Shown here one piece after another: positions 1 through 61,627 of a stretch of 61,627 nt of DNA; positions within the stretch are counted from its first letter, which is position 1; every line of letters begins with the position of its first letter. A model generated the notes under the pieces. It searched no databases. It saw only the letters and a list, made by a program, of their open reading frames with translations, and was not told the DNA's origin. Source of the DNA: Chiloscyllium plagiosum. Lineage: Eukaryota. Both the position numbers and the translations under genes were made by a program. Location of the stretch: NCBI RefSeq assembly GCF_004010195.1, contig NC_057719.1, positions 7,479,372-7,540,998 on the forward strand, written 5' to 3'.

Positions 1-528
1 CCAGCAATACATTTTTACCTATGCTGCCTGACCTGCTGGGCTTTTCCAGCAACACATTTTCAGCTATGCTGCCTGACCTGCTGCGCTTTTCCAGCAATAC
101 ATTTTCAGCTGCTGCCTGACCTGCTGCGCTTTTCCAGCAACACATTTTCAGCTTGCTGCCTGACCTGCGCTTTTCCAGCAACACATTTTCAGCTCCTTGG
201 ATGCTGCCTGACCTGCTGCGCTTTTCCAGCAACACATTTTCAGCTCCTTGGATGCTGCCTGACGTGCTGTGCTTTTCCAGCAATACATTTTCAGCTCCTT
301 GAATGCTGCCTGACCTGCTGCGCTTTTCCAGCAACACATTTTCAGCTCCTTGGATGCTGCCTGACCTGCTGTGCTTTTCCAGCAACACATTTTCAGCTTG
401 CTGCCTGACCTGCTGCGCTTTTCCAGCAACACATTTCCACCTATGCTGCCTGACCTGCTGCGCCTTTCCAGCAACACATTTTCAGCTGCTGCCTGACCTG
501 CTGTGCTTTTCCAGCAACACATTTTCAG
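1..528 (+). repeat. Tandem array (about 11 full units of 43-51 bp, continuing off the left edge) derived from a PLE terminal repeat
   Basis: Unit (ctccttgga)tgctgcctgacctgctgcgcttttccagcaacacattttcag matches 25086-25135 and 45845-45895. It explains the repetitive ORFs 148-531 and 303-563. Confidence 0.93.
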
Positions 529-1901
529 CAAATAATGAGATGCTAGTCATGGAAATAAGGTAGTTGCTGCTCATTAGCGAGATTCTGAACTCACCACTTA
601 AACTTTAAGGAGAAAATGGTAAACACCTCCGTCTTCATTGCGATTCTGATTTTTCATTCTTGGGTATTTTCCCACATTTCTCCTTGCCCGTACCACTCGA
701 GAGTGGAAAATTTGGCCCATTGTATTTTGTAAATCTGCCAAGTCTAGATCAAACAGTTGAGTGGTCTGACTACCTTTCAATGCTGCTAGCACTATGCCCC
801 ATATTTACTTGTACACTTTGGACATTTTACACTAGAAACGTAAAACTGAATTTTTTTTCTAAGGAGGTTCAAAAATTGGAGCTGTGGAATTTTTGGCCAT
901 TTTCTACAACCAATGAATAGGGTAACTTAAAACCAGAATCTGGTTACTGATGATGGTTACAGTTTTTTCAAAATATTATTTTCATGTTGCAACAAAGGTG
1001 ATTATTAATGCTGCTTAAGAGAACGACACACGATTGCACTACAAGATTCAGATGGTGCATTGCTCATCTAAATATCAATCATTTTTCAATCTCAAAATCC
1101 CACGTTCATGGACCAGTATTGGTTGCTTGCACTGCGCTGGATTGTAATGGATATTTTTCATTGCGTAGTCACCATGGCAACTGCAATAAGTAAAATGGTT
1201 TGTCATTCTTATGGATGTGTTTTAACCTGCTTATGAATAGGTGAGCTGGATGTGGTTAATATTGCACATTCCAGAATATTGCCGGAAGCCTGTAGAAAAT
1301 AAAGATTGAGTGACAATGCAGCTGTCTGTTGAGAACAAAACTTGTTTCTCTGGATCCTACGCACTCTAAGCCGAACTAATGAAGAGGCCAGGTGAAGGCC
1401 AACAAGCCATTTCTTTATGGGACAAAAGTCATGTTCTGAGAAACTTATAAAACTGGCAGAATAAATTTTCATTATCAATTGTGTCTTTGGTACAATCGTA
1501 ATTTTCAAATCTCTGATGATATTTGGAAAGATTTGCCTTTATTGTCTGTTGATAACCATTCTCCTAGGTTTTAAACCTCTAAAATTGTAAATCTGTGCTA
1601 AAGCATCACTATTCATAGAGTCATACAGTCATAGAAATGTACAGCACGTAAACAGACCCTACAGTCCAACTTGTCCATGTCGACTAGATATCCCAACCCA
1701 ATCTAGTCCCACCTGCCAGCACCTGGCCCATATCCCTCCAAACCCTCCCTATTTATTTACCTATTGAGATGCTTTTTAAATGTCGCAATTGTACTACCCT
1801 CCACCACTTCCTCTGGCAGCCGATTCCACACCTGCACCACCCTCTGCGTGAAAAAGTTGCCTCGGTCCCTTTTATTATCTTTCCCCTCTCACCCTTAACC
1901 T

Positions 1902-2039
1902 TAACCTTATTCCTGATGAAGGGCTTTTGCCCGAAACGTCGATTTTGCCTGTCCTCAGATGCTGCCTGAATTGCTGTGCTCTTCCAGCACCACTGATCCA
2001 GAATCTGGTTTCCAGCATCTGCAGTCATTGTTTTTACCT
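1902..2039 (+). mobile_element. Short PLE-terminus insertion carrying a hammerhead motif
   Basis: Interrupts the CR1 between duplicated cttaacct (1894-1901 and 2040-2047). Confidence 0.8.
1911..1942 (+). ncRNA. Minimal type I hammerhead ribozyme motif, intact core
   Basis: CUGAUGA (1913-1919), extra A, stem II GGGC-UUUU-GCCC, GAAA (1933-1936), CGUC cleavage context, UC/GA proximal stem I. Activity not shown. Confidence 0.8.
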
Positions 2040-5000
2040 CTTAACCTATGCACTCTAGTTCTGGACATCCCCACCCTAGGGAAAAGACTTTGCCTATTTA
2101 TCATATTCATTCCCCTCATGATTTTGTAAACCTCTGTAAGGTCATCTCTCAGCCTCCGACGCTCCAGGGAAATCAGCCCTAGCCTATTCAGCGTCTCCCT
2201 GTACCTCAAATCCTCCAACCCTGGCAACATCCTTGTAAATCTTTTCAGAACTGTTTCAAGTTTCACAACATCCTTCCAATAGGAAGGAGACCAGAATTGC
2301 ATGCAATATTCCAAAAATGGCCTAACCAACGTCCTGTACAGCCGTGACATGACCTCCCTACTCCTGCACTCAGTACACTGACCAATAAAGAAAGCATACT
2401 AAGAAATAAATCCTTTAATTTATTTCCCTTCTGTACAATAATCATTCTCTGATTCTATAAAGGCGGGGAAGTGGCTCTGAGTACATGTTTTTACAAAAGT
2501 TGAATGATTTAGCATAACTACTAAAATAGTGGTCAATCTCCGGTAGATATCAAAAATCATTCTTTGTGATGTGCACAGACACGTGAAGTTGACAGTTGTT
2601 TTCAATGGTGTACTATTAGATTTCTCTGCCAAAAATCAGGGGTAGACTTATACATGAGATACAAAATAAATTGTTTTTGGCCCTAAGTCAATCTGAGATA
2701 TCTACATTCTTTATGTACACCACCTGGTCACTGCAGAAGTCAAATTTGCCCTGGTGCAAGCCTTGTTATTGATAGAACAGTAGAATGGCACACTATTGAA
2801 GGCAGCTGTTCAGTTTCTGATATCTGTGCATGTCAATTGTGATGTTAAGGCTACCATGTCACCAGTGCATGCTGATCTTTTTTGTATCAGTTTTAGGGAT
2901 TGAGTTGGCAGGATCTGTCTTCAAACTGGCAAGTCTGCGATAGCAAGACGGTGGATGATGGTTTTCAACTCCTCAGCTATAACTTGTGCAAAATTGACAT
3001 CGGCTTTTTGGCTAAAAGTCAAGTCTCAGAAGCCAATATTAATTTTACTGAAATTTTGGGCAGGAACACTTCCCTTTGACCATATGGAGGCTGAAAGTTT
3101 GTGAAATGGCTTTGTTGTAACTCTAGCTCAGCCACACCATTTGTTTTCAATTTCTAAAAATTAATTCACAGGACGTCATTAGCTGCATCAACATTTATTG
3201 CCCATCACTATTGGTGATGGTGAGCTGCCTCCTTGAACCACTTCTGTGCTCTTGGTGTCAGTGCACCTACAATTCTGTTAGGAATTAAAGCAAGCAAGCA
3301 TCGTGATGACCCATGCTGATAATTGATGGTTCTATACTTAAACAGAGCTAGGTGGGGAACAGAATGGCTCATTTGCAGAATTATGAGGAAGGAGAGAGGC
3401 AGCAAACTGAGGAAGCTCAATGGCGCAATCACTTTCTCATCTCCACTGCCAGAATTCCCTGAGGCATCCCGCTAAAGTTCTGCAGAGAAACATTATTCCC
3501 AGCAAACAAGAGGAAGAGACCATCCTCTTTGAAATAAAAACTGGCATTTTTTTAAGTGCCTGTGAAAGTGAACAACAGAAATTTGTTACAAGAGTTGGAT
3601 GCAGTTCTGAAAGAGACTTGATGATCTTATCAGGACCTTGCAACTCCATTAATTCCACATTCTCCAGACATCTACTCATATTATCAGATCCAGGTAAGGA
3701 TGCCACATTTTCTGCCTGCAAGGACAGTTGACTGATGGCTTTTGATAACAATTAACAGTGGCTACATGGTCACCATTCACAACTTTTTATTCCAGATTTT
3801 CATTGATATCAAATTACACCATCCACCACAGTGGAATTTAACTCATCCCCACAATAAAGCCTCGAGTTCTTGGTTACTAGTCCAGTGACTGTCAGTAGAA
3901 AATAGCTTTTCATTCTCATCTATGTCAATGGGAAATTCTGTGCTTACAACAATATATTTGGAGGAACCTTTTTTTCTGTGATGAAGTTGAATTGCATCAA
4001 GCCATTATGTGATCCAATTTAGCAGAACCGGTTTTAATCTGCTATGCTGTAAAAATACGGGATCCTTGCTACATAGGAGACAGCCTTTATGAATGAAAGG
4101 AATTACTTCTGCATTTAACATACCACCGTTCATGTGAGCTATAGAGGAAGGAGGTTGTGCTTCCTATTGGTAAAGCAACATATTAGAGACCCATCCCTTT
4201 TTACTCTTTTCTATCTGTGAGGCTTATTATATATCTATTGGATGGGTGCATTCTCAGCCATGACAATGTTATGTGGGAACTGCTGTCCTATATATTGCTA
4301 ACAGAATTCCAGTGTTAGCTGATTCAATATCTAGCACTGCTGAAAATTGAGCTTTAATGCATTTGGAACTCAATATCAGAATGGAAAATCCAAGGACAGA
4401 TTTTGTCAAGTATTTTGCAGTTGGGAGACCCGCCAAGGATCTCAAACAGACAGTTTCTTTAGAAAAGTTTAAAAAATTTTGACTTATTTTCTGGATTTGC
4501 AATAAAATTTGATTCTGTTTGTACTGCATGTACCCATTGAGAACTTAAAGATTCTCAGTCCCCCCAGATTTCAGTTATCCCACTGAACTAACTCTTGGAC
4601 TGTGACTCTGCAGCCTTTGGTTCTTGACACATCTCATGATTATTTCTGACTGGAACCTTCTCTGTTTTACAGTCTATCCAGGCTAGCACCCTGAATAACT
4701 ATGACCAAAATGCACGATAGATCTTTCCTTGTCAGCCTGTAAGATCTAACTTCTAATAGAAATTACTCATTCCCACATCCAAAATTGTTAGAATCATAAA
4801 TTGGATACAGCACAGAATGAGACTAATATGCTTTATGGTTGCTAAAGTTCAAAATAATTGCACCTTTAGACTCAAAATGCTGGAACTTCATTGGGTGTAT
4901 TTCTTGCAGCTTTCCATGTGGCTGATGGACTATCAGCTGATTGCTCGTCACCTGACCTCAATGCATCGATAAATGTACCCAAGAGGTATATTTGCATAGT

Positions 5001-5588
5001 ATTTGGTTCTCAGCTTTTGAAGACAAGTCCCACTGAAAAGTTTGTTTGTTGCACGCCAACTATATTTCATAAACAGAAGGATACTAACTTGCTATATAGA
5101 AGTTGTTCAGCCCATCATATCCCTGCCAACTCTCTGAAAAGGTTATAGAGTCATGCAGTCCTACAGCATGGAGACAGGCCCTTTTGCCCAAACTGGTCCA
5201 TGCTGACCAAAATGTCCATCTATGCTAATCCTACTTCCCTGCACTTGGCCCATATCCTTCTAACCCTTTCCTGTCCATGTATTTGTCCAAATGCCTTTTA
5301 AATGTTGTTAATGTATCCACCTCAACAACCTCCACTGGCAGCTCTTTCCATATGTGTACCACCCTCTGTGCAAAAAACATTGCCCCTCAGGTTCCCTTTT
5401 ATTCTTTCCCCTCTCACCTTAAACCGATGCCCTCTAGTCCGTGATTCCCCAACCCTGGGAAAAAGACTGAGTGCATTCACCCTTTCCATGCCTCTCATGA
5501 TCTAATGCACCTCTATAAGGTGTCCCCTTAGCCTCCTACGATCTAAAGTAAGAAGTCCTAGCTTGTCCAACCTCTCCCTATAACTCAG

Positions 5589-5812
5589 GAGGAGAAAGTG
5601 AGCACTGCAGATGCTGGAGATCAGAGTTGAGAGTGTAATGCTGGAAAAGCACAGTTGGTCAGGCAGCATCTGAGGAGTAGGAGAATCGACATTTTGAGTA
5701 TAAACTCTTCAGTGGGATTCCTGATGAAGAACTTATGCTCAAGAGGTTGATTCTCCTACTCCTCAGATGCTGTCTGACTGGCTTTGTTTTTCCAGCACCA
5801 TGCTCTCGACTT
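5589..5812. mobile_element. Head-to-head inverted PLE-terminus insertion
   Basis: Minus copy about 5589-5716 and plus copy about 5719-5812 turn around at degenerate hammerhead cores. TSD tccctataacYcag at 5575-5588 and 5813-5826. Confidence 0.82.
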
Positions 5813-6880
5813 TCCCTATAACCCAGACCATTGAGTCCTGGTGACATCCTTGGAAATTTCTTCTGCATTCTTTCCAGTTCAATAACATCCTTCCTATAGC
5901 AAAGTGACCAAAACTGAACACAATACTCCAAGTGCAGCCTCACCAACGTCCTGTACAACTGCAAAATAACTTCCCAACTTCTATACTCAGTGCCCTGACT
6001 GATGAAGGACAGTGTGCCAAAAGTCGTCTTCACTGATCTGTCTACCTGTGAATTCACTTTCAGAAAACCAAGCACCTGAGTGGTGCCTCTATTCCACTAC
6101 ACTCCTTAAGGCCATACTATTCACCATGAAACTCTTACCTTGATTGTACTTTCGAAAATGCAAGACTTCATACTTATCTATATGAAACACCATTTGCTAT
6201 TTTTCAGCCCACTTCCCCAGCTGATCAAGGTCCTGCTGCAATTTCTGACCACCTTTCTCACTGTCCACAATACTGCCTATTTTAGTGTCATCTGCAAACT
6301 TACTAATCATGCCTTGTACATTCTCATTCAAATCATTGATACAGATAACAAAAAGGTAATGGGCCCAGCACCAACTCCTGAGGCACTCCACTGATCGCAG
6401 GCTTCCAGTCCTACAAGCATCCTTTCACTAATACCCTGTACCATCAAGCCAATTGTGTATCCAATTTGTCCGGGCCCCCTGGATTCCACGCAGTCTAACC
6501 TTTGAGAGCAGCCTACCATGTGGATCCTTATCAAAGGCCTTACTGAAATCCATATTGACTTTGTCCAGCACCCTGCCCTCTTCAACCTTCGTGATCACCT
6601 CATCAAAGAACTGTAACAAATTTGTGAGGCATGGTTGCCCAAGCATAAAGCTGTTCTGACTGTTCCTAATCAAACCATGTATTTCCAAATGCATGTATAT
6701 TTTAGCTCAGAATCTTCTCAAATAATTTACCCAGGTCTACAGATCGCCTTCTTGAAAAAGGACACAACATTCACTACCCTCCAGTATCTGAGACCTCATA
6801 CGGAATGATGATGCAAAAATATCAACCAGGGCTCCGGCACTTTCTTCTCTATCCTGTAGCAGTACTCTTGGATATATCTG

Positions 6881-7030
6881 TGTGGTGCTGGAATCACCAT
6901 AGGAATGATGAGCTTATGCTCAAAATGTTGACTCACCTGCTGTTCAGATGCTGCCTGACCGGCTGTGCTTTTCCAGCACCACACTTTTTGTCTCTGATCT
7001 CCAGCATCTGCAGTTCTCATTTTCTCTCTG
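6881..7030 (+). mobile_element. PLE-terminus insertion with degenerate hammerhead (stem II GAGC-UUAU-GCUC)
   Basis: 13-bp TSD ttggatatatctg at 6868-6880 and 7031-7043; short inverted piece tgtggtgctgga at the 5' end. Confidence 0.8.
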
Positions 7031-10000
7031 TTGGATATATCTGGTCAGGATGAGGAGATTTATCCACCTTCATATATTCTAATACATCGAACACCTCCTC
7101 TACTGTGATATATTGTCCCCAAGATATGATCACTAAACTTCCCCAAGGTCAATTAGCTCCATCATCTTTTGACCTGTTTCCCCATAACCCATGACCATAT
7201 TGTTTCTGTGAGTGGCAGCATTAACAAAATACGTTTTGTTGTGCGATTGCACAATTGAGCATTTGGCTGATGGATTTGCACTTTATAAGTGAAATTGCAG
7301 TTATAAAATAATGTAGTTTATGTACTGCCACTGCAATTAACACAACAAAATTAGCAATTTTTTTTCGTTTAAACGTTTCTGATTCTCTAGTCTTAATGAA
7401 GGGATGAATAGGTTGAAATCTTGTAAAAATTAATTTCTGTCAACCTTGCCAAGCTTTTTCGTATGTTGTGGGTGTGTCAGGTTGTCTTTAAATGTTTGAC
7501 TTGAGCAATTAAATGCTAGCCGTGTCCTCGGCAGACTCAAGTCTTTGTCATGCATGCAGCGTGTATAAACTCATCACATGACAAGAGAAACGATAGTGTC
7601 AGAAAGGATCTGTTGGGAAACAAACTAGAACCTTGTGAAAACAGATCCTAAGTTTGGGTCTTCAGTAAGTACTTAGACCACCTTTTCCCAAAGAACTTTC
7701 TAATTCAAGTTTTTTTGTAACCTGTAAAGTAAGTTTTGTTGAAACAGAGAATGTTAGATCTTCGGAGTATCTTCGGAGCATTGGCATTTTAATTTTTGAG
7801 CTCATGTTAGCACGAAAAAAATGTTTATTTTGATTTTTTTTACATTTTATGTCAGTAGTCTAGTGAAGTATAGGTGGTGATTTCTGCATTGTTGTGGTTC
7901 ATCTGAGTTGTAAAATGATTTTTTAAAAAATCTGCTTGTTACTGTTTGAATCTTTAGCTATTTGAAGTAGAAATGAACAGCTTGTGCTTGGTATGAGAAT
8001 AATGTAGCACAGAAGCAAACATTTAAATTGTTTTATGGGATTTGTGGAACATAAAAGATTTTTCCCATATATTTACGGATTGTTTCGGTTGGGATACAAA
8101 TTGGGTTTTGTGCTTTGAAGAATGGACAAGCGAATGTTTGTGGGCTTCTGTAGGAGTTTTAATGAATTCGATGCTTTTTTTTTTATAAATCTGAGCCTTG
8201 TGTATTCATGAGATTGATGTATTAGCCAGCTGGAATGTTTAAAAGACTGGGAGAGACTGCAGCCTAATCTAGAAGAATTGAGTTGCTGATTTATATTGCC
8301 GTCAGCGCTTAGCAACAGGTTCAGCTTTTTTTTTCTTCAGTACTGCTCACTTGTTAGAAACAGCTGAAGAACTCTTACTCGGCCGGGTTTCAGTGCAGAC
8401 ATGTCAGCTTTCAACTTCTGTAACTTCGACAGTATTATGGTCTTATTGCCAATTATCAGATGATTCTCACAACAGCTGTAGTTTATTATAATGTTAAAAT
8501 TTTGAAAAATATTAACTGATGTCCATTTTCACTTTTGTGTTATTGTTTTAAGTATTTCCCAACCATTTCTAGTTATCCTGGTGAATTTGTAGCGTCATTT
8601 TCAGAGGGCAGTACATTTCAGCAATGACTTTTTCAACAATGGTCATTTAAGATGTGTGGGAAAAATTACTTTCCTGAATTACGTTTTCCACAAAGAATGC
8701 CAGAAAGTCTGTGTTGTTGATGCTACCTGTAAATAATAAAGTAGAAAATACTTCCATTGCATGATATATTTTTGCTTTTGTTGATGATGCCATGTTATAT
8801 AGTTAAGTATCTGGCAGCAGACAGATCATTGCAGTCAAAGGAATCTCAAGAAATTAAGACATTGCACAAAGAAATTATGCTGGATAATCTAAAGGTAATA
8901 TAAAATGAAATGGGAAGGAATAAATGTGACCACAATAGATATCTGTCTGTAAAATGAAAAAGGCAACAATTTCGTGGGGTTAGAAATAATTTGACAAAGA
9001 TTTTTGCTCACTTATGCTGCAAGGCTAATCAAGTCTGAGGAATTCCTAATTAATTATTTTTACTCTCACATAGTTGGAACATTTGAAGCACTGGAGAGAG
9101 TTTGAATGAAGGACACATGAGTTTGTTATTCTTGGGACTTGGCACAGATAGAATGGGTCGAATGGCTGCCTCTGTGCTGTTTGTTCTATGATTTTATAAT
9201 AAATTAGAAGAAGACTTTGAAGATTTTGTAAGAGGAAGGAAAGTTGAGATTTAATGAACAAAATGATTCTTTTATTCTCCATTTCTCAGTTGACTTGGCT
9301 GAGGCTGGTAAACCTTTGATGTGATACTTGAGTATGAAGGTGTAGTATTAGGATAGTTGTTTGTTGGGCTCCTAAATGTGAGGAAATACAATAGTTTATA
9401 ACAGCAAGTTGTTTTGTTTGTTATTTAATTGTATAACAGTACATCATAGCTGGACATTATCAGCATGAGGATGCATTTCAAAAAATGGTTATTTGAAATG
9501 CAGGAGCATCTTGAATATTTACAATGAGATATTATAAGACCAGTTGAGAGCCTTCCCAGGTCGTAACGCATGGTCTGATGGCTCTGGGTTCAGCAGGTAA
9601 TCATTTATATTATTTTGAACTTATGCAAGAAAAAGGGACAGATATCTAGTTTCTGGCACTGGATGGAAGAAAATTACACAGTAAAGACCGAATGTGGCTT
9701 CACAGCTGATATTCTGTGTGACGTTATAACTCTAAAAGCATAATTATTAAATTCTTTGGATTCTCCAAGTTACCTACTCTTTTCAAATTAAATCTAGACC
9801 TCAGTCTTTGATTTTTATCCTTTAATTTCAATCTACATGCTTTCTCCTGAAAGACCAAGCAAGTAAAGACTTTCAGCCAAAGACTTAAATCTACAGAACA
9901 GCAAGCTTATACATGTTCAATGCGTAGGAGATGAAAGTGTAATATGGCTGCAAGTACGTACTCTACTGCTATATACTTTCATTAATCATCCTGTAAAACA

Positions 10001-10107
10001 CTGTACCTTGAAGCGCTATATCAAGATAAAATTATTACAATTCCAATAAATATATTTCAGTGTTTTTAGCTATAATCTAATTAAGTGAAAACGGCAAGAA
10101 TTAAAAT

Positions 10108-10360
10108 ATAAAAAAGAAACAGGGAATACTGGAGAAACTGGAGAAACCCAGCAGGTCTGGGAGCATCTGTGAGAAAAACAGAAGTAACATATGAGTGTTG
10201 TTCAGAACTGTTTCAGAGTTGAACCACTGTTCTTAAGAGTCATATCAGACTTGAAATGTTAATTCTGTTTTTCTCATCACACATGCTTTCAGACCTGCTA
10301 AATTTTTCCAGTATTCTGTTCGTTTCAGATTTCCAGCATCTGAAAATTTTGCTTTTTAGT
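10108..10360. mobile_element. Older head-to-head inverted PLE-terminus remnant
   Basis: ctggagaaacccagcaggtctgggagcatctgtg is mirrored by catgctttcagacctgctaaatttttccag; degenerate core gagtc-atatca-gactt-gaaatgtta near 10237-10262. Confidence 0.6.
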
Positions 10361-10892
10361 CCATTAAAATTTAATGTGGAAAAACACAGTAATATTAATA
10401 ATTGCAGTAAATATAAATGTTTATCAATAAATGATAAAGTTGCTAATTGAACAGATTACATATTTTGTAATGTTAGGTAAACATAAATATTTTTGAGCTT
10501 TTCAAATCCACATCGTTATTTACGTTATTTAAACTGCCTCCTGCCAAAAGCAAAGACACAAAATCAAGAAATAGAGTCCTGAAGTCTGTTTTTGTTTATT
10601 AAATAGGGCATATATGGTACATTTACTGAGTTTGTATAAAAGAGAAGCTCTGAAATGCCACTTGATGATGTTCGAATGAACACTCCTCCCACAAAGTTCA
10701 CCATTTCAACTGTGCTATCATGTCAAGAAAGTCACAACAATGAATGCAAAGGCAAGAACAAGATTCTATAGGCTAATCATCGGTCCTGTTAATGAAAAGC
10801 ATAGAGATGGTTTCGATCAAAACTAGAAAGGAAAGAGAAATTGGAGCATTCACAACAGAAAACCCACATCAGATCTAATTATAGCTGCATTG

Positions 10893-11692
10893 CTAAATAA
10901 TGAGTTTTGAGAAGAGTTGTAGCTCAGGTTGAGGTTTTGGATGTAGGTTTGCTCGCTGAACTGCAAGGTTCAATTCCAGACGTTTTGTTACCCGACTAGG
11001 TAACATCTTCAGTGGGCTCAGGCGGAGCAATGCTGAAAATTCCTGCTTTCTACTTATATGTTTGGGTTTCTTTGGGTTGTAAATGACGTTAGTTTTGCTC
11101 ATTGTCTGTATGGGGTCTGCTGTTTTAGTGTGTTGGTGGGTTTGTGGGCTACCATGATGCCAATGGGTCTGAGTAGAATGGCAGTCATTTCAGAGATGTC
11201 TTTGGTGTAAGGGAGGGTGGCTAGGCTTTCTGACGTGTTTTGTCTGCTTGTTTGGGTTTGTTGCTGAGAAATCGGCGGACTGTGTTCATTGGGTACCCAT
11301 CCTTTTTGAATACACATAATCGGTGATTTTCCTCTGCTCTGCGTAGTTCCTCTGTGCTACAGTGTATGTTAGCTCGTTGAAATAATGTTCTGATGCAGCT
11401 TTGTTTGTGGGTGTTGGGATGATTGCTTCTGTAGTTCAATATTTGTTCTGTATGTGTTGTTTTTCTGTAGCTGCTAGTTTGAAGTTCCCCATTGGCTGTT
11501 CGCTCTACTGTGACATCTAGAAATTACAGTTTGTTGGTGTTTTCCTCCTTTTTTCGTGAATTTTATGCCAGTAAGGGTATTATTGATGGTCTTGAAGGTT
11601 TCCTCTAACTTGTTTCATTTAGTGATCACAAAGGTGTCATCCACATAGCGGACCCAGAGTTTGGGTTGGATGGTTGGCAGAGCAGTTTGCTC
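10893..11692 (-). mobile_element. Penelope-like retroelement fragment (RT C-terminus/thumb plus terminal repeat; Poseidon-like)
   Basis: Minus strand encodes PKLWVRYVDDTFVI (near 11630-11665), YRSNHPNTHKQSCIRTLFQRA and TLPYTKDISEM; the terminus carries a hammerhead motif. Confidence 0.85.
10976..11015 (-). ncRNA. Minimal hammerhead motif, second family (G12 mutated to A)
   Basis: Minus strand reads cca-CUGAAGA-U-GUUACC-uagucg-GGUAAC-AAAA-CGUC-ugg, giving a 6-bp stem II and 3-bp stem I. Confidence 0.72.
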
Positions 11693-11699
11693 AAGACTC

Positions 11700-11840
11700 T
11701 GCATTACTCCTACAACCACCTGATGAAGGAGCGGTGCTTCGAAAGCAAGTGCTTCCAATTAAACCTATTGGACTATAACCTGGTGTTGTGTGATCTTTAA
11801 CTTTGTACATCCAAGTCCAACACCTGCATTTCCAAATCAT
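11700..11840 (+). mobile_element. PLE-terminus insertion, third hammerhead family
   Basis: cac-CUGAUGA-A-GGAGC-ggu-GCUUC-GAAA-GCaa-gug at 11717-11751. Downstream sequence (aaacctRttggactataacctggtgttgtgtgat) recurs at 25800-25880, where the core reads CCGAAAGCUAGUG. Confidence 0.75.
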
Positions 11841-12685
11841 AAGAGCCTTGGTTTTGTCAATAACTTCGCTTTTAGATACAATAGAATCAAGCACATGAAT
11901 TTGTTGAGAAATATGCATTAGTCATACTGTGGTGCTATAGTCTCTTAATATGTGAAAATGGGATTGTAGCTAAATTCTTTGCATTGTTTTTAATTGAATA
12001 AAAGTGCTCTTGAATATGAGAAAATAATAATGTTTAAAACTCCACTTTTCTGGGGGTTATCTGAATGTGAACTTGATATAAATCATTATAAAAATGTCCT
12101 CAAATTGTCACTAAATTCCAAGAAATGGATCCATCCATACTGATCCCCTCAGATCTATCTTTTAAGTTCTTTATGCTGGTAGTTACTGGAAGAAATGAAA
12201 AGATGGTAAGTGTTTCAGCCCCAGAATGCATGCTTGGTTGAGTCCAACAAACGTTAAATTGGAGATGTAATCTACATACAGTAGATTACAATCATTGCAA
12301 CACAGTAACAAAAACAAATGGCAAAATGAAATGATTTCAAGTTTCCTAGCATTCTTATTTAATTTTAATGTAAAAATAATTCTCAACCTTCCACGTTTAT
12401 ATTTACTAGAACCTGGTTGTTTTCTCTCAATGCATAACAAAGCACTGATTGATACAAGGGAAAATTTTATAGCTTGCAGAAAGATGTGGATTTTTAAATT
12501 GAAAATGTTTGGCCATGCAATGTACAATATTTCTTCAAAAACAAAGTTTTGTTTTGTAAGAAGCTAATCCTTGTTTTTGAGATATTGCTAGGCTTGGGAT
12601 TTTCTGTTTTGTGAATAGATAATTATGATTTTGATGCCCTTGGTGGTAGCATCAACTAAAATTTGGCGACAGAGGAAGGAAAGTC

Positions 12686-12791
12686 ATGACAACCTTGGAG
12701 AGGATCAATCCTCAGCAGCAAAAATATTCACTGTGGTGGAATGCGGCTACAGCTGTTAACAGTCTGGCAGACTTGGCTCCAGTATTATTGG
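12686..12791 (+). CDS. Candidate upstream coding exon of STON2 (MTTLERINPQQQKYSLWWNAATAVNSLADLAPVLL-), speculative
   Basis: ATG with G at -3. MTTLE resembles the MTTLD start I recall for mammalian stonin-2. G|GTAGGT donor at 12792 is phase 1, compatible with the 13848 acceptor. The rest of the peptide shows no similarity and there is no WVxF motif. Confidence 0.25.
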
Positions 12792-12819
12792 GTAGGTTTT
12801 AGGAAGCAGTGCTAAAGAA

Positions 12820-12822
<3 letters not shown>

Positions 12823-12858
<36 letters not shown>
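12823..12858 (+). repeat. (CA)18 microsatellite
   Basis: Read directly from the sequence. Confidence 0.97.
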
Positions 12859-12860
<2 letters not shown>

Positions 12861-13847
12861 ACTCTCTGCCATCGTGAGGCAACCCTCTGCTATCTTCAGG
12901 ACATGGCCTCAAGAGGCGATCTGCCTGCTGGATCGTGGCACTGTCCTCATATTACTGCATAACTAACAAATTGATTATCCACTGTTGTTAAGCGGTGTTA
13001 CTGGAATAACCTCTTAGGTGGCAAAATCATGTTGAAGTGGGATTGCCAAATCAATGTCCTGCTGTGTAAATTGCCTTTTCCCACAGGAAGAGTCTGTCCA
13101 ATGGGCACGAAAATACTTTGCACCTGGTGTGACCAGCAATATCAGCTGCTTACTGGGCAGCCTGAATGGTATTGTAGCAGGAGAAGTAATGCATACAGGT
13201 AGTCCCTGTATACCTCAGAGGTGTTGATTCAGACCAGTCTTGATGTCACACAGCCAGGTACATTGACAAGATTCCAAATTCAGGCAACATCAATTCTCAA
13301 AAGACCATGTACCAAAATATTGTATATTAACTTTATCACCCAAAGTATCCCTGAGAGTACCTTGACCATATTCCTAATGAAGTATTTTTGAATTAGTTGG
13401 GTTTCCATTGAATTATATTCGAATTATCTGTAAGATCTTGCAGTACTTCTCATTGCACTTTGTTGCTTCACAACTTTTATTAGAACTACAAACGCTATGT
13501 GTTTTTACTTGCATAATTCTTTTGTTCAATACTATTTCAGCCTCCTCTACACATGGGATTATATACTTTTTAGTGAGCCATTGACACAAATACTCTCATG
13601 TTGGCTAAATAGTGGGGGTTGTGGATTTTGAATAGTAGGATGTTGTTAAATTGATGGAAAATCAGAATATATATCAATCCTGATGTTATGGAAGCTGAAT
13701 AGAAGAACTAATATTAACATCTTTTACTTTCAGATGTGATAAGCCTGTAGATATGGTCTATTTCTAGCATTTTCTTCTTTTGTTTCTATATCTTAGCATT
13801 CACAGTTTTGGTTTTAACTCTTGTTAATATTGTTTCTTTTTCTTCAG

Positions 13848-16151
13848 AAACAGGCTCTTATTATTGTCACCATGGAACAAGAACGGAAACAGTGAATAGA
13901 AATCCCAACAACATGCAGCTGAATGGGTGCAAGATGTCAACAGCACGCTTTTCAAGCTGGGTGACATTTGATGATGATCCAGATCTTATTTCACCAGTAC
14001 AAACATCTCTTCTAAAACCAGGAATTTCTCACAACGGTACAACTCAAGAAAACGACAAGATTCTCCAGGGGCCTCAAACAGGCTTTGAAAAAACAGCATC
14101 AAAGAATAATTTGGTGGATTTTTCTGCTGAAGAAAAGAATGATGCACTTGCACTAATTAGTCCAACCATAAACCCATTTTCACCAGTTCGCAGCACTAAC
14201 CCTTTTTTGGATGAATCTCTACGTGATGTCCAGCCATCACCAATCAATCCATTTCAAGCATTCTTTGACCAAAATGAAAAGCCAGCCTTGGTGAACTCAT
14301 TAGCAAACACATCTCAGATCTTTCAACAGCAAAATGTACCGGATTCTCCATTTTCTGATTCACATCCCGATTGCCAAAAGGATTCTGTTCCTACATCAGG
14401 TCATCCTCCAGATCCTATTTCCCCATATTTTGGAAATCTAAATGATCAAAGGAGTTTAGTTGTGTTCAAGAATTCTCCAGATTTGGCCTCTCCACTTACA
14501 ATTGGAAGTGCTAATGATCAGGGGGATTCTGTTTTCATTAATTCTTCGAATTTGATGTCCTCATTTTCTGATGCAAAAATCAGAAATCAAAGGGATTCTA
14601 TTATTTTCAGTGATGAAGAAGATCTGATTCCCCCATTTCCTGATGGAAAACCTAATAATCAGATGGATTATTCTATAATCATGAATTCTGAAGATATGAT
14701 CTCACAACTTCCTTCTGCAATTGTAAATGATGGAAACATCAATAGTCAAAGGGATTCTATTATGGCATTTGACCACTGTCCAGACTCTCCCTTTTCCAGT
14801 TCTCACATTAATGGTCAAAGAGATTCTATTATGTTTAGTAATGCTTTAAATGCCACATTTACAGATGACCCAATAAACTACAGCTCTCATCTTGATGCTC
14901 TAACTCGGCTTAAACAAATTCACATTGAGGATCCAGATCAGCTTGATCGTCATACCTTACCTGATGATCCTTTGCACTCTCCAGAGGCAGAAAGCAATAC
15001 ATTTAACTTTAACTACCTGCAGCCTAAGGATGGTTGGCCAATGATGCTGAGAATACCTGAGAAAAAGAACATCATGTCATCAAGACACTGGGGCCCTATA
15101 TATGTCAAAATGCTAGATAATGCATGTTTACAACTCTTTTATGAAAAGGGTCTTGAGAAGCCTTTTCGGGAGGTTCAGCTTCTGCCCTGCCATGAGCTGT
15201 CTGAACTGAAACTTCAGAACTTTGATGAAAATGGGAAAATACACACTATAAGTATAGATAAAGTATTATACAAGGAAAAACGGAAATATCATCCTATGCT
15301 AACAGTAGTACAGACACCAGTCCGGGTGCAGGTGATGAAATTGGGCACCACAATTTATGAAGATTATGTAAGTTTTGTGACTACAGTTCAGGATACACTA
15401 ATGAAATTACCGAGTGCCAGAGATATTTGTGCCAATTATTTTGAAGAAGAGATAACTGTGGAAGTACAGGATGAATTTAAAGGTATTGTGGCTAAAGCAG
15501 ACAACAGACTCATCCAGCATTCTGTGGTTACTCATGTCAATGTTCTGGCTTTTGTGTCTGGAATGCCAGAATGTAGGATAGGCTTCAATGATGTTCAGAT
15601 GAAGGGACGTGAAGTTGTGTCAAGGCATGACATTATTCCCACAACCACAACTAAATGGATTAAAATGAATGACTTCCAGTTCCATACATGTGTGGTTGTT
15701 GATGAATTCAAAAATTCCAGATTAATTAAGTTTTTACCATTAGATGGTCATAGGTTTGAATTATTGCGTTTCAGGACTACCTTTGGTGAAAAGACACTTC
15801 CTTTCTCCCTTAAAACCTTAGCAACTGTTAAGGGTGCTGAAGTGGAGCTTCAGTCTTGGTTGGTGATGTCATCTGGGTTTGTGTCTAATCGGGATCATTT
15901 TGCAGCAATGCCTTGTGAAAATGTGATGATTCGGTATCCAGTCCCAACAGATTGGGTTAAGAACTTTCGACGAGAAGGTGTCTTGCGAGAAAAGTCCCTG
16001 AAGGCCAGAGTTAATAGGAGTGCCAGCTTTGGTAGTGCTAGCATGTCTGGCTCAGAGCCTGTCATGAGAGTAACATTGGGAAGTGCCAAGTATGAACATG
16101 CCTTTAAGGCTATTGTATGGCGAATCAACAGACTCCCGGACAAAAATTCAG
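13848..16151 (+). CDS. STON2: Stonin-2, large internal coding exon (WxxF motif, 3 NPF motifs, repeat-expanded linker, stonin homology domain, N-terminal part of mu-homology domain)
   Basis: Lies within ORF 13808-16198. Translation includes ARFSSWVTFDDD, TNPFL, QPSPINPF, DGWPMMLRIPEKKNIMSSRHWGP, PTTTTKWIK and AKYEHAFKAIVWRINRLPDKNS, which I recognise as vertebrate stonin-2. Acceptor ttctttttcttcAG ends at 13847 (phase 1); donor G|GTGAGT begins at 16152 (phase 1). Confidence 0.96.
14339..14841 (+). repeat. Degenerate coding tandem repeat within STON2 (7 units of 23-29 aa)
   Basis: Q-x-D-S-like anchors at 14375, 14447, 14519, 14588, 14660, 14747 and 14816 (spacings 72, 72, 69, 72, 87, 69 nt). 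Confidence 0.85.
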
Positions 16152-17347
16152 GTGAGTGGCAGTCGACTGTTGTTTGTGTGGAAGCTCTTAACTGTTAATG
16201 TTTTACCCCGACCAGTCTAAATCTTATCACTAAAGTATATGTTGACCTATAAAGGAAAAGGGTAGAAGTACCATAGATAAATGTCTCCTGAGATAAGTTC
16301 CATGAAACTGGCAGGCAAGCTTTGTATCAAAAGAATTCATGACAGTATAATTTACATATTGATACAGTGTAGTCTTTTTTTAAAAAATGTTTCTTTTCAT
16401 TTGCTTACTGGCAATCTAAAATTTTGAAAGGTAGGAGAAATAACTCCTATTGCAAAGATTGGGATTGTAAAAGGGGGGGATGCAAGAACAAGAGCTTGTA
16501 CACAAAACTTGAAAGTGGCAGGACAGGTTAACAAAGCAGCCAATAAATTGGTATCAACTTGGGATGAAACTGAAACACTTAAATGATTTCTACATCATTG
16601 GTCATATTTGTACCTTGAATCTTAATAGATTGTGTAAAAGTGATCAGAGTTGTACAACCGTAACAACAGTAAGTGGAAATTGTTCCTATTAGAGAAACCT
16701 ATTCACATTGGTTCTACTTTATGCTTGAGTAGTTGCATTGGAGCAATCTCATTCTGCTTTTGTGAATGTTACATTAAGGGCAAAGTTTGCTGTCATAGTA
16801 TATTTTAGCACAGGAGGACATTTGTTATAGCTGTTCTTTAGACCTCCTACTTCTGCAAATTTCTCTCCATGTATTTATCCTTATTTTTTAGGGTGGTGGA
16901 TACACAGCCTCCAATCAGGCAGTTACCTTTACAGTTACTCTTTGCCTGAATGGTTTTTCTTCATGTTGCATCTGTTTATTGGTCATAATACTCCAGCTGT
17001 GGAAGAGTAAATGTGTTTATGTATATTTAGCATAACTTCCAGTTTTTTTTTTAAATTCTCAATGCTAAACTCTAAATCCAAATTCTTGGATTCCATTAAT
17101 TTATTGGCTGCTTTGTTAACTTGTCCTGCCACTTTCAAGTTTTGTATACAAGCTCTTGTATTCCCCCTTTTTTTACAATTATCATCATCATCTCTAAGAC
17201 TACATAGTTCTATTTCCAGAACACTTCAAAACTCTGCTGCTGTCTCGGCCCACTTGTTCAAAGCCTTATCCTTTTGATACTTCTCGACCTAACTATTGCA
17301 ACAATGATGTGGATTAATCAGAGATAGTCAGCATGGAAAGACCCTTC

Positions 17348-17537
17348 AGAGGCTGGTTTTCTGTCACCAAATGACCCTTTATTTACATGCACATAGTATT
17401 TGACACTGACACTGGTCTGGCTTCCTCAGTCAGTCAGATATAAACAAGAGCTCCTTGATTGGACCAGATTAATAGCTCCTATCAGGAAACTTATTTTCTA
17501 TGAGATTCACCTGACTCTATATTTTACAATCACTACA
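17348..17537 (-). mobile_element. Gypsy LTR fragment (solo-LTR-like), same family as 48704-48939
   Basis: Reverse complement starts tgtagtgatt...ctcatagaa...aatctggtccaatcaaggagc and aligns by eye with the LTR at 48704. Confidence 0.75.
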
Positions 17538-17539
17538 GG

Positions 17540-18470
17540 AAGAAAGGCCACCTTTGACTAATTTGATGAAATGTTTTGAGGAGCTATGCAGGAGTGTTGA
17601 TGAGGGTAATGCATTTGATGTGGTTGACATTGACTATCGCCAGGCTTTTGATAAGGTTCCTCAGGGAAGACTTGTCGAGGAAGTGCATCATAGTATGATT
17701 TAATTTTGTTACGGGAAAGGAAAAAGGTCTACAGAAAAGGATTTTGGATTGGGGAAAGGCAGATTTTATTTAAGTAAGGCAGAATCTTGCTGGGAATGGC
17801 TACTCGAGGTAAATCTGTGGCAGAACACTGGGGAGGGGTGTTCAAACTGGGATTGGTTTTCTTTAGGTTGAAATATGCAGACAGAGCCAAGCTTCTGGCA
17901 CTATAAATGACAGAGGGGAGGAAGAAGAAAAAAGGGGTGATAGTGATAGCCCAGAGAACTCTGAATATCTATGAATATTTAGGTCCGGACAAGAAGGTAA
18001 AGAGAGGCTTTTAACAGTTACAAAGGGAGCAAATCAATGGAGGGCCTGGTGGAGTTTAGGAAGTGCAGGTAGGAGCTTAAGAAAGCAACTAGGAGAGCAA
18101 AGAGTAAGCTTGAAAAAACACTGGCAGTAAAATAAGGAAAAATCCCAAGATATTCTATAAGAATACCAAGGGGAAGAGGATAATCAAGGATAAAGGGCAC
18201 TTCCTATTCAGGGCCAAAGGGCACTGTATGCATGGAGCAGGAAGACATCGGTAGGGTATAAACAAGTACTTCACATCTGTCTTCACTCTTGGAGAAGGAA
18301 GATGTCAGTACAGTATTTTGGGAATAGGTACTGAGAGGTCTTGAGCAGTTTTGACATGAGAGGTGAGGTGGTTTTGGCAGGCATAAAAGTGGACAAATTC
18401 CCAAGTCCAGATGAATTTTATCCCAGGCTGCTGTCAGAGATGAGGGAGGAAATTATAGGGGAGGACAGCT
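17540..18470 (+). mobile_element. Old, rearranged CR1 ORF2 fragments
   Basis: Decayed caggcttttgataaggttcc (AFDKV) and gtggacaaattcccaagtccagatg (KSPGPD-like) motifs. Confidence 0.65.
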
Positions 18471-18479
18471 AATGTGATT

Positions 18480-19148
18480 CTGTGGAGGAACAGAGGGATC
18501 TGGGTGTGCAAGTACATAGATCCCTTAAAGTTGCCAACCAAGTGGATAGGGTTGTTAAGAAAGCATATGGTGTTTTGGCTTTCATTAACAGGGAGATCGA
18601 GTTTAAGAGCCGCAAGGTTTTGCTGCAGGTCTACAAAGTCCCTGGTGAGACCACACTTGGAATATTGTGTCCAATTCTGGTCACCCTACTATAGCAAAGA
18701 TATAGAGGCTTTGGAGAGAGTGCAAAGAAGGTTTGCCAGGATGCTGCCTGGACTGGAGGGCTTGTCTTATGAAGAAAGGTTGAATAAGATCGGACTTTTC
18801 TCTCTGGAGAGAAGGAGGAAGAGAGGAGACCTGATCGAGGTGTACAAAATAATGAGAGGAATAGATAGAGTCAATAGCCAGAGACATTGCCCCCGGGCAG
18901 GATAGACTGGTACGAGAAGTCATAGTTTGAAGATATTAGGAGGAAGGTATAAAGGAGACGTCAGAGGTAGGTTCTTTATGCAGTGAGTTGTGAATGCATG
19001 GAATGCGTTGCCAGCGGTGGTGGTGGAAGCAGAGTCACTGGGGACATTTAAGCGACTGCTGGACATGCACAAGGATAGCAGTGAGTTGAGGGGTGCGTAG
19101 GTTAAGTGGGCCAAAGGCCCTGTTCTGTGCTGTACTTTTCTATGTTCT
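18480..19148 (+). mobile_element. CR1 3' end nested in an older CR1
   Basis: [31 protein letters not shown]; ttctatgttct tail. Confidence 0.88.
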
Positions 19149-19374
19149 ACTTTTCAAGAAAGGTGGTAGAGATAATCCAGGGAATCATAGACCAATGACT
19201 CTCATGTCAGTAGTAGGGAAATTATTTGAGAAAATTCTAAAGGAAAGAATTAATCTCCACTTGGAGAGGCAAGGTTTAATTAGGGATAGTCAGCATGGTT
19301 TTATTAGAGGAAGGTCAAATTTGATTGAATTTTCTTGAGGTGACCAGGTGGACAGGTGAGGACAGTACAGTTGA

Positions 19375-19543
19375 TAGTTTGAAGTTCCTCTGTAAAATCC
19401 ATCTGAAGGACACAAGTGGGGAGTATTTTGTTTGTTAATCGAATGCCGGATAACATAGTTTAGCCAAGCATTGGGACCTTGTGATCTTGCCGGATAATCT
19501 GATATTCGGATAATCAAATGCCGGATAATTGAGGTCCCTGTGT
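19375..19543. mobile_element. Tc1/mariner (Tigger-like) MITE fragment
   Basis: Repeated ccggataa sub-motifs; ends in gaggtccctgtg-TA; interrupts CR1 sequence just before the YMDFS motif. Confidence 0.55.
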
Positions 19544-19714
19544 ATATGGATTTCAGCAATAATTTGACAAGGTCCCACATGGGATCCAGGGTAATTTGGC
19601 AAGTTAAAGTCAAAATTGACTTAGTAGTATGAGACAGCGGGTGGTAGCAGAAGGTTATTTTTGTGACGAGAGGCCAGTGTCCAGTGGCATACTGGGTCAG
19701 CGCTGGATGCCTTA

Positions 19715-20557
19715 TTAGAGTCATAGAGATGTACAGCATGGAAACAGACCCTTCGGTCCAATCCTGTCCATGCCGACGAGATATCCTAACCCAATCTAGT
19801 CCCATCTGCCAGCACCCGGCCCATATCCCTCCAAATCCTTCCTATTCATATACCCATCCAAATGCCTCTTAAATGTTGCAATTGTACCAGCCTTCACCAC
19901 ATCCTCTGGCAGCTCATTCCATACACATACCACCCTCTGCATGATAAAGTTGCCCCTTAGGTCTCTTTTATATCTTTTCCCTCTCACCCTAAACCTTTGC
20001 CCTCTAGTTCTGGACTCCCGACCTCAGAGAAAAGACTTTGTCTATTTATCCTATCCATGCCTCTCATAATTTTGTAAACCTCTATAAGGTCACCCCTCAG
20101 CCTCCAACGCTCCAGGGAAAACAGCCCCAGCCTGTTCAGCCTCTCCCTGAAGCTCAGCTCCTCCAACCCTGGCAACATCCTTGTAAATCTTTTCTGAACC
20201 CGTTCAAGTTTCACAACATCTTTCTGATAGGAAGGAGACTAGAATTGCATGCAATATTCCAACAGTGGCCTAACCAATATCCTGTACAGCCGCAACATGA
20301 CCTCCCAACTCCTGTACTCAATACTGACCAATAAAGGAAAGCATACCAAACGCCTTCTTCACTATCCTATCTACCTGTGACTCCACTTTCAAGGAGCTAT
20401 GAAGCTGCACTCCAAGGTCTCTTTGTTCAACAACACTCCCTAGGACCTTACCATTAAGTGTATAAGTCCTGCTAAGATTTGCTTTCCAAAAATGCAGTAC
20501 CTCGCATTTATCTGAATTAAACTCCATCTGCCATTTCTCAGCCCATTAGCCCATCTG
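19715..20557 (-). mobile_element. CR1/HER1-like 3' fragment
   Basis: ORFs 19796-20527: MEFNSDKCEVLHF, LERVQKRFTRMLPG; tail near 19715; similar to 1614-2398. Confidence 0.9.
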
Positions 20558-22457
20558 GTCCTTTGTTTGTTATTATACATAAACATTATAAAAGAAAATG
20601 TGTGGGGCATGGTAAGTACGTTTGCGGATGACACCAGGATTGGCTGGGTATTTCAGTGAGGAAGAAGGTCTTATATTAAGTAATAGAAGATACAGATAGA
20701 TTAGTCAGATTGGCAGATGAAATTTAATTCTAAGTATGAAGTGATGCACTTTGGAAGAACTAACAAGACAACAGAGTACTGAACAAATAGTAGGACGCTT
20801 GGAAACTCCAAGGAACGGAAGGATCTTCAGGTACTTATCTACAGATTGCTGAAGGTGGCAGGCCAGATTAAGAAGGCATATGGGACATGTGCACTTTACC
20901 AGTAATGGCTTAGATTATAAGAACAGGGAGTTTATGGTGGAGCTTTAAAAGACTTTTGTTAGACTGCAGATGGAGTACCACATACATTTCTAGTCTTGAA
21001 ACTATAGGAAGGACTTGATTTGGTGGAAATGATACAGAGGAGATTTACCAGGAAGTTGCTTGAGATGGAGCAGTCTAGCAATGAGAGAGGCTAGATAAAC
21101 TTGGGTTGTTTTCTTTAGAGCTGAGCGGGTACCTGATTTGAGGAGCATACATTTAAGGCCAAAGGCTGGAGGTTTAAAAGGGATCTGATACAAAATCTTT
21201 TCATCCAGTGGTTGGTGGAAATTTGGAATGCATTGTCTGGGGAAGTAGCTGAGGCAGGAAACTATGCAACATTTTCAGAGTATATGGATAAGCATTTGAA
21301 ATGTAATGACATTCAAGACAAAGGACCAAGTGCTGAAAAGTGAGACTAGTGCAGATTTAGAGTAATTTTTGTCAGTATAAACTTGATGGGCCTCAGGATT
21401 TTTTTGTACTGTATGATTCTATGAAAGACTCGAAGGGCAGAATGGCCTACTCCTGCACCTATTGTCTATAAAGTAATGGCCCACTGGATCCTCCAAACAA
21501 AGTAGCAAAGAGCTAGGAAGCAAGTAGGGTGATGGTGGAAGGATGTTTCTGTGACTGGAGGTGTGTTCCCAGTAGGGTTCTGTCGGACCCTTGCTGTTTG
21601 TGGTGTACGTTACTGATTTGGACTTAAATGTGGGGTGCATGTTCAAGAAGTTTGTGGGTGACACAAAAATTGGTAAGGTGATAAATAGAGGAGGATAGCT
21701 GCAAACTGCAGGAGGCTGTCAACAGACTGGTCACAGCAATGGCAAATGGAATTTGACCTAGAAAAATGTGAGGGAATGTACTTGTGGAAGATTAACAAGT
21801 CAAAAGGATTACACTATGAATGGTAGGACGTTGGAAAGTAGCAGGACAGGTAGTTAAGAAGGCATACGGGATACTTGCCTGTTAGTTGAGACATAGAATG
21901 CAAGAGCAGGGTGGCTATGGTGGCTGGTCAAGCCACACCTGAAGTGATGGTCTTGTGGTAGTATTACTATTAATCCAGAGACCCTGGAAGATGTACCTCG
22001 AGACAGATGATTGTCCTTGGGGAATCAGGTGTGTTATTTGCTGTAGAATTGCCAGCCTCAGATTTGCTCATGGAGCATAGTTGTCAGGTAGACAGCAAGG
22101 ATCGAATGAATGCCCAGAAGAGTATAAAGAAAGTATACTGAGGAGGGAAAAAGGAGTCATGAGATAGCTTTGGCAAATAGGGTTAAGGAGAATCCAAAGA
22201 GATTAAGGACAAAAGAGTAACAAGGGAAAGAATATGGCCTCTTTAAAATTTAGCAAAGCCATCTATGTGTGAAATTGCAGATGGTGGGGGAGATAATAAA
22301 CAAATATTTTACATCACTGTTTACTGTGGGGAAGGATACGGAAAATCAAGAACATGAAGAAATAAATAGCACCATCTTAAAACTTCCATATTACAGAGGA
22401 GGAGATGCTGGACAACTTAACATGCATAAAGGTGGATACATCCTCGGCACCTGATCA
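20558..22457 (+). mobile_element. Cluster of decayed CR1 ORF2 fragments
   Basis: tttgcggatgacacc (FADDT) near 20620, gggttctgtcggacccttgctgttt near 21575, gagaatccaaag (ENPK) near 22190. Confidence 0.7.
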
Positions 22458-22473
22458 CACATAGGCACATGCG

Positions 22474-22832
22474 TGACTTCTATTCTGTAATATTTGATCT
22501 TTCGTCTTTGAACATTTTCAAGTATATTCAACAGTTTCTTCGAACTTGCTCATTTCTTTGTGAAACATTGCTTGTTCCACATATTTATACAACCAATTCA
22601 TTACCAATTAACCCTTAATTAATATATTTATCTCCTGTTCACTCTTTCCAATCTGTTTCAGGTATTTCTTCTGACTACGTTATGTGATAAGATTCCCTTA
22701 TTAATGTAAAATAAACCAATAAATAACTTTTAAAAATGACTTCTATTCTGTAATATTTGATCTTTCGTCTTTGAACATTTTCAAGTATATTCAACAGTTT
22801 CTTCGAACTTGCTCATTTCTTTGTGAAACATT
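22474..22832 (+). repeat. Perfect 96-bp direct repeat flanking a 167-bp AT-rich spacer
   Basis: 22474-22569 is identical to 22737-22832 (tgacttctattctg...ctttgtgaaacatt). Confidence 0.95.
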
Positions 22833-23404
22833 CAGATAGCTGACATTTGCTATCCACCCATTTCAATCTAAAGATTCCTCCATTGTCTATGTAAAATTGC
22901 AGTATGATCCACAGACCTTTCTCATGCATGTATTTTGTTGTTACCTAAAACAGTGAAGTATTCCATAGATTCATTACCCTCTGAGAGGAAAAACTCTCAT
23001 AATTGGGCAGTCCTTTATTCTGAGATTATGCCCTCTGGTCCTTGACTGTCTGTTTAATGTGATGCCCACATTCCACGAGTGAATAAAAACCTTCAGCCAA
23101 CTCTACACTCATCCCTATGTAATTGGTCTTACTTAAGTTTAGCACAGTTGTTTCCAATCAAAGTTTCTCACTTTAAAGCTGAAAGCTAAATACTATGATA
23201 GTGGTGCTACCGAGTCACTCTTGGGCATGGATGTTGAAGTTCTGCTCCGAATGTACATTCTGTGCTCTTGCCAATCTTTGTGCTTTTTCCACGTAATATT
23301 TGACATCGGTGTGTATTGTTCCACAGCTGAGGAGAGGGAATGTGGTAGGTGTTAATTAACAGGTTTCCTTCTGCATGTGCGACCAATTAATATTAGTATT
23401 TTGG

Positions 23405-24072
23405 GCAATATTGTCGAACAGAGACCTTGAGATTCAGGTGCATATTTTCTTCAAAGTGGCATCACAGATAGAAAGGATGGGAAAGAAGTTTTGCACGCTT
23501 GCCTTTGTTGATCAGAGCATTGAGCACAGAAGTTGGGATGTCACATTGCAGCTGTACAGGACATTGGTGAGGCCATTTTTGGAGTACTGTGTGTAATTCT
23601 GATCACCCTGCTACAGGAAAGATATTATTAAATTGGAAAGGTTGCAGAAAAGATTTACAAGGATATTACCAGGACTGGAGGGTTTGCATTATCAGGGGAG
23701 ACTGGATAGGCAGAGAAAATCTTTCCCTGGAGTGTAGGAGGTTGAGGGATGACTTGTCAGAGGTTTATAAAATCATGAGGGGCATAGATAAGTAACGGTC
23801 TTTTCCCAAGGGTAGGGGATTTCAAAACTAGAGGGCAAAAATTTAAAAGGGATCTGAGGAGCAATATTTCATGTGGAACGAACTGCCAGAGGAAGTGATA
23901 GATGTAGGTACAGTTACAACATTTAAAAGACACTCGGACAGGTACGTAAAAAGGAAAGGTTTAAAGGGATATGGGCCAACTGCAGGTAAACAGAACTAGT
24001 TTGCTTCAGAAAACCTAGTTGGCATTAACGAGTTGGACTGCGGAATCTATTTCCATGCTGTATGACTCTATG
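23405..24072 (+). mobile_element. CR1 3' fragment
   Basis: LYRTLVRPFLEYCV, LECRRLRDDLSEVYKIM; ctgtatgactctatga tail. Confidence 0.85.
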
Positions 24073-24944
24073 ATGCCATGAACCCAAAGAGTCTGGGGTC
24101 CATGTTGACAACTACCATATACCACTGTGCCACCTCTGATAATTCTGCCCTGTCATTGGGGTAGGATATACTAACATATGAAATAGGAGCAGAAGTAGGT
24201 TATTTTGGTCCCTTGAGCTTTTCTGCCATTCAGTCATATTATGGCTTGTCTGTCTGTGTTTTGAATTCCTCATTTTCATTTATCCCTAAACTTCTGATTC
24301 CCAAACCAAACATGGGTCTATTTGCCTGTGCCTTAAAAATATTTAATGACCCCAAGCCCTGCAAATTGAGCAGAGAGTTCCAAAGTTCCACAACTCTCTG
24401 AGAAAACATTGGTGACATTCCCACTGTACCACTGCCTTTCCTTAAGTGTGTCAAAGCATCAAAAGAAGAAAGCAAATGGCTATTAAAAGGTCCATGTAAC
24501 CACAGCTTTTCAGTATTACGCTTCCGTATGTGCATCACTAAGTATTGTTTTGGTCAAGAAATCCCATTCATTAACTACCTCTCCAGCAAACTAATCTGAA
24601 ATAAAATATCCAGTTTCATACATTTAATGAAGACACCAGCTCAACCTCACAACCATCACCATTCTCCCTTTCACAGTGTCTGATTTGTCATGCTGTTTAT
24701 CCAAGTCATAGATGAATAGAGATGTTGTCTAAATAACTAAATCTATCATCCTCTGTTCCCGTTGCAAACACTGTTCTGCACCTCATGACTTCATCCCTCT
24801 ACCTGATTGCATATTGCAATTTAACCAGACTGCTTGCAACTTCAACATCCTGTTTAACAATAAGATTAATTTTGACTGCACCATCAACAAGGATGACCAT
24901 TTCTACCTTCCTAACGTCACCGAACCTAGCCCTTGTCCTAGCCC

Positions 24945-25170
24945 TCACCTTGACCTCCCTCCACCTATCGCATTTCCAACGCCCCTCCCCCAAGTCCCTC
25001 CTCCCTATCTTTTATCTTAGCCTGCTGGACACCCTTTCCTCAAACCTGAAGAAGGGCTTATGCCCGAAACGTCGATTCTCCTGTTCCTTGGATGCTGCCT
25101 GACCTGCTGCGCTTTTCCAGCAGCACATTTTCAGCTCTGATCTCCAGCATCTGCAGCCCTCACTTTCTCC
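24945..25170 (+). mobile_element. PLE 3' terminus with intact hammerhead core
   Basis: C-rich region, then CUGAAGA-A-GGGC-UUAU-GCCC-GAAA-CGUC at 25046-25073, then the tail ...ccagcatctgcagccctcactttctcc. Confidence 0.82.
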
Positions 25171-25241
25171 TTGTCTTAGTATACGCTGCTGAAACTTACT
25201 TTACTATTTTCTACATGTATCAGTGTGTACATGTATACATT

Positions 25242-25510
25242 GGGGTGACACGATTGCTCAGCAGTTAGCACTGCTGCCTCACAGTGCCAGGGATCTGGGC
25301 TTGATTCCCACCTCACATGACTGTGCAAACTCCACACAGACAGACATTCTCCCTGTAGCTGTGTGGGTTTGCTCCCGTTTCCTCCCACAATCCAAAGATG
25401 TGCAGGTCAGGTGAATTGGCCATTCTAAATTGCCCATAGTGCTAGGTGCATTAGTCAGGGGTCTTGTTGGGCCGAAGGGCCTGTTTCCATACTGAAATGA
25501 ATCTAATTAA
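25242..25510 (+). mobile_element. tRNA-derived SINE (HE1-like)
   Basis: Degenerate A/B box head, gtgggtttgctcc core, gggccgaagggcctgtttcc tail. Confidence 0.8.
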
Positions 25511-27129
25511 ATCTGGCCTCCTGGTAAGTCCCCTAACTCTGTTCTACATCAGTTTAAACTCATTCAAACACATTGAGTCTTAGTCTGGCAATACCTTGAT
25601 TTTAACTTGCATCCTTATTCACAGATCTCTCTAAGCTCTCAACACTCCTCAATCTTCTCAAGACTTACCGGCCTCTGCAATCTCTGCTGTCCTCCAATTT
25701 TGACTTCTTGAGTTTCCCTGATTTTAATCACCCCACCATTGATGATATCTCTTCAGCAGTCTACGCCCTTAGCCCTGGAAATCTGTCTTCTTTAGCAATG
25801 ATGTGGAGCAGCTCTCCGAAAGCTAGTGCTTCCAAATAAACCTGTTGGACTATAACCTGGTGTTGTGTGATTTTTAACTCTCTTCTTTCGATCTTTTGTC
25901 TTCTTTAAGTCTTTCCTTAAAACCTTACTCTTTGACTAAGCTTTTGGTTACCTGCCTCCTTATGTGGTCTTGCTGAGAAATTTTGTTTCTCTATTTGTTA
26001 ATGGATTTGTTCATTGATCATGGAATATTTTATGCTTTAAGGGTGTTATGAATACAAATTGTTGTTGTCATCGAAAAAGACCTGCAGATTTCTGTTTTTG
26101 ATTCTGACAGTGAATAATTTTACACACTGCAGGAAATAAGTCTAGTTCCATTGATTGTTTCAATGAGGGGGCTTGCAGTTGGCAAAATTTGAAATAAATT
26201 AGTGTGTGAACAATCAACTAAAACAATGATTATTGCCTAATTTGTATCTTGTGTAGATGTTATTAACTGTCTTTATGTTAGAACAAACTGTACCCAAAGC
26301 AATAATCTTTGTTCTGTCTACACTGCTATCTTGGCTAAGTAGGAATTTTAACACAGTTACAAAAGAATTATCATTATTGAACAAGGCTGCACTGGGGAGT
26401 GGGGTAGAGGACATTTTTCAAGGTAAAGTTTTTCTGATCTGCTCTACATTAGCAGTGCAGAGGGGACAGTGGTTGAGTCCCATAATTGGTCTATATGCCC
26501 CTGGGTTAGAGGGATTAAAAGTTGAGCCAGCATTCCCACTGCTGATGATTTTACTATAAAGTGCATGAATGGACACTCAGATGTCCACAGACAAAAGACA
26601 ATCCAGACTCCAATTACTTGCTGATTCAAGCTGCAGTCTATGGCGGGGTGGGTGGCACAGGGAGGTAGCTAAGTACTAGAGGGCCTAAAAGCTTCTAAAA
26701 AGTTCCAGAGAGCCAACTTTAGACTTTCTAACTAGAACACTTTCCACTCCAGTGGCCACCTCGGACCTGTTTCCGGAATTGGCAGACCCCAACTCAATTC
26801 TCTCTTCTATCCCATCCAAGGAATTAAAATTGGATCAAACGTGGTCCTCTTAAACTGAGGTGGGTCTACCAATTTGGTAAGTTTCCCAATTTGAGCTACC
26901 CATCTCAGAAGTGAAAATCTGATTAAGTGTTGATCTTTTTCACATGCTGCAAGACCAGCTGAGTATTTGAAGTAATTTTTGAATTTTTTTTTGTTTGTTA
27001 GAGATTTAACAGTTTCTAACCTAGTACAGTTGTATGGAAAGGATGCAGCGAGTGGAAAGAGAAGGTATATCTGTCAATATTATTAAGTTACAAAATGAAT
27101 GATATGATCCAAGGCATAAAGTGTGGTAA

Positions 27130-27690
27130 TGGTACAAGAATCAGAAGATGCTTTATAAAACTTTGGTTAGACTGCACTTAGAGTATTGCATTAATTTCTG
27201 GTCACCATCTTACAGAAAGGATGTGGACGTTTTGGAGACACTGCAGAAGAGGTTTACCAGGATGCTGCCTGGGTTACAGGATATGAGCAATACAGAGAGG
27301 CTGGACAAACTTGGGTTATTTCCCTGGTGTGGTGAAGGCTGAAGGGAGGCCTGTTAGACATCTGTAAAATTATGAGGCATATATAGAGTTGACAGTCAGA
27401 ATCTTTTCTGAGTTGAAGCATCTAATACTAGAGGGCATTCATTTCAGGTAAGAGGGGAAAGATTTTTTACACTGAGTGGTAGGCGCCTGGAATGCACTAC
27501 CAGGGGTAGTGCTGGAGACAGATATGATAGGAGCATTTAAGGGTTTTTAAATAGGCATATGAAAAAGCAACAAATGGAAGAAAATGGACCATGACAGGCA
27601 GAAGGGATTAGTTTAATTTACCATAATGTTCAGCACAACATTGTAGGTTGAAGGGCCTGTTCCTGTGCTGTGTTATACTGTTCTATGTTC
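27130..27690 (+). mobile_element. CR1 3' fragment
   Basis: LYKTLVRLHLEYCINFWSP; ctgttctatgttct tail. Confidence 0.85.
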
Positions 27691-27827
27691 TGTGGGCATA
27701 GGGGAGATGCAGATGGCAACAGAAATATTGGCGTGTGTCCAAAACTCATACAAGCAGTGGTTATGATCTGAAAGTGTTGAAGTTCATACTGAGTCTTTAA
27801 GATTGCAATATGGATTGCATAAGACAA

Positions 27828-28495
27828 ATAGTTCATAATTCCTTGAAAGTAGAGTCACAGGTAGACAGGATAGTGGAAAAGACATTTGGTATGCTTGCCT
27901 TTTTGGTCAGTGCATTGAGCATAGGGGTTGGGACATCATGTTGTAGCTGTACAGGACATTGGTTAGGCCACTTTTGAAATACTGTGTGCAGTTCTGGTCT
28001 CCCTGCTATAGGAAGGATGTTGTGAAACTTGAAAGGGTTCAGAAAAGATTTACAAGGATTTGAGCTATAGGGAGAGGTTGAATAGGCTGGGTCTATCTTC
28101 CCTGGGGTGTTGGCAACTTAGGGGTGACCTTTTATAGAGGTTTATAAAGTAATGAGGGGCATGGATAGTGTGAATAGACAAGGTCTTTCCCTGGGATGGG
28201 GAAGTCCAAAACTAGAGGACATTTGTTGAAAGTGAGAGGGGAAAGATTTAAAAGGGATCTCAGGGGAAACTCTTTCAATTGGTGGTGTGTGTATTGAATG
28301 AGCTGCCAGAGGAAGTGGAGACTGGTACAATTACAACATGCGAAAGGCAACTGGATGGCTGTATAAATAGGAAGGGTTTAGAGGGATATAGGCCAAGTGT
28401 TGGCAAATGGGACTAGATTAATTTAGGATATCTGGTCAGCATGGACAATTTGGATCAAAGAGTCTGTTTCCATGCTTAACAGCTCTATGACTCTA
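27828..28495 (+). mobile_element. CR1 3' fragment
   Basis: Same family as 19715-20557 and 23405-24072; ctctatgactcta tail. Confidence 0.85.
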
Positions 28496-28665
28496 CATAG
28501 TATAAAACGGAGCTAATTGGTCCAACCAAAGTTGCCCTTTGAACTTCCTTACATTTTTTCCTCTTCTAAATCTACCATTGTAATTTTCTCCTTCATATGC
28601 ATCTCTAGTTCGTCCCTAAATACATTTAGACTCTTCATCTTAACCACTTCCTGTGGCAAACCTTT

Positions 28666-30354
28666 GATCAAAGAAAGAGTAGGGCCGATCAGGGATAGCA
28701 TAGAGAACTTGTGTATAGAGTCTGAGGAGGTAGGGGAAGCCCTAAATGAGATTTTTGCTTCTGTCTTTACTAAAGAAAAGGACCTTGTAGTGAATGAAAC
28801 CATTGAGGAGCAGGTAAGCATTCTGGAATGGATAGAGATTGAGGAAGCTGATGTGCTGAAAGTTTTGACAAACATTAAGATTGACAAGTCGCCAGGGCCA
28901 GACCAGATTTGTCCTCGGCTGCTTTGGGAAGCGAGAAATGTGATTGCTTCGCCGCTTGCGAAGATCTTTGCATCCTCGCTCTCCACCGGAGTCGTACCTG
29001 AGGACTGGAGGGAGGCAAATGTAATTCCTCTCTTCAAGAAAGGAAATCGGGAAATCCCCAGCAATTACAGATTCTGAGGGATAGGATTTATGACCATCTG
29101 GAAGAGCATGGCTTGATTAACTGCAGTCAGCACGGCTTTGTGAGGGGCAGGTCATGCCTACAAATCTTACTGAGTTCTTTGAGGATGTTACTAGATAAGT
29201 TGATGAGGGTTGAGCGGTGGATGTGGTGTATATGGACTTCAGCAAGGCATTTGATAAGGTTCCCCATGGTAGGCTCGTTCAGAAGGTCAGGAGGAATGGG
29301 ATACAGGGAAATTTAGCTGTCTGGATACAGAATTGGCTGGTTGACAGAAGACAGCGAGTGGTAGTATTCTGCTTGGAAGTCAGTGGTGAGTGGTGTTCCA
29401 CCGGGCTCTGTTCTTGGGCCTCTACTCTTTGTAATTTTTATTAATGACTTGGATGACGAGATTGAAGGATGGGTTAGCAAGTTTGCAGATGACACAAAGG
29501 TTGTAGGTGTCATTGACACTATAGAGGGCTGTTGTAGGCTGCAGCAGGACATTGACAGGATGCAGAGATGGGCTGAGAGGTGGCAGATGGAGTTCAACCT
29601 GATTAAATGCGAAGTGAAAGTTGAGTACAGGAGTAAAGACAGGATTCTTGGCAGTGTGGAGGAACAGTGGGCTCTTGGTGTGTAGGTACATAGATCCCTT
29701 AAAATTGCCACCCAAGTGGACAGGGTTGTTAAGAAAGAATATGGTGTTTTGGCTTTCATTAACAGGGGGATTGAGTTTAAGAGCCGTGAGGTCTTGTTGC
29801 AGCTCTATTAAACTTTGGTTAGACCGCACTTGGAATACTGTGTCCAGTTCTGGTCGCCCTATTATAGGAACGATGTGAATGCTTTGGAGAGGGTTCAGAG
29901 GAGGTTTACCAGGGTGCTGCCTGGAATGGAGGGCTTATCTGATGAAGAGAGGTTGACTGAGCTCGGACTTTTTTCATTGGAAAAAAGGAAGAGAGGGGAC
30001 CTAATTGAGGTGTACAAGATAATGAGAGGCATAGGTAGAGTTGATAGCCAAGAGACTTTTTCCCAGGGCAGAAATTGTTAACACGAGAAGTCATAGTTTT
30101 AAGCTGTTTGGCGGAAAGTATAGAGGGGAGGCCAGAGGTGGGTTCTTTACACAGAGAGTTGTGGAGCATAGCATGCGTTGCCAGCAGCAGTTGTGAAAGC
30201 GAGGTCATTGGGGATATTTAAGAGACTGCTGGACATGCATATGGTCACCGAAGTTTGAGGGATCACACATTAGGCTTGCCTTGCATGAGGATCAATGGTC
30301 GGCACAACATCGTGGGCTGAAGGGCCTGTTCTGTGCTGTACTGTTCTATGTTCT
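28666..30354 (+). mobile_element. CR1 ORF2 3' 1.7 kb with internal deletions
   Basis: DKSPGPD, VPEDWREANVIPLFKKG, YMDFSKAFDKVPH, GVPPGSVLGPLLF, KFADDTKV; ctgttctatgttcta tail. Confidence 0.92.
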
Positions 30355-30724
30355 AAAATGTTAACAAAATGTTCTTAAAACATTCAGTAATAAAAACAAT
30401 GCTAGAGAAACTCAGCAGGTCTGGCAGCATCTGTAGAAGAGAAGCAAAGTTAATATTTCAAGTCTGATTGACTTCCTTCTGATATCTCTTGAGCTAAAAC
30501 CTAGAATTCTATTTTCATTTTTATAGTCTAATTAATTGTACCTTGTGCAGGCCATACCATCATGCAGTAAGTTGCTAACTATGTTCTGTGAGCTTTTATT
30601 TGAGCTGTTTATTTATAACTGACTGTACTCCACAGGATCCAGTGCAGCAAAGGTTAATAGTTACTGCTTTTAAAATAGTTGAAAATTTGTAATATTCTTT
30701 ATGCCAATAAAATTGTTTCTTCAG

Positions 30725-30927
30725 CTTCAGGCCATCCACATTCTTTTTACTGCCACCTTGAACTGGGATCTGACCGGGAGGTGCCTGTTAGTTTTGCCCA
30801 CTATGTGGATGTGGAATTTGACATGCCCAGTACTTCAGCATCCAAAGCAGCAGTTAGATCGATTGGAGTGGCTAATAAGAGTGATGTGAGAAAATGGGTT
30901 GTTTACAAAGCTCACTACAGTTATCAG
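30725..30927 (+). CDS. STON2: Stonin-2 penultimate coding exon (C-terminal part of mu-homology domain)
   Basis: Acceptor tttctttcAG ends at 30724. Joined in phase 1 to 16151 it reads (A)SGHPHSFYCHLELGSDREVPVSFAHYVDVEFDMPSTSASKAAVRSIGVANKSDVRKWVVYKAHYSYQ, collinear with stonin-2. Donor CAG|GTACAC at 30928 (phase 0). Confidence 0.95.
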
Positions 30928-30968
30928 GTACACTTTTTATTTTGTATTCACTATATGGGACGTTACTA

Positions 30969-31183
30969 CAGATCGTTCTGATATAACAGACCTCTTGTTA
31001 ACACAAAGTGGCTATAACGCGATTGACGAATCATGGTTGCTGTTTGAATAATGCAAATATTCTACTGAATGGGCATAGCGATTTTTTTAAAAATGTAACA
31101 ATCTTCTACAGTGTAATTTTCCATAGCAGTTTTCCATAGTGTAATTTTCAATAGCAACCATCACGTTATAGCAGAACAACCTG
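30969..31183. mobile_element. Tc1/mariner-type MITE
   Basis: 19-bp TIRs (16/19 match: cagatcgttctgatataac / gttatagcagaacaacctg) with TA on both sides (30967-68, 31184-85). Confidence 0.82.
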
Positions 31184-31995
31184 TATTTCATTTACTTTCT
31201 TTTAAAAAATGAACACTTTGTACAAAAGAACCAATATCTTAAGTTGCAAAAAGCTCAAACCTATATATCCCTCACATCCACTTCTCTCCCTGAGGCTTTT
31301 TTAAAGATTAATTTGAGATGTGGGCTATGATGACTAGGCCAGCATTTATTGCCCTTCCCTAATTGCTCAGAAGGCTGTTAAGAGTCAAACACATTGGTGT
31401 GTGTCTGGAGTCGCACATAGAAAAGATTAGATAAAGAGAACAGTTTACTTTCCTAAAGGACATTAGTGAACCAGATGGTTTTTTGACAATTGGCAATGAT
31501 TTCATGGTCATCATCCGGTTTCTTTTATGACCTGGGTCACTGGATTAATAATCTAGAGATAAACCTCTAGTCCCAAAAGTAGAGATTGCTGGAAAAGCTC
31601 AGCATCTGTGGAGAGAAATCAAGTTAACATTTCGAGTTGAGTGACCCTTCCTTGTAACTGAGGAAGTTCTGACTTCTAGGCCATTGCTTCTTCCCCCACT
31701 AAAATTTATTGCTGAATTGCTCATGCCATATAAATTCCTATCAAAGGTTCCTATACCATAAATCAATAAACCAAACTACAAGGAAAATACAAAAGAATAG
31801 GATAACCCAATCTTCTTCTGCTGTAAATATTTCTATTCATTCATAGGATCTGGGTATTGCTGGCAAAACCAGCACTCATTGCCCATCCCTAGTTGCCCTT
31901 TTTGTGTTAGCCACTGGAATATCCTTTGTCTTGCAGTGTTCTTATATTTTCAAACCACAATCTTGCAACAAATGGGAATAGTTACAAAATAAGTT

Positions 31996-32306
31996 AAATT
32001 AGATTACTTACAGTGTGGAAACAGGCCCTCCAGCCCAACAAGTCCACACCGACCCATCGAAGCGCAACCCACCCATTCCCCTACATTTACCCCTTTACCT
32101 AACACTACGGGCAATTTAGCATGGCCAATTCACCTGACCTGCACATCTTTGGACTGTGGGAGGAAACCGGAGCACCCAGAGGAGACCCACGCAGACACGG
32201 GGAGAATGTGCAAACTCCACACAGTCAGTCGCCTGAGTCAGGAATTGAACCCGGGTCTCTAGCGCTGTGAGGCAGCAGTGCTAACCACTGTACCATCGTG
32301 CCACCC
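31996..32306 (-). mobile_element. HE1-like tRNA-derived SINE
   Basis: Reverse complement of the 36002-36300 type; B box ggttcaattcc; gtaagtaatctaa tail. Confidence 0.88.
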
Positions 32307-32334
32307 ACATTCATGAAAATACCACCTTTTCCAG

Positions 32335-33050
32335 AGCATTACAGAATCACAAAATTGTTACAACACAGAAGAAAGCAATTCGCCCAGCTTGTCTGCTTCA
32401 GTTCTCCAAATGAACAGTGCACTTTTCCAGCTTCTCTTTGTAACTCTGCATACTCTTCCTTTGCAGATAGTTTCAGTTGAGATATTCAAGATGGAATTAA
32501 ATTATCTCCACCACACTGTCATGCAGCAAATACCAGATCTTAACCCAGTTGCTGTGTGAAAACTTTTATCCTCATGTCTTCATTACTTTTGTTGCTAATT
32601 ACCTTAAACCTGTGCCCTCTCATTCTCAATACTTCCAATAGTGGGACCAGTTTCTTCATCTCTGCCCTATGCAGACTCCTGATATTTGAATACCTTCAAT
32701 AAATCTATCCTCAACACTCTCTCTGTTACAAGGAAGACAGTACCAAATTCTCCAATCCATCCACATTACTGAAGTTCCTCATCCCTGGAACATGCTTTAT
32801 GATTCTTTTCTGCACTCTAATGCCTTTACATCTTTCCTTAAGTGTAATGCCCCGATTGGAAGCAATTCCAGTTGAGACCAAACTTCTTCACAAGTTCAAC
32901 ATAACCTACTTGCTCTTGTACTCTGTCCATATTGATAAAACCTAGGATCCTCATATGGTTTATTAACTGCATTCTCAACCTGACCTTTCAATAACTTCCA
33001 CACATACACCCAGATCCCTCTCCACATACATCCATCCACATTAGAATTAT
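32335..33050 (-). mobile_element. Old CR1 3' fragment
   Basis: ccttaaacctgtgccctct and tacacccagatccctct motifs shared with other minus-strand CR1 copies. Confidence 0.65.
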
Positions 33051-33213
33051 TGATTTTAAAACTGGTATGTTTTGTTTTCTTATTTGGCAAAGATAGAAGT
33101 CATCATGTTATTCTTTTACTATGGCAGTTGTGCAATGTGATTTTATTCTGGAATAATTTTAAAAGCAGCACTAATGTCATCTGCATTGATACTTCTATTT
33201 CAATTTTGTTCAG

Positions 33214-33297
33214 GTGGAAATGGAACAGAAAAAAATTCAGGCTGCAAATGTGGACGGTATGGAAACTGATCATCCAAATGAGTGTGTTCAGCAATGA
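33214..33297 (+). CDS. STON2: Stonin-2 terminal coding exon, VEMEQKKIQAANVDGMETDHPNECVQQ*
   Basis: Acceptor ttttgttcAG ends at 33213, phase 0 as required. The peptide resembles the VEIEQKK...ECGVQ C-terminus I recall for mammalian stonin-2. TGA at 33295-33297. Not listed in this frame in the ORF track. Confidence 0.9.
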   Translation: MEMEQKKIQAANVDGMETDHPNECVQQ

Positions 33298-36001
33298 AAC
33301 CCTCTAAATTCAGAAGCAAGATAATCGACTTAGTACTTTTACGATGGAAATTCAACCCGTCTATATATCAAATAGCACAATGCTGCTATTATACAAGTTT
33401 CAAGCACTGAAGAGAACAAAAGAGAATTTTGAATTCAGTATTTTATGAATTTGATTGGGCCAAGATACCGTGGCAGGAGCAGTTAAGAACCTGGATGACA
33501 GAACAAGTGTGGATTAAATTCCTCTGTACAGATTTTACGGTCATTCTCACTAAATAATGCATAACTGATATTATTTTTAATCTTGTGCATACTCAGAAAC
33601 TTAAGCAAAGTTGAGAAATGTGGGGAATACAAGTCATATTTTAGGGTAAATATTGATCTTTTATTTTGTTGTTGTTTTCCCATTTCTTTGGGGGTAGAAG
33701 ACAAGAATCATCTCACATTTGCATTCAGGAGCCCTCTTTGCCCTTGCCTTCCTGTTCAGTGTGTATCTGAGATTGAGGTTTGTTAACGGATACTTTTTCA
33801 AATGGCTCTGAAATGAAAATGTTGAAATTTAAAGATGCACTGGTTCATTCCTTTGATCTGCTGAGAGATGATAGTTTTCAAACTCCATGATTGTCTATTT
33901 TTTAAAAATTGAATAGCCTTTGGAACAATGAGGTCTTGTACTTGAAAATTAAATGTTTTGCAGAGCTGCAAACAATTATTTTATTGCTAATATTCTATTT
34001 CAGTTCAACACTGATTTCTTAGTTAGATAGACATTCTGACTGTCATACTGACTAGGAATACAGATTCAAGCCCCAGCCTGAGGTGAATTTGCTGATCTCA
34101 CTTCTGGCATCAATGCTATAATTAGCCTCAGCATCTTTGGCACAGCAAAGAAAAGAATCAGCTCAAATTTGCGTCATTTGTTAAATTCAGTATGAACCAC
34201 TCGGTATCCTAACTCATAAGTTATGCAAGTCTAGAAGGTGCCAGTTTCTGTGGAAAACACAATCAATCAATAATATCAACAGGAAACAATTACATAAGGA
34301 CTTTGTCGATTATTACTAAATCTCCATAACTTCCGCAATTATGATATCTTTGGACAAAAATTGAATCTTTATCATTCTATTCAATTTTAAAAATCAAATT
34401 ATAATACATAGCTCAGTACTAGGATGTGAGATAAACATTTATACAATAGAGCAGAAAGGGGAGATAATTATGGATCTAAACTGTAAATTAGTATGCCTAG
34501 GCTGGAAGGTGAATTGTACAAGAATGCAAAGGTGAAGATAGTACAAGGGCAAGAAGGAGGAAAATGGAACAGTAGTTTGTATCTAATATTTCTGTATTGG
34601 GTACAGGTTCCTTAAATTAGACATTGCTGCAAGTGTCACAGCAGGCATCATCAGATAGCTTGACTAAAATAATGTTGCTGAACAAGTATTGGTAATGTTA
34701 ACAAAATACTAATATTGCAAAACTTTTCTATTTGAATTGCACAAAGAATTGGAGGAAGGATATTAAATCTTTTAGTTCGTGCAAGGGAGATTTATTAGAA
34801 AAAAACCAGGAAGTTGAAACGTCAATTATGTGTAGAGGCTAGAAAAACGTGTATTGTTCTTTTGAGCAGAGAAGGTTAATAGGAGGTTGAAGAGAGGTTT
34901 GATTTTGGTAGATAATGTTTCCACTGGCAGCAGACCAGGTGACCAGAGGATGCAGATTTATGAAAATTAGCCAAAGAACCAGAGAAAATGTCTTGTCTTT
35001 CCACAGAGAATTATGATCTGGAATAGATTGTGGAATCTGATGCGCTCTAACTTTCAAAAGGAATTAGATATATTTGAAAAAGAGAAATGTGTTTGGATGT
35101 GGGATTTGGTTACTGGGATTGATTGGATAGATCATAAAATCAGCATAACTAGGCTATTCAGCCCACTGAAGCTGCTGCGGCATTTAGTGAAATAATGGCT
35201 GATCTGATGATCCTCGGCTTCATTTCTTCCCTTTCCTCAGTAACCCTTGATTCCCTTATTGATCAAAAATGTGTCTATTATATAGATAAAGATAACTCTC
35301 ACAATACATCAACACAGATATCTGAGCCAAATGGCTTCTCATTCCTGCGATGTGATACCTTTATAGCAATAGGTCATAATTAACAGGATGTTAAGTATGT
35401 GAGACCTAAAGGAAACTTTTAACATATTATAGTTTGTTTGTACTTTTCATGATTATAGTCTGTATATTCTGAAAACTGGAAGGATATTGAGATACCAAGG
35501 GTGTGCATTTATTCAAGAAGAAATGCTGGGATCAGTTTTGGGTGCAAAGCCAGAAGGTTTAAAACTAAATCATTTTTTTTTGAGTCTTGAAACAAAATGT
35601 ATCGTATGCGCAGGCATCAGAAATAAATATGTGCACTTAATATAGCATTTTATCCCTTTGCAAATATTTTTATTTTTAAGTATAGTGTTGCTGAGTGAGA
35701 CCAAACTGGTTGTGTGCATTATTTAGTGGAAGTGATTCGCAACTCAACAGTTTCATTGTCAAAACATAATGAGCTGCAGACTGTTACCTAAAAGCATTAT
35801 CTGTACTTTAGGCTATTATGAGATAGTAATCCTTAATCAGAAGCAGAAGAAAGATTTATAGTCATAGAAAAATTATGGCAAAGAAAGAGGTTACTCAGTT
35901 CATCAAGTCATCTAGCTGAAATTTACCTCACTGCCCATTCTTATCGCACCTTTAGAACCTGGTACATATCCTTGCAAGTTACACTTCAGGTACAGATCGT
36001 A

Positions 36002-36300
36002 GGCGGCACGGTGGCACTGTGGTTAGCACTGTTGCCTCACAGCGCCAGAGACCTGGGTTCAATTCCCACCTCAGGTGACTGACCGTGTGGAGTTTGCACA
36101 TTCTCCCCGTGTCTGCGTGGGTTTCCTCCGGGTGCTCCGGTTTCCTCCCAAAAATGTCCAGGTCAGGTAAATTGGCCATGCTAAATTGCCCATAGTGTGA
36201 GCTGCAGGGGAATGGGTCTGGGTGGGTTGTGCTTTGGCGAGTCGGTGTGGACTTGTTGGGCCGAAGGGCCTGTTTCCACACTGTAAGTAATCTAATCTAA
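36002..36300 (+). mobile_element. HE1-like tRNA-derived SINE
   Basis: ggcggcacggtggcactgtggttagc (A box), gggttcaattccc (B box), CR1-like tail and (aatct)n end. Confidence 0.9.
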
Positions 36301-36487
36301 AGATCCAGATTCCTTTTTAAACAAGCCGTAGGTTTTTGCCTCCCATCACCAAGCCATTAGATAAGCATAACTAGGCCATTCAGCCTATTGAATCTGCTGT
36401 GCCAAATTCCAGCCACCAACCACGCTCTGGGTGAAAAGGATTTTCCTTGTTTCCCCTCTATTTCTATTAATTGCCTTAAATCCATCA

Positions 36488-36755
36488 AAAAACTGAATTG
36501 CAGATGCTGGAAATCAGAAACAAAATCAAAACTGAAATTTCTGGAAAAGCTGAGTAGGTCTGGCAGCATCTGTGGAGAGAAATAAGGGTTAATGTTTCAG
36601 GTCGAGTGACCCTTTTTCAGAACTGATGGTAATTATACAGAAGATAGGGTGGGGAGAATAAACGAAAGGGAGAGATACGAGTCCAAAGAGAGAGCTGAAC
36701 AGTTGGACAAACAAATGAGTGGTGAAAGATCACTGTGGGGATTGAATAGCTGCTA
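36488..36755 (-). mobile_element. PLE terminus, fourth hammerhead family (degenerate)
   Basis: Minus strand CUGAaaa-A-GGGUC-acuc-GACCU-GAAA-CAUUA at about 36590-36620; related copies near 30395-30480, 31575-31670, 40270-40350 and 47280-47320. Confidence 0.65.
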
Positions 36756-37299
36756 AATCCACTCTTTGAGAAACCATTCAGAGGAGCAGGACTTTCCTGA
36801 CTGCTCTATCAAGGCCCCCTATTTAATACACTTCATTTAACTCACCCCTCCGCCTCCTGTATGCTAAGATAAATAACCTTAGCATATCCAATATTTCCAC
36901 AAGCCTTGGTAATTCTTGTAAATCTTCTCTGTACTCTTCCCACAACAATTATGCCTTCCTGTTATGGCCTGAACTGTATGCAGAATTCCAGCTGTGCCTT
37001 AACCAATATATTTATACAGTTCCAGCATGACATCTGCTTTTGTATTCTATACTTTCATCAAATAAAGTAAAACATTCCATCTATTACAATCTTGATTGGC
37101 AAATGGAACTAGTTCAGTTCAGGAAAACTGGTCAGCATGGATGGGTTAGGCTGAAGAGTATGTTTACATGCAGTATGACTCTGTGACTCTCTCACTTCCT
37201 CTACTCCTCTCAATATCCTTTGTTTTGTGTATTTCCTTGGTTTGTTTGCTTTCCCCACATGCATTAATTCACATTCCTGCAGCTTTAAATTTATTTGTC

Positions 37300-38372
37300 A
37301 AAACATGAACAAAGGAGCTAAATTCCAGACGTGAGATGAGAGTCCTTAACGTTAAAGCTGCATTTGACCCGAGTGCGGCATCAAGGACCCCTAGCAAAAC
37401 TGGAATACATGTGTATTGGGGCAAATTATCCTCTCTGATTTTGGTTATTGGAGGTCAGTCATCTCAGCTCCACGACATCTCTGCAGAAGTTCCTCAGGAT
37501 AGTGTCCAAGGCGCAATCATCTTCAGCTGCTTTATCAATCAATCCATCATAAGGTCAGGAGTGGGGATGTTCACTGATGATTACAAAATGTGCAGCACTC
37601 CTCAGATACTGATCCATGTTCAAATGCAACAAGATCTAGACAACAATATCTACTTTGAATTAGCAAGTGGCAAATAACATTTGTCTCACACAAATGCCAG
37701 GTAATGACCATCTCCAATAAAAGACAGTCTAATTACTGTCCCTTGACATTCAATGGTGTTACCATTGACCCACTATCAACATCCTTAGTGTTACCATTGA
37801 CCAGAAACTTAACTGGACTCACCACATAAACACAGTGGCTCCAAGAGCAAGTCAGAGGCTAGGAATAACTCACTTCCTGACTTCCCTAAGCCTATGCATC
37901 ATCTACAAGTCACAAGTCAAGAGTGTGATGGCATACACCCCACTTGACTATATGGTTGCAACTCCAACGATATTCAAGAAGTTTGATGTCAACCAGGGCA
38001 AAGCATCCCAAATGACTGGCATTGCATCCACAAGCATCTATTCCCTCCATCATCGATGCTCAGTAATATTGTGTATAATTACAAGATACCAAAGTTCCTT
38101 AGCATCTTCTAAACTCACCATCACTTCCATCTAGAAGCACAACAGCAGCAGATGCATGGGAACACCATCAGCTGCAAGTTTATATCGCTGTTCCTTCGCT
38201 GTTGTTGGGTCGAAGTCTGGGAATTCCCTTCCCAAAGGCATTGTGGGTCAACCTACAGCACATACATTTGCAGCGGTTTAAAAAGGTAGCTCACCGCCTC
38301 ATTCTCAAGGGCACCTAGGGATGAGTAATAAATGCCAGCCAGTGACATCCACATCCCACAAGTTAATAAAAA
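37300..38372 (+). mobile_element. Non-LTR retrotransposon 3' fragment of a second CR1/L2-group family
   Basis: NVKAAFD, EVPQDSVQGAIIFSCFIN, FTDD, IYKSQVKSVMAY; 3' end gggatgagtaataaatgccagcc. Related pieces at 46560-46955 and 48540-48700. Confidence 0.78.
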
Positions 38373-39152
38373 TAACTATCCTCTTGACTATCAACTACAC
38401 ATCCAATTTTTGTCTAATGTGCAAATTTTCCAATTATACCTCAACATTTAAATCCAAATTATTAATATGTGCAACAGCCAGCAAGGGACCCAACACTGAA
38501 CCCTGTAGACAGTCACTGGAGGACATTTTCCATTCTGCCTATTTTGTTTTCTTTATTATCACCCTTGAGTCATAAAATTAGTATTTAACTAATGAAACCA
38601 TAATGCAAATGCAAATTGTGTTGCTGCTTCACGTAAGTCGAGGATAATATTTTTGGAATTTGGAAAGAGGGAATTTTTTTAGACTGGAGTACCACAGTGA
38701 AACAAGTTTAAAAGGTACAGAGTGAAGAGCATTTCTATTTGAGAAAACCAACAATCAAATCCATTCTGAAAGAAGTGCCTGCATTTTTTTGCTGAACCTT
38801 TATTCTATTTCATCCTATATGATAAAGCCCAAAGCTGCTAATCATTGTGAATGAAATGCCTTTTCTATAAAATGTTTCATGAAGTAGTCGAATCTATTCA
38901 GTTAAAGAAAGGAGCCCTTCACCTAAGCTGCTCTACCTAGACTCTTTCCGGACATTTTTCAAATTAAATTTGAAATCCCTCTCAACTTGGGGGAATCTTA
39001 TGATTTACCTGATTTTGTTTTAAAATTTTACTTTTTCTCATCTTACATTGAACATTTTATTTCAAACGTAGAACTCCCTGGATCTTGGTTCCTCCAAATC
39101 TGGCCACTTGTCAATCCACAAATTCCTTTGCTCTGCCATTCATAAGTATGCC

Positions 39153-39368
39153 AGGGATCGGTTTAGCTCAGTTGGCTAGATTGTTGGTGTGTACAGCCAA
39201 CAGTGTGGGTTCAATTCCCATCACTGCTTTGAGGTTACCATGAAGGACTCTCCTTCTCAACTTCTTTCTTCACCTGAGGTCTGGTTGCCCTCAGGTTAAA
39301 TCACCACCAGATACATCTTTCTGTAATGAGAGAGCAGCCCCCTATGGTCTGGTGAGATGATGGTGACT
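39153..39368 (+). mobile_element. tRNA-derived SINE of a family distinct from HE1
   Basis: A box tagctcagttgg and B box ggttcaattcc, followed by a non-tRNA body; does not form a complete cloverleaf. Confidence 0.72.
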
Positions 39369-40026
39369 CAGTAAGTATGTCTTTTGACCATCTAGGCCCT
39401 AAACTCTGAAATTCCCTCCTGAAACCCACTAGCCCTCTATCTTACTTCTTCCTGTCTGTTTTTAAGCTACTCCTTAATAACCAGCTTTGCCATTAGGATT
39501 TAACATCTCTTTGCCTGTCCGGGTTTGAAATTTTGCCAGTTCACATTCCCTTGAAGCACCTGGCGATATTTACTACATTAAAAAGCGTGATATAAATACG
39601 AGTTTTTGTTTGATCACATTAGTTTTTTCAATCTTAAAAATACCAAAGTTAGGCTGTCCAATAGAATATGTGCACTGAGACATTTGCACTTTTACCTGCT
39701 TGAAGTGTTTCATGTTGTAGCTTTCACATAATATGGTATTTGTTTATATTTTTAAATAAATATTTGGATATTCTAGCATTTAGTTTGGGCTGCAGCATGC
39801 ATGCTTCACTCTGAACAGCTTTTTCTTTAGTAGATAATGCAATCAAAGCAACCTTTGTTAGAAGGTCATCAGCAAACTGAAGGTCTTGTGTTCAGAAAGA
39901 CAAAATATTCACCATCTTTGATTTGTGTTATATTCAGTATACATAAAAGGTAATGTGTATACTTCTGGGATTATGGTGTTTGTGAAATGCCAACACTTTT
40001 ATTAAAGAGCAAAGATCAATTGTTTA

Positions 40027-40201
40027 TTTAGATTACTTACAGTATGGAAACAGGCCCTTTGGCCCAACAAGTCCACACTGACCCGCCGAAGAGCAACCCA
40101 CCCAGACCCATTCCCCTACATTTACCCCTTCACCTAACACTATGGGCAATTTAGCATAGCCAATTCACTTAATCTGCACATTTTTGGACTGTGGGAGGAA
40201 A
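40027..40201 (-). mobile_element. HE1-like SINE, 3' half
   Basis: Close match to 31998-32167. Confidence 0.85.
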
Positions 40202-40619
40202 CAAAAGAATTGTTCATTCAACCATCAGACTATTTCTGACAGAAATCAGATACAATCTTAAATAATAATAACAGCAAATGCTGAAAACACTCAGTAAGTT
40301 TCGCAGCATCTGTGGAGAAGGAAACAGAGCTAACATTTCAGGTCAGTGAGCTATCAGTTTTACCTCATCACTGAATACAGGTTAGTACTGAACCAGCTAA
40401 TAATAATCAAAAACCATCTGTGGTGAATTGTTTCAGAAATTAGTTCAGGTTCAGAAGCATTAAAGGTGAAGTGTTGCATCCTAAATGGAGAAAAACCTGA
40501 TGTTATCTGGGACTCCATTCAAAGACCAGCATTCATATCACATTTCCTATTAATTGAAACATATACTTGTGTGCTAAATATCTATTACTTGAGACCAAAC
40601 AATGAACTCTTGTTGGAAG

Positions 40620-41273
40620 ATAGAATCATAAAATCTCTACCATTCAGATAGAAACCATTTGGCCCAACAAGTCTGCACCGACCCTCCAAAGACCATCCCA
40701 CCCAGACCCACACCCTATCCCCATAACCCCACATTTTCCATAGCTAACTCACCTAGACTGCATACCCCTGGATACTACGGGGCAATTTAATTTGGCCAAT
40801 CCACCTAACCTGCACATCTTTGACTGTGGGAGGAAACTGGTGGAAACCCATAAAGAAATAGCGGCACGGTGGCTCAGTGGTTAGCATTGCTGTCTCACAG
40901 CAACAGGGTCCCAGGTTCAATTCCAGTCTCGGGTGATTGTGTGGAATTTGCACATTCTCCCTGTGTCTGTGTGGGTTTCCTCCGGGTGCTCCGGTTTCCT
41001 CCCACAATCCAAAGATGTGCAGGCCAGGTGAATTGGCTATGCTAAATTGTCCATAGTGTTAGATGCATTAGTCAGAGGGAAATAGCTCTGGGTGGGTTAC
41101 TCTTCGGAGGGTCAGTGTGGACTTGTTGGGCCAACGGGCCTGCTTCCACACTGTAGGGAATCTTAAAAAAAAACAGGAAGAGCATGCAAACTCCACACAG
41201 ACAGTCGCCCACAGCTGGATTCAAGCCTGAGTGCCTAGCACTATGAGGTAGCTGTCCTATCACTGTGCCACCA
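40620..41273. mobile_element. Nested HE1-like SINEs: plus copy (40861-41165) inside a minus copy
   Basis: The minus copy breaks at ggaaaccca (about 40850) and resumes at tgcaaactccacacagacagtcgccc (about 41185); a full plus copy lies between. Confidence 0.82.
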
Positions 41274-41601
41274 TAGTTAAAACAAAAGCTTAAAATTATA
41301 CAATTTATTTACTGTGTACTTTCCGAAAGCCCAAGCTTGTTGTAGTCACTGGAGACCGGCAGCTGCTTGAATTGTGTACATGCAGTATGTCAGTACAAAA
41401 GCCAAGCAGTTCTCTTCAGGAACCTCCATTCATCAGTCAGTGATTAAAAAGCCTCAAGTGGAAAATGAAACTGTGGAATCTTTTGAAATGTTTTGTCAAA
41501 GAGACTGGCAGGAGGGTGGTAACTATTGGCAATGGTATCTTCCATCTCACAAAGCAAAGGCTGAGACTGTGGTGCTCAACTCATCTATGTATTAAGCATC
41601 A

Positions 41602-41706
41602 ACTAGGAGAATCAGAGTCGATAGTGTGGTGCTGGAAAAGCTCAGCAGGTCAGGCAGCATTCGAGGAGCAGGAGAGTCATTTCCAGCACCCCACTTATCG
41701 ACTATA
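41602..41706. mobile_element. Fold-back mini-element from a PLE terminus, no hammerhead core
   Basis: 12-bp TSD tattaagcatca (41590-41601, 41707-41718); inverted arms agtcgatagtgtggtgctggaaa / tttccagcaccccacttatcgact. Confidence 0.78.
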
Positions 41707-42024
41707 TATTAAGCATCACCTGGCGTGGCATGGCTGCTCTACTTTGTAGAAGATGGTCGGCTGACAAGGTGTAGAATTTTCTGGCCTTTGTTTTCTCTGG
41801 GCATTCTCTTGATTAGCTGAGCTTTTAGTTTCTGATAAATGTGAAAACCAATAATTGCCAAAAGAACCAGAGAGAAGATGAGATTTTCCTTTTCAGTAGC
41901 AACTTCTGATCTTGTATGAACTGTATGAAAGAAGATTCAATAGTAACTTTCATGAGGGAATTTTGAAAAATGTTCATAGCTAGCAATGGATTGTAGGTTC
42001 CAAGATGCAGGAGGATCGATGTTT

Positions 42025-43470
42025 GGTGAAATGTGTTGGTGAAGTTGATGAATTGTTCAATCTCCTCATGGGAGTATGAGGTGGTGTCGATGCAGTCATC
42101 AATGTCATGGAGGAAGAGGCGGGAAGTGGTGCCGGTGTAACTCTGGAAGATGGACTGCTCTACGTAGCCGACAAAGAGACAGGCATAGCTGGGGCCCATG
42201 CGGGTGCCCATGACTGCCCCTTTTGTCCTGAGGAAGTGGGGGGATTGGAAGGAGAAATTGTTGTGGGTGAGGACCATTTCAGCCAAATGGATAAGAGTGT
42301 CAATGGAAGGGTACTGGTGGGGACGTCGGGAGAGGAAGAAACAGAGGGCTTGGAGGCCCTGGTCATGGCAGATGGCGGTGTAGAGGGACTGGATGTCCAT
42401 GGTGAAGTTGAGGCGTTGGGGGCTGGTGAAACGGAAGCCTTGGAGCAGGTGGATGGTGTGGGTAGTGTCCCGAACGTATGTGGGAAGTTCCTGGATGAAG
42501 GGATATAGGACAGTATTGAGGGAAGTGGAGATGAGTTCGGTGGGGCAGAAGCAGGCTTAGACAATGGGTTGGCTGGGGTAGTCAGACTCTTGGATCTAGG
42601 GTAGGAGATAGAATCGGGCAGTGCAGGGTTCCTAAACTATGAGGTTGGAAACTGTGGTGGGAAATCCCCTGAGGTGATGAGGTTGTGTATGGTCTGGGAG
42701 ATGATGGTTTGGTGATGGGGGGGTGAGGTCATGGTCAAAGGGGTGATAGGAGGAGGTGACATTGAGTTGGCACCAGGCTTCAGCAGTGTAGAGGTCTGTG
42801 CACCAAACTATCACTGTACCCCCTTTATCCGCTGGTTTGATGGTGAGGTTGGGATTGGAGCAGAGGGAGTGGAGGGCTGTGCGTTGTGAGAGCAAGAGGT
42901 TGGAGTTGGGGGTGTGTGTGGACAGGTTGAGGCAGTTGATGTCACGGTGGCAGTTGGAAATGAAGAGGTCAAGGGCAGGTAGCAGACCAGCACGGGATGC
43001 CAGGGTGGATGGGGTGTGTTGGAGGTGGGAGAAGGGGTCCTCAGTGGGAGGGCAGGAGTCTTGGTTGTAAAAGTAGGCATGGAGGCGGAGGCGGCGGAAG
43101 AAACGTTCAAGGTCGCAGCGTGTGTCGAACTCATTAATCTGGGACCATAGAGGGATAAAGGTGAGGCCTTCATTTTGGACTAAACGTTAGTCCTCAGTGA
43201 GGGGAGGTCTGGGGGAATGGTGAAGACATGGCAGGGATGGGAGCGAGGACCTGGAGTGGGGCTAGAGTTGGAGGTGGGATGGGGGCTAGGACCTGGCGTG
43301 GGGCTGGAGTTCGCAATGGGGGCGGAGACAGTGGCTTGAGTGGGCGTGGTTTAGGGTCAATAGTGATGTCACCAAAGGAGGGGCTTACAAAGGGGACAAC
43401 AGTGGTGCTTATGGTTAAGTTAATGGGAGCGGACGTGACATCATGGGTGGGGAGGGTAACGTTACTGTTG
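42025..43470 (-). mobile_element. Penelope-like element 5' part (N-terminal region and RT), inverted
   Basis: TIKPADKGGTVIVW, MDIQSLYTAI, GAVMGTRMGPSYACLFVG, FLHDIDD. Confidence 0.9.
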
Positions 43471-43487
43471 GGTACTCGAGGCTCCAG

Positions 43488-44870
43488 TCCCCATCTCTTC
43501 CTCTGCTACATTGATGACCAAATCAACGCCACCTCGTGCTCCCATGAGTAGGTTGAACAGTTCATCAACTTCACCAACGCATTCCACCCCCGCCTTAAAT
43601 TCACTGGACCATCTCTGACACCTCCCTCCCCTCCCCTTGACCTCTCCATCTCCATCCAAGAGAACCGACTCAGCACTGACATTTTTTACAAACCCACCGA
43701 CTCCCACATCTACCTGGATTACACCTCCTCCCACCATACCTCCTGCAAAAATGCCATCCCGTATTCCCAATTCCTCTGCCTCTGCCGCATCTGCTCAGGG
43801 GAGGACCAGTTCGCACCAGATGGCCTCCTACTTTAAAGACCGAAATTCCCCCTCCCATGTGGTTGAAGATGCCCTCCAATGCATCTCATCCACATCCCAC
43901 ACCTCCGCCCTCGAACCCCACCCCTCTAACTGCAACAAGGACAGAACTCCCCTGGTCCTCACCTTCCACCCCACCAACCTCTGCATAAATCGCATCATCT
44001 GCCAACATTTCCGTCACCTACAAATGGACCCCACCACCAGGGATAAATTTCCCTCCCCATCCCTATCCACTTTCCACAAAGACCGTTCCCTCCGTGACTC
44101 CCCCATTCAGGTCCACGCCCCCTAATCTCCTCTCCTGGCAACTTCCCCTGCAACCAAGGAATTGTAAAACCTGCGCCCACAACACTCCCTTACCTCTGTC
44201 CAAGGCCCCAAAGGAGCCTTCCACATCCATCAAAGTTTCACCTGCACTTCCACACATGTCATTTATTGTATCCGTTGCTCCCGATGCGGTCTCCTCTATA
44301 TTGGGGAGACTGGATGCCTTCTCACAGAGCGCTTCAGGGAACATCTCTGGGACACCCACACCAATCAACCCCACCGACCCGTGGCCAAACATTTCAATGC
44401 CCCCTCCAACTCTGCCAAGGACATGCAGGTCCTGGGCCTCCTCCATCGCCACTCCCTCACCACCCGACGTCTGGAAGAAGAACACCTTATCTTCCACCTC
44501 GGGACCCTTCAACTCTAGGGCATCAATGTGGACTTCACCAGTTTCCTCATTTCCCCTCCCCCCACCTTATCCCAGTTCCAACCTTCCAGCTCAGCACCGC
44601 CCTCATGACCTGTCCCACCCGTCAATCTTCCTTCCCACCTATCCACTTAATCCTCCCCTCTGACCTATCACCTTTACCCCCACCTCCATCCACCTATTGC
44701 ATTCTCAGCTACCTTCTCCCCAGCCCCACCCCTTCCTATTTATCTCTCCACCCCCGAGGCTTCCAGCCTCATTCCCGATGAAGGGCCCCAGCCCAAAACG
44801 TCGATTTTCCTGCTTCTCGGATGCTGCCTGACCTGCTGTGCTTTTCCAGCACCACACTCTCAACTCTGAT
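43488..44870 (+). mobile_element. Penelope-like element 3' part (RT end, Cys-rich linker, GIY-YIG endonuclease, terminus; Neptune-like)
   Basis: FLCYIDD, DRTPLVLTFHP, NCKTC, VIYCIRCSRCGLLYIGETG (about 44260-44315); degenerate hammerhead at 44775-44802. Confidence 0.9.
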
Positions 44871-45180
44871 ATGGTCTAGCAAGCCCCTCAATCCCAGAGC
44901 AAATTATGGGTGGGAAGTTATTTCAGGCTTAGCAGTGATGCTCACATGCCTAAAAATAATTTTAAAAACCAACATCGTTAAAACAGGTTATTTAATTCCC
45001 CAGCTGACTGTTAGCTCTTTGTATGGGACCTTGCTGTATGAAGCTTGTCACCATGTTTCCTACATCACCATAATGACTGAAGTCACCTACTAGTACAGAA
45101 TGTACACTGCACTATTGTACTCATCAGGACAGATTCAGAAGGATACCACATTTCAAAGGAAACAGCAATTCCTGCAGCCT

Positions 45181-45311
45181 GAGGGACAGTGGGCTGATTG
45201 ATTGGTTGAGGGACAGTGGGCTGATTGATTGGTTGAGGGACAGTGTGCTGATTGGTTGAGGGACAGTAGGCTGATTGATTGGTTGAGGGACAGTGGGCTG
45301 ATTGATTGGTT
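45181..45311 (+). repeat. 27-bp minisatellite, 5 copies (third copy 23 bp)
   Basis: gagggacagtgggctgattgattggtt at 45181, 45208, 45235, 45258 and 45285. Confidence 0.95.
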
Positions 45312-45792
45312 GAAGGAACACAAAGGAACAGTTTTTGGTTAAATTGAAAACAAGTCGACTCTGATTGAGATGTGCCATCAGCCAAACCACAGGTTTCTGT
45401 TTAATTAAAAAAGTGCAAAACAAAAAAATTCAACAGTTAATCTTTTTTTCGACAGCAATATTTTAAATACAATTAATGAAGCTGGAATTGTTTTGAGACA
45501 TCTTGATGATCTGAAGAATAGCTGTGTAACAGTTTTATTTCTTTATTGTTGCCTGGTTAATTTTCTGTCTGAACCCGTCTACAGAACTGCAATGATAATT
45601 CTTCAAACCTATACTCTTTGTCCAAAGGCAATTTTTTATCAGCAACTCTTCATTTTTAACCTAAATGCCCCATTCAGCCTTGAAGCTATCTGCTATATTA
45701 ATATCTGTTGAAATCTGGAAGTGCCATTGTTCAAAATTGAGTTGTTTCACTCATCTTTCCTGGGAAGAAAGTGATTACAGGAGTAACAATGA

Positions 45793-46120
45793 CAGAGTTT
45801 AAGATTCTGAAGAAGGGCTCATGCCCGAAACGTCGATTCTCCTGCTCCTTGGATGCTGCCTGACCTGCTGCGCTTTTCCAGCAACACATTTTCAGAGTTT
45901 AAGATTAGCACAGCAGGTCAGGCAGCATCGAGGGAGCAGGAAAATCGACGTTTCGGACAAAAGTCTTTCATCAGGAGTGACCCCTGATGAAGGGCTTTTG
46001 CCTGAAACTCGATTTTCCTGCTCCCCGGATGCTGCCTGACCGGCTGTGCTTTTCCAACATCACACCCTTGACACTAATCTCCAGCATCTGCAGTCCTCAC
46101 ATTTGCCAGAGTTTAAGATT
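45793..46120. mobile_element. Compound PLE-terminus insertion with three hammerhead motifs and a triplicated 14-bp target
   Basis: cagagtttaagatt at 45793, 45893 and 46107; cores at 45807-45834 (+), 45947-45974 (-) and 45984-46010 (+). Confidence 0.88.
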
Positions 46121-47279
46121 AACTAACACAGCATTGACGAGCATCAAATCAGAACTGTACAGTTCAGAACCACACTCCATTCTTAAAATATGACTCAGCA
46201 GGTGGATTTATTTTTCTCTCAATTCTGTATTTGCAGAATGTTCACACTGGTTTATGTGCTGACTGGATAATTGTATAAAGCATGCATGTTTTTTGTGGAA
46301 TCATTCATTAGAACCTAGAGTCTGTTGCTTTGCTTATCCATATAATGTGCAGCATTTGTTTTCGTTGAGAGGATTAGAATGTATTGTTTTCCAGAAGATA
46401 TTACTTCATTATAACCTTGGTCCAAAAAGGGACATGAACTCCTGAGATAAGGTGAGTGTGACTGATCTTTACATCCATGTCGCATTTGGCCAAGGAATCC
46501 CTGTAAAACTGGAGCGAGTCTGCTGGTTGTAGTCATACCCCGATAAAATAAGATGGTTGTGGTTGTGGTTGTTGGAGATCATTCAGCTTAACACCAGGGT
46601 ATCTCTGCAGGGGTTCCTCACAGCCATCTTCAGCTGCTTCATCAATTTCTAAGCTTTCTTCCATCATGGGGTTGAGAAGTGGGGACGATCGCTGATGATT
46701 GCAACTATTCAGCACCATTTATTACTCCTTAGTTACTAAAGCAATCCATTTCCATATGCAGCAAAACCTGGACAACATCCAGGCTTGAGCTGATAATTGA
46801 CAAGTTACATTCCGACTATGCAAATGCCAGGCAATAATCATCTCCACCAACAGAGAATTGCCATTTGGCATTCAATAATACTACCGTTGCTGAATCCCCC
46901 ACTATTGACAACCTGAGGGTTTTCTCATTAACCAGAGGATAAACTGGACCAGCCAAATAAAGAACATAAGAGCTAGGAACAGGAATAGATCATTCAGGCC
47001 ATCATGTTTACTCCACCATTTAATACGATCACGGCTGATCTCATCTTGGCTTCAACTCCACTTTCCTGCCCACTCTCCATTACCTTTCAACCCCTTACTG
47101 TTTAAAAATCTGTCTATTTCCTCTTTAAATTTACTCAATGTCCCAGCACCCACTGCAGTCTCAGGCAGTGAATTCCACAGATTCACAATACTTTTAGAAG
47201 TAATTCCTCTTTATCTCTGTTTGAAACCTGCTACCCTTTAACCTAAAACAATGACCGATATAAGTTCCATAACAAATGG

Positions 47280-48517
47280 AAACAGAGTTAACGTTTTGAG
47301 TCAAGTGACCTTTCTTCAGGGATCTGAAAACATATTTGTGCTGATGATGGGGAATGAGAAGGAAAATGAGTGAGTAGATAGATGATGATGAAGCCTAGAG
47401 ATAGATAAATAGAGAGGGAGAGAGAGATAGAGAGTAGGAGAGAGAGAGAAAGAAAAAAGGGCAGGCAGACAAAGGGATTGTTGATAGTAATCCAGGGAAG
47501 AAGAAGAAAAGGTGGATAGATGATCATGGGGGCTATGAGCAATTGAAAGTGAGTTGGTTGTACTGAAAGCAGCCCGTTTCATGACATGACTTAGGATTGT
47601 GAGTTGTGTAATAAACAAGGAAAGAGGTTTTCATGCGCTGAAATTGTTAAACTTGACATTAAGTGCTGAACGCTGTAATGTACCTACACAGAAGACGAGG
47701 GGTTGTTCTTCCAGCTTACATTGAGCTTTGTTGGAGCACTGCAGCAGGTCTGAGGCAGAAATATTGGTCAGGGAGCAGGGTGCATTGGAGTGGCAGGTAA
47801 CTGGAAGCTCAGGGTCATTATTACAGACAGAACATAGGCTTTCTGCAAAGTGGTTACCCAGTCTGTGCTTTGTGTCCCCAGTGTAGCAGAGTCCACATTG
47901 TGAGCAGTGAATACAGTGGACTAGATTGAGTGAAGTGCAGATATGTCGCGGCTTCACCACGAAGGTAGGTCTGGCCTTCGAGAATTGAAGAGGGAGGAAG
48001 TAATTAGGTAGGGGCTACACCTTCTGCAATTACACAGCAAGGTGCCATGGAGCTGCGGGAAGTTCTTGGGAATCGAGAAGAAGTGGTCCAGGGTGTTTCA
48101 GGGGTCACTGTGGAAGGCCGACAAGGGAGGGGAGGGGAATATGTGTCTGTTGGTGGCATCTAGCAGGAAGTGGAAAATGGCAGTTCATCATCATTTGGAT
48201 GTGAATGCTGGTGGGGTGGTGGACCAGGGGGACCTGTTGATGTTATGGGAGGGAAGAGGAAGGGTGAGGACTGAAGAGTGGGAAATGTGTCAGACGCGGC
48301 TGAGGGCCCATGTGGGGAATCCTCAGTTGAGGAAAAAGACATATCTGAGCCCCCACCTTTTGCGGAAAGGTGGTATCATCAGGAACAGATACAACAGATA
48401 TGGAAAAACTGGGAAAATGGAATGGAGTCCTTGCAGAAAGCTGAACGTGAGGATCTATAATCTAGTTAACTGTGGGAGTTGGGTTTGTAATGGATATTGG
48501 TGGACAGCCTATCCCAG
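47280..48517 (-). mobile_element. Penelope-like element 3' fragment with GIY-YIG domain
   Basis: ORF 47631-47960 CTSLNLVHCIHCSQCGLCYTGDTKHRLGNHFAE; terminus with degenerate hammerhead at 47290-47319. Confidence 0.85.
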
Positions 48518-49428
48518 AAATACTTTGTCTGTAAGAATGGATCAGAGAGAATTCTGTGTACCATTTCCCATCACACACCGTCCTGACTTAGAAGTATATC
48601 ACTGTTCCTTCACGGTCACTGAGTCAAAATCCATGACCTTCCTTCTTAACAGCACTTTTGTACCCTACACTTTAAGGGCCACAGCAGGTCAAGAAGACAA
48701 CTCTGCAGTGATTTTTATAAGGCTAGTCGACTCAGCCTCATAGAATATGAGTTCCCTGACTGGGGCTGTGAATCTGGTCCAATCAAGGAGCCCTGGCTGA
48801 CAGATTTAAAAAAGGAGCATCAGATGTTGTGGCAGTCTGAGAGCTGGCTCTGAACAGGCAGTACTAAAGTCAAGGACTATTCATATGTAAATGAAGAGTG
48901 ACTAGGCGAAGGGATACCAGCCTCTATGGAGTTATTTCAGTGGTGACAAGAGTAAAGCACACTTCTGAAGAAACTCACTCCCAACAGTCTTTGAGTTGGG
49001 GTCAGCATTTCTTACACCATGTTTGACTTGTTCAGTTCTGCTGTCAAGGATTTGGACCAGTACGTGGAAAAAAAGCATTATTTTTTCCGGACAAATGACA
49101 TTGTAGCACTCAAAAAGCAATGAGTACTTTTCCTGACAACCTGTGGACCCACAGCTTTTTCTGTAATTAGGAACCTAACTTTCCCTGAGGCACCAGATAT
49201 TAAAACTTTTCAAGAATTGACGGACATGGTTAGGAATATTATGACCCTCAAGCACTCTCTAATTCTGAGAGTCTATTGGTTTTACTTGACAATTCAAGAT
49301 CCATACTGGGATTTTTTATTAGGTTAAAATGACTGGCAGAAGCATGTGACTTTGATTTAACCCTTAGTGAGAAGCTGAGAGACCTTTTGGTATGAGAGAT
49401 TCACGCTGTAATTATACAAAAACACCTA

Positions 49429-49647
49429 CAGTCAGTTCTGATATGATGTGATGGTTCCATTCTCGTGTGATCTTTTGTTATAAGTAAGTCGCTAAACAGC
49501 CACATCATTTAAACCAATGGGGCCTGAATCATGTTATAGCCAATACAGGTAAGAAACGTTCGCATTCTACACATAATGGTCTAAATTCTTCAATCATGTT
49601 AAAGCCAATTCGTGTTGAAGAATTGCTTGTTATAGCAGAACTGACTG
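49429..49647. mobile_element. Tc1/mariner-type MITE nested in Gypsy gag
   Basis: TIRs cagtcagttctg / cagaactgactg with TA flanks; TIR related to 30969-31183. Confidence 0.85.
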
Positions 49648-51438
49648 TACTCGCTGAAGCCCAACTGGACTTCAAACAGGCACTACAACTGGCTTTATCA
49701 TTGGAAAATGTGGTAAATGGAGCACATGAATTGCAGGGTATTCTAATGGAAGTGAACACTCTCGTTAGTCCAACTGAGCTTGGGGAACATATCAGCAATT
49801 GCATAGCCTCTTTTAGGACATATCCTGATCAGAGGGACTCTAGGTCAGCCCACAGCAAAAGCCCAAAACAAAGCCAAGCCTTGGCCAAACGGTTAAAATT
49901 TTCTTCAGGAATGGTCCGGCAAGCCATTGTAATTGCTGCCAGTATGTGGACTCGGGACAGCAAAAGAGTCCAACTGGACCTGAATTGAGTAAGAGTACAC
50001 ACCCTGGAAAGCCTAGCTACATTTGGTTTGGAACAGTTACATTGCTTCGAATATCAAAATCAGAACCAATCAAAATAAACATTTGGTTAATTGGTTATTT
50101 GGTTCTAATGGCGGTCAATACTTGCATGGTGATCACAGACCGGTTTTCACAAAATTTGCTCTGGGCACCTCAAGTTTACAGAAGATCTTGATTGGACTGA
50201 GCCCCTATACCGGGGAACCTTTACAGATTAAGGGTACAACTTCAGTCCGGTCTCTTGTGAATAGCAGCTGGTTCAGGTACCACTTATTGTAGTAAAAGCC
50301 TCAGGCCCAGGCTTGATGGGGCAAAATTGGTTGTGAGAGATTCACCTAGGTTAGCTCAATATTTTTCCATTAGGAAGTGTCTGCCTAACTGAAATCCTAA
50401 TTAAATACCTGGAAGTCTTCCAGAAAGGTCTAAGGACGGTAAGAGGAGCCAAGGCCACCTTGCATGTTAACCAGGAAGCAACTCTATGATTCTGCAGGGC
50501 CCATCCAATGCCATTGCAGAAATCAGGAGGCTGGAAAATGAAGGAATTGTCAAACCAGTCCAATTTGCAGAATGGGCAGCAGCAGTCATTCAGATTTTGA
50601 AGTCTGACCTTTGTGGGGATTTTAAACAAATGGTAAACCATTTCTCACAGCTTGATAAATACCCAATCCCTCACAGAGAGTTTATGCACAAAGCTGGCAG
50701 AGGGAGGCTGTCCTTCATGAAGCTGGACATGAGCCATGAGTACCTGTGATTGTGTTTAGACAAGGATTCACAGACGTATGTTACAATTAATACTTGTAAG
50801 GGCATGTACTAATGCGTGAGACTGCCAACTGGGATATCGTCAGCCTGTTCAAGATTTCAGCAGATGATAGAGAACATTTTGCAAGGTCTACCTCAGGTCG
50901 CCATTTGTCTAAATGATGTGCTAATAATAGGGAAAACTAATAAAGAACACTTAGAGAACTTGGATATAGCCCTGTGCCATTTTTCCAAGATGGGCATATA
51001 CTTTAGAAGGGAAATCTGTGTGTTCCAGACACCCCAAGTGACCTAATTGGGTTACAGAGTCGATAAGGCCAGGTTACACCCTTTGGAAGATAAAGTGAGG
51101 GTGATCAAACGTGCCCTTGGCTCCCACGTCTGTACCAGAACTTAGGTCTTTCCTTGGGGGCAAGTATTAAGGAAAGTGTATATATAACCTAGTCTCCATC
51201 CTGACATCTTTGCAACAACTCCTGAAAAAGAATCGCCCTTCGAAATTGTCACATAGATAAGCCATAACTTTCAGTGAAGTAAAGGAAGAGCTATCATCCT
51301 CTAAGGTGATGGCACTCTATGGTCCCAAGTGAGATCTGGTATTGACATTTGATGCCTCCCCATATGGCACTAAGGTAAGTATTAGCTCACAAGTGGCACA
51401 ATGAGAGGAATGCCCAATAGTGTATGCATCTAGGACTT

Positions 51439-51708
51439 AAGACCATGAGATATAGGAGTGGAAGTAAGGGCATTCGGCCCATCAAGTCCACTCCGCCATT
51501 TAATCATGGCTGATGGGCATTTCAACTCCACTCACTCTCCCCGTAGCCCTTAATTCCTTGCAAGATCAAGAATTTATCAATCTCTGCCTTGAAGACATTT
51601 AACGTCCCGGCCTGCACTGCACTCTGTGGCAATGAATTCCACAGGCCCACCACTCTCTGGCTGAAGAAATGTCTCCTCATTTCCGTTCTAAATTGATCCC
51701 CTCTATTT
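51439..51708 (-). mobile_element. CR1 3' tail nested in the Gypsy RNase H region
   Basis: FFSQRVVGLWNSLP; TSD ctaRgactt at 51430-51438 and 51709-51717. Confidence 0.8.
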
Positions 51709-52380
51709 CTAAGACTTTGGGTAATGCAGAGATTAAATATGCTCAGATAGAGAAAGAAGGTTTGGTGATCATATTTGGAGCCAGGCAGCTCTACCAATAC
51801 TTTTATAGATGAAGATATGTGATAATCACGGACCACAGATCTTTACTTGTTCTGCTGAAAGTGGACAAGGCTGTGCTGCCCATAGCTTTGGGCTGCATTC
51901 AGTGGTGGACTCTAATACTAAGTGCTTATAATTACACATTAGAACACCGTCTGGGAGGCCGGGTAGCGAATGCAGATGCATTGAACCACCTCCCGATAGC
52001 AGATACACCAATGGGGGTATCCCCAATGGCAGAGACGTTGTCACAGCTGACAATATCAGACACTGGACTTTGGCAGGAAGATCCGGTCTTTTCAACATTG
52101 AAACATCTGGTTGTGATGGGGGAAACCAAAGGACCGTCACAACTAGAATTGAAACCTTATTGGACCCGGAGAGACCAGCTCACAGTAGGGAATGGCATAT
52201 TGTTATGGGGTGCAAGAGTGATTGTCCCGAGCAAAGGTCACTGCCACATGCTGGCAGAACTCCACCTGGGTCATCCAGGGATCTCCAAAATGAAAATGTT
52301 GGTGAGAGGTTAGGTCGACGATGTTCTTAGTCATTGTAGATGGCCACTCAAAGTGGCTGAATGTGCATAGAGTTCATTTG

Positions 52381-53010
52381 TCAAACCCATCTGACCAAGC
52401 TATCTATCTCTTCCTGCAATCGATAACCGTCTTCTTCACTATTAACCACTCTATCGATCTTGGTGTCATGTGCAAACTTGCTTAACATTCTCTCCAGGAA
52501 TATATATGTATATAATGACCAATACGTACTGATCTTTGTGGTATATTGCTGGACACTGTCTTCCAATCACTCAAACAGCCTTCTACCACTACCCTTTGTG
52601 TCCTGTTACTAAGCTAGTTTCTGATCCATCTTGCTAGGTTTCCTTAAATTCCATGTGCTTTAACCTTCTCAGTCAGTCTCCCATGTGGGACCTTGTCAAA
52701 AACTTTGCTAAAATCCATGTGACCTACATCAAGTGAACTTCCCTCATTTTGATCACATTTTAGAAAGATTCTCACAGATTTGTAAGGCATTACCTCCCTC
52801 TTACCAATCTATGCTGACTATTCTTAATTAACCCATGACTTTCCAAGTGGATATTAATTATTTCCTTTAGAATTTTCTTCAATAGTTTCTCTATCACTGA
52901 CATGAGACTCAGTGGTCTGTAATTTTCTGTTCATCTCTAACCTCCTTCTTGAAAAGTGGAACCATATTAGCTGTCCTCCAGTCCTTTGGCACTTGCCCCA
53001 TGGCCAGAGA
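52381..53010 (-). mobile_element. CR1 RT fragment truncating the Gypsy element
   Basis: SKFAHDTKI; DFSKVFDKVPH readable on the minus strand near 52680-52720. Confidence 0.78.
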
Positions 53011-54049
53011 GGAATCTATTCTCCTGCCTTCTCCCAGTAAACAATGATACCCTTACTAATCAAGAATCTATTTATCTCTGTCTTAAATACACTCAATGAC
53101 TTTGCCTCCACAGCCTTCTGCAACAATAAGTTCTACAGATTCACCACTGTCTGGCTGAAGAGGGGAAAAATGTTTGACTTTGTTGCTTGAAACTTAGACT
53201 GTGTTTGTATCTCTAGCTTGTTGTTAATGCGTGACATACGTATGATGACTTCAGTTAGCGCTGTCATTTAGCTTTTCAACAGACTCAAGCTAAAACTAAT
53301 TATGGTTCCGATGCTGATTTTAGACAGTGACATTTCATGCCAACTTGCCAGTTCTTAAAACAAAATGCAACCATTAAAAATGAAAATGCTCGATGAAATT
53401 ATTGGAAAAACTTGCTTTGTCAGGAGTTTTGTAATTCAAGAAATGCCCTGACGGGTGAACAGCCCTTGCTGTGGGATGCTGATTTATTAGCACACCTGTG
53501 TTTGGTGTTACAGGTTCAGTTCCCGTCCATTCGGATTCCAATCTGAGACTGAGTAAGCTTGGGCGTTGGTGTTAAATGAAAGGTCGCAGTGACCTCTGGG
53601 TAAATGAGAGGCATGAGTCACATTTTGCAATCCAAAATGCTGTCAGGAAACACTGGTGGCAGCTGAGATATATAATTAGGTAGCTTTCCTGTTTGGCTGC
53701 AGCCAGTCGTGGTTCAACCAAACTTTCACCTGAAAATGTTCTGCTTTCGAAACCACGGAGCTTCAGACAGGGTTTTCCCTCAGACTTTAGAACCCTAATA
53801 TCAGGAAAGAATCATAGAATTTTAGAGTGCAGAAGGAGGCCATTTGACACATAATGTCTGTACTGAGTCTGAAAGATGTAATTGGGGACCTGAGCCAGGT
53901 TCCAGACTGGGGTGAGGGGTGGTGGGGAGGTAGTGGGGGGGCTTCTTGACCTGCTGTCTCTAAATTCCCAATGTCTATACCCAATTGGAAGGCTGCAACT
54001 CCTTACAATATAGAGGTAGCATTGGTAGAGGTGGGATGATAGATTTAGA

Positions 54050-54169
54050 AGTCAAGATTAGAGTGGAAACCTAATATCAGGAAAGCACAGCAGGTCAGGC
54101 AGCATCCCAGGAGCAGGAAAATCAATGGTTTCGGGCAAAAGCCCTTCATCAGGAATGAGGGCTTCCACC
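54050..54169 (-). mobile_element. PLE-terminus insertion with hammerhead core
   Basis: 13-bp TSD tgatagatttaga (54037-54049, 54170-54182); minus-strand CUGAUGA-A-GGGC-UUUU-GCCC-GAAA at 54129-54152, stem III altered. Confidence 0.82.
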
Positions 54170-54789
54170 TGATAGATTTAGAGTTCAATCTGAGAGATGT
54201 CAAGCAGTTAATTGTAAGGGTGTCTTGGAGATAAATAATACGAGGAGCTCAATCCATTTTATTCACAGATTAGTTTGGCCAAATCATATGTTTACATCTT
54301 ATATCAAACTCCGGAAGTTAAAAAAAAAATTCATTATTATAATTGCAAAGACTAAATGCAGCCAGTTATTGTGTTTTATTTAAGATGACAGCAGCTACAA
54401 ATTGGCCAAAGTGAACATAAGGAGTAAGATTGATGGTTTAATCTGTTGTCTGTTACCATTGCTTCTCGTAGCTACTTCTGCTGAGAGATCTGCTGTCACA
54501 TTCCCTGTTCTTTGAAAACCTTTCATTTGTGATTTGTTTGCTTCTTGTATTGATGAGCAGCAACTGTTATGTCTGTGGTTTTGCATCCTATAATGAATCG
54601 CAGCATTGTGCAGAAAGTCTAACCTTTCTGACGGACTCTTGTGACCCCATTGGGGCATTCAACTCAACAGTTCTTTGTTAACAGAAAGGCTTGCTGTCTT
54701 TCTGTGGTGATCCTGCAGTGATTTTCTAATATTGCAGCAGGAGGTGCATCAGAATTTTGTTCCCTTTTCCCAGTCTGTTGATGAACAAT

Positions 54790-55245
54790 TAGTAGAGTGG
54801 TGGTGAAGAAGGCGTTTGATACGCTTGCCTTCATTTGTCAAAGCATTAAGTATAGGAGTTAGGAGGTCATGTTGCAGCTGGACAGGGCATTGTGAGGCCA
54901 CTTTTAGAATCCTGCATACAATTCTGGTCACCCTTCTATAGAAAGAATGTTGTTAAACTTGAAGAGATTTACAAGTATGTTGCTGAGACTGGAGGGTTTG
55001 AGCTATAGAGACAGGCTGATTAGGCTGGGGCTGTTTTCCCTGGAGTGTCAGAGGCTAAGAGGTGACCTTTTACAGGTTTAAAAAATCATGATGAGCATGG
55101 GTAGGCCTTTTTCCCAGGGTAGGGGAGTCCAAAAACAGAGGGCGTGGCTTTAAAGTGAGGTTGGAAAGATTTAAAAAACACCTGAGGGGCATGGATGAGT
55201 TGGACCAAAGGGTCTGTTTCCGTGCTGAAATACTCTGTGTCTCCA
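54790..55245 (+). mobile_element. CR1 3' fragment with internal deletion
   Basis: Aligns by eye with 27860-28490. Confidence 0.8.
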
Positions 55246-55442
55246 TGGCGCCATCTCGAAGGCAATCTGTTTTATCAATGTGACTAGTGGCTAAAAATAT
55301 TAGCTATATTTACCCACAAAATTAACTTTTTCCATCATAAATTATTGGATAAATCCTTCTATAATTCTGCTTTACTTGAAATAATTTTAAAACTTATGCA
55401 TGAAGGCATTTTCCAAGATATTAACATATGAAATGAGGAATG

Positions 55443-58400
55443 TAGAACATAGAACATTACAGTGCAGTATAGGCCCTTCGGCCTTTCATGTTGCGCCAAC
55501 CTGTGGAACTGATCTGAAGCCCATCTAACCTACACTATTCCATTTTCATCCATATTTTTATCCAATGACGATTTAAATGCCCTTAAAGTTGGCGAGTCTA
55601 TTACGTTGCAGGCAGGACATTCTACACCCTTACTACTCTTGTAGTAAAGATCCTACCTCTGACATCTGTCCTATATCTATCACCCTTCAATTTAAAGCTA
55701 CGTCCCCTCGTGCTAGCTATCACCATCTGAGGAAAAAAGGTTTTCACTGTCCACCCTATCTGATCCTCTGATCATCTTATATGTCTCAATTAAGTCACCT
55801 CTCAACCTTCTTCCCCCTCACGAAAACAGCCTTAGGTTCCTCAGCCTTTCCTCATAATACCTTCCCTCCATACCAGGCAACATCCTAGTAAGTCTCCTCT
55901 GAACCCTTTCCAAAGCTTCCACATCCTTCCTATAATGCGATGACCAGAATTGTACCCAATATTCCAAATGCAGCCGCACCAGAGTTTTGTATAGCTGCAA
56001 AACTGGCTCCGAAACTCAATCTCTCTACCAATAAAAGCTAACACACCATATGCCTTCTTAACAACCCTATCAACCTGGGTGGCAACTTTGAGGGATCTAT
56101 GGACATGGACATCGAGATCTCTCTGCTCATCCACACTACCAACAATTTTACCATTAGCCCAGTACTCTGTATTTCTGTTACTCCTTCCAAAGTGGATCTC
56201 CTCACACTTTCCTGATTAAACTCCATTTGCTACCACTCAGCCCAGCTCTGCAACATATCTATGTCCCTCTGTAACCTGTAACATCCTTTGGCACTATCCA
56301 CAACTCCACCGACCTTAGTGTCATCCACAAATATGCTATTCCATCCTTCTATGCCCCCATCCAGGTCATTTATATAAATGACAAACACCAGTGGCCCTAA
56401 AACAGATCCTTGCAGTACTCCACTAGTAAGTGAACTCCAGGAAGAACATTTCCCATCAACCACCACTCTCTGTCTTCTTTCAGCTAGGCGAAAGTGAGGA
56501 CTGCAGATGCTGGAGATTAGAATCAAGAGTGTGGTGCTGGAAAAGCACAGCAGGTCAGGCAGCATCGAACGAGCAGGAGAAATGATGTTTCGGGCAAAAA
56601 CCCTGATGAAGCTGCCTGACCTGCTGTGCTTTTCCAGCACCACACTCTCAACGTCTTTCAGCTAGCCAATTTCTGATCCAAAGCGCTAAATCACCCTCAG
56701 ACCCATGCCTCCATATTTTCTGCAATAGCCTACCATGGGGAACCTTATCAAACGCTTTACTGAAATCCATATACACCACATCAACCTCTTTACCCTCATC
56801 CAGCTGTTTGGTCATCATCTCAAAGAACTCAATAAGGTTTGTGAGGCACAACCTACCCTTCACAAAACCGTGTTGACTGTCCTTAATCAAATTATTCTTT
56901 TCTAGATGATTATAAATCCTATCTCTTATAACCTTTTCCAACACTTTACCCACAACCAAAGTAAGGCTCACTGGTCTACAGTTACCAAGGTTGTACTTAC
57001 TCCCCTTCTTGAATAAGGTGATTACATTTGCTATTCTCCAGTCTTCTGGCACTATTCCTGTAGACAATGACAACATAAAGATCAAAGCCAAAGGTTCTGC
57101 AATCTCCTCCCCAGCTTCCCAGAGAATCCTCAGATAAATCCCATAAGGCCCAGGGGATTTATCTATTTAACACTTTCCAGAATTGCTAACACCTTCTCTT
57201 TATGAACCTCAATCCCGTTCCGTCTAATAGCTTGTATCTCAGTATTCTCCTTGACAACATTGTCTTTTTCCTGTGTGAATACTGACGAAAAATATTCATT
57301 TAGCACCTCTCCTATCTCCTCGGACTCCACACACAGCTTCCCACTACTGTCCTTGACTGGCCCTAATCTTACCCTAGTCATTCTTTTATTCCTGACATAC
57401 CTATAGAAAGCTTTAGGGTTTTCCTTGATCCTACCTGCCAAAAACTTCTCATGTCCCCTCCTGGCTCTTCTTAGCTCTCCCTTTAGGTCCTTCCTGGCTA
57501 GCCTGTAACTCTCAAGCACCCTAACTGAGCTTTCATGTCTCATCTTTACATAAGCCTCCTTCTTCCTCTTGACAAGAGATTCAACTTCTTTAGTAAACCA
57601 CAGGTCCCTTGCTCGACCACTTCCTCCCTGCCTGACCGGTACATACTTATCAAGGACACGCAGTAGCTGTTCCTTGAATAAGCTCCACATTTCAATTGTG
57701 CCCATCCCTTGCAGTTTTCTTCCCCGTCCTATGCATCCTAAATCTTGTATAATCGCATCATAATTGCCTTTCCCCCAGCTATAACTTTTGCTCTGTGGTA
57801 TATACCCATCCCTTTCTATCACTAAAGTAAACACAGCTAAACTGTGGTTACTATCACCAAAGTGCTCACCTATCTCCAAATCTAATAAATCTGGCCTGGT
57901 TCATTACCCAGTACCACCTCTAATGTGGCCTTGCCTCTTGTTGATCTATCTACATACTGTGTCAGGAAACCCTCTTGCACATTGGACAAAAACTGACCCA
58001 TCTGAAGTACTCAAACTATAGCATTTCCAGTCAATATTTGGAAAGTTAAAGTTTCCCATAACAATTACCCTGTTACTTTTGCTCCTACCCAGAATCATCT
58101 TTGCTTTCCTTTCCTCTACATCTCTGGAACTTTTCAGACGCCTATAGAAAACTTTCAACAGGGTGACCTCTCCTTTCCTGTTTCTAATCTCAGCCTACAC
58201 TACCTCAGTAGATGAGCTCTAATCAAACATCCTTTCTGCCAACATAATACTGTATTTGAATAATAATGCTGCACCTCCCCCTCTTTTACCTCCTTCCCTG
58301 TTCTTACTGAAACATCTAAATCCTGGAACCTGCAATAACCATTCCTGTCCCTGCTCTATCCATGTCTCCGAAATGACCAAACATCGAAGTCCCAGGTACC

Positions 58401-59290
58401 AATCCATGCTGCAAGATCACCCACCTTATCTCAGATGTTCCTGGCGTTGAAGTGGACACACTTCAAACCACTCTTCCTGCCTTTCGGTAAACTCCTGTGA
58501 CCTTGAAACCTTATTCATGTCCTCACTACTCTCAACCTCCTGCACACTGCAGCTACAATTCAGGTTCCCATCCCCCGCTGAATTATTTTAAACCCTCCCG
58601 AAAAGCATTAGCAAATTTCCTCCCCAGGATATTGGTACCCCTCTGGTTCAGAGGTGTAGATCATCCTGTCTGTAGAGGTCCCATCTACTCCAGAATGAGC
58701 CCCAATTATCCAGATATCCAAATCCCTCCCTCCTGCATCATCCCTGTAGCCACATGTTCGACTCCGCACTCTTCATGTTCCTCACCTCGCTAGCATGTGG
58801 CATGGCAACAAACCAGAGACAACAACTCTGTTTGTTCTAGCTCTAAGCTTCCACCCTAACCCCCTGAATTTCTGTTTTAAATCCCCATCCCTTTCCTATC
58901 TATGTGATTGGTACCTATGTGGACCACGACTTGGGGCTGCTCCCCCTCCCCCTTAAGGATCCCAAAAACACGATCCGAGAAATCACGAACCCTGGCACCT
59001 GGGAGGCAACACATCAACTGTGAGTCTCTCTCGTCCCCACAGAACCTCCTATCTGTCCCCCTAACTATGGAGTCCCCAATGACTACTGCCCTGCTCATCT
59101 TCTCCCTTCCCTTCTGAGCAGTAGGGACAGACATTGTGCCAGAGACCCGTACCCCACTGCTTTCCCCTGGTAAGTCATCCCCCTCAACAGTATCCAAAAC
59201 GGTATACTTGTTATTGAGGGGAATGGCCACAGGGGATCCCTGTACTATCTGCTGGTTCCCTTTCCATCCCCTGAATGTAAGCTATCTGCC
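55443..59290 (-). mobile_element. Near full-length CR1 LINE (SGNH esterase ORF1; ORF2 APE endonuclease and RT), disrupted
   Basis: ORF1 VVIGDSIVRG...LPGARV...VVHIGTN (58877-59230); APE ISETW, MGNFNFPNIDW, GDSNH; RT YMDFSKAFDKVPH, GSVLGPLVF, FVDDTKV; atgttctatgttcta tail near 55443. Confidence 0.93.
56488..56653. mobile_element. Head-to-head inverted PLE-terminus insertion in the CR1 RT
   Basis: 12-bp TSD tctttcagctag (56476-56487, 56654-56665); the inversion point lies within the hammerhead core (tttcgggcaaaaaccc|tgatgaa). Confidence 0.85.
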
Positions 59291-59829
59291 TTGATGGGTA
59301 ACAGTCAGGAAGACAGCATGTGAGAGATTCCTTATTCCTTTATAATCTCTCTCTGGAACTCTTGATCTTTAAATGAACACACACTTTGTAAAAGCTGCAA
59401 TTGTTATTTTCAAGCTAATTTGTTTGGGATGGCATATTCATTCTTGTGATCACCAGCAAGGCTGAAATTCATTGCCCTTCCTAAAGCCCCCCTGGGATCA
59501 GATGGTATATCTGAGTAAAGGCAAAATACTACAGACACTGGAAAGCTGAAATGAACACAGAGAATGGGGAGAAATTCAGTAAGTCTGGCAGCACCTGTGG
59601 AAAGTGAGGTGGTATGTCAAAGTGGTATGTCTCTCCACTGATGCTGCCAGACCTGCTGAATTTCTCCAGCATTCTCTGTGGTATACCTGAGGGGTTGGTT
59701 AGGCCACTTTGGAGGGAGGTTTAGAGTCACCAATCTGGGACCAAACCAGATAAGGACCCAGGTTTCCTCCCTAAATCTCAGTAGTGGAATCTTGGTTTAT
59801 AATGATAATCTGACAGCTTTGTGGTCCCT

Positions 59830-60880
59830 ACAAAGAACAAAGAACAAAGAAAATTTACAGTCCAGGAACAGGCCCTTCAATCCTCCAAGCCTGAGCTGAT
59901 CCAATCCACTGTGTAAACCTATCACCCAATTCCTAAGGATCTGTATCCCTCTGCTCCCCACCTACTCGTGCATCAGTCCAGACACACCTTAAATGAATCT
60001 ACCATGCCTGCCTCTACCACCTCTGCTGGCAATGCGTTCCAGGCACCTACCACCCTCTGTGTTAAGTACTTGCTGCGTATATCCCCCAAAAACGTTTCAC
60101 CTCTGACCTTGAACGCGTGACCTCTTGTTATTGAATCCTTCACCCTGGGACAAAGCTTATCTCTATCCACCCTGTCTATACCCTTCATGATTTTGTAAAC
60201 CTCAAGCAGGTCCCCCCTCAATCTCCTTTTTTCTAATGAAAACAATCCTAACCTACTCAACCTCTCTTCATAGCTAGCACCTTCCATACCAGGCAACATC
60301 CTCGTAAACCTTCTCTGCACCCTCTCCAAAGCGTCCACATCCTTTTGGTAATGTGGCAACCAGAACTGTACAAGTATTCTAAATGTGGCTGAACCAATGT
60401 CTTGTTCAATTTTAACATGACCTGCCAGCTCTTATACTCAAAACCCCGTCCGATGAAGGCAAGCATACTATATGCCTTCTTGACCACTTTATCCACCTGT
60501 GCAGCAACCTTCAGGGTACAATGGATCTGCACTCCCAGATCTCTCTGCCCATCAACTTTACCCAAGGCTCTTCCGTTTACAGTATAGTTCACTCTAGAAT
60601 TAGATTTCCCAAAATGCACCATCTCACATTCGCCCAGATTGAACTCCATCTGCCACTTCTCCAGTCTATCTATATCCTCCTGTATTCTTTGACAGTCCCC
60701 TATGCTTTCTGCTACTCCAACAATCTTCGTGTCATTTGCAAACTTACTGATCAGACCAACAGTGCCCTCTTCCAGATCATTTATGTATATTACAAACAAT
60801 AGTGGTCCCAGCACTGACCCCTGCGGAACACCTTTCTCCATTTTGAGAAACTCCTTTCAACTACTACTCTCTGTCTCCTG
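59830..60880 (-). mobile_element. CR1 3' fragment
   Basis: [35 protein letters not shown]; (ttctttg)n tail. Confidence 0.9.
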
Positions 60881-60881
60881 T

Positions 60882-61430
60882 TAGAACATAGAACATAGAA
60901 CAATACAGCACAGAACAGGCCCTTCGGCCCTCGATGTTGTGCCGAACATTTGTCCTAGCTTAAGCATCCATCCATGTACCTATCCAATTGCCGCTTAAAG
61001 GTCACCAAAGATTCTGACTCTACCACTACCACAGGCAGCGCATTCCATGCCCCCACCACTCTCTGGGTAAAGAACCCACCCCTGACATCCCCCCTATACC
61101 TTCCACCTTAAATTTATGTCCCCTTGTAACACTCGGTTGTGCCCGGGGAAAAAGTTTCTGACTGTCTACTCTACAATATTTCGAATGCTGTCTGAAAAGA
61201 GCCTAATGAAGCATTAGCAATACATTTCTGCTCTTGTGCCCTAGCCCTCAATGGTAACACTGCATTTGCCGCCTGAAATGTCAACTGAACCTGCACTTTA
61301 AGAGAATCCTGAACTAGGATGCCCAAGTTGCTTTGTGCTTCAGATTTCTGAAGCCGTTCCTCATTTAGAAAATATTCTACCCGTCTATTCTTCCTACCAA
61401 TGTGCATAATTTCACACTTTTCTATATTCA
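60882..61430 (-). mobile_element. Two further CR1 fragments
   Basis: (ttctatg)n tail at 60882-60905; NIEKCEIMHIGRKN in ORF 61171-61431. Confidence 0.78.
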
Positions 61431-61431
61431 A

Positions 61432-61627
61432 AAACTATGGCACTGGAAAAGCACAGGTCAGGTAGCACCTGAGGAGCAGGAGAGTCTATGTTTCTGGCAT
61501 AAGCCCTTCATCAGAAAGGTGGAGGGGGAAGGGGGCTGAGAGATAAATAGGGGTATAGGGTGGAGCTGGAGGCAACATAGCTGGGAAGGTGATAGGTGGA
61601 TGCAAGTTGGCAGGGGGGTAATAGCGA
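61432..61627 (-). mobile_element. PLE 3' terminus with degenerate hammerhead, running off the window
   Basis: Reverse complement resembles 44660-44855; CUGAUGA-A-GGGC-UUAU-GCCa-GAAA at 61491-61514. Confidence 0.8.

Follow-up and report, generated by a model that had tools for sequence, protein, structure and literature searches.

An abundant carpet-shark repeat carrying a minimal hammerhead ribozyme motif is the pseudo-LTR end of a Penelope-like element

RESULTS

A minimal hammerhead motif and its copies

We analyzed a stretch of 61,627 nucleotides of the Chiloscyllium plagiosum genome (NC_057719.1, positions 7,479,372 to 7,540,998, forward strand), here referred to as the window, to which all coordinates apply. 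The sequence CTGATGA-A-GGGC-TTTT-GCCC-GAAA-CG-T-C is present at 1913-1940 (+), where pattern and descriptor searches both placed a minimal type I hammerhead core made up of CUGAUGA (1913-1919), an extra A (1920), stem II (1921-1924 with 1929-1932), GAAA (1933-1936), and a palindromic ACGU (1936-1939), with a predicted cut after C1940. The core of the minimal hammerhead of Penelope-like elements (PLEs), CUGANGA...GAAA...UH, is therefore present at 1913, together with the extra nucleotide between A9 and G10.1 and the palindromic 15.2-16.2 region that takes the place of helix III. A loose core pattern matched six times in the window against 0.43 expected; four matches were copies of one repeat, family 1 (1913+, 25046+, 45807+, and 45974-), and two were unrelated. 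The strict descriptor, which combined the core, stem II, and the palindromic helix III region, matched three times (1913, 25046, and 45807), compared to a mean of 0.07 and a maximum of 1 in 200 dinucleotide shuffles, confirming the hammerhead letters that a sequence-only reading of the window had reported. That reading called all three copies intact, which holds for the core and stem II but not for the whole fold, since stem I is weak. The decayed copies that it listed all exist, with two amendments: the GAGC strand placed at 6908 actually lies at 6910-6913, in a copy that lacks C3/U4/G5 and G12, and the copy at 45974(-), read as having a GAC/GUC stem II, carries an A·C mismatch at 10.1/11.1.

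Rfam returned 13 matches in the window (E≤5), none of them a hammerhead; those resembling microRNAs (45839-45942, 5667-5769, and 45940-46017) fell short of the gathering score and correspond to inverted pairs of repeats. None of the 48 loci recovered by pattern scanning in viral (4) and metagenome (44) contigs was related to family 1 by BLASTN, indicating that those pattern matches arose by chance.

BLASTN and inspection of the window gave 14 family-1 arms in 10 insertions. Most copies are short pieces of about 90 to 127 bp (11 of the 14 arms). The copy at 1913 is a complete short insertion (1908-2037, +) that begins at the 5' edge of the hammerhead, extends through the tail, and lies in the 3' portion of a LINE relic that we take to be of CR1 type. 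It is flanked by an 8-bp target-site duplication (1894-1901, repeated at 2040-2047, +), and the eight bases occur once in another copy of the host repeat, at 19716-20346, which lacks the insertion and represents an empty site. The copy at 24942-25170 (+), with an intact core (25046-25073), a full tail, about 105 nt of upstream pseudo-LTR (pLTR), and an 11-bp duplication (10/11), belongs to a younger CUGAAGA subfamily, while the short one at 45807-45892 (+) has an intact core (45807-45834) and a 14-bp duplication but no tail. Back-to-back pairs occupy both strands at three places, each with one tailed and one tailless arm. The pair 45974(-)/45984(+) (45907-46106) is joined at the hammerhead 5' edges and sits in the 14-bp target also used by the 45807 copy; as two separate insertions went into this target, it is present three times (45793, 45893, and 46107). 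The pair 5711(-)/5721(+) (5589-5812), of an older subfamily, has an A-U pair in stem II and a 14-bp duplication (13/14), and the pair 56604(-)/56597(+) (56486-56652) is decayed and lies within a LINE relic. Decayed copies were also found at 6881-7027 (+), with a tail and a very short inverted arm; at 41602-41701 (-), with a short inverted arm and a forward arm starting near the predicted cut; at 54050-54169 (-), with a 13-bp duplication; and at 61430-61627 (-), carrying 100 nt or more of upstream pLTR and running past the window edge. The copies are thus dispersed monomers or inverted pairs, and the direct hammerhead tandems that a dimer model of cleavage requires are absent from the window. 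A minisatellite at 1-529 (+), built of ca. 44- to 51-bp units from the pLTR segment that follows the hammerhead (ca. +40 to +90) without including the hammerhead itself, is a satellite born from a PLE end.

A second, older hammerhead family is represented by at least six decayed copies (about 10200-/10226+, 30480-, 31657-, 36620-, 40355-, and 47320-), with family-2 stretches at 10138-10345, 30400-30490, 31600-31660, 36499-36625, 40242-40360, 47280-47325, and 59556-59680. It has the same core as family 1, a 5-bp stem II, U-A as the first stem I pair, and inverted pairs. We rejected a tRNA-derived SINE, as the unit begins at the hammerhead with no tRNA-like head; ARAGORN called no tRNA gene in the window. 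A tRNA-like stretch at 39157-39229 (+), uncalled by ARAGORN and scoring 27 bits against an Rfam threshold of 29, is probably a SINE head. The repeats sit around or inside a stonin gene, of which an 815-aa open frame at 13751-16198 (+) is a large exon (Pfam Stonin2_N, E=1e-24; Adap_comp_sub, E=7e-44). Another open frame, at 51813-52313 (+), has a motif resembling those of Gypsy-type LTR elements in their RNase H/integrase region.

Insertion boundaries

Taking C3 as +1 (with the 1913 and 56597 boundaries set by eye), nine of the 14 arms start between -7 and +8, one at +8 to +13, one at +19 to +29, and three at -100 or beyond; a single arm (41680-) starts near the predicted cut site. The 3' ends fall at two points 35 to 40 nt apart, six at about +120 to +128 and eight at +68 to +100. 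Target duplications of 10 to 17 bp with at most one mismatch flank all nine short insertions, and the long insertion has no clear target duplication. A 30- to 40-bp tail at one end and an inverted, truncated 5' copy, both found here, are described as traits of EN+ PLEs (PMC8557442, in the part available to us). Given that the copies keep the whole core, we infer that their template was uncut RNA.

Link to Penelope-like coding sequences

A broken but near-complete PLE occupies 42026-44870 (both strands), with RT, linker, and GIY-YIG followed by the pLTR. Its RT part (43305-42026, -; 71% over 399 aa to protein P0008) adjoins, on the opposite strand, a segment with the RT end, linker, and GIY-YIG (43444-44606, +) that leads into the pLTR and the decayed hammerhead at 44775, about 170 nt past the end of the broken RT/GIY-YIG frame. 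This frame holds the RT end and IYCIRCSRCGLLYIGETG; its Pfam GIY-YIG match (E=3e-4) scored 21.3, just below the cut-off of 22.6. The closest named protein is from Chiloscyllium punctatum (81%), and five longer homologues include proteins of C. punctatum (81% and 76%) and Mobula (57%). An RT with a C-terminal GIY-YIG carrying the CCHH motif is thus recognizable in a frame broken by stops, frameshifts, and an inversion. As the upstream RT part lies on the adjoining minus strand, the whole is likely one 5'-inverted insertion; about 108 nt of RT sequence occurs on both sides of the inversion with 81% identity, so that two separate copies are also conceivable. No full-length element, and no 5' copy of the flanking repeat, was seen in the window. 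At 47280-48570 (-), an older Penelope-like relic (48570-47541) has a family-2 hammerhead at its end, at about 47320. Hammerheads therefore sit in the 3' copies of the PLE flanking repeat at 44775 and about 47320, which bears out the earlier proposal that the repeat is a PLE terminus: one family ends an RT/GIY-YIG frame and the other ends a second relic.

Among 122 homologues, 109 had a detectable GIY-YIG core, and 103 of these showed a CX2-5CxxC linker before it, which the window copy also has, across a frameshift. According to the part of PMC8557442 available to us, this linker marks Neptune and Nematis and is absent in Penelope and Poseidon, making the repeat a PLE pLTR of Neptune/Nematis type; an assignment to Poseidon was dropped once the linker was found. 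None of the five long shark proteins examined has an N terminus reaching the pLTR. Two ray gene models bearing kinase-domain and chitinase-domain names (P0009 and P0016) are largely PLE ORF and likely misannotated.

Stems, folding, and covariation

At 1913, stem I (1909-1912 with 1941-1944, +) is weak, consisting of C-G, U-A, U·U, and A-U, that is, 2 bp, a U·U, and 1 bp, and at 25046 there is just one contiguous pair. In folding predictions for 1913, stem II had pairing probabilities of 0.95 to 1.0 and stem I of 0.00 to 0.03. In the predicted lowest-energy fold of the monomer, UGAUG of the core base-pairs with CGUCG, which spans the cut site (-11.4 kcal/mol, against -5.7 kcal/mol for a hammerhead-like fold), and self-pairing of the ACGU region was predicted to contribute only -3.5 kcal/mol. 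As naked monomer RNA, the hammerhead is predicted to have next to no activity.

Covariation was examined in 13 aligned copies, 12 of the 14 family-1 arms plus one of family 2. Across four helices, we counted eight cells with double-sided changes, compared to 2.5 ± 1.3 in shuffles (0 of 500 reached it), and 85.6% of pairing against 19 to 38% when the strands were slid, values biased toward the model, which was drawn from the same 13 sequences. Stem II was 94% paired, with double-sided changes at three of its four pairs, in agreement with the earlier claim that it varies while staying paired; these changes are transition pairs throughout, three share one subfamily, and they probably reflect few independent events. 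The G10.1-C11.1 pair was G-C in nine of the 13 copies and G-U in two. Stem I pairs 1, 2, and 4 held in 11, 10, and 9 of 12 cells, respectively, and pair 3 in 4 of 12 (3+1), being U·U or U·C in most window copies, although several copies have host DNA at this place. Downstream of the hammerhead, a long predicted helix common to both families (1956-1964 with 2013-2021, +; 9 bp) was paired in 94% of cells with zero double-sided changes, and we regard it as a candidate protein-binding or RT-start structure.

The family in public sequence data

With 24920-25200 as the reference stretch and 80% likeness, we examined 4 of 24 listed public runs. Three sets yielded 85,253, 106,187, and 18,914 matching contigs; these figures are not copy numbers, but the two largest support the very high repeat density that had been asserted from the window. 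In RNA, 3,807 of 12.96 million reads matched, on both strands, which is consistent with passive transcription. These reads showed no pile-up of ends at the cut site, a weak test given that the sample was about 2% of one poly(A) single-cell run, a poor library for cut ends. The RNA depth was about 270 upstream and about 2,200 to 2,550 downstream.

The majority letters at 25043-44 are TT, so the 5' strand of stem I ends in ATTC. Variants listed within the 28-nt motif were N7, two loop II positions, C11.1 to T, and U4 to A. The C11.1-to-T change, at a CpG site, made up about 11% of the depth in the two large contig sets. The U4-to-A change at 25047 was confined to the RNA run among the variants listed and is rare in the contig sets; it was strand biased, with 90 of 202 reads carrying it in one orientation but 3 of 186 in the opposite one, and probably represents one expressed locus. 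Stem I position 1.3 varies (T, A, or C); A, which reached 39% of the depth in the set of one other organism, would give a perfect 4-bp stem I.

Among the best 24 loose ends listed across the four runs, the best supported were at 25045/25051, 25126-35, and 25169-71, and none was at the cut (25073). No position collected large numbers of molecule starts or stops. Two effects exaggerate the clustering at the 5' end. At 25043-44 and 25050 the reference copy departs from the majority letters, so that clipping occurs there, and upstream the likeness to other subfamilies is only about 74%. More than about 6 nt upstream, agreement among the flanks is only 0.35 to 0.38, and this low agreement of the letters clipped at 25045 indicates varied flanks.

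DISCUSSION

Origin of the short copies

We consider, with a probability of roughly 0.8, that the repeat is the pLTR of a PLE with a Neptune/Nematis linker and that its short copies were made by the element's own RT from uncut RNA. The steps can be proposed by analogy with PAc, the Poseidon element of Anolis carolinensis (Frangieh et al. 2024, PMC11167929), although PAc belongs to another clade than the shark element, which counts against the analogy. The element protein would bind the RNA just downstream of the hammerhead and nick AT-rich DNA, and copying would start at one of two internal sites, about +90 to +100 and +126. Long, 5'-truncated copies would arise by priming at the downstream pLTR. 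From the upstream pLTR, the presumed origin of the SINE-like copies, synthesis would run off the template after about 127 nt, and inverted pairs would result where both strands were primed. The hammerhead would cut after C17 only when a protein or a partner copy supplied stems I and III, and most genomic copies, probably including that at 1913, are likely passive relics.

More tentatively, and with the odds somewhat against it, the 5' strand of stem I may double as the transcription start, so that the RNA begins with the hammerhead and the ca. 127-bp repeats (NSRE1 and relatives) are run-off cDNAs of uncut RNA, inserted directly. The Initiator consensus is YYANWYY, and Initiator-like sequences occur at this strand in both families (TCATTC and TCAGTT), suggesting that the RNA may start there; a match is expected by chance at 0.012 per position. 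Stalling of the RT at the folded region would equally explain the 5' boundary. Splicing of a leader onto stem I, known from Drosophila virilis, is unsupported, as the short copies have no constant sequence upstream; the check covered about 105 nt of upstream pLTR, so there may still be an intron. Should the transcription-start model be correct, the run-off cDNAs would resemble retroviral strong-stop DNA, repeat ends throughout the genome would mark where transcription of a Neptune-type element begins and where its RT starts at either site, and hammerhead cleavage would lie off the insertion path in vivo.

The short unit might instead be a self-standing, non-autonomous element, SINE-like or retrozyme-like, with its own master copies, cut in tandem dimers, perhaps circularized, and borrowing the PLE protein. 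Such an origin would account for units that are sharply bounded and far commoner than long copies (11 of the 14 arms, and the excess of downstream RNA depth), and retrozymes derived from pLTRs, some in one chondrichthyan genome, have been described (bioRxiv 10.64898/2026.07.22.740005, available portion). Direct repeats of the 127-nt unit did appear in 24, 32, and 4 contigs of the public sets, but these tandem joints are a tiny share of 85,253 to 106,187 contigs, with letters between the units that are indeterminate or spacer, and one target can be hit twice independently, as at 45793/45893/46107. With no direct hammerhead tandem in the window, and its one minisatellite (1-529) devoid of the hammerhead, we find this origin decidedly improbable. 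Less improbable, but still unlikely in our view, is that the hammerhead is vestigial in this lineage, its core being inherited or kept as a promoter or protein-binding part that never cuts. The mostly unpaired third position of stem I, the predicted misfolding of the 1913 monomer, copies that keep the whole core, and RNA read ends without a pile-up at the cut (a weak test) would all fit loss of cleavage, as would the PAc hammerhead mutants, which had no effect on insertion in vitro (PMC11167929, accessible part). Yet the core letters are kept in two families whose helices differ and whose first stem I pair is swapped (C-G versus U-A), and a large subfamily in another organism, with A at 1.3 (39% of depth), would have a perfect 4-bp stem I. 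Moreover, the portion of PMC4209133 available to us includes PLE hammerheads with a 2-bp helix I as well as a D. virilis hammerhead that cut weakly after extension of helix III. Chance resemblance in an ordinary SINE deserves almost no credence: loose patterns do match by chance, as at all 48 unrelated viral and metagenome loci, and Rfam gave no hammerhead match, but the descriptor found three matches against 0.07 in shuffles, the position fits that of PLE hammerheads, a second family has the same core, there is no tRNA gene, and the link of the repeat to a PLE ORF refutes it.

Significance

The repeat is the pLTR end of a PLE and carries a known hammerhead class. The motif is real, and the class has been known since 2014, here in a lineage for which we found no published report naming a PLE minimal hammerhead in sharks (most subscription papers and Repbase lay outside the search). 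The gain is chiefly one of annotation, as a major carpet-shark repeat, long regarded as anonymous or SINE-like, turns out to be a Penelope pLTR. The role of the PLE hammerhead is still called unclear (PMC8557442, available part), and the many sharp-ended copies offer a cheap natural test of cut versus uncut RNA as the template. The window and the public data favor uncut RNA, in agreement with one in vitro system, and by analogy the hammerhead probably cuts only with the help of protein.

Comparison with known systems

The minimal hammerhead class of metazoan PLEs was described in 2014 by Cervera and De la Peña (PMC4209133), who counted about 4,000 copies in coelacanth and 9,000 in Xenopus and saw activity, at a low level, only from dimers or trimers; no chondrichthyan appears in the portion of their alignment available to us or among the terms searched in their supplement. 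As in the parts of that study available to us, the shark motif is of type I and combines CUGANGA, the extra nucleotide, G10.1-C11.1, and a GAAA-C-G-U-H palindrome in place of helix III, is located in a pLTR, and occurs mostly as single truncated copies and opposite-strand pairs, thousands per genome. It differs in its 4-bp helix II, at the short end of the published range, and in the internal U·U of helix I, which spans 2 to 6 bp in the published cases.

In PAc, as far as the accessible part of PMC11167929 goes, hammerhead cleavage requires protein, uncut molecules serve as the main template, hammerhead mutants leave insertion unchanged, cutting and extension take place on both DNA strands, and the tail is set by two RT starts. 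Both elements have a hammerhead at the pLTR, two 3' ends 30 to 40 nt apart, AT-rich targets, and no RNA reads piling up at the cut. Counted from the first base of stem II, the last end here is at 118 nt and the RT starts of PAc are at 111 to 118, maybe a coincidence. In contrast, the shark element has the CX2-5CxxC linker that is missing in Penelope and Poseidon. The CUGAAGA subfamily lacks the ATG that lies within the core, and the frame opened by this ATG at 1913 closes after 17 codons; the shark ORF therefore probably starts at a different place than that of PAc. D. virilis Penelope has an internal promoter with a start 46 nt before a 75-bp intron ending at helix I (PMC2377424, in part), a geometry different from that of the Initiator model proposed here.

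Non-LTR retrozymes are likewise noncoding, hammerhead bearing, and pLTR related (PMC7229834 and bioRxiv 10.64898/2026.07.22.740005, both in part), but they are defined as tandem arrays of at least two consecutive hammerhead units, while the shark copies are scattered singly or as inverted pairs. With no tandem units in the window and tandem joints rare in public contigs, we do not classify the repeat as one; the word "shark" does not occur in the available text of PMC7229834.

The nurse-shark repeat NSRE1, published in 2006 as about 100 bp long with 17 copies in 170 kb (PMC1513397), has no PLE or ribozyme reading in the passages of that paper examined. One of its published primers holds the 3' strand of stem II and GAAACGUC, and five of the six best window matches of this primer were in register on family-1 copies, with single-primer scores (16 to 17 of 24) that shuffles also reached. 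The second primer matched by eye at about 15 to 18 of 24, directly downstream. NSRE1 differs in the 3' strand of stem I, and a Stegostoma PLE protein model (P0010) ends in MKGLRPKRQL, which is the translated core with an NSRE1-type 3' side. From these sequence comparisons, NSRE1 appears to be a relative.

What the first reader, a model, noticed from the sequence alone, without database searches (positions are those of the whole stretch)
5575..5826. Recurrent TSD-flanked fold-back mini-elements whose turning point is the hammerhead
Seen: independent 100-230 bp insertions made only of PLE terminus, with long TSDs: 5589-5812 (14 bp, one mismatch), 6881-7030 (13), 41602-41706 (12), 45907-46106 (14), 54050-54169 (13) and 56488-56653 (12). 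At 5718, 45978 and 56603 two copies meet head-to-head, with the strand switch at or just 5' of the CUGAUGA core. Established: PLE insertions often carry inverted 5' pseudo-LTRs. Inference: a short non-autonomous RNA bounded near the ribozyme is mobilised in trans by PLE RT/GIY-YIG and often copied back on itself. That would be a retrozyme-like, ORF-less family placing hammerheads on both strands, and it is my best candidate for an under-described system here.
Basis: partly seen in the sequence, partly recalled or inferred. Interest (0 to 1): 0.78.

Follow-up and report, generated by a model that had tools for sequence, protein, structure and literature searches.

The report
Penelope leader run-off palindrome insertions
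These 100-230 base mirror-image inserts are real, very common stubs of a Penelope-like jumping gene whose shared inner edge lies about 30 bases before the predicted ribozyme cut, at what is likely the capped start of the element's RNA, and they likely form when both cut DNA strands each copy the RNA's front end from one of two start points, which would give a testable account of how this poorly understood class makes its inverted ends.

Summary
All six target-site duplications (TSDs) are real; three are confirmed by paralogous empty sites. The inserts are the 5' leader (pseudo-LTR) of an abundant endonuclease-bearing Penelope-like element (PLE). In 1.66 Mb, all 74 two-arm loci are head-to-head; 44 of 62 focal ones have TSDs, against 3 of 235 controls. 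60 of 68 pair one tailed arm (ending near +125) with one tail-less arm (near +90). 5' ends cluster at -11..+1, mode an Inr-like A three bases before the hammerhead core, often preceded by an extra G. They do not cluster at the predicted cleavage site, +28/+29. Copies that run on into the ORF share that edge. So the boundary is most likely the capped mRNA start, not self-cleavage, and retrozyme criteria fail. Best model: both nicked strands prime at PLE's two internal start sites, run off the cap and are joined. Simple fold-back cannot build many copies. The anatomy is published; I found the tail rule and cap edge quantified in no paper. This scan reached the same reading on other DNA.

The parts
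5575..5588 (.). Left TSD of the focal element (14 bp, one mismatch), inside a LINE-type repeat
   Evidence: paralogous empty sites overlap by 14 in 50 of 69 places
5589..5715 (-). Inverted arm with the 35-nt tail (ends near +125; numbering: first C of the hammerhead core = +1)
5716..5720 (+). Junction: G at 5716, then the modal 5' end A(-3) at 5717; inferred cap G and transcription start (this G could also come from the opposite arm)
   Evidence: population signal
5721..5748 (+). Decayed minimal type I hammerhead (core, stem II); predicted cut after +28
   Evidence: motif layout from PMC4209133 and PMC11167929; no Rfam hit
5717..5812 (+). Direct arm without tail (ends near +92)
5813..5826 (.). 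Right TSD of the focal element
6868..7043 (+). Tailed arm (+4..+124) with a 13-nt inverted stub; 13-bp TSD
41590..41718 (.). Small head-to-head element switching at about +31/+68; 12-bp TSD
41825..44866 (.). Decayed, internally inverted PLE: RT part on -, linker C-x-C-x2-C motif and GIY-YIG-type endonuclease on +, ending in the same terminus (core at 44776)
   Evidence: no Pfam hit on the fragments
45793..46120 (.). Solo arm (45807-45892) plus head-to-head element (45907-46106) between three identical 14-bp target copies
54037..54182 (-). Solo tail-less arm from about -9; 13-bp TSD
56476..56665 (.). Head-to-head element: tailed arm on -, tail-less arm on + with an internal deletion; 12-bp TSD

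Best explanation
The inserts are TSD-flanked copies of the first 95-130 bases of a Penelope-like element's RNA leader, likely made anew at each insertion when the element's protein nicks both target strands and each nick primes reverse transcription at one of two internal start sites, the two cDNAs likely running off the presumably capped RNA start just before the hammerhead and then likely being joined head-to-head. Steps: (1) Shown: staggered TSDs of 12-16 bp. (2) Shown: outer ends at about +90 or +125, one of each per palindrome. Inferred: these are the two RT start sites known from the anole PLE. (3) Shown: inner ends pile up at -11..+1, mode A(-3), with an extra G. Inferred: a Pol II start in an Inr-like context and reverse transcription of the cap, on uncleaved RNA. 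(4) Shown: the arms share subfamily and rare variants. Inferred: usually one RNA copied twice, for instance by a protein dimer with the rear RT displacing the front cDNA. (5) Inferred: the cDNA 3' ends are joined through short microhomology and filled in. Solo arms would be the single-primed outcome. Long PLE copies would arise when priming occurs in the downstream pseudo-LTR or after a template jump.
For: Unit = PLE terminus/leader: long RT-bearing copies end in it, and it runs on into an ORF whose ATG lies near +163. Among 30 loci picked for the ORF start, 21 have a contiguous upstream leader part; 8 begin within -4..+4 and none extends into the 3' UTR (by eye). 5' ends: mode -3 among 228 focal arms; 42 of 78 solos and 75 of 124 head-to-head arms within -10..+5, against 2 and 6 at +26..+32; about 71/100 against 6/100 genome-wide (hand counts; p 7e-23). 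Extra G before A(-3): 9 of 11 solos against 11 of 46 at other positions; 60 of 100 non-C bases genome-wide, 34 of 54 after dropping 46 rows explainable by the opposite arm or mutation, against 16 of 100 at control position +1 (hand counts). Cap-G reading: PMC3287187 passages. Tail rule: 60 of 68, and 46 of 47 with TSD (p 2e-11, 3e-13). Tail-less arm reaches further 5' in 22 of 51. Arm concordance 92% against 71% shuffled; shared rare variants 19 against a mean of 1.3 (max 7). 50 distinct junctions in 62. Microhomology at the tailed end 1.33 nt against 0.34. PMC11167929 (parts 1-2 of 4): both strands cut and extended, two internal RT starts bounding the tail, predicted dimer, ribozyme cleavage dispensable. 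PMC2377424 (passages): internal Inr/DPE promoter in Penelope.
Against: No direct RNA 5'-end data. The first, smaller count showed no G excess (G 7, A 6 among 80 copies). 5' ends spread over about 15 nt rather than one base. Shared variants could come from gene conversion between arms or from time-structured subfamilies. In 19 of 51 elements the tailed arm reaches further 5', which fold-back also allows, and overall 28 against 19 is not significant (p 0.24). Several genome-wide counts are hand counts of the first 100 listed matches, mostly from one contig. The order of priming and the dimer are untested.
Confidence: 0.7

Rival explanations
1. Same chemistry, but the templates are mostly short transcripts from solo or mini copies, which carry both the internal promoter and both RT start sites, so they form a self-propagating SINE-like family mobilised in trans.
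For: The 130-nt unit holds the inferred start and both priming sites. Minis outnumber long copies (140 focal solo plus head-to-head against 23 long; long copies may be under-counted where fetched DNA reads N). Some haplotypes were seen only in minis (for example 8 against 0). Non-autonomous PLE derivatives are in print (PMC8557442 passages; bioRxiv 10.64898/2026.07.22.740005 parts 1-3 of 5).
Against: Mini arms are no closer to other minis than to long copies (nearest-neighbour distance 0.053 against 0.054; 125 mini and 31 long arms). The same 5' edge occurs in copies that continue into the ORF. Junctions are mostly distinct, and the commonest one occurs with the tail on either arm.
Confidence: 0.15
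2. One cDNA (or an antisense RNA) folds back at the quasi-palindromic 5' edge and self-primes; the endonuclease then trims one end, removing the tail. This is the self-priming and resolution idea in print.
For: The arms share variants. Many junctions are short palindromes. Proposed in PMC3846280 (Discussion read) and PMC8557442 (passages).
Against: In 22 of 51 elements the tail-less arm holds more than 5 nt (12 more than 20 nt) of 5' sequence missing from the tailed arm, while the tailed arm holds 35 nt missing from the other. The +90 end is also the 3' end of 12 of 23 long copies. An antisense template does not explain a G before the sense-strand A(-3).
Confidence: 0.12
3. A retrozyme: hammerhead self-cleavage releases a monomer or circle that PLE proteins reinsert.
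For: A minimal hammerhead is in nearly every arm. PLE-derived retrozymes exist in vertebrates.
Against: The edges lie about 30 nt upstream of the predicted cut. There are no tandem two-arm loci (0 of 74). The two tandem arrays found repeat +47..+92 and lack the ribozyme. Minimal PLE hammerheads cleave poorly (PMC4209133 passages).
Confidence: 0.03

Closest known systems
Endonuclease-positive PLE insertion unit with inverted pLTR, one-sided 30-40 bp tail and TSD (PMC3846280 passages and Discussion; PMC8557442 passages)
   Same: Head-to-head inverted pLTR, tail at one end only, solo pLTRs, TSD, hammerhead in the pLTR.
   Different: Here the unit is reduced to the two leader copies with no ORF; TSDs are 12-16 bp rather than 8-10; the tail rule (60 of 68) and a cap-like inner edge are measured.
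Poseidon element of Anolis, PAc (PMC11167929, parts 1-2 of 4 read)
   Same: Two internal RT start sites downstream of the hammerhead bounding the tail; both strands cut and extended; uncleaved RNA used.
   Different: This element has a Neptune/Nematis-type linker motif; its ORF starts near +163, not in the hammerhead; 1-4 nt microhomology is seen at the tailed end, whereas PAc priming was called non-homologous. The parts read do not describe mini-palindromes or pairing of one start site per strand.
Non-LTR retrozymes (PMC7229834 passages; bioRxiv 10.64898/2026.07.22.740005 parts 1-3 of 5)
   Same: ORF-less, pLTR-related, type I hammerhead.
   Different: Those are tandem arrays processed to circular RNA; these are dispersed solo or head-to-head inserts bounded upstream of the cut.
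L1 twin priming (recalled; seen only in a search listing)
   Same: Both target strands prime cDNA, giving an inversion between TSDs.
   Different: L1 arms copy non-overlapping parts of a polyadenylated RNA at variable points; here both arms copy the same 5' leader from two fixed internal sites.

Membership tests
EN+ Penelope-like element insertion | Terminus belongs to an element with PLE-type RT and C-terminal GIY-YIG endonuclease | tested here: met
   RT fragments followed by the terminus in long copies; GIY-YIG-type motif in the window copy. Identified by motif; Pfam gave no hit on the fragments.
EN+ Penelope-like element insertion | pLTR with minimal type I hammerhead | tested here: met
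   Core, stem II and GAAAC-GUC layout in aligned copies; stem II folds. Rfam has no match; activity not tested.
EN+ Penelope-like element insertion | Inverted 5' pLTR and optional 30-40 bp tail at one end | tested here: met
EN+ Penelope-like element insertion | Target-site duplication | tested here: met
Neptune/Nematis clade | Zn-finger-like motif between RT and EN | tested here: met
   Cys motif across a frameshift in the window copy; definition from PMC8557442. Not recovered by regex in three other decayed copies.
Neptune/Nematis clade | RT phylogeny | not tested
   No reference RT set was on hand.
Non-LTR retrozyme | Tandem head-to-tail units each with a hammerhead | tested here: not met
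   0 of 74 two-arm loci tandem; the arrays found lack the ribozyme
Non-LTR retrozyme | Unit bounded by the cleavage site | tested here: not met
Non-LTR retrozyme | Abundant monomeric linear or circular RNA | tested here: inconclusive
   Only a poly(A) single-cell run was usable
Self-amplifying fold-back family (MITE- or SINE-like) | Many copies of one fixed structure forming their own lineage | tested here: not met
   50 distinct junctions in 62; no closer kinship among minis; small sample

The most novel reading that the evidence does not exclude
PLE integration is intrinsically two-ended: a protein dimer on one capped mRNA assigns one internal start site to each nicked strand, and the run-off leader cDNA (a strong-stop-like intermediate) is the common first product. 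Pseudo-LTRs, inverted ends, the one-sided tail and tandem copies would all be outcomes of it, and about 10^5 mini-palindromes in this genome record the reaction. Solo copies holding promoter and priming sites may also act as a minimal 130-nt cis-element for delivering cargo.
Probability: 0.4. Interest if true: 0.72.

Novelty: new variant of a known kind. Interest (0 to 1): 0.5.

Why it matters
How PLEs make their inverted ends and one-sided tail is called undefined in PMC8557442 (passages), and the steps after priming are unvalidated in PMC11167929. The mini-elements give three sharp predictions for the existing in vitro system: one start site per strand, run-off at a capped 5' end, and one RNA for both arms. 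They also correct an annotation trap: roughly 1.6 x 10^5 hairpins (extrapolated from 47 per Mb in a hand-picked sample) that look like MITEs, miRNA precursors or retrozymes are PLE insertion products. It is not a new mobile system.

Tried and rejected
Rfam: no hit at gathering score in the window; only sub-threshold hairpin (miRNA-family) matches in 44600-46200. Pfam: no family for the four PLE fragments. RNA: no run on record as RNA was listed as a holder. Of four runs laid, one had no reads; one poly(A) single-cell run gave 2,627 reads in both directions, 97% running on into unlike sequence, with no start or end pile-up; two were contigs. This is no test of the start site. Orthologous empty sites: laying four contig sets on 5100-7400 was swamped by repeats; joints across the element are probably paralogous. 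The first cap-G count was uninformative. A>G editing shared by arms was not seen. BLAST start clustering alone was rejected as possibly caused by subfamily divergence at -30..-7; it was replaced by best-reference alignment and TSD-bounded ends. The ATG inside the hammerhead core is not the ORF start here: a young subfamily lacks it and the ORF starts near +163. A LINE-type DPE match at +21..+29 is partial and two bases off; not claimed. One search translated the wrong frame. Literature searches that found no paper on pLTR-only palindromes, PLE twin priming or shark PLE termini: (open-access library only; supplements not read, and Fig. S1-S2 of PMC11167929 may bear on this).

Full report
Numbering: +1 is the first C of the hammerhead core; the predicted cleavage is after +28. 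The window is G000:C10:7479372-7540998 in a 3.56-Gb genome and holds a stonin-2 exon.

Observation. The six inserts and TSDs are as described. Three lie in other repeats, and paralogous copies show the empty site with one copy of the target: overlap equal to the TSD in 50 of 69, 4 of 5 and 25 of 31 abutting places. The other three could not be tested this way.

What the unit is. A decayed PLE at 41825-44866 has RT fragments, a Cys linker motif and a GIY-YIG-type motif, and ends in the same sequence. Its RT has 40,712 first-look candidates in the genome, 150 scored. Aligned long copies end either near +90 or after a further 35-nt tail near +125. In other copies the sequence continues past the tail into an ORF starting near +163. 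The unit is therefore both the 3' terminus and the 5' leader of the element, i.e. its pseudo-LTR. One 30-mer of a young subfamily occurs 51,347 times.

Population. I fetched 28 hand-picked 50-kb blocks plus 260 kb around and including the window (1.66 Mb, 74,844 N). A profile found 412 arms in 307 loci. All 74 two-arm loci are head-to-head; none is tandem or tail-to-tail; 5 loci are complex. 'Focal' means at least one arm 88% or more identical to a real long copy (168 loci); the other 139 are older or related families and were left out of end mapping. TSDs: 44 of 62 focal head-to-head, 28 of 78 focal solo, 0 of 23 long (only one end was mapped), 3 of 235 controls. Long copies may be under-counted where fetched DNA reads N.

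Inner edge. 5' ends rise sharply at -9..-3, peak at A(-3) and decay downstream. 42 of 78 solos and 75 of 124 head-to-head arms end in -10..+5; 2 and 6 end at +26..+32. Genome-wide, by hand count of the first 100 listed matches, about 71 young copies are truncated within -11..+1, 6 within +15..+29 and 1-2 at the cut. Of 30 loci selected for the ORF start, 21 carry a contiguous upstream leader part; 8 start at -4..+4 and none reaches into the 3' UTR (read by eye). The edge is thus a property of the autonomous element's 5' end, not of self-cleavage. A(-3) sits in an Inr-like context (consensus recalled). The base before it is G in 9 of 11 solos against 11 of 46 elsewhere, and in 60 of 100 non-C cases genome-wide. 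That is 34 of 54 after dropping 46 rows explainable by the opposite arm or by mutation, against 16 of 100 at control position +1 and 26% expected (hand counts; tests). An earlier, smaller count showed no excess. An untemplated 5' G is attributed to cap copying for L1 and SVA (PMC3287187, passages), and Penelope has an internal promoter (PMC2377424, passages). I infer a capped, uncleaved Pol II transcript. No RNA data tested this.

Outer ends. Of 73 head-to-head loci away from a block edge, 60 pair a tailed with a tail-less arm, 6 are both short, 2 both tailed and 5 have a broken arm. With TSD the count is 46 of 47 intact pairs. Independent choice would give about half. PMC11167929 (parts 1-2 of 4) shows two internal RT starts bounding the tail, cutting and extension of both strands, a predicted dimer, and no need for ribozyme cleavage. 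A one-sided tail and head-to-head junctions are described in PMC3846280 (passages, Discussion) and PMC8557442 (passages), there ascribed to self-priming or endonuclease resolution.

Fold-back or two primings. A fold-back of the tailed cDNA needs the short arm nested in it. In 22 of 51 focal pairs the short arm reaches more than 5 nt further 5', and in 12 more than 20 nt; the reverse holds in 14 and 3. Many elements therefore need two primings, though fold-back stays possible for the rest. Across 75 pairs the arms agree at 92% of 11 non-CpG sites picked as polymorphic (4 of them nearly invariant) against 71% when shuffled, and share 19 rare variants against a mean of 1.3. That fits one RNA used twice, but also gene conversion. 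The tailed end shares 1.33 nt with the target on average against 0.34 by chance (40 ends).

Separate family? 50 of 62 junctions differ, and minis are as close to long copies as to each other. Retrozyme features fail (definitions from PMC7229834 passages, and bioRxiv 10.64898/2026.07.22.740005 parts 1-3 of 5). Short transcripts from solo copies remain possible templates.

Novelty. The anatomy is a reduced form of a published PLE structure. Searches found no paper that quantifies the tail pairing or places the inner edge at a capped start; the library is open-access only. Earlier notes of this scan (152 notes in at least 30 genomes hold the search words) reach the same reading. I had stated mine before opening them, and they are not counted as evidence. 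Verdict: a real feature, a new variant of a known kind, valuable as a record of PLE mechanism.

Noticed in passing
window:45793-46120: Three identical 14-bp target copies enclose two inserts of different subfamilies (a solo and a palindrome), suggesting a second insertion at exactly the same cut site.
   Followed up: partly
window:1-529; a similar array about 4 kb upstream: Minisatellite built from the +47..+92 part of the PLE leader, lacking the hammerhead.
   Followed up: partly
window:41825-44866: The long PLE is internally inverted: N-terminal and RT part on -, rest of RT and endonuclease on +, with about 110 nt present in both arms; a large-scale version of the same two-ended event.
   Followed up: partly
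L118-L147: Many short copies read leader + 80-200 nt of ORF start + a second leader or 3' UTR piece, as if RT jumped from the RNA 5' end or across microhomology to another position.
   Followed up: partly
PLE leader +53..+75, e.g. window:44828-44851: A conserved branch-point-like motif, pyrimidine tract and CAG resemble a 3' splice site; splicing not shown.
   Followed up: no
window:30399-30460, 36497-36671, 59633-59672: Older, related PLE termini with a different stem II; some also form TSD-flanked solos and palindromes elsewhere (4 of 12 with TSD).
   Followed up: partly
window:13751-16198: Large stonin-2 coding exon (Pfam Stonin2_N and adaptor medium subunit); the repeats probably lie in and around this gene.
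   Followed up: partly
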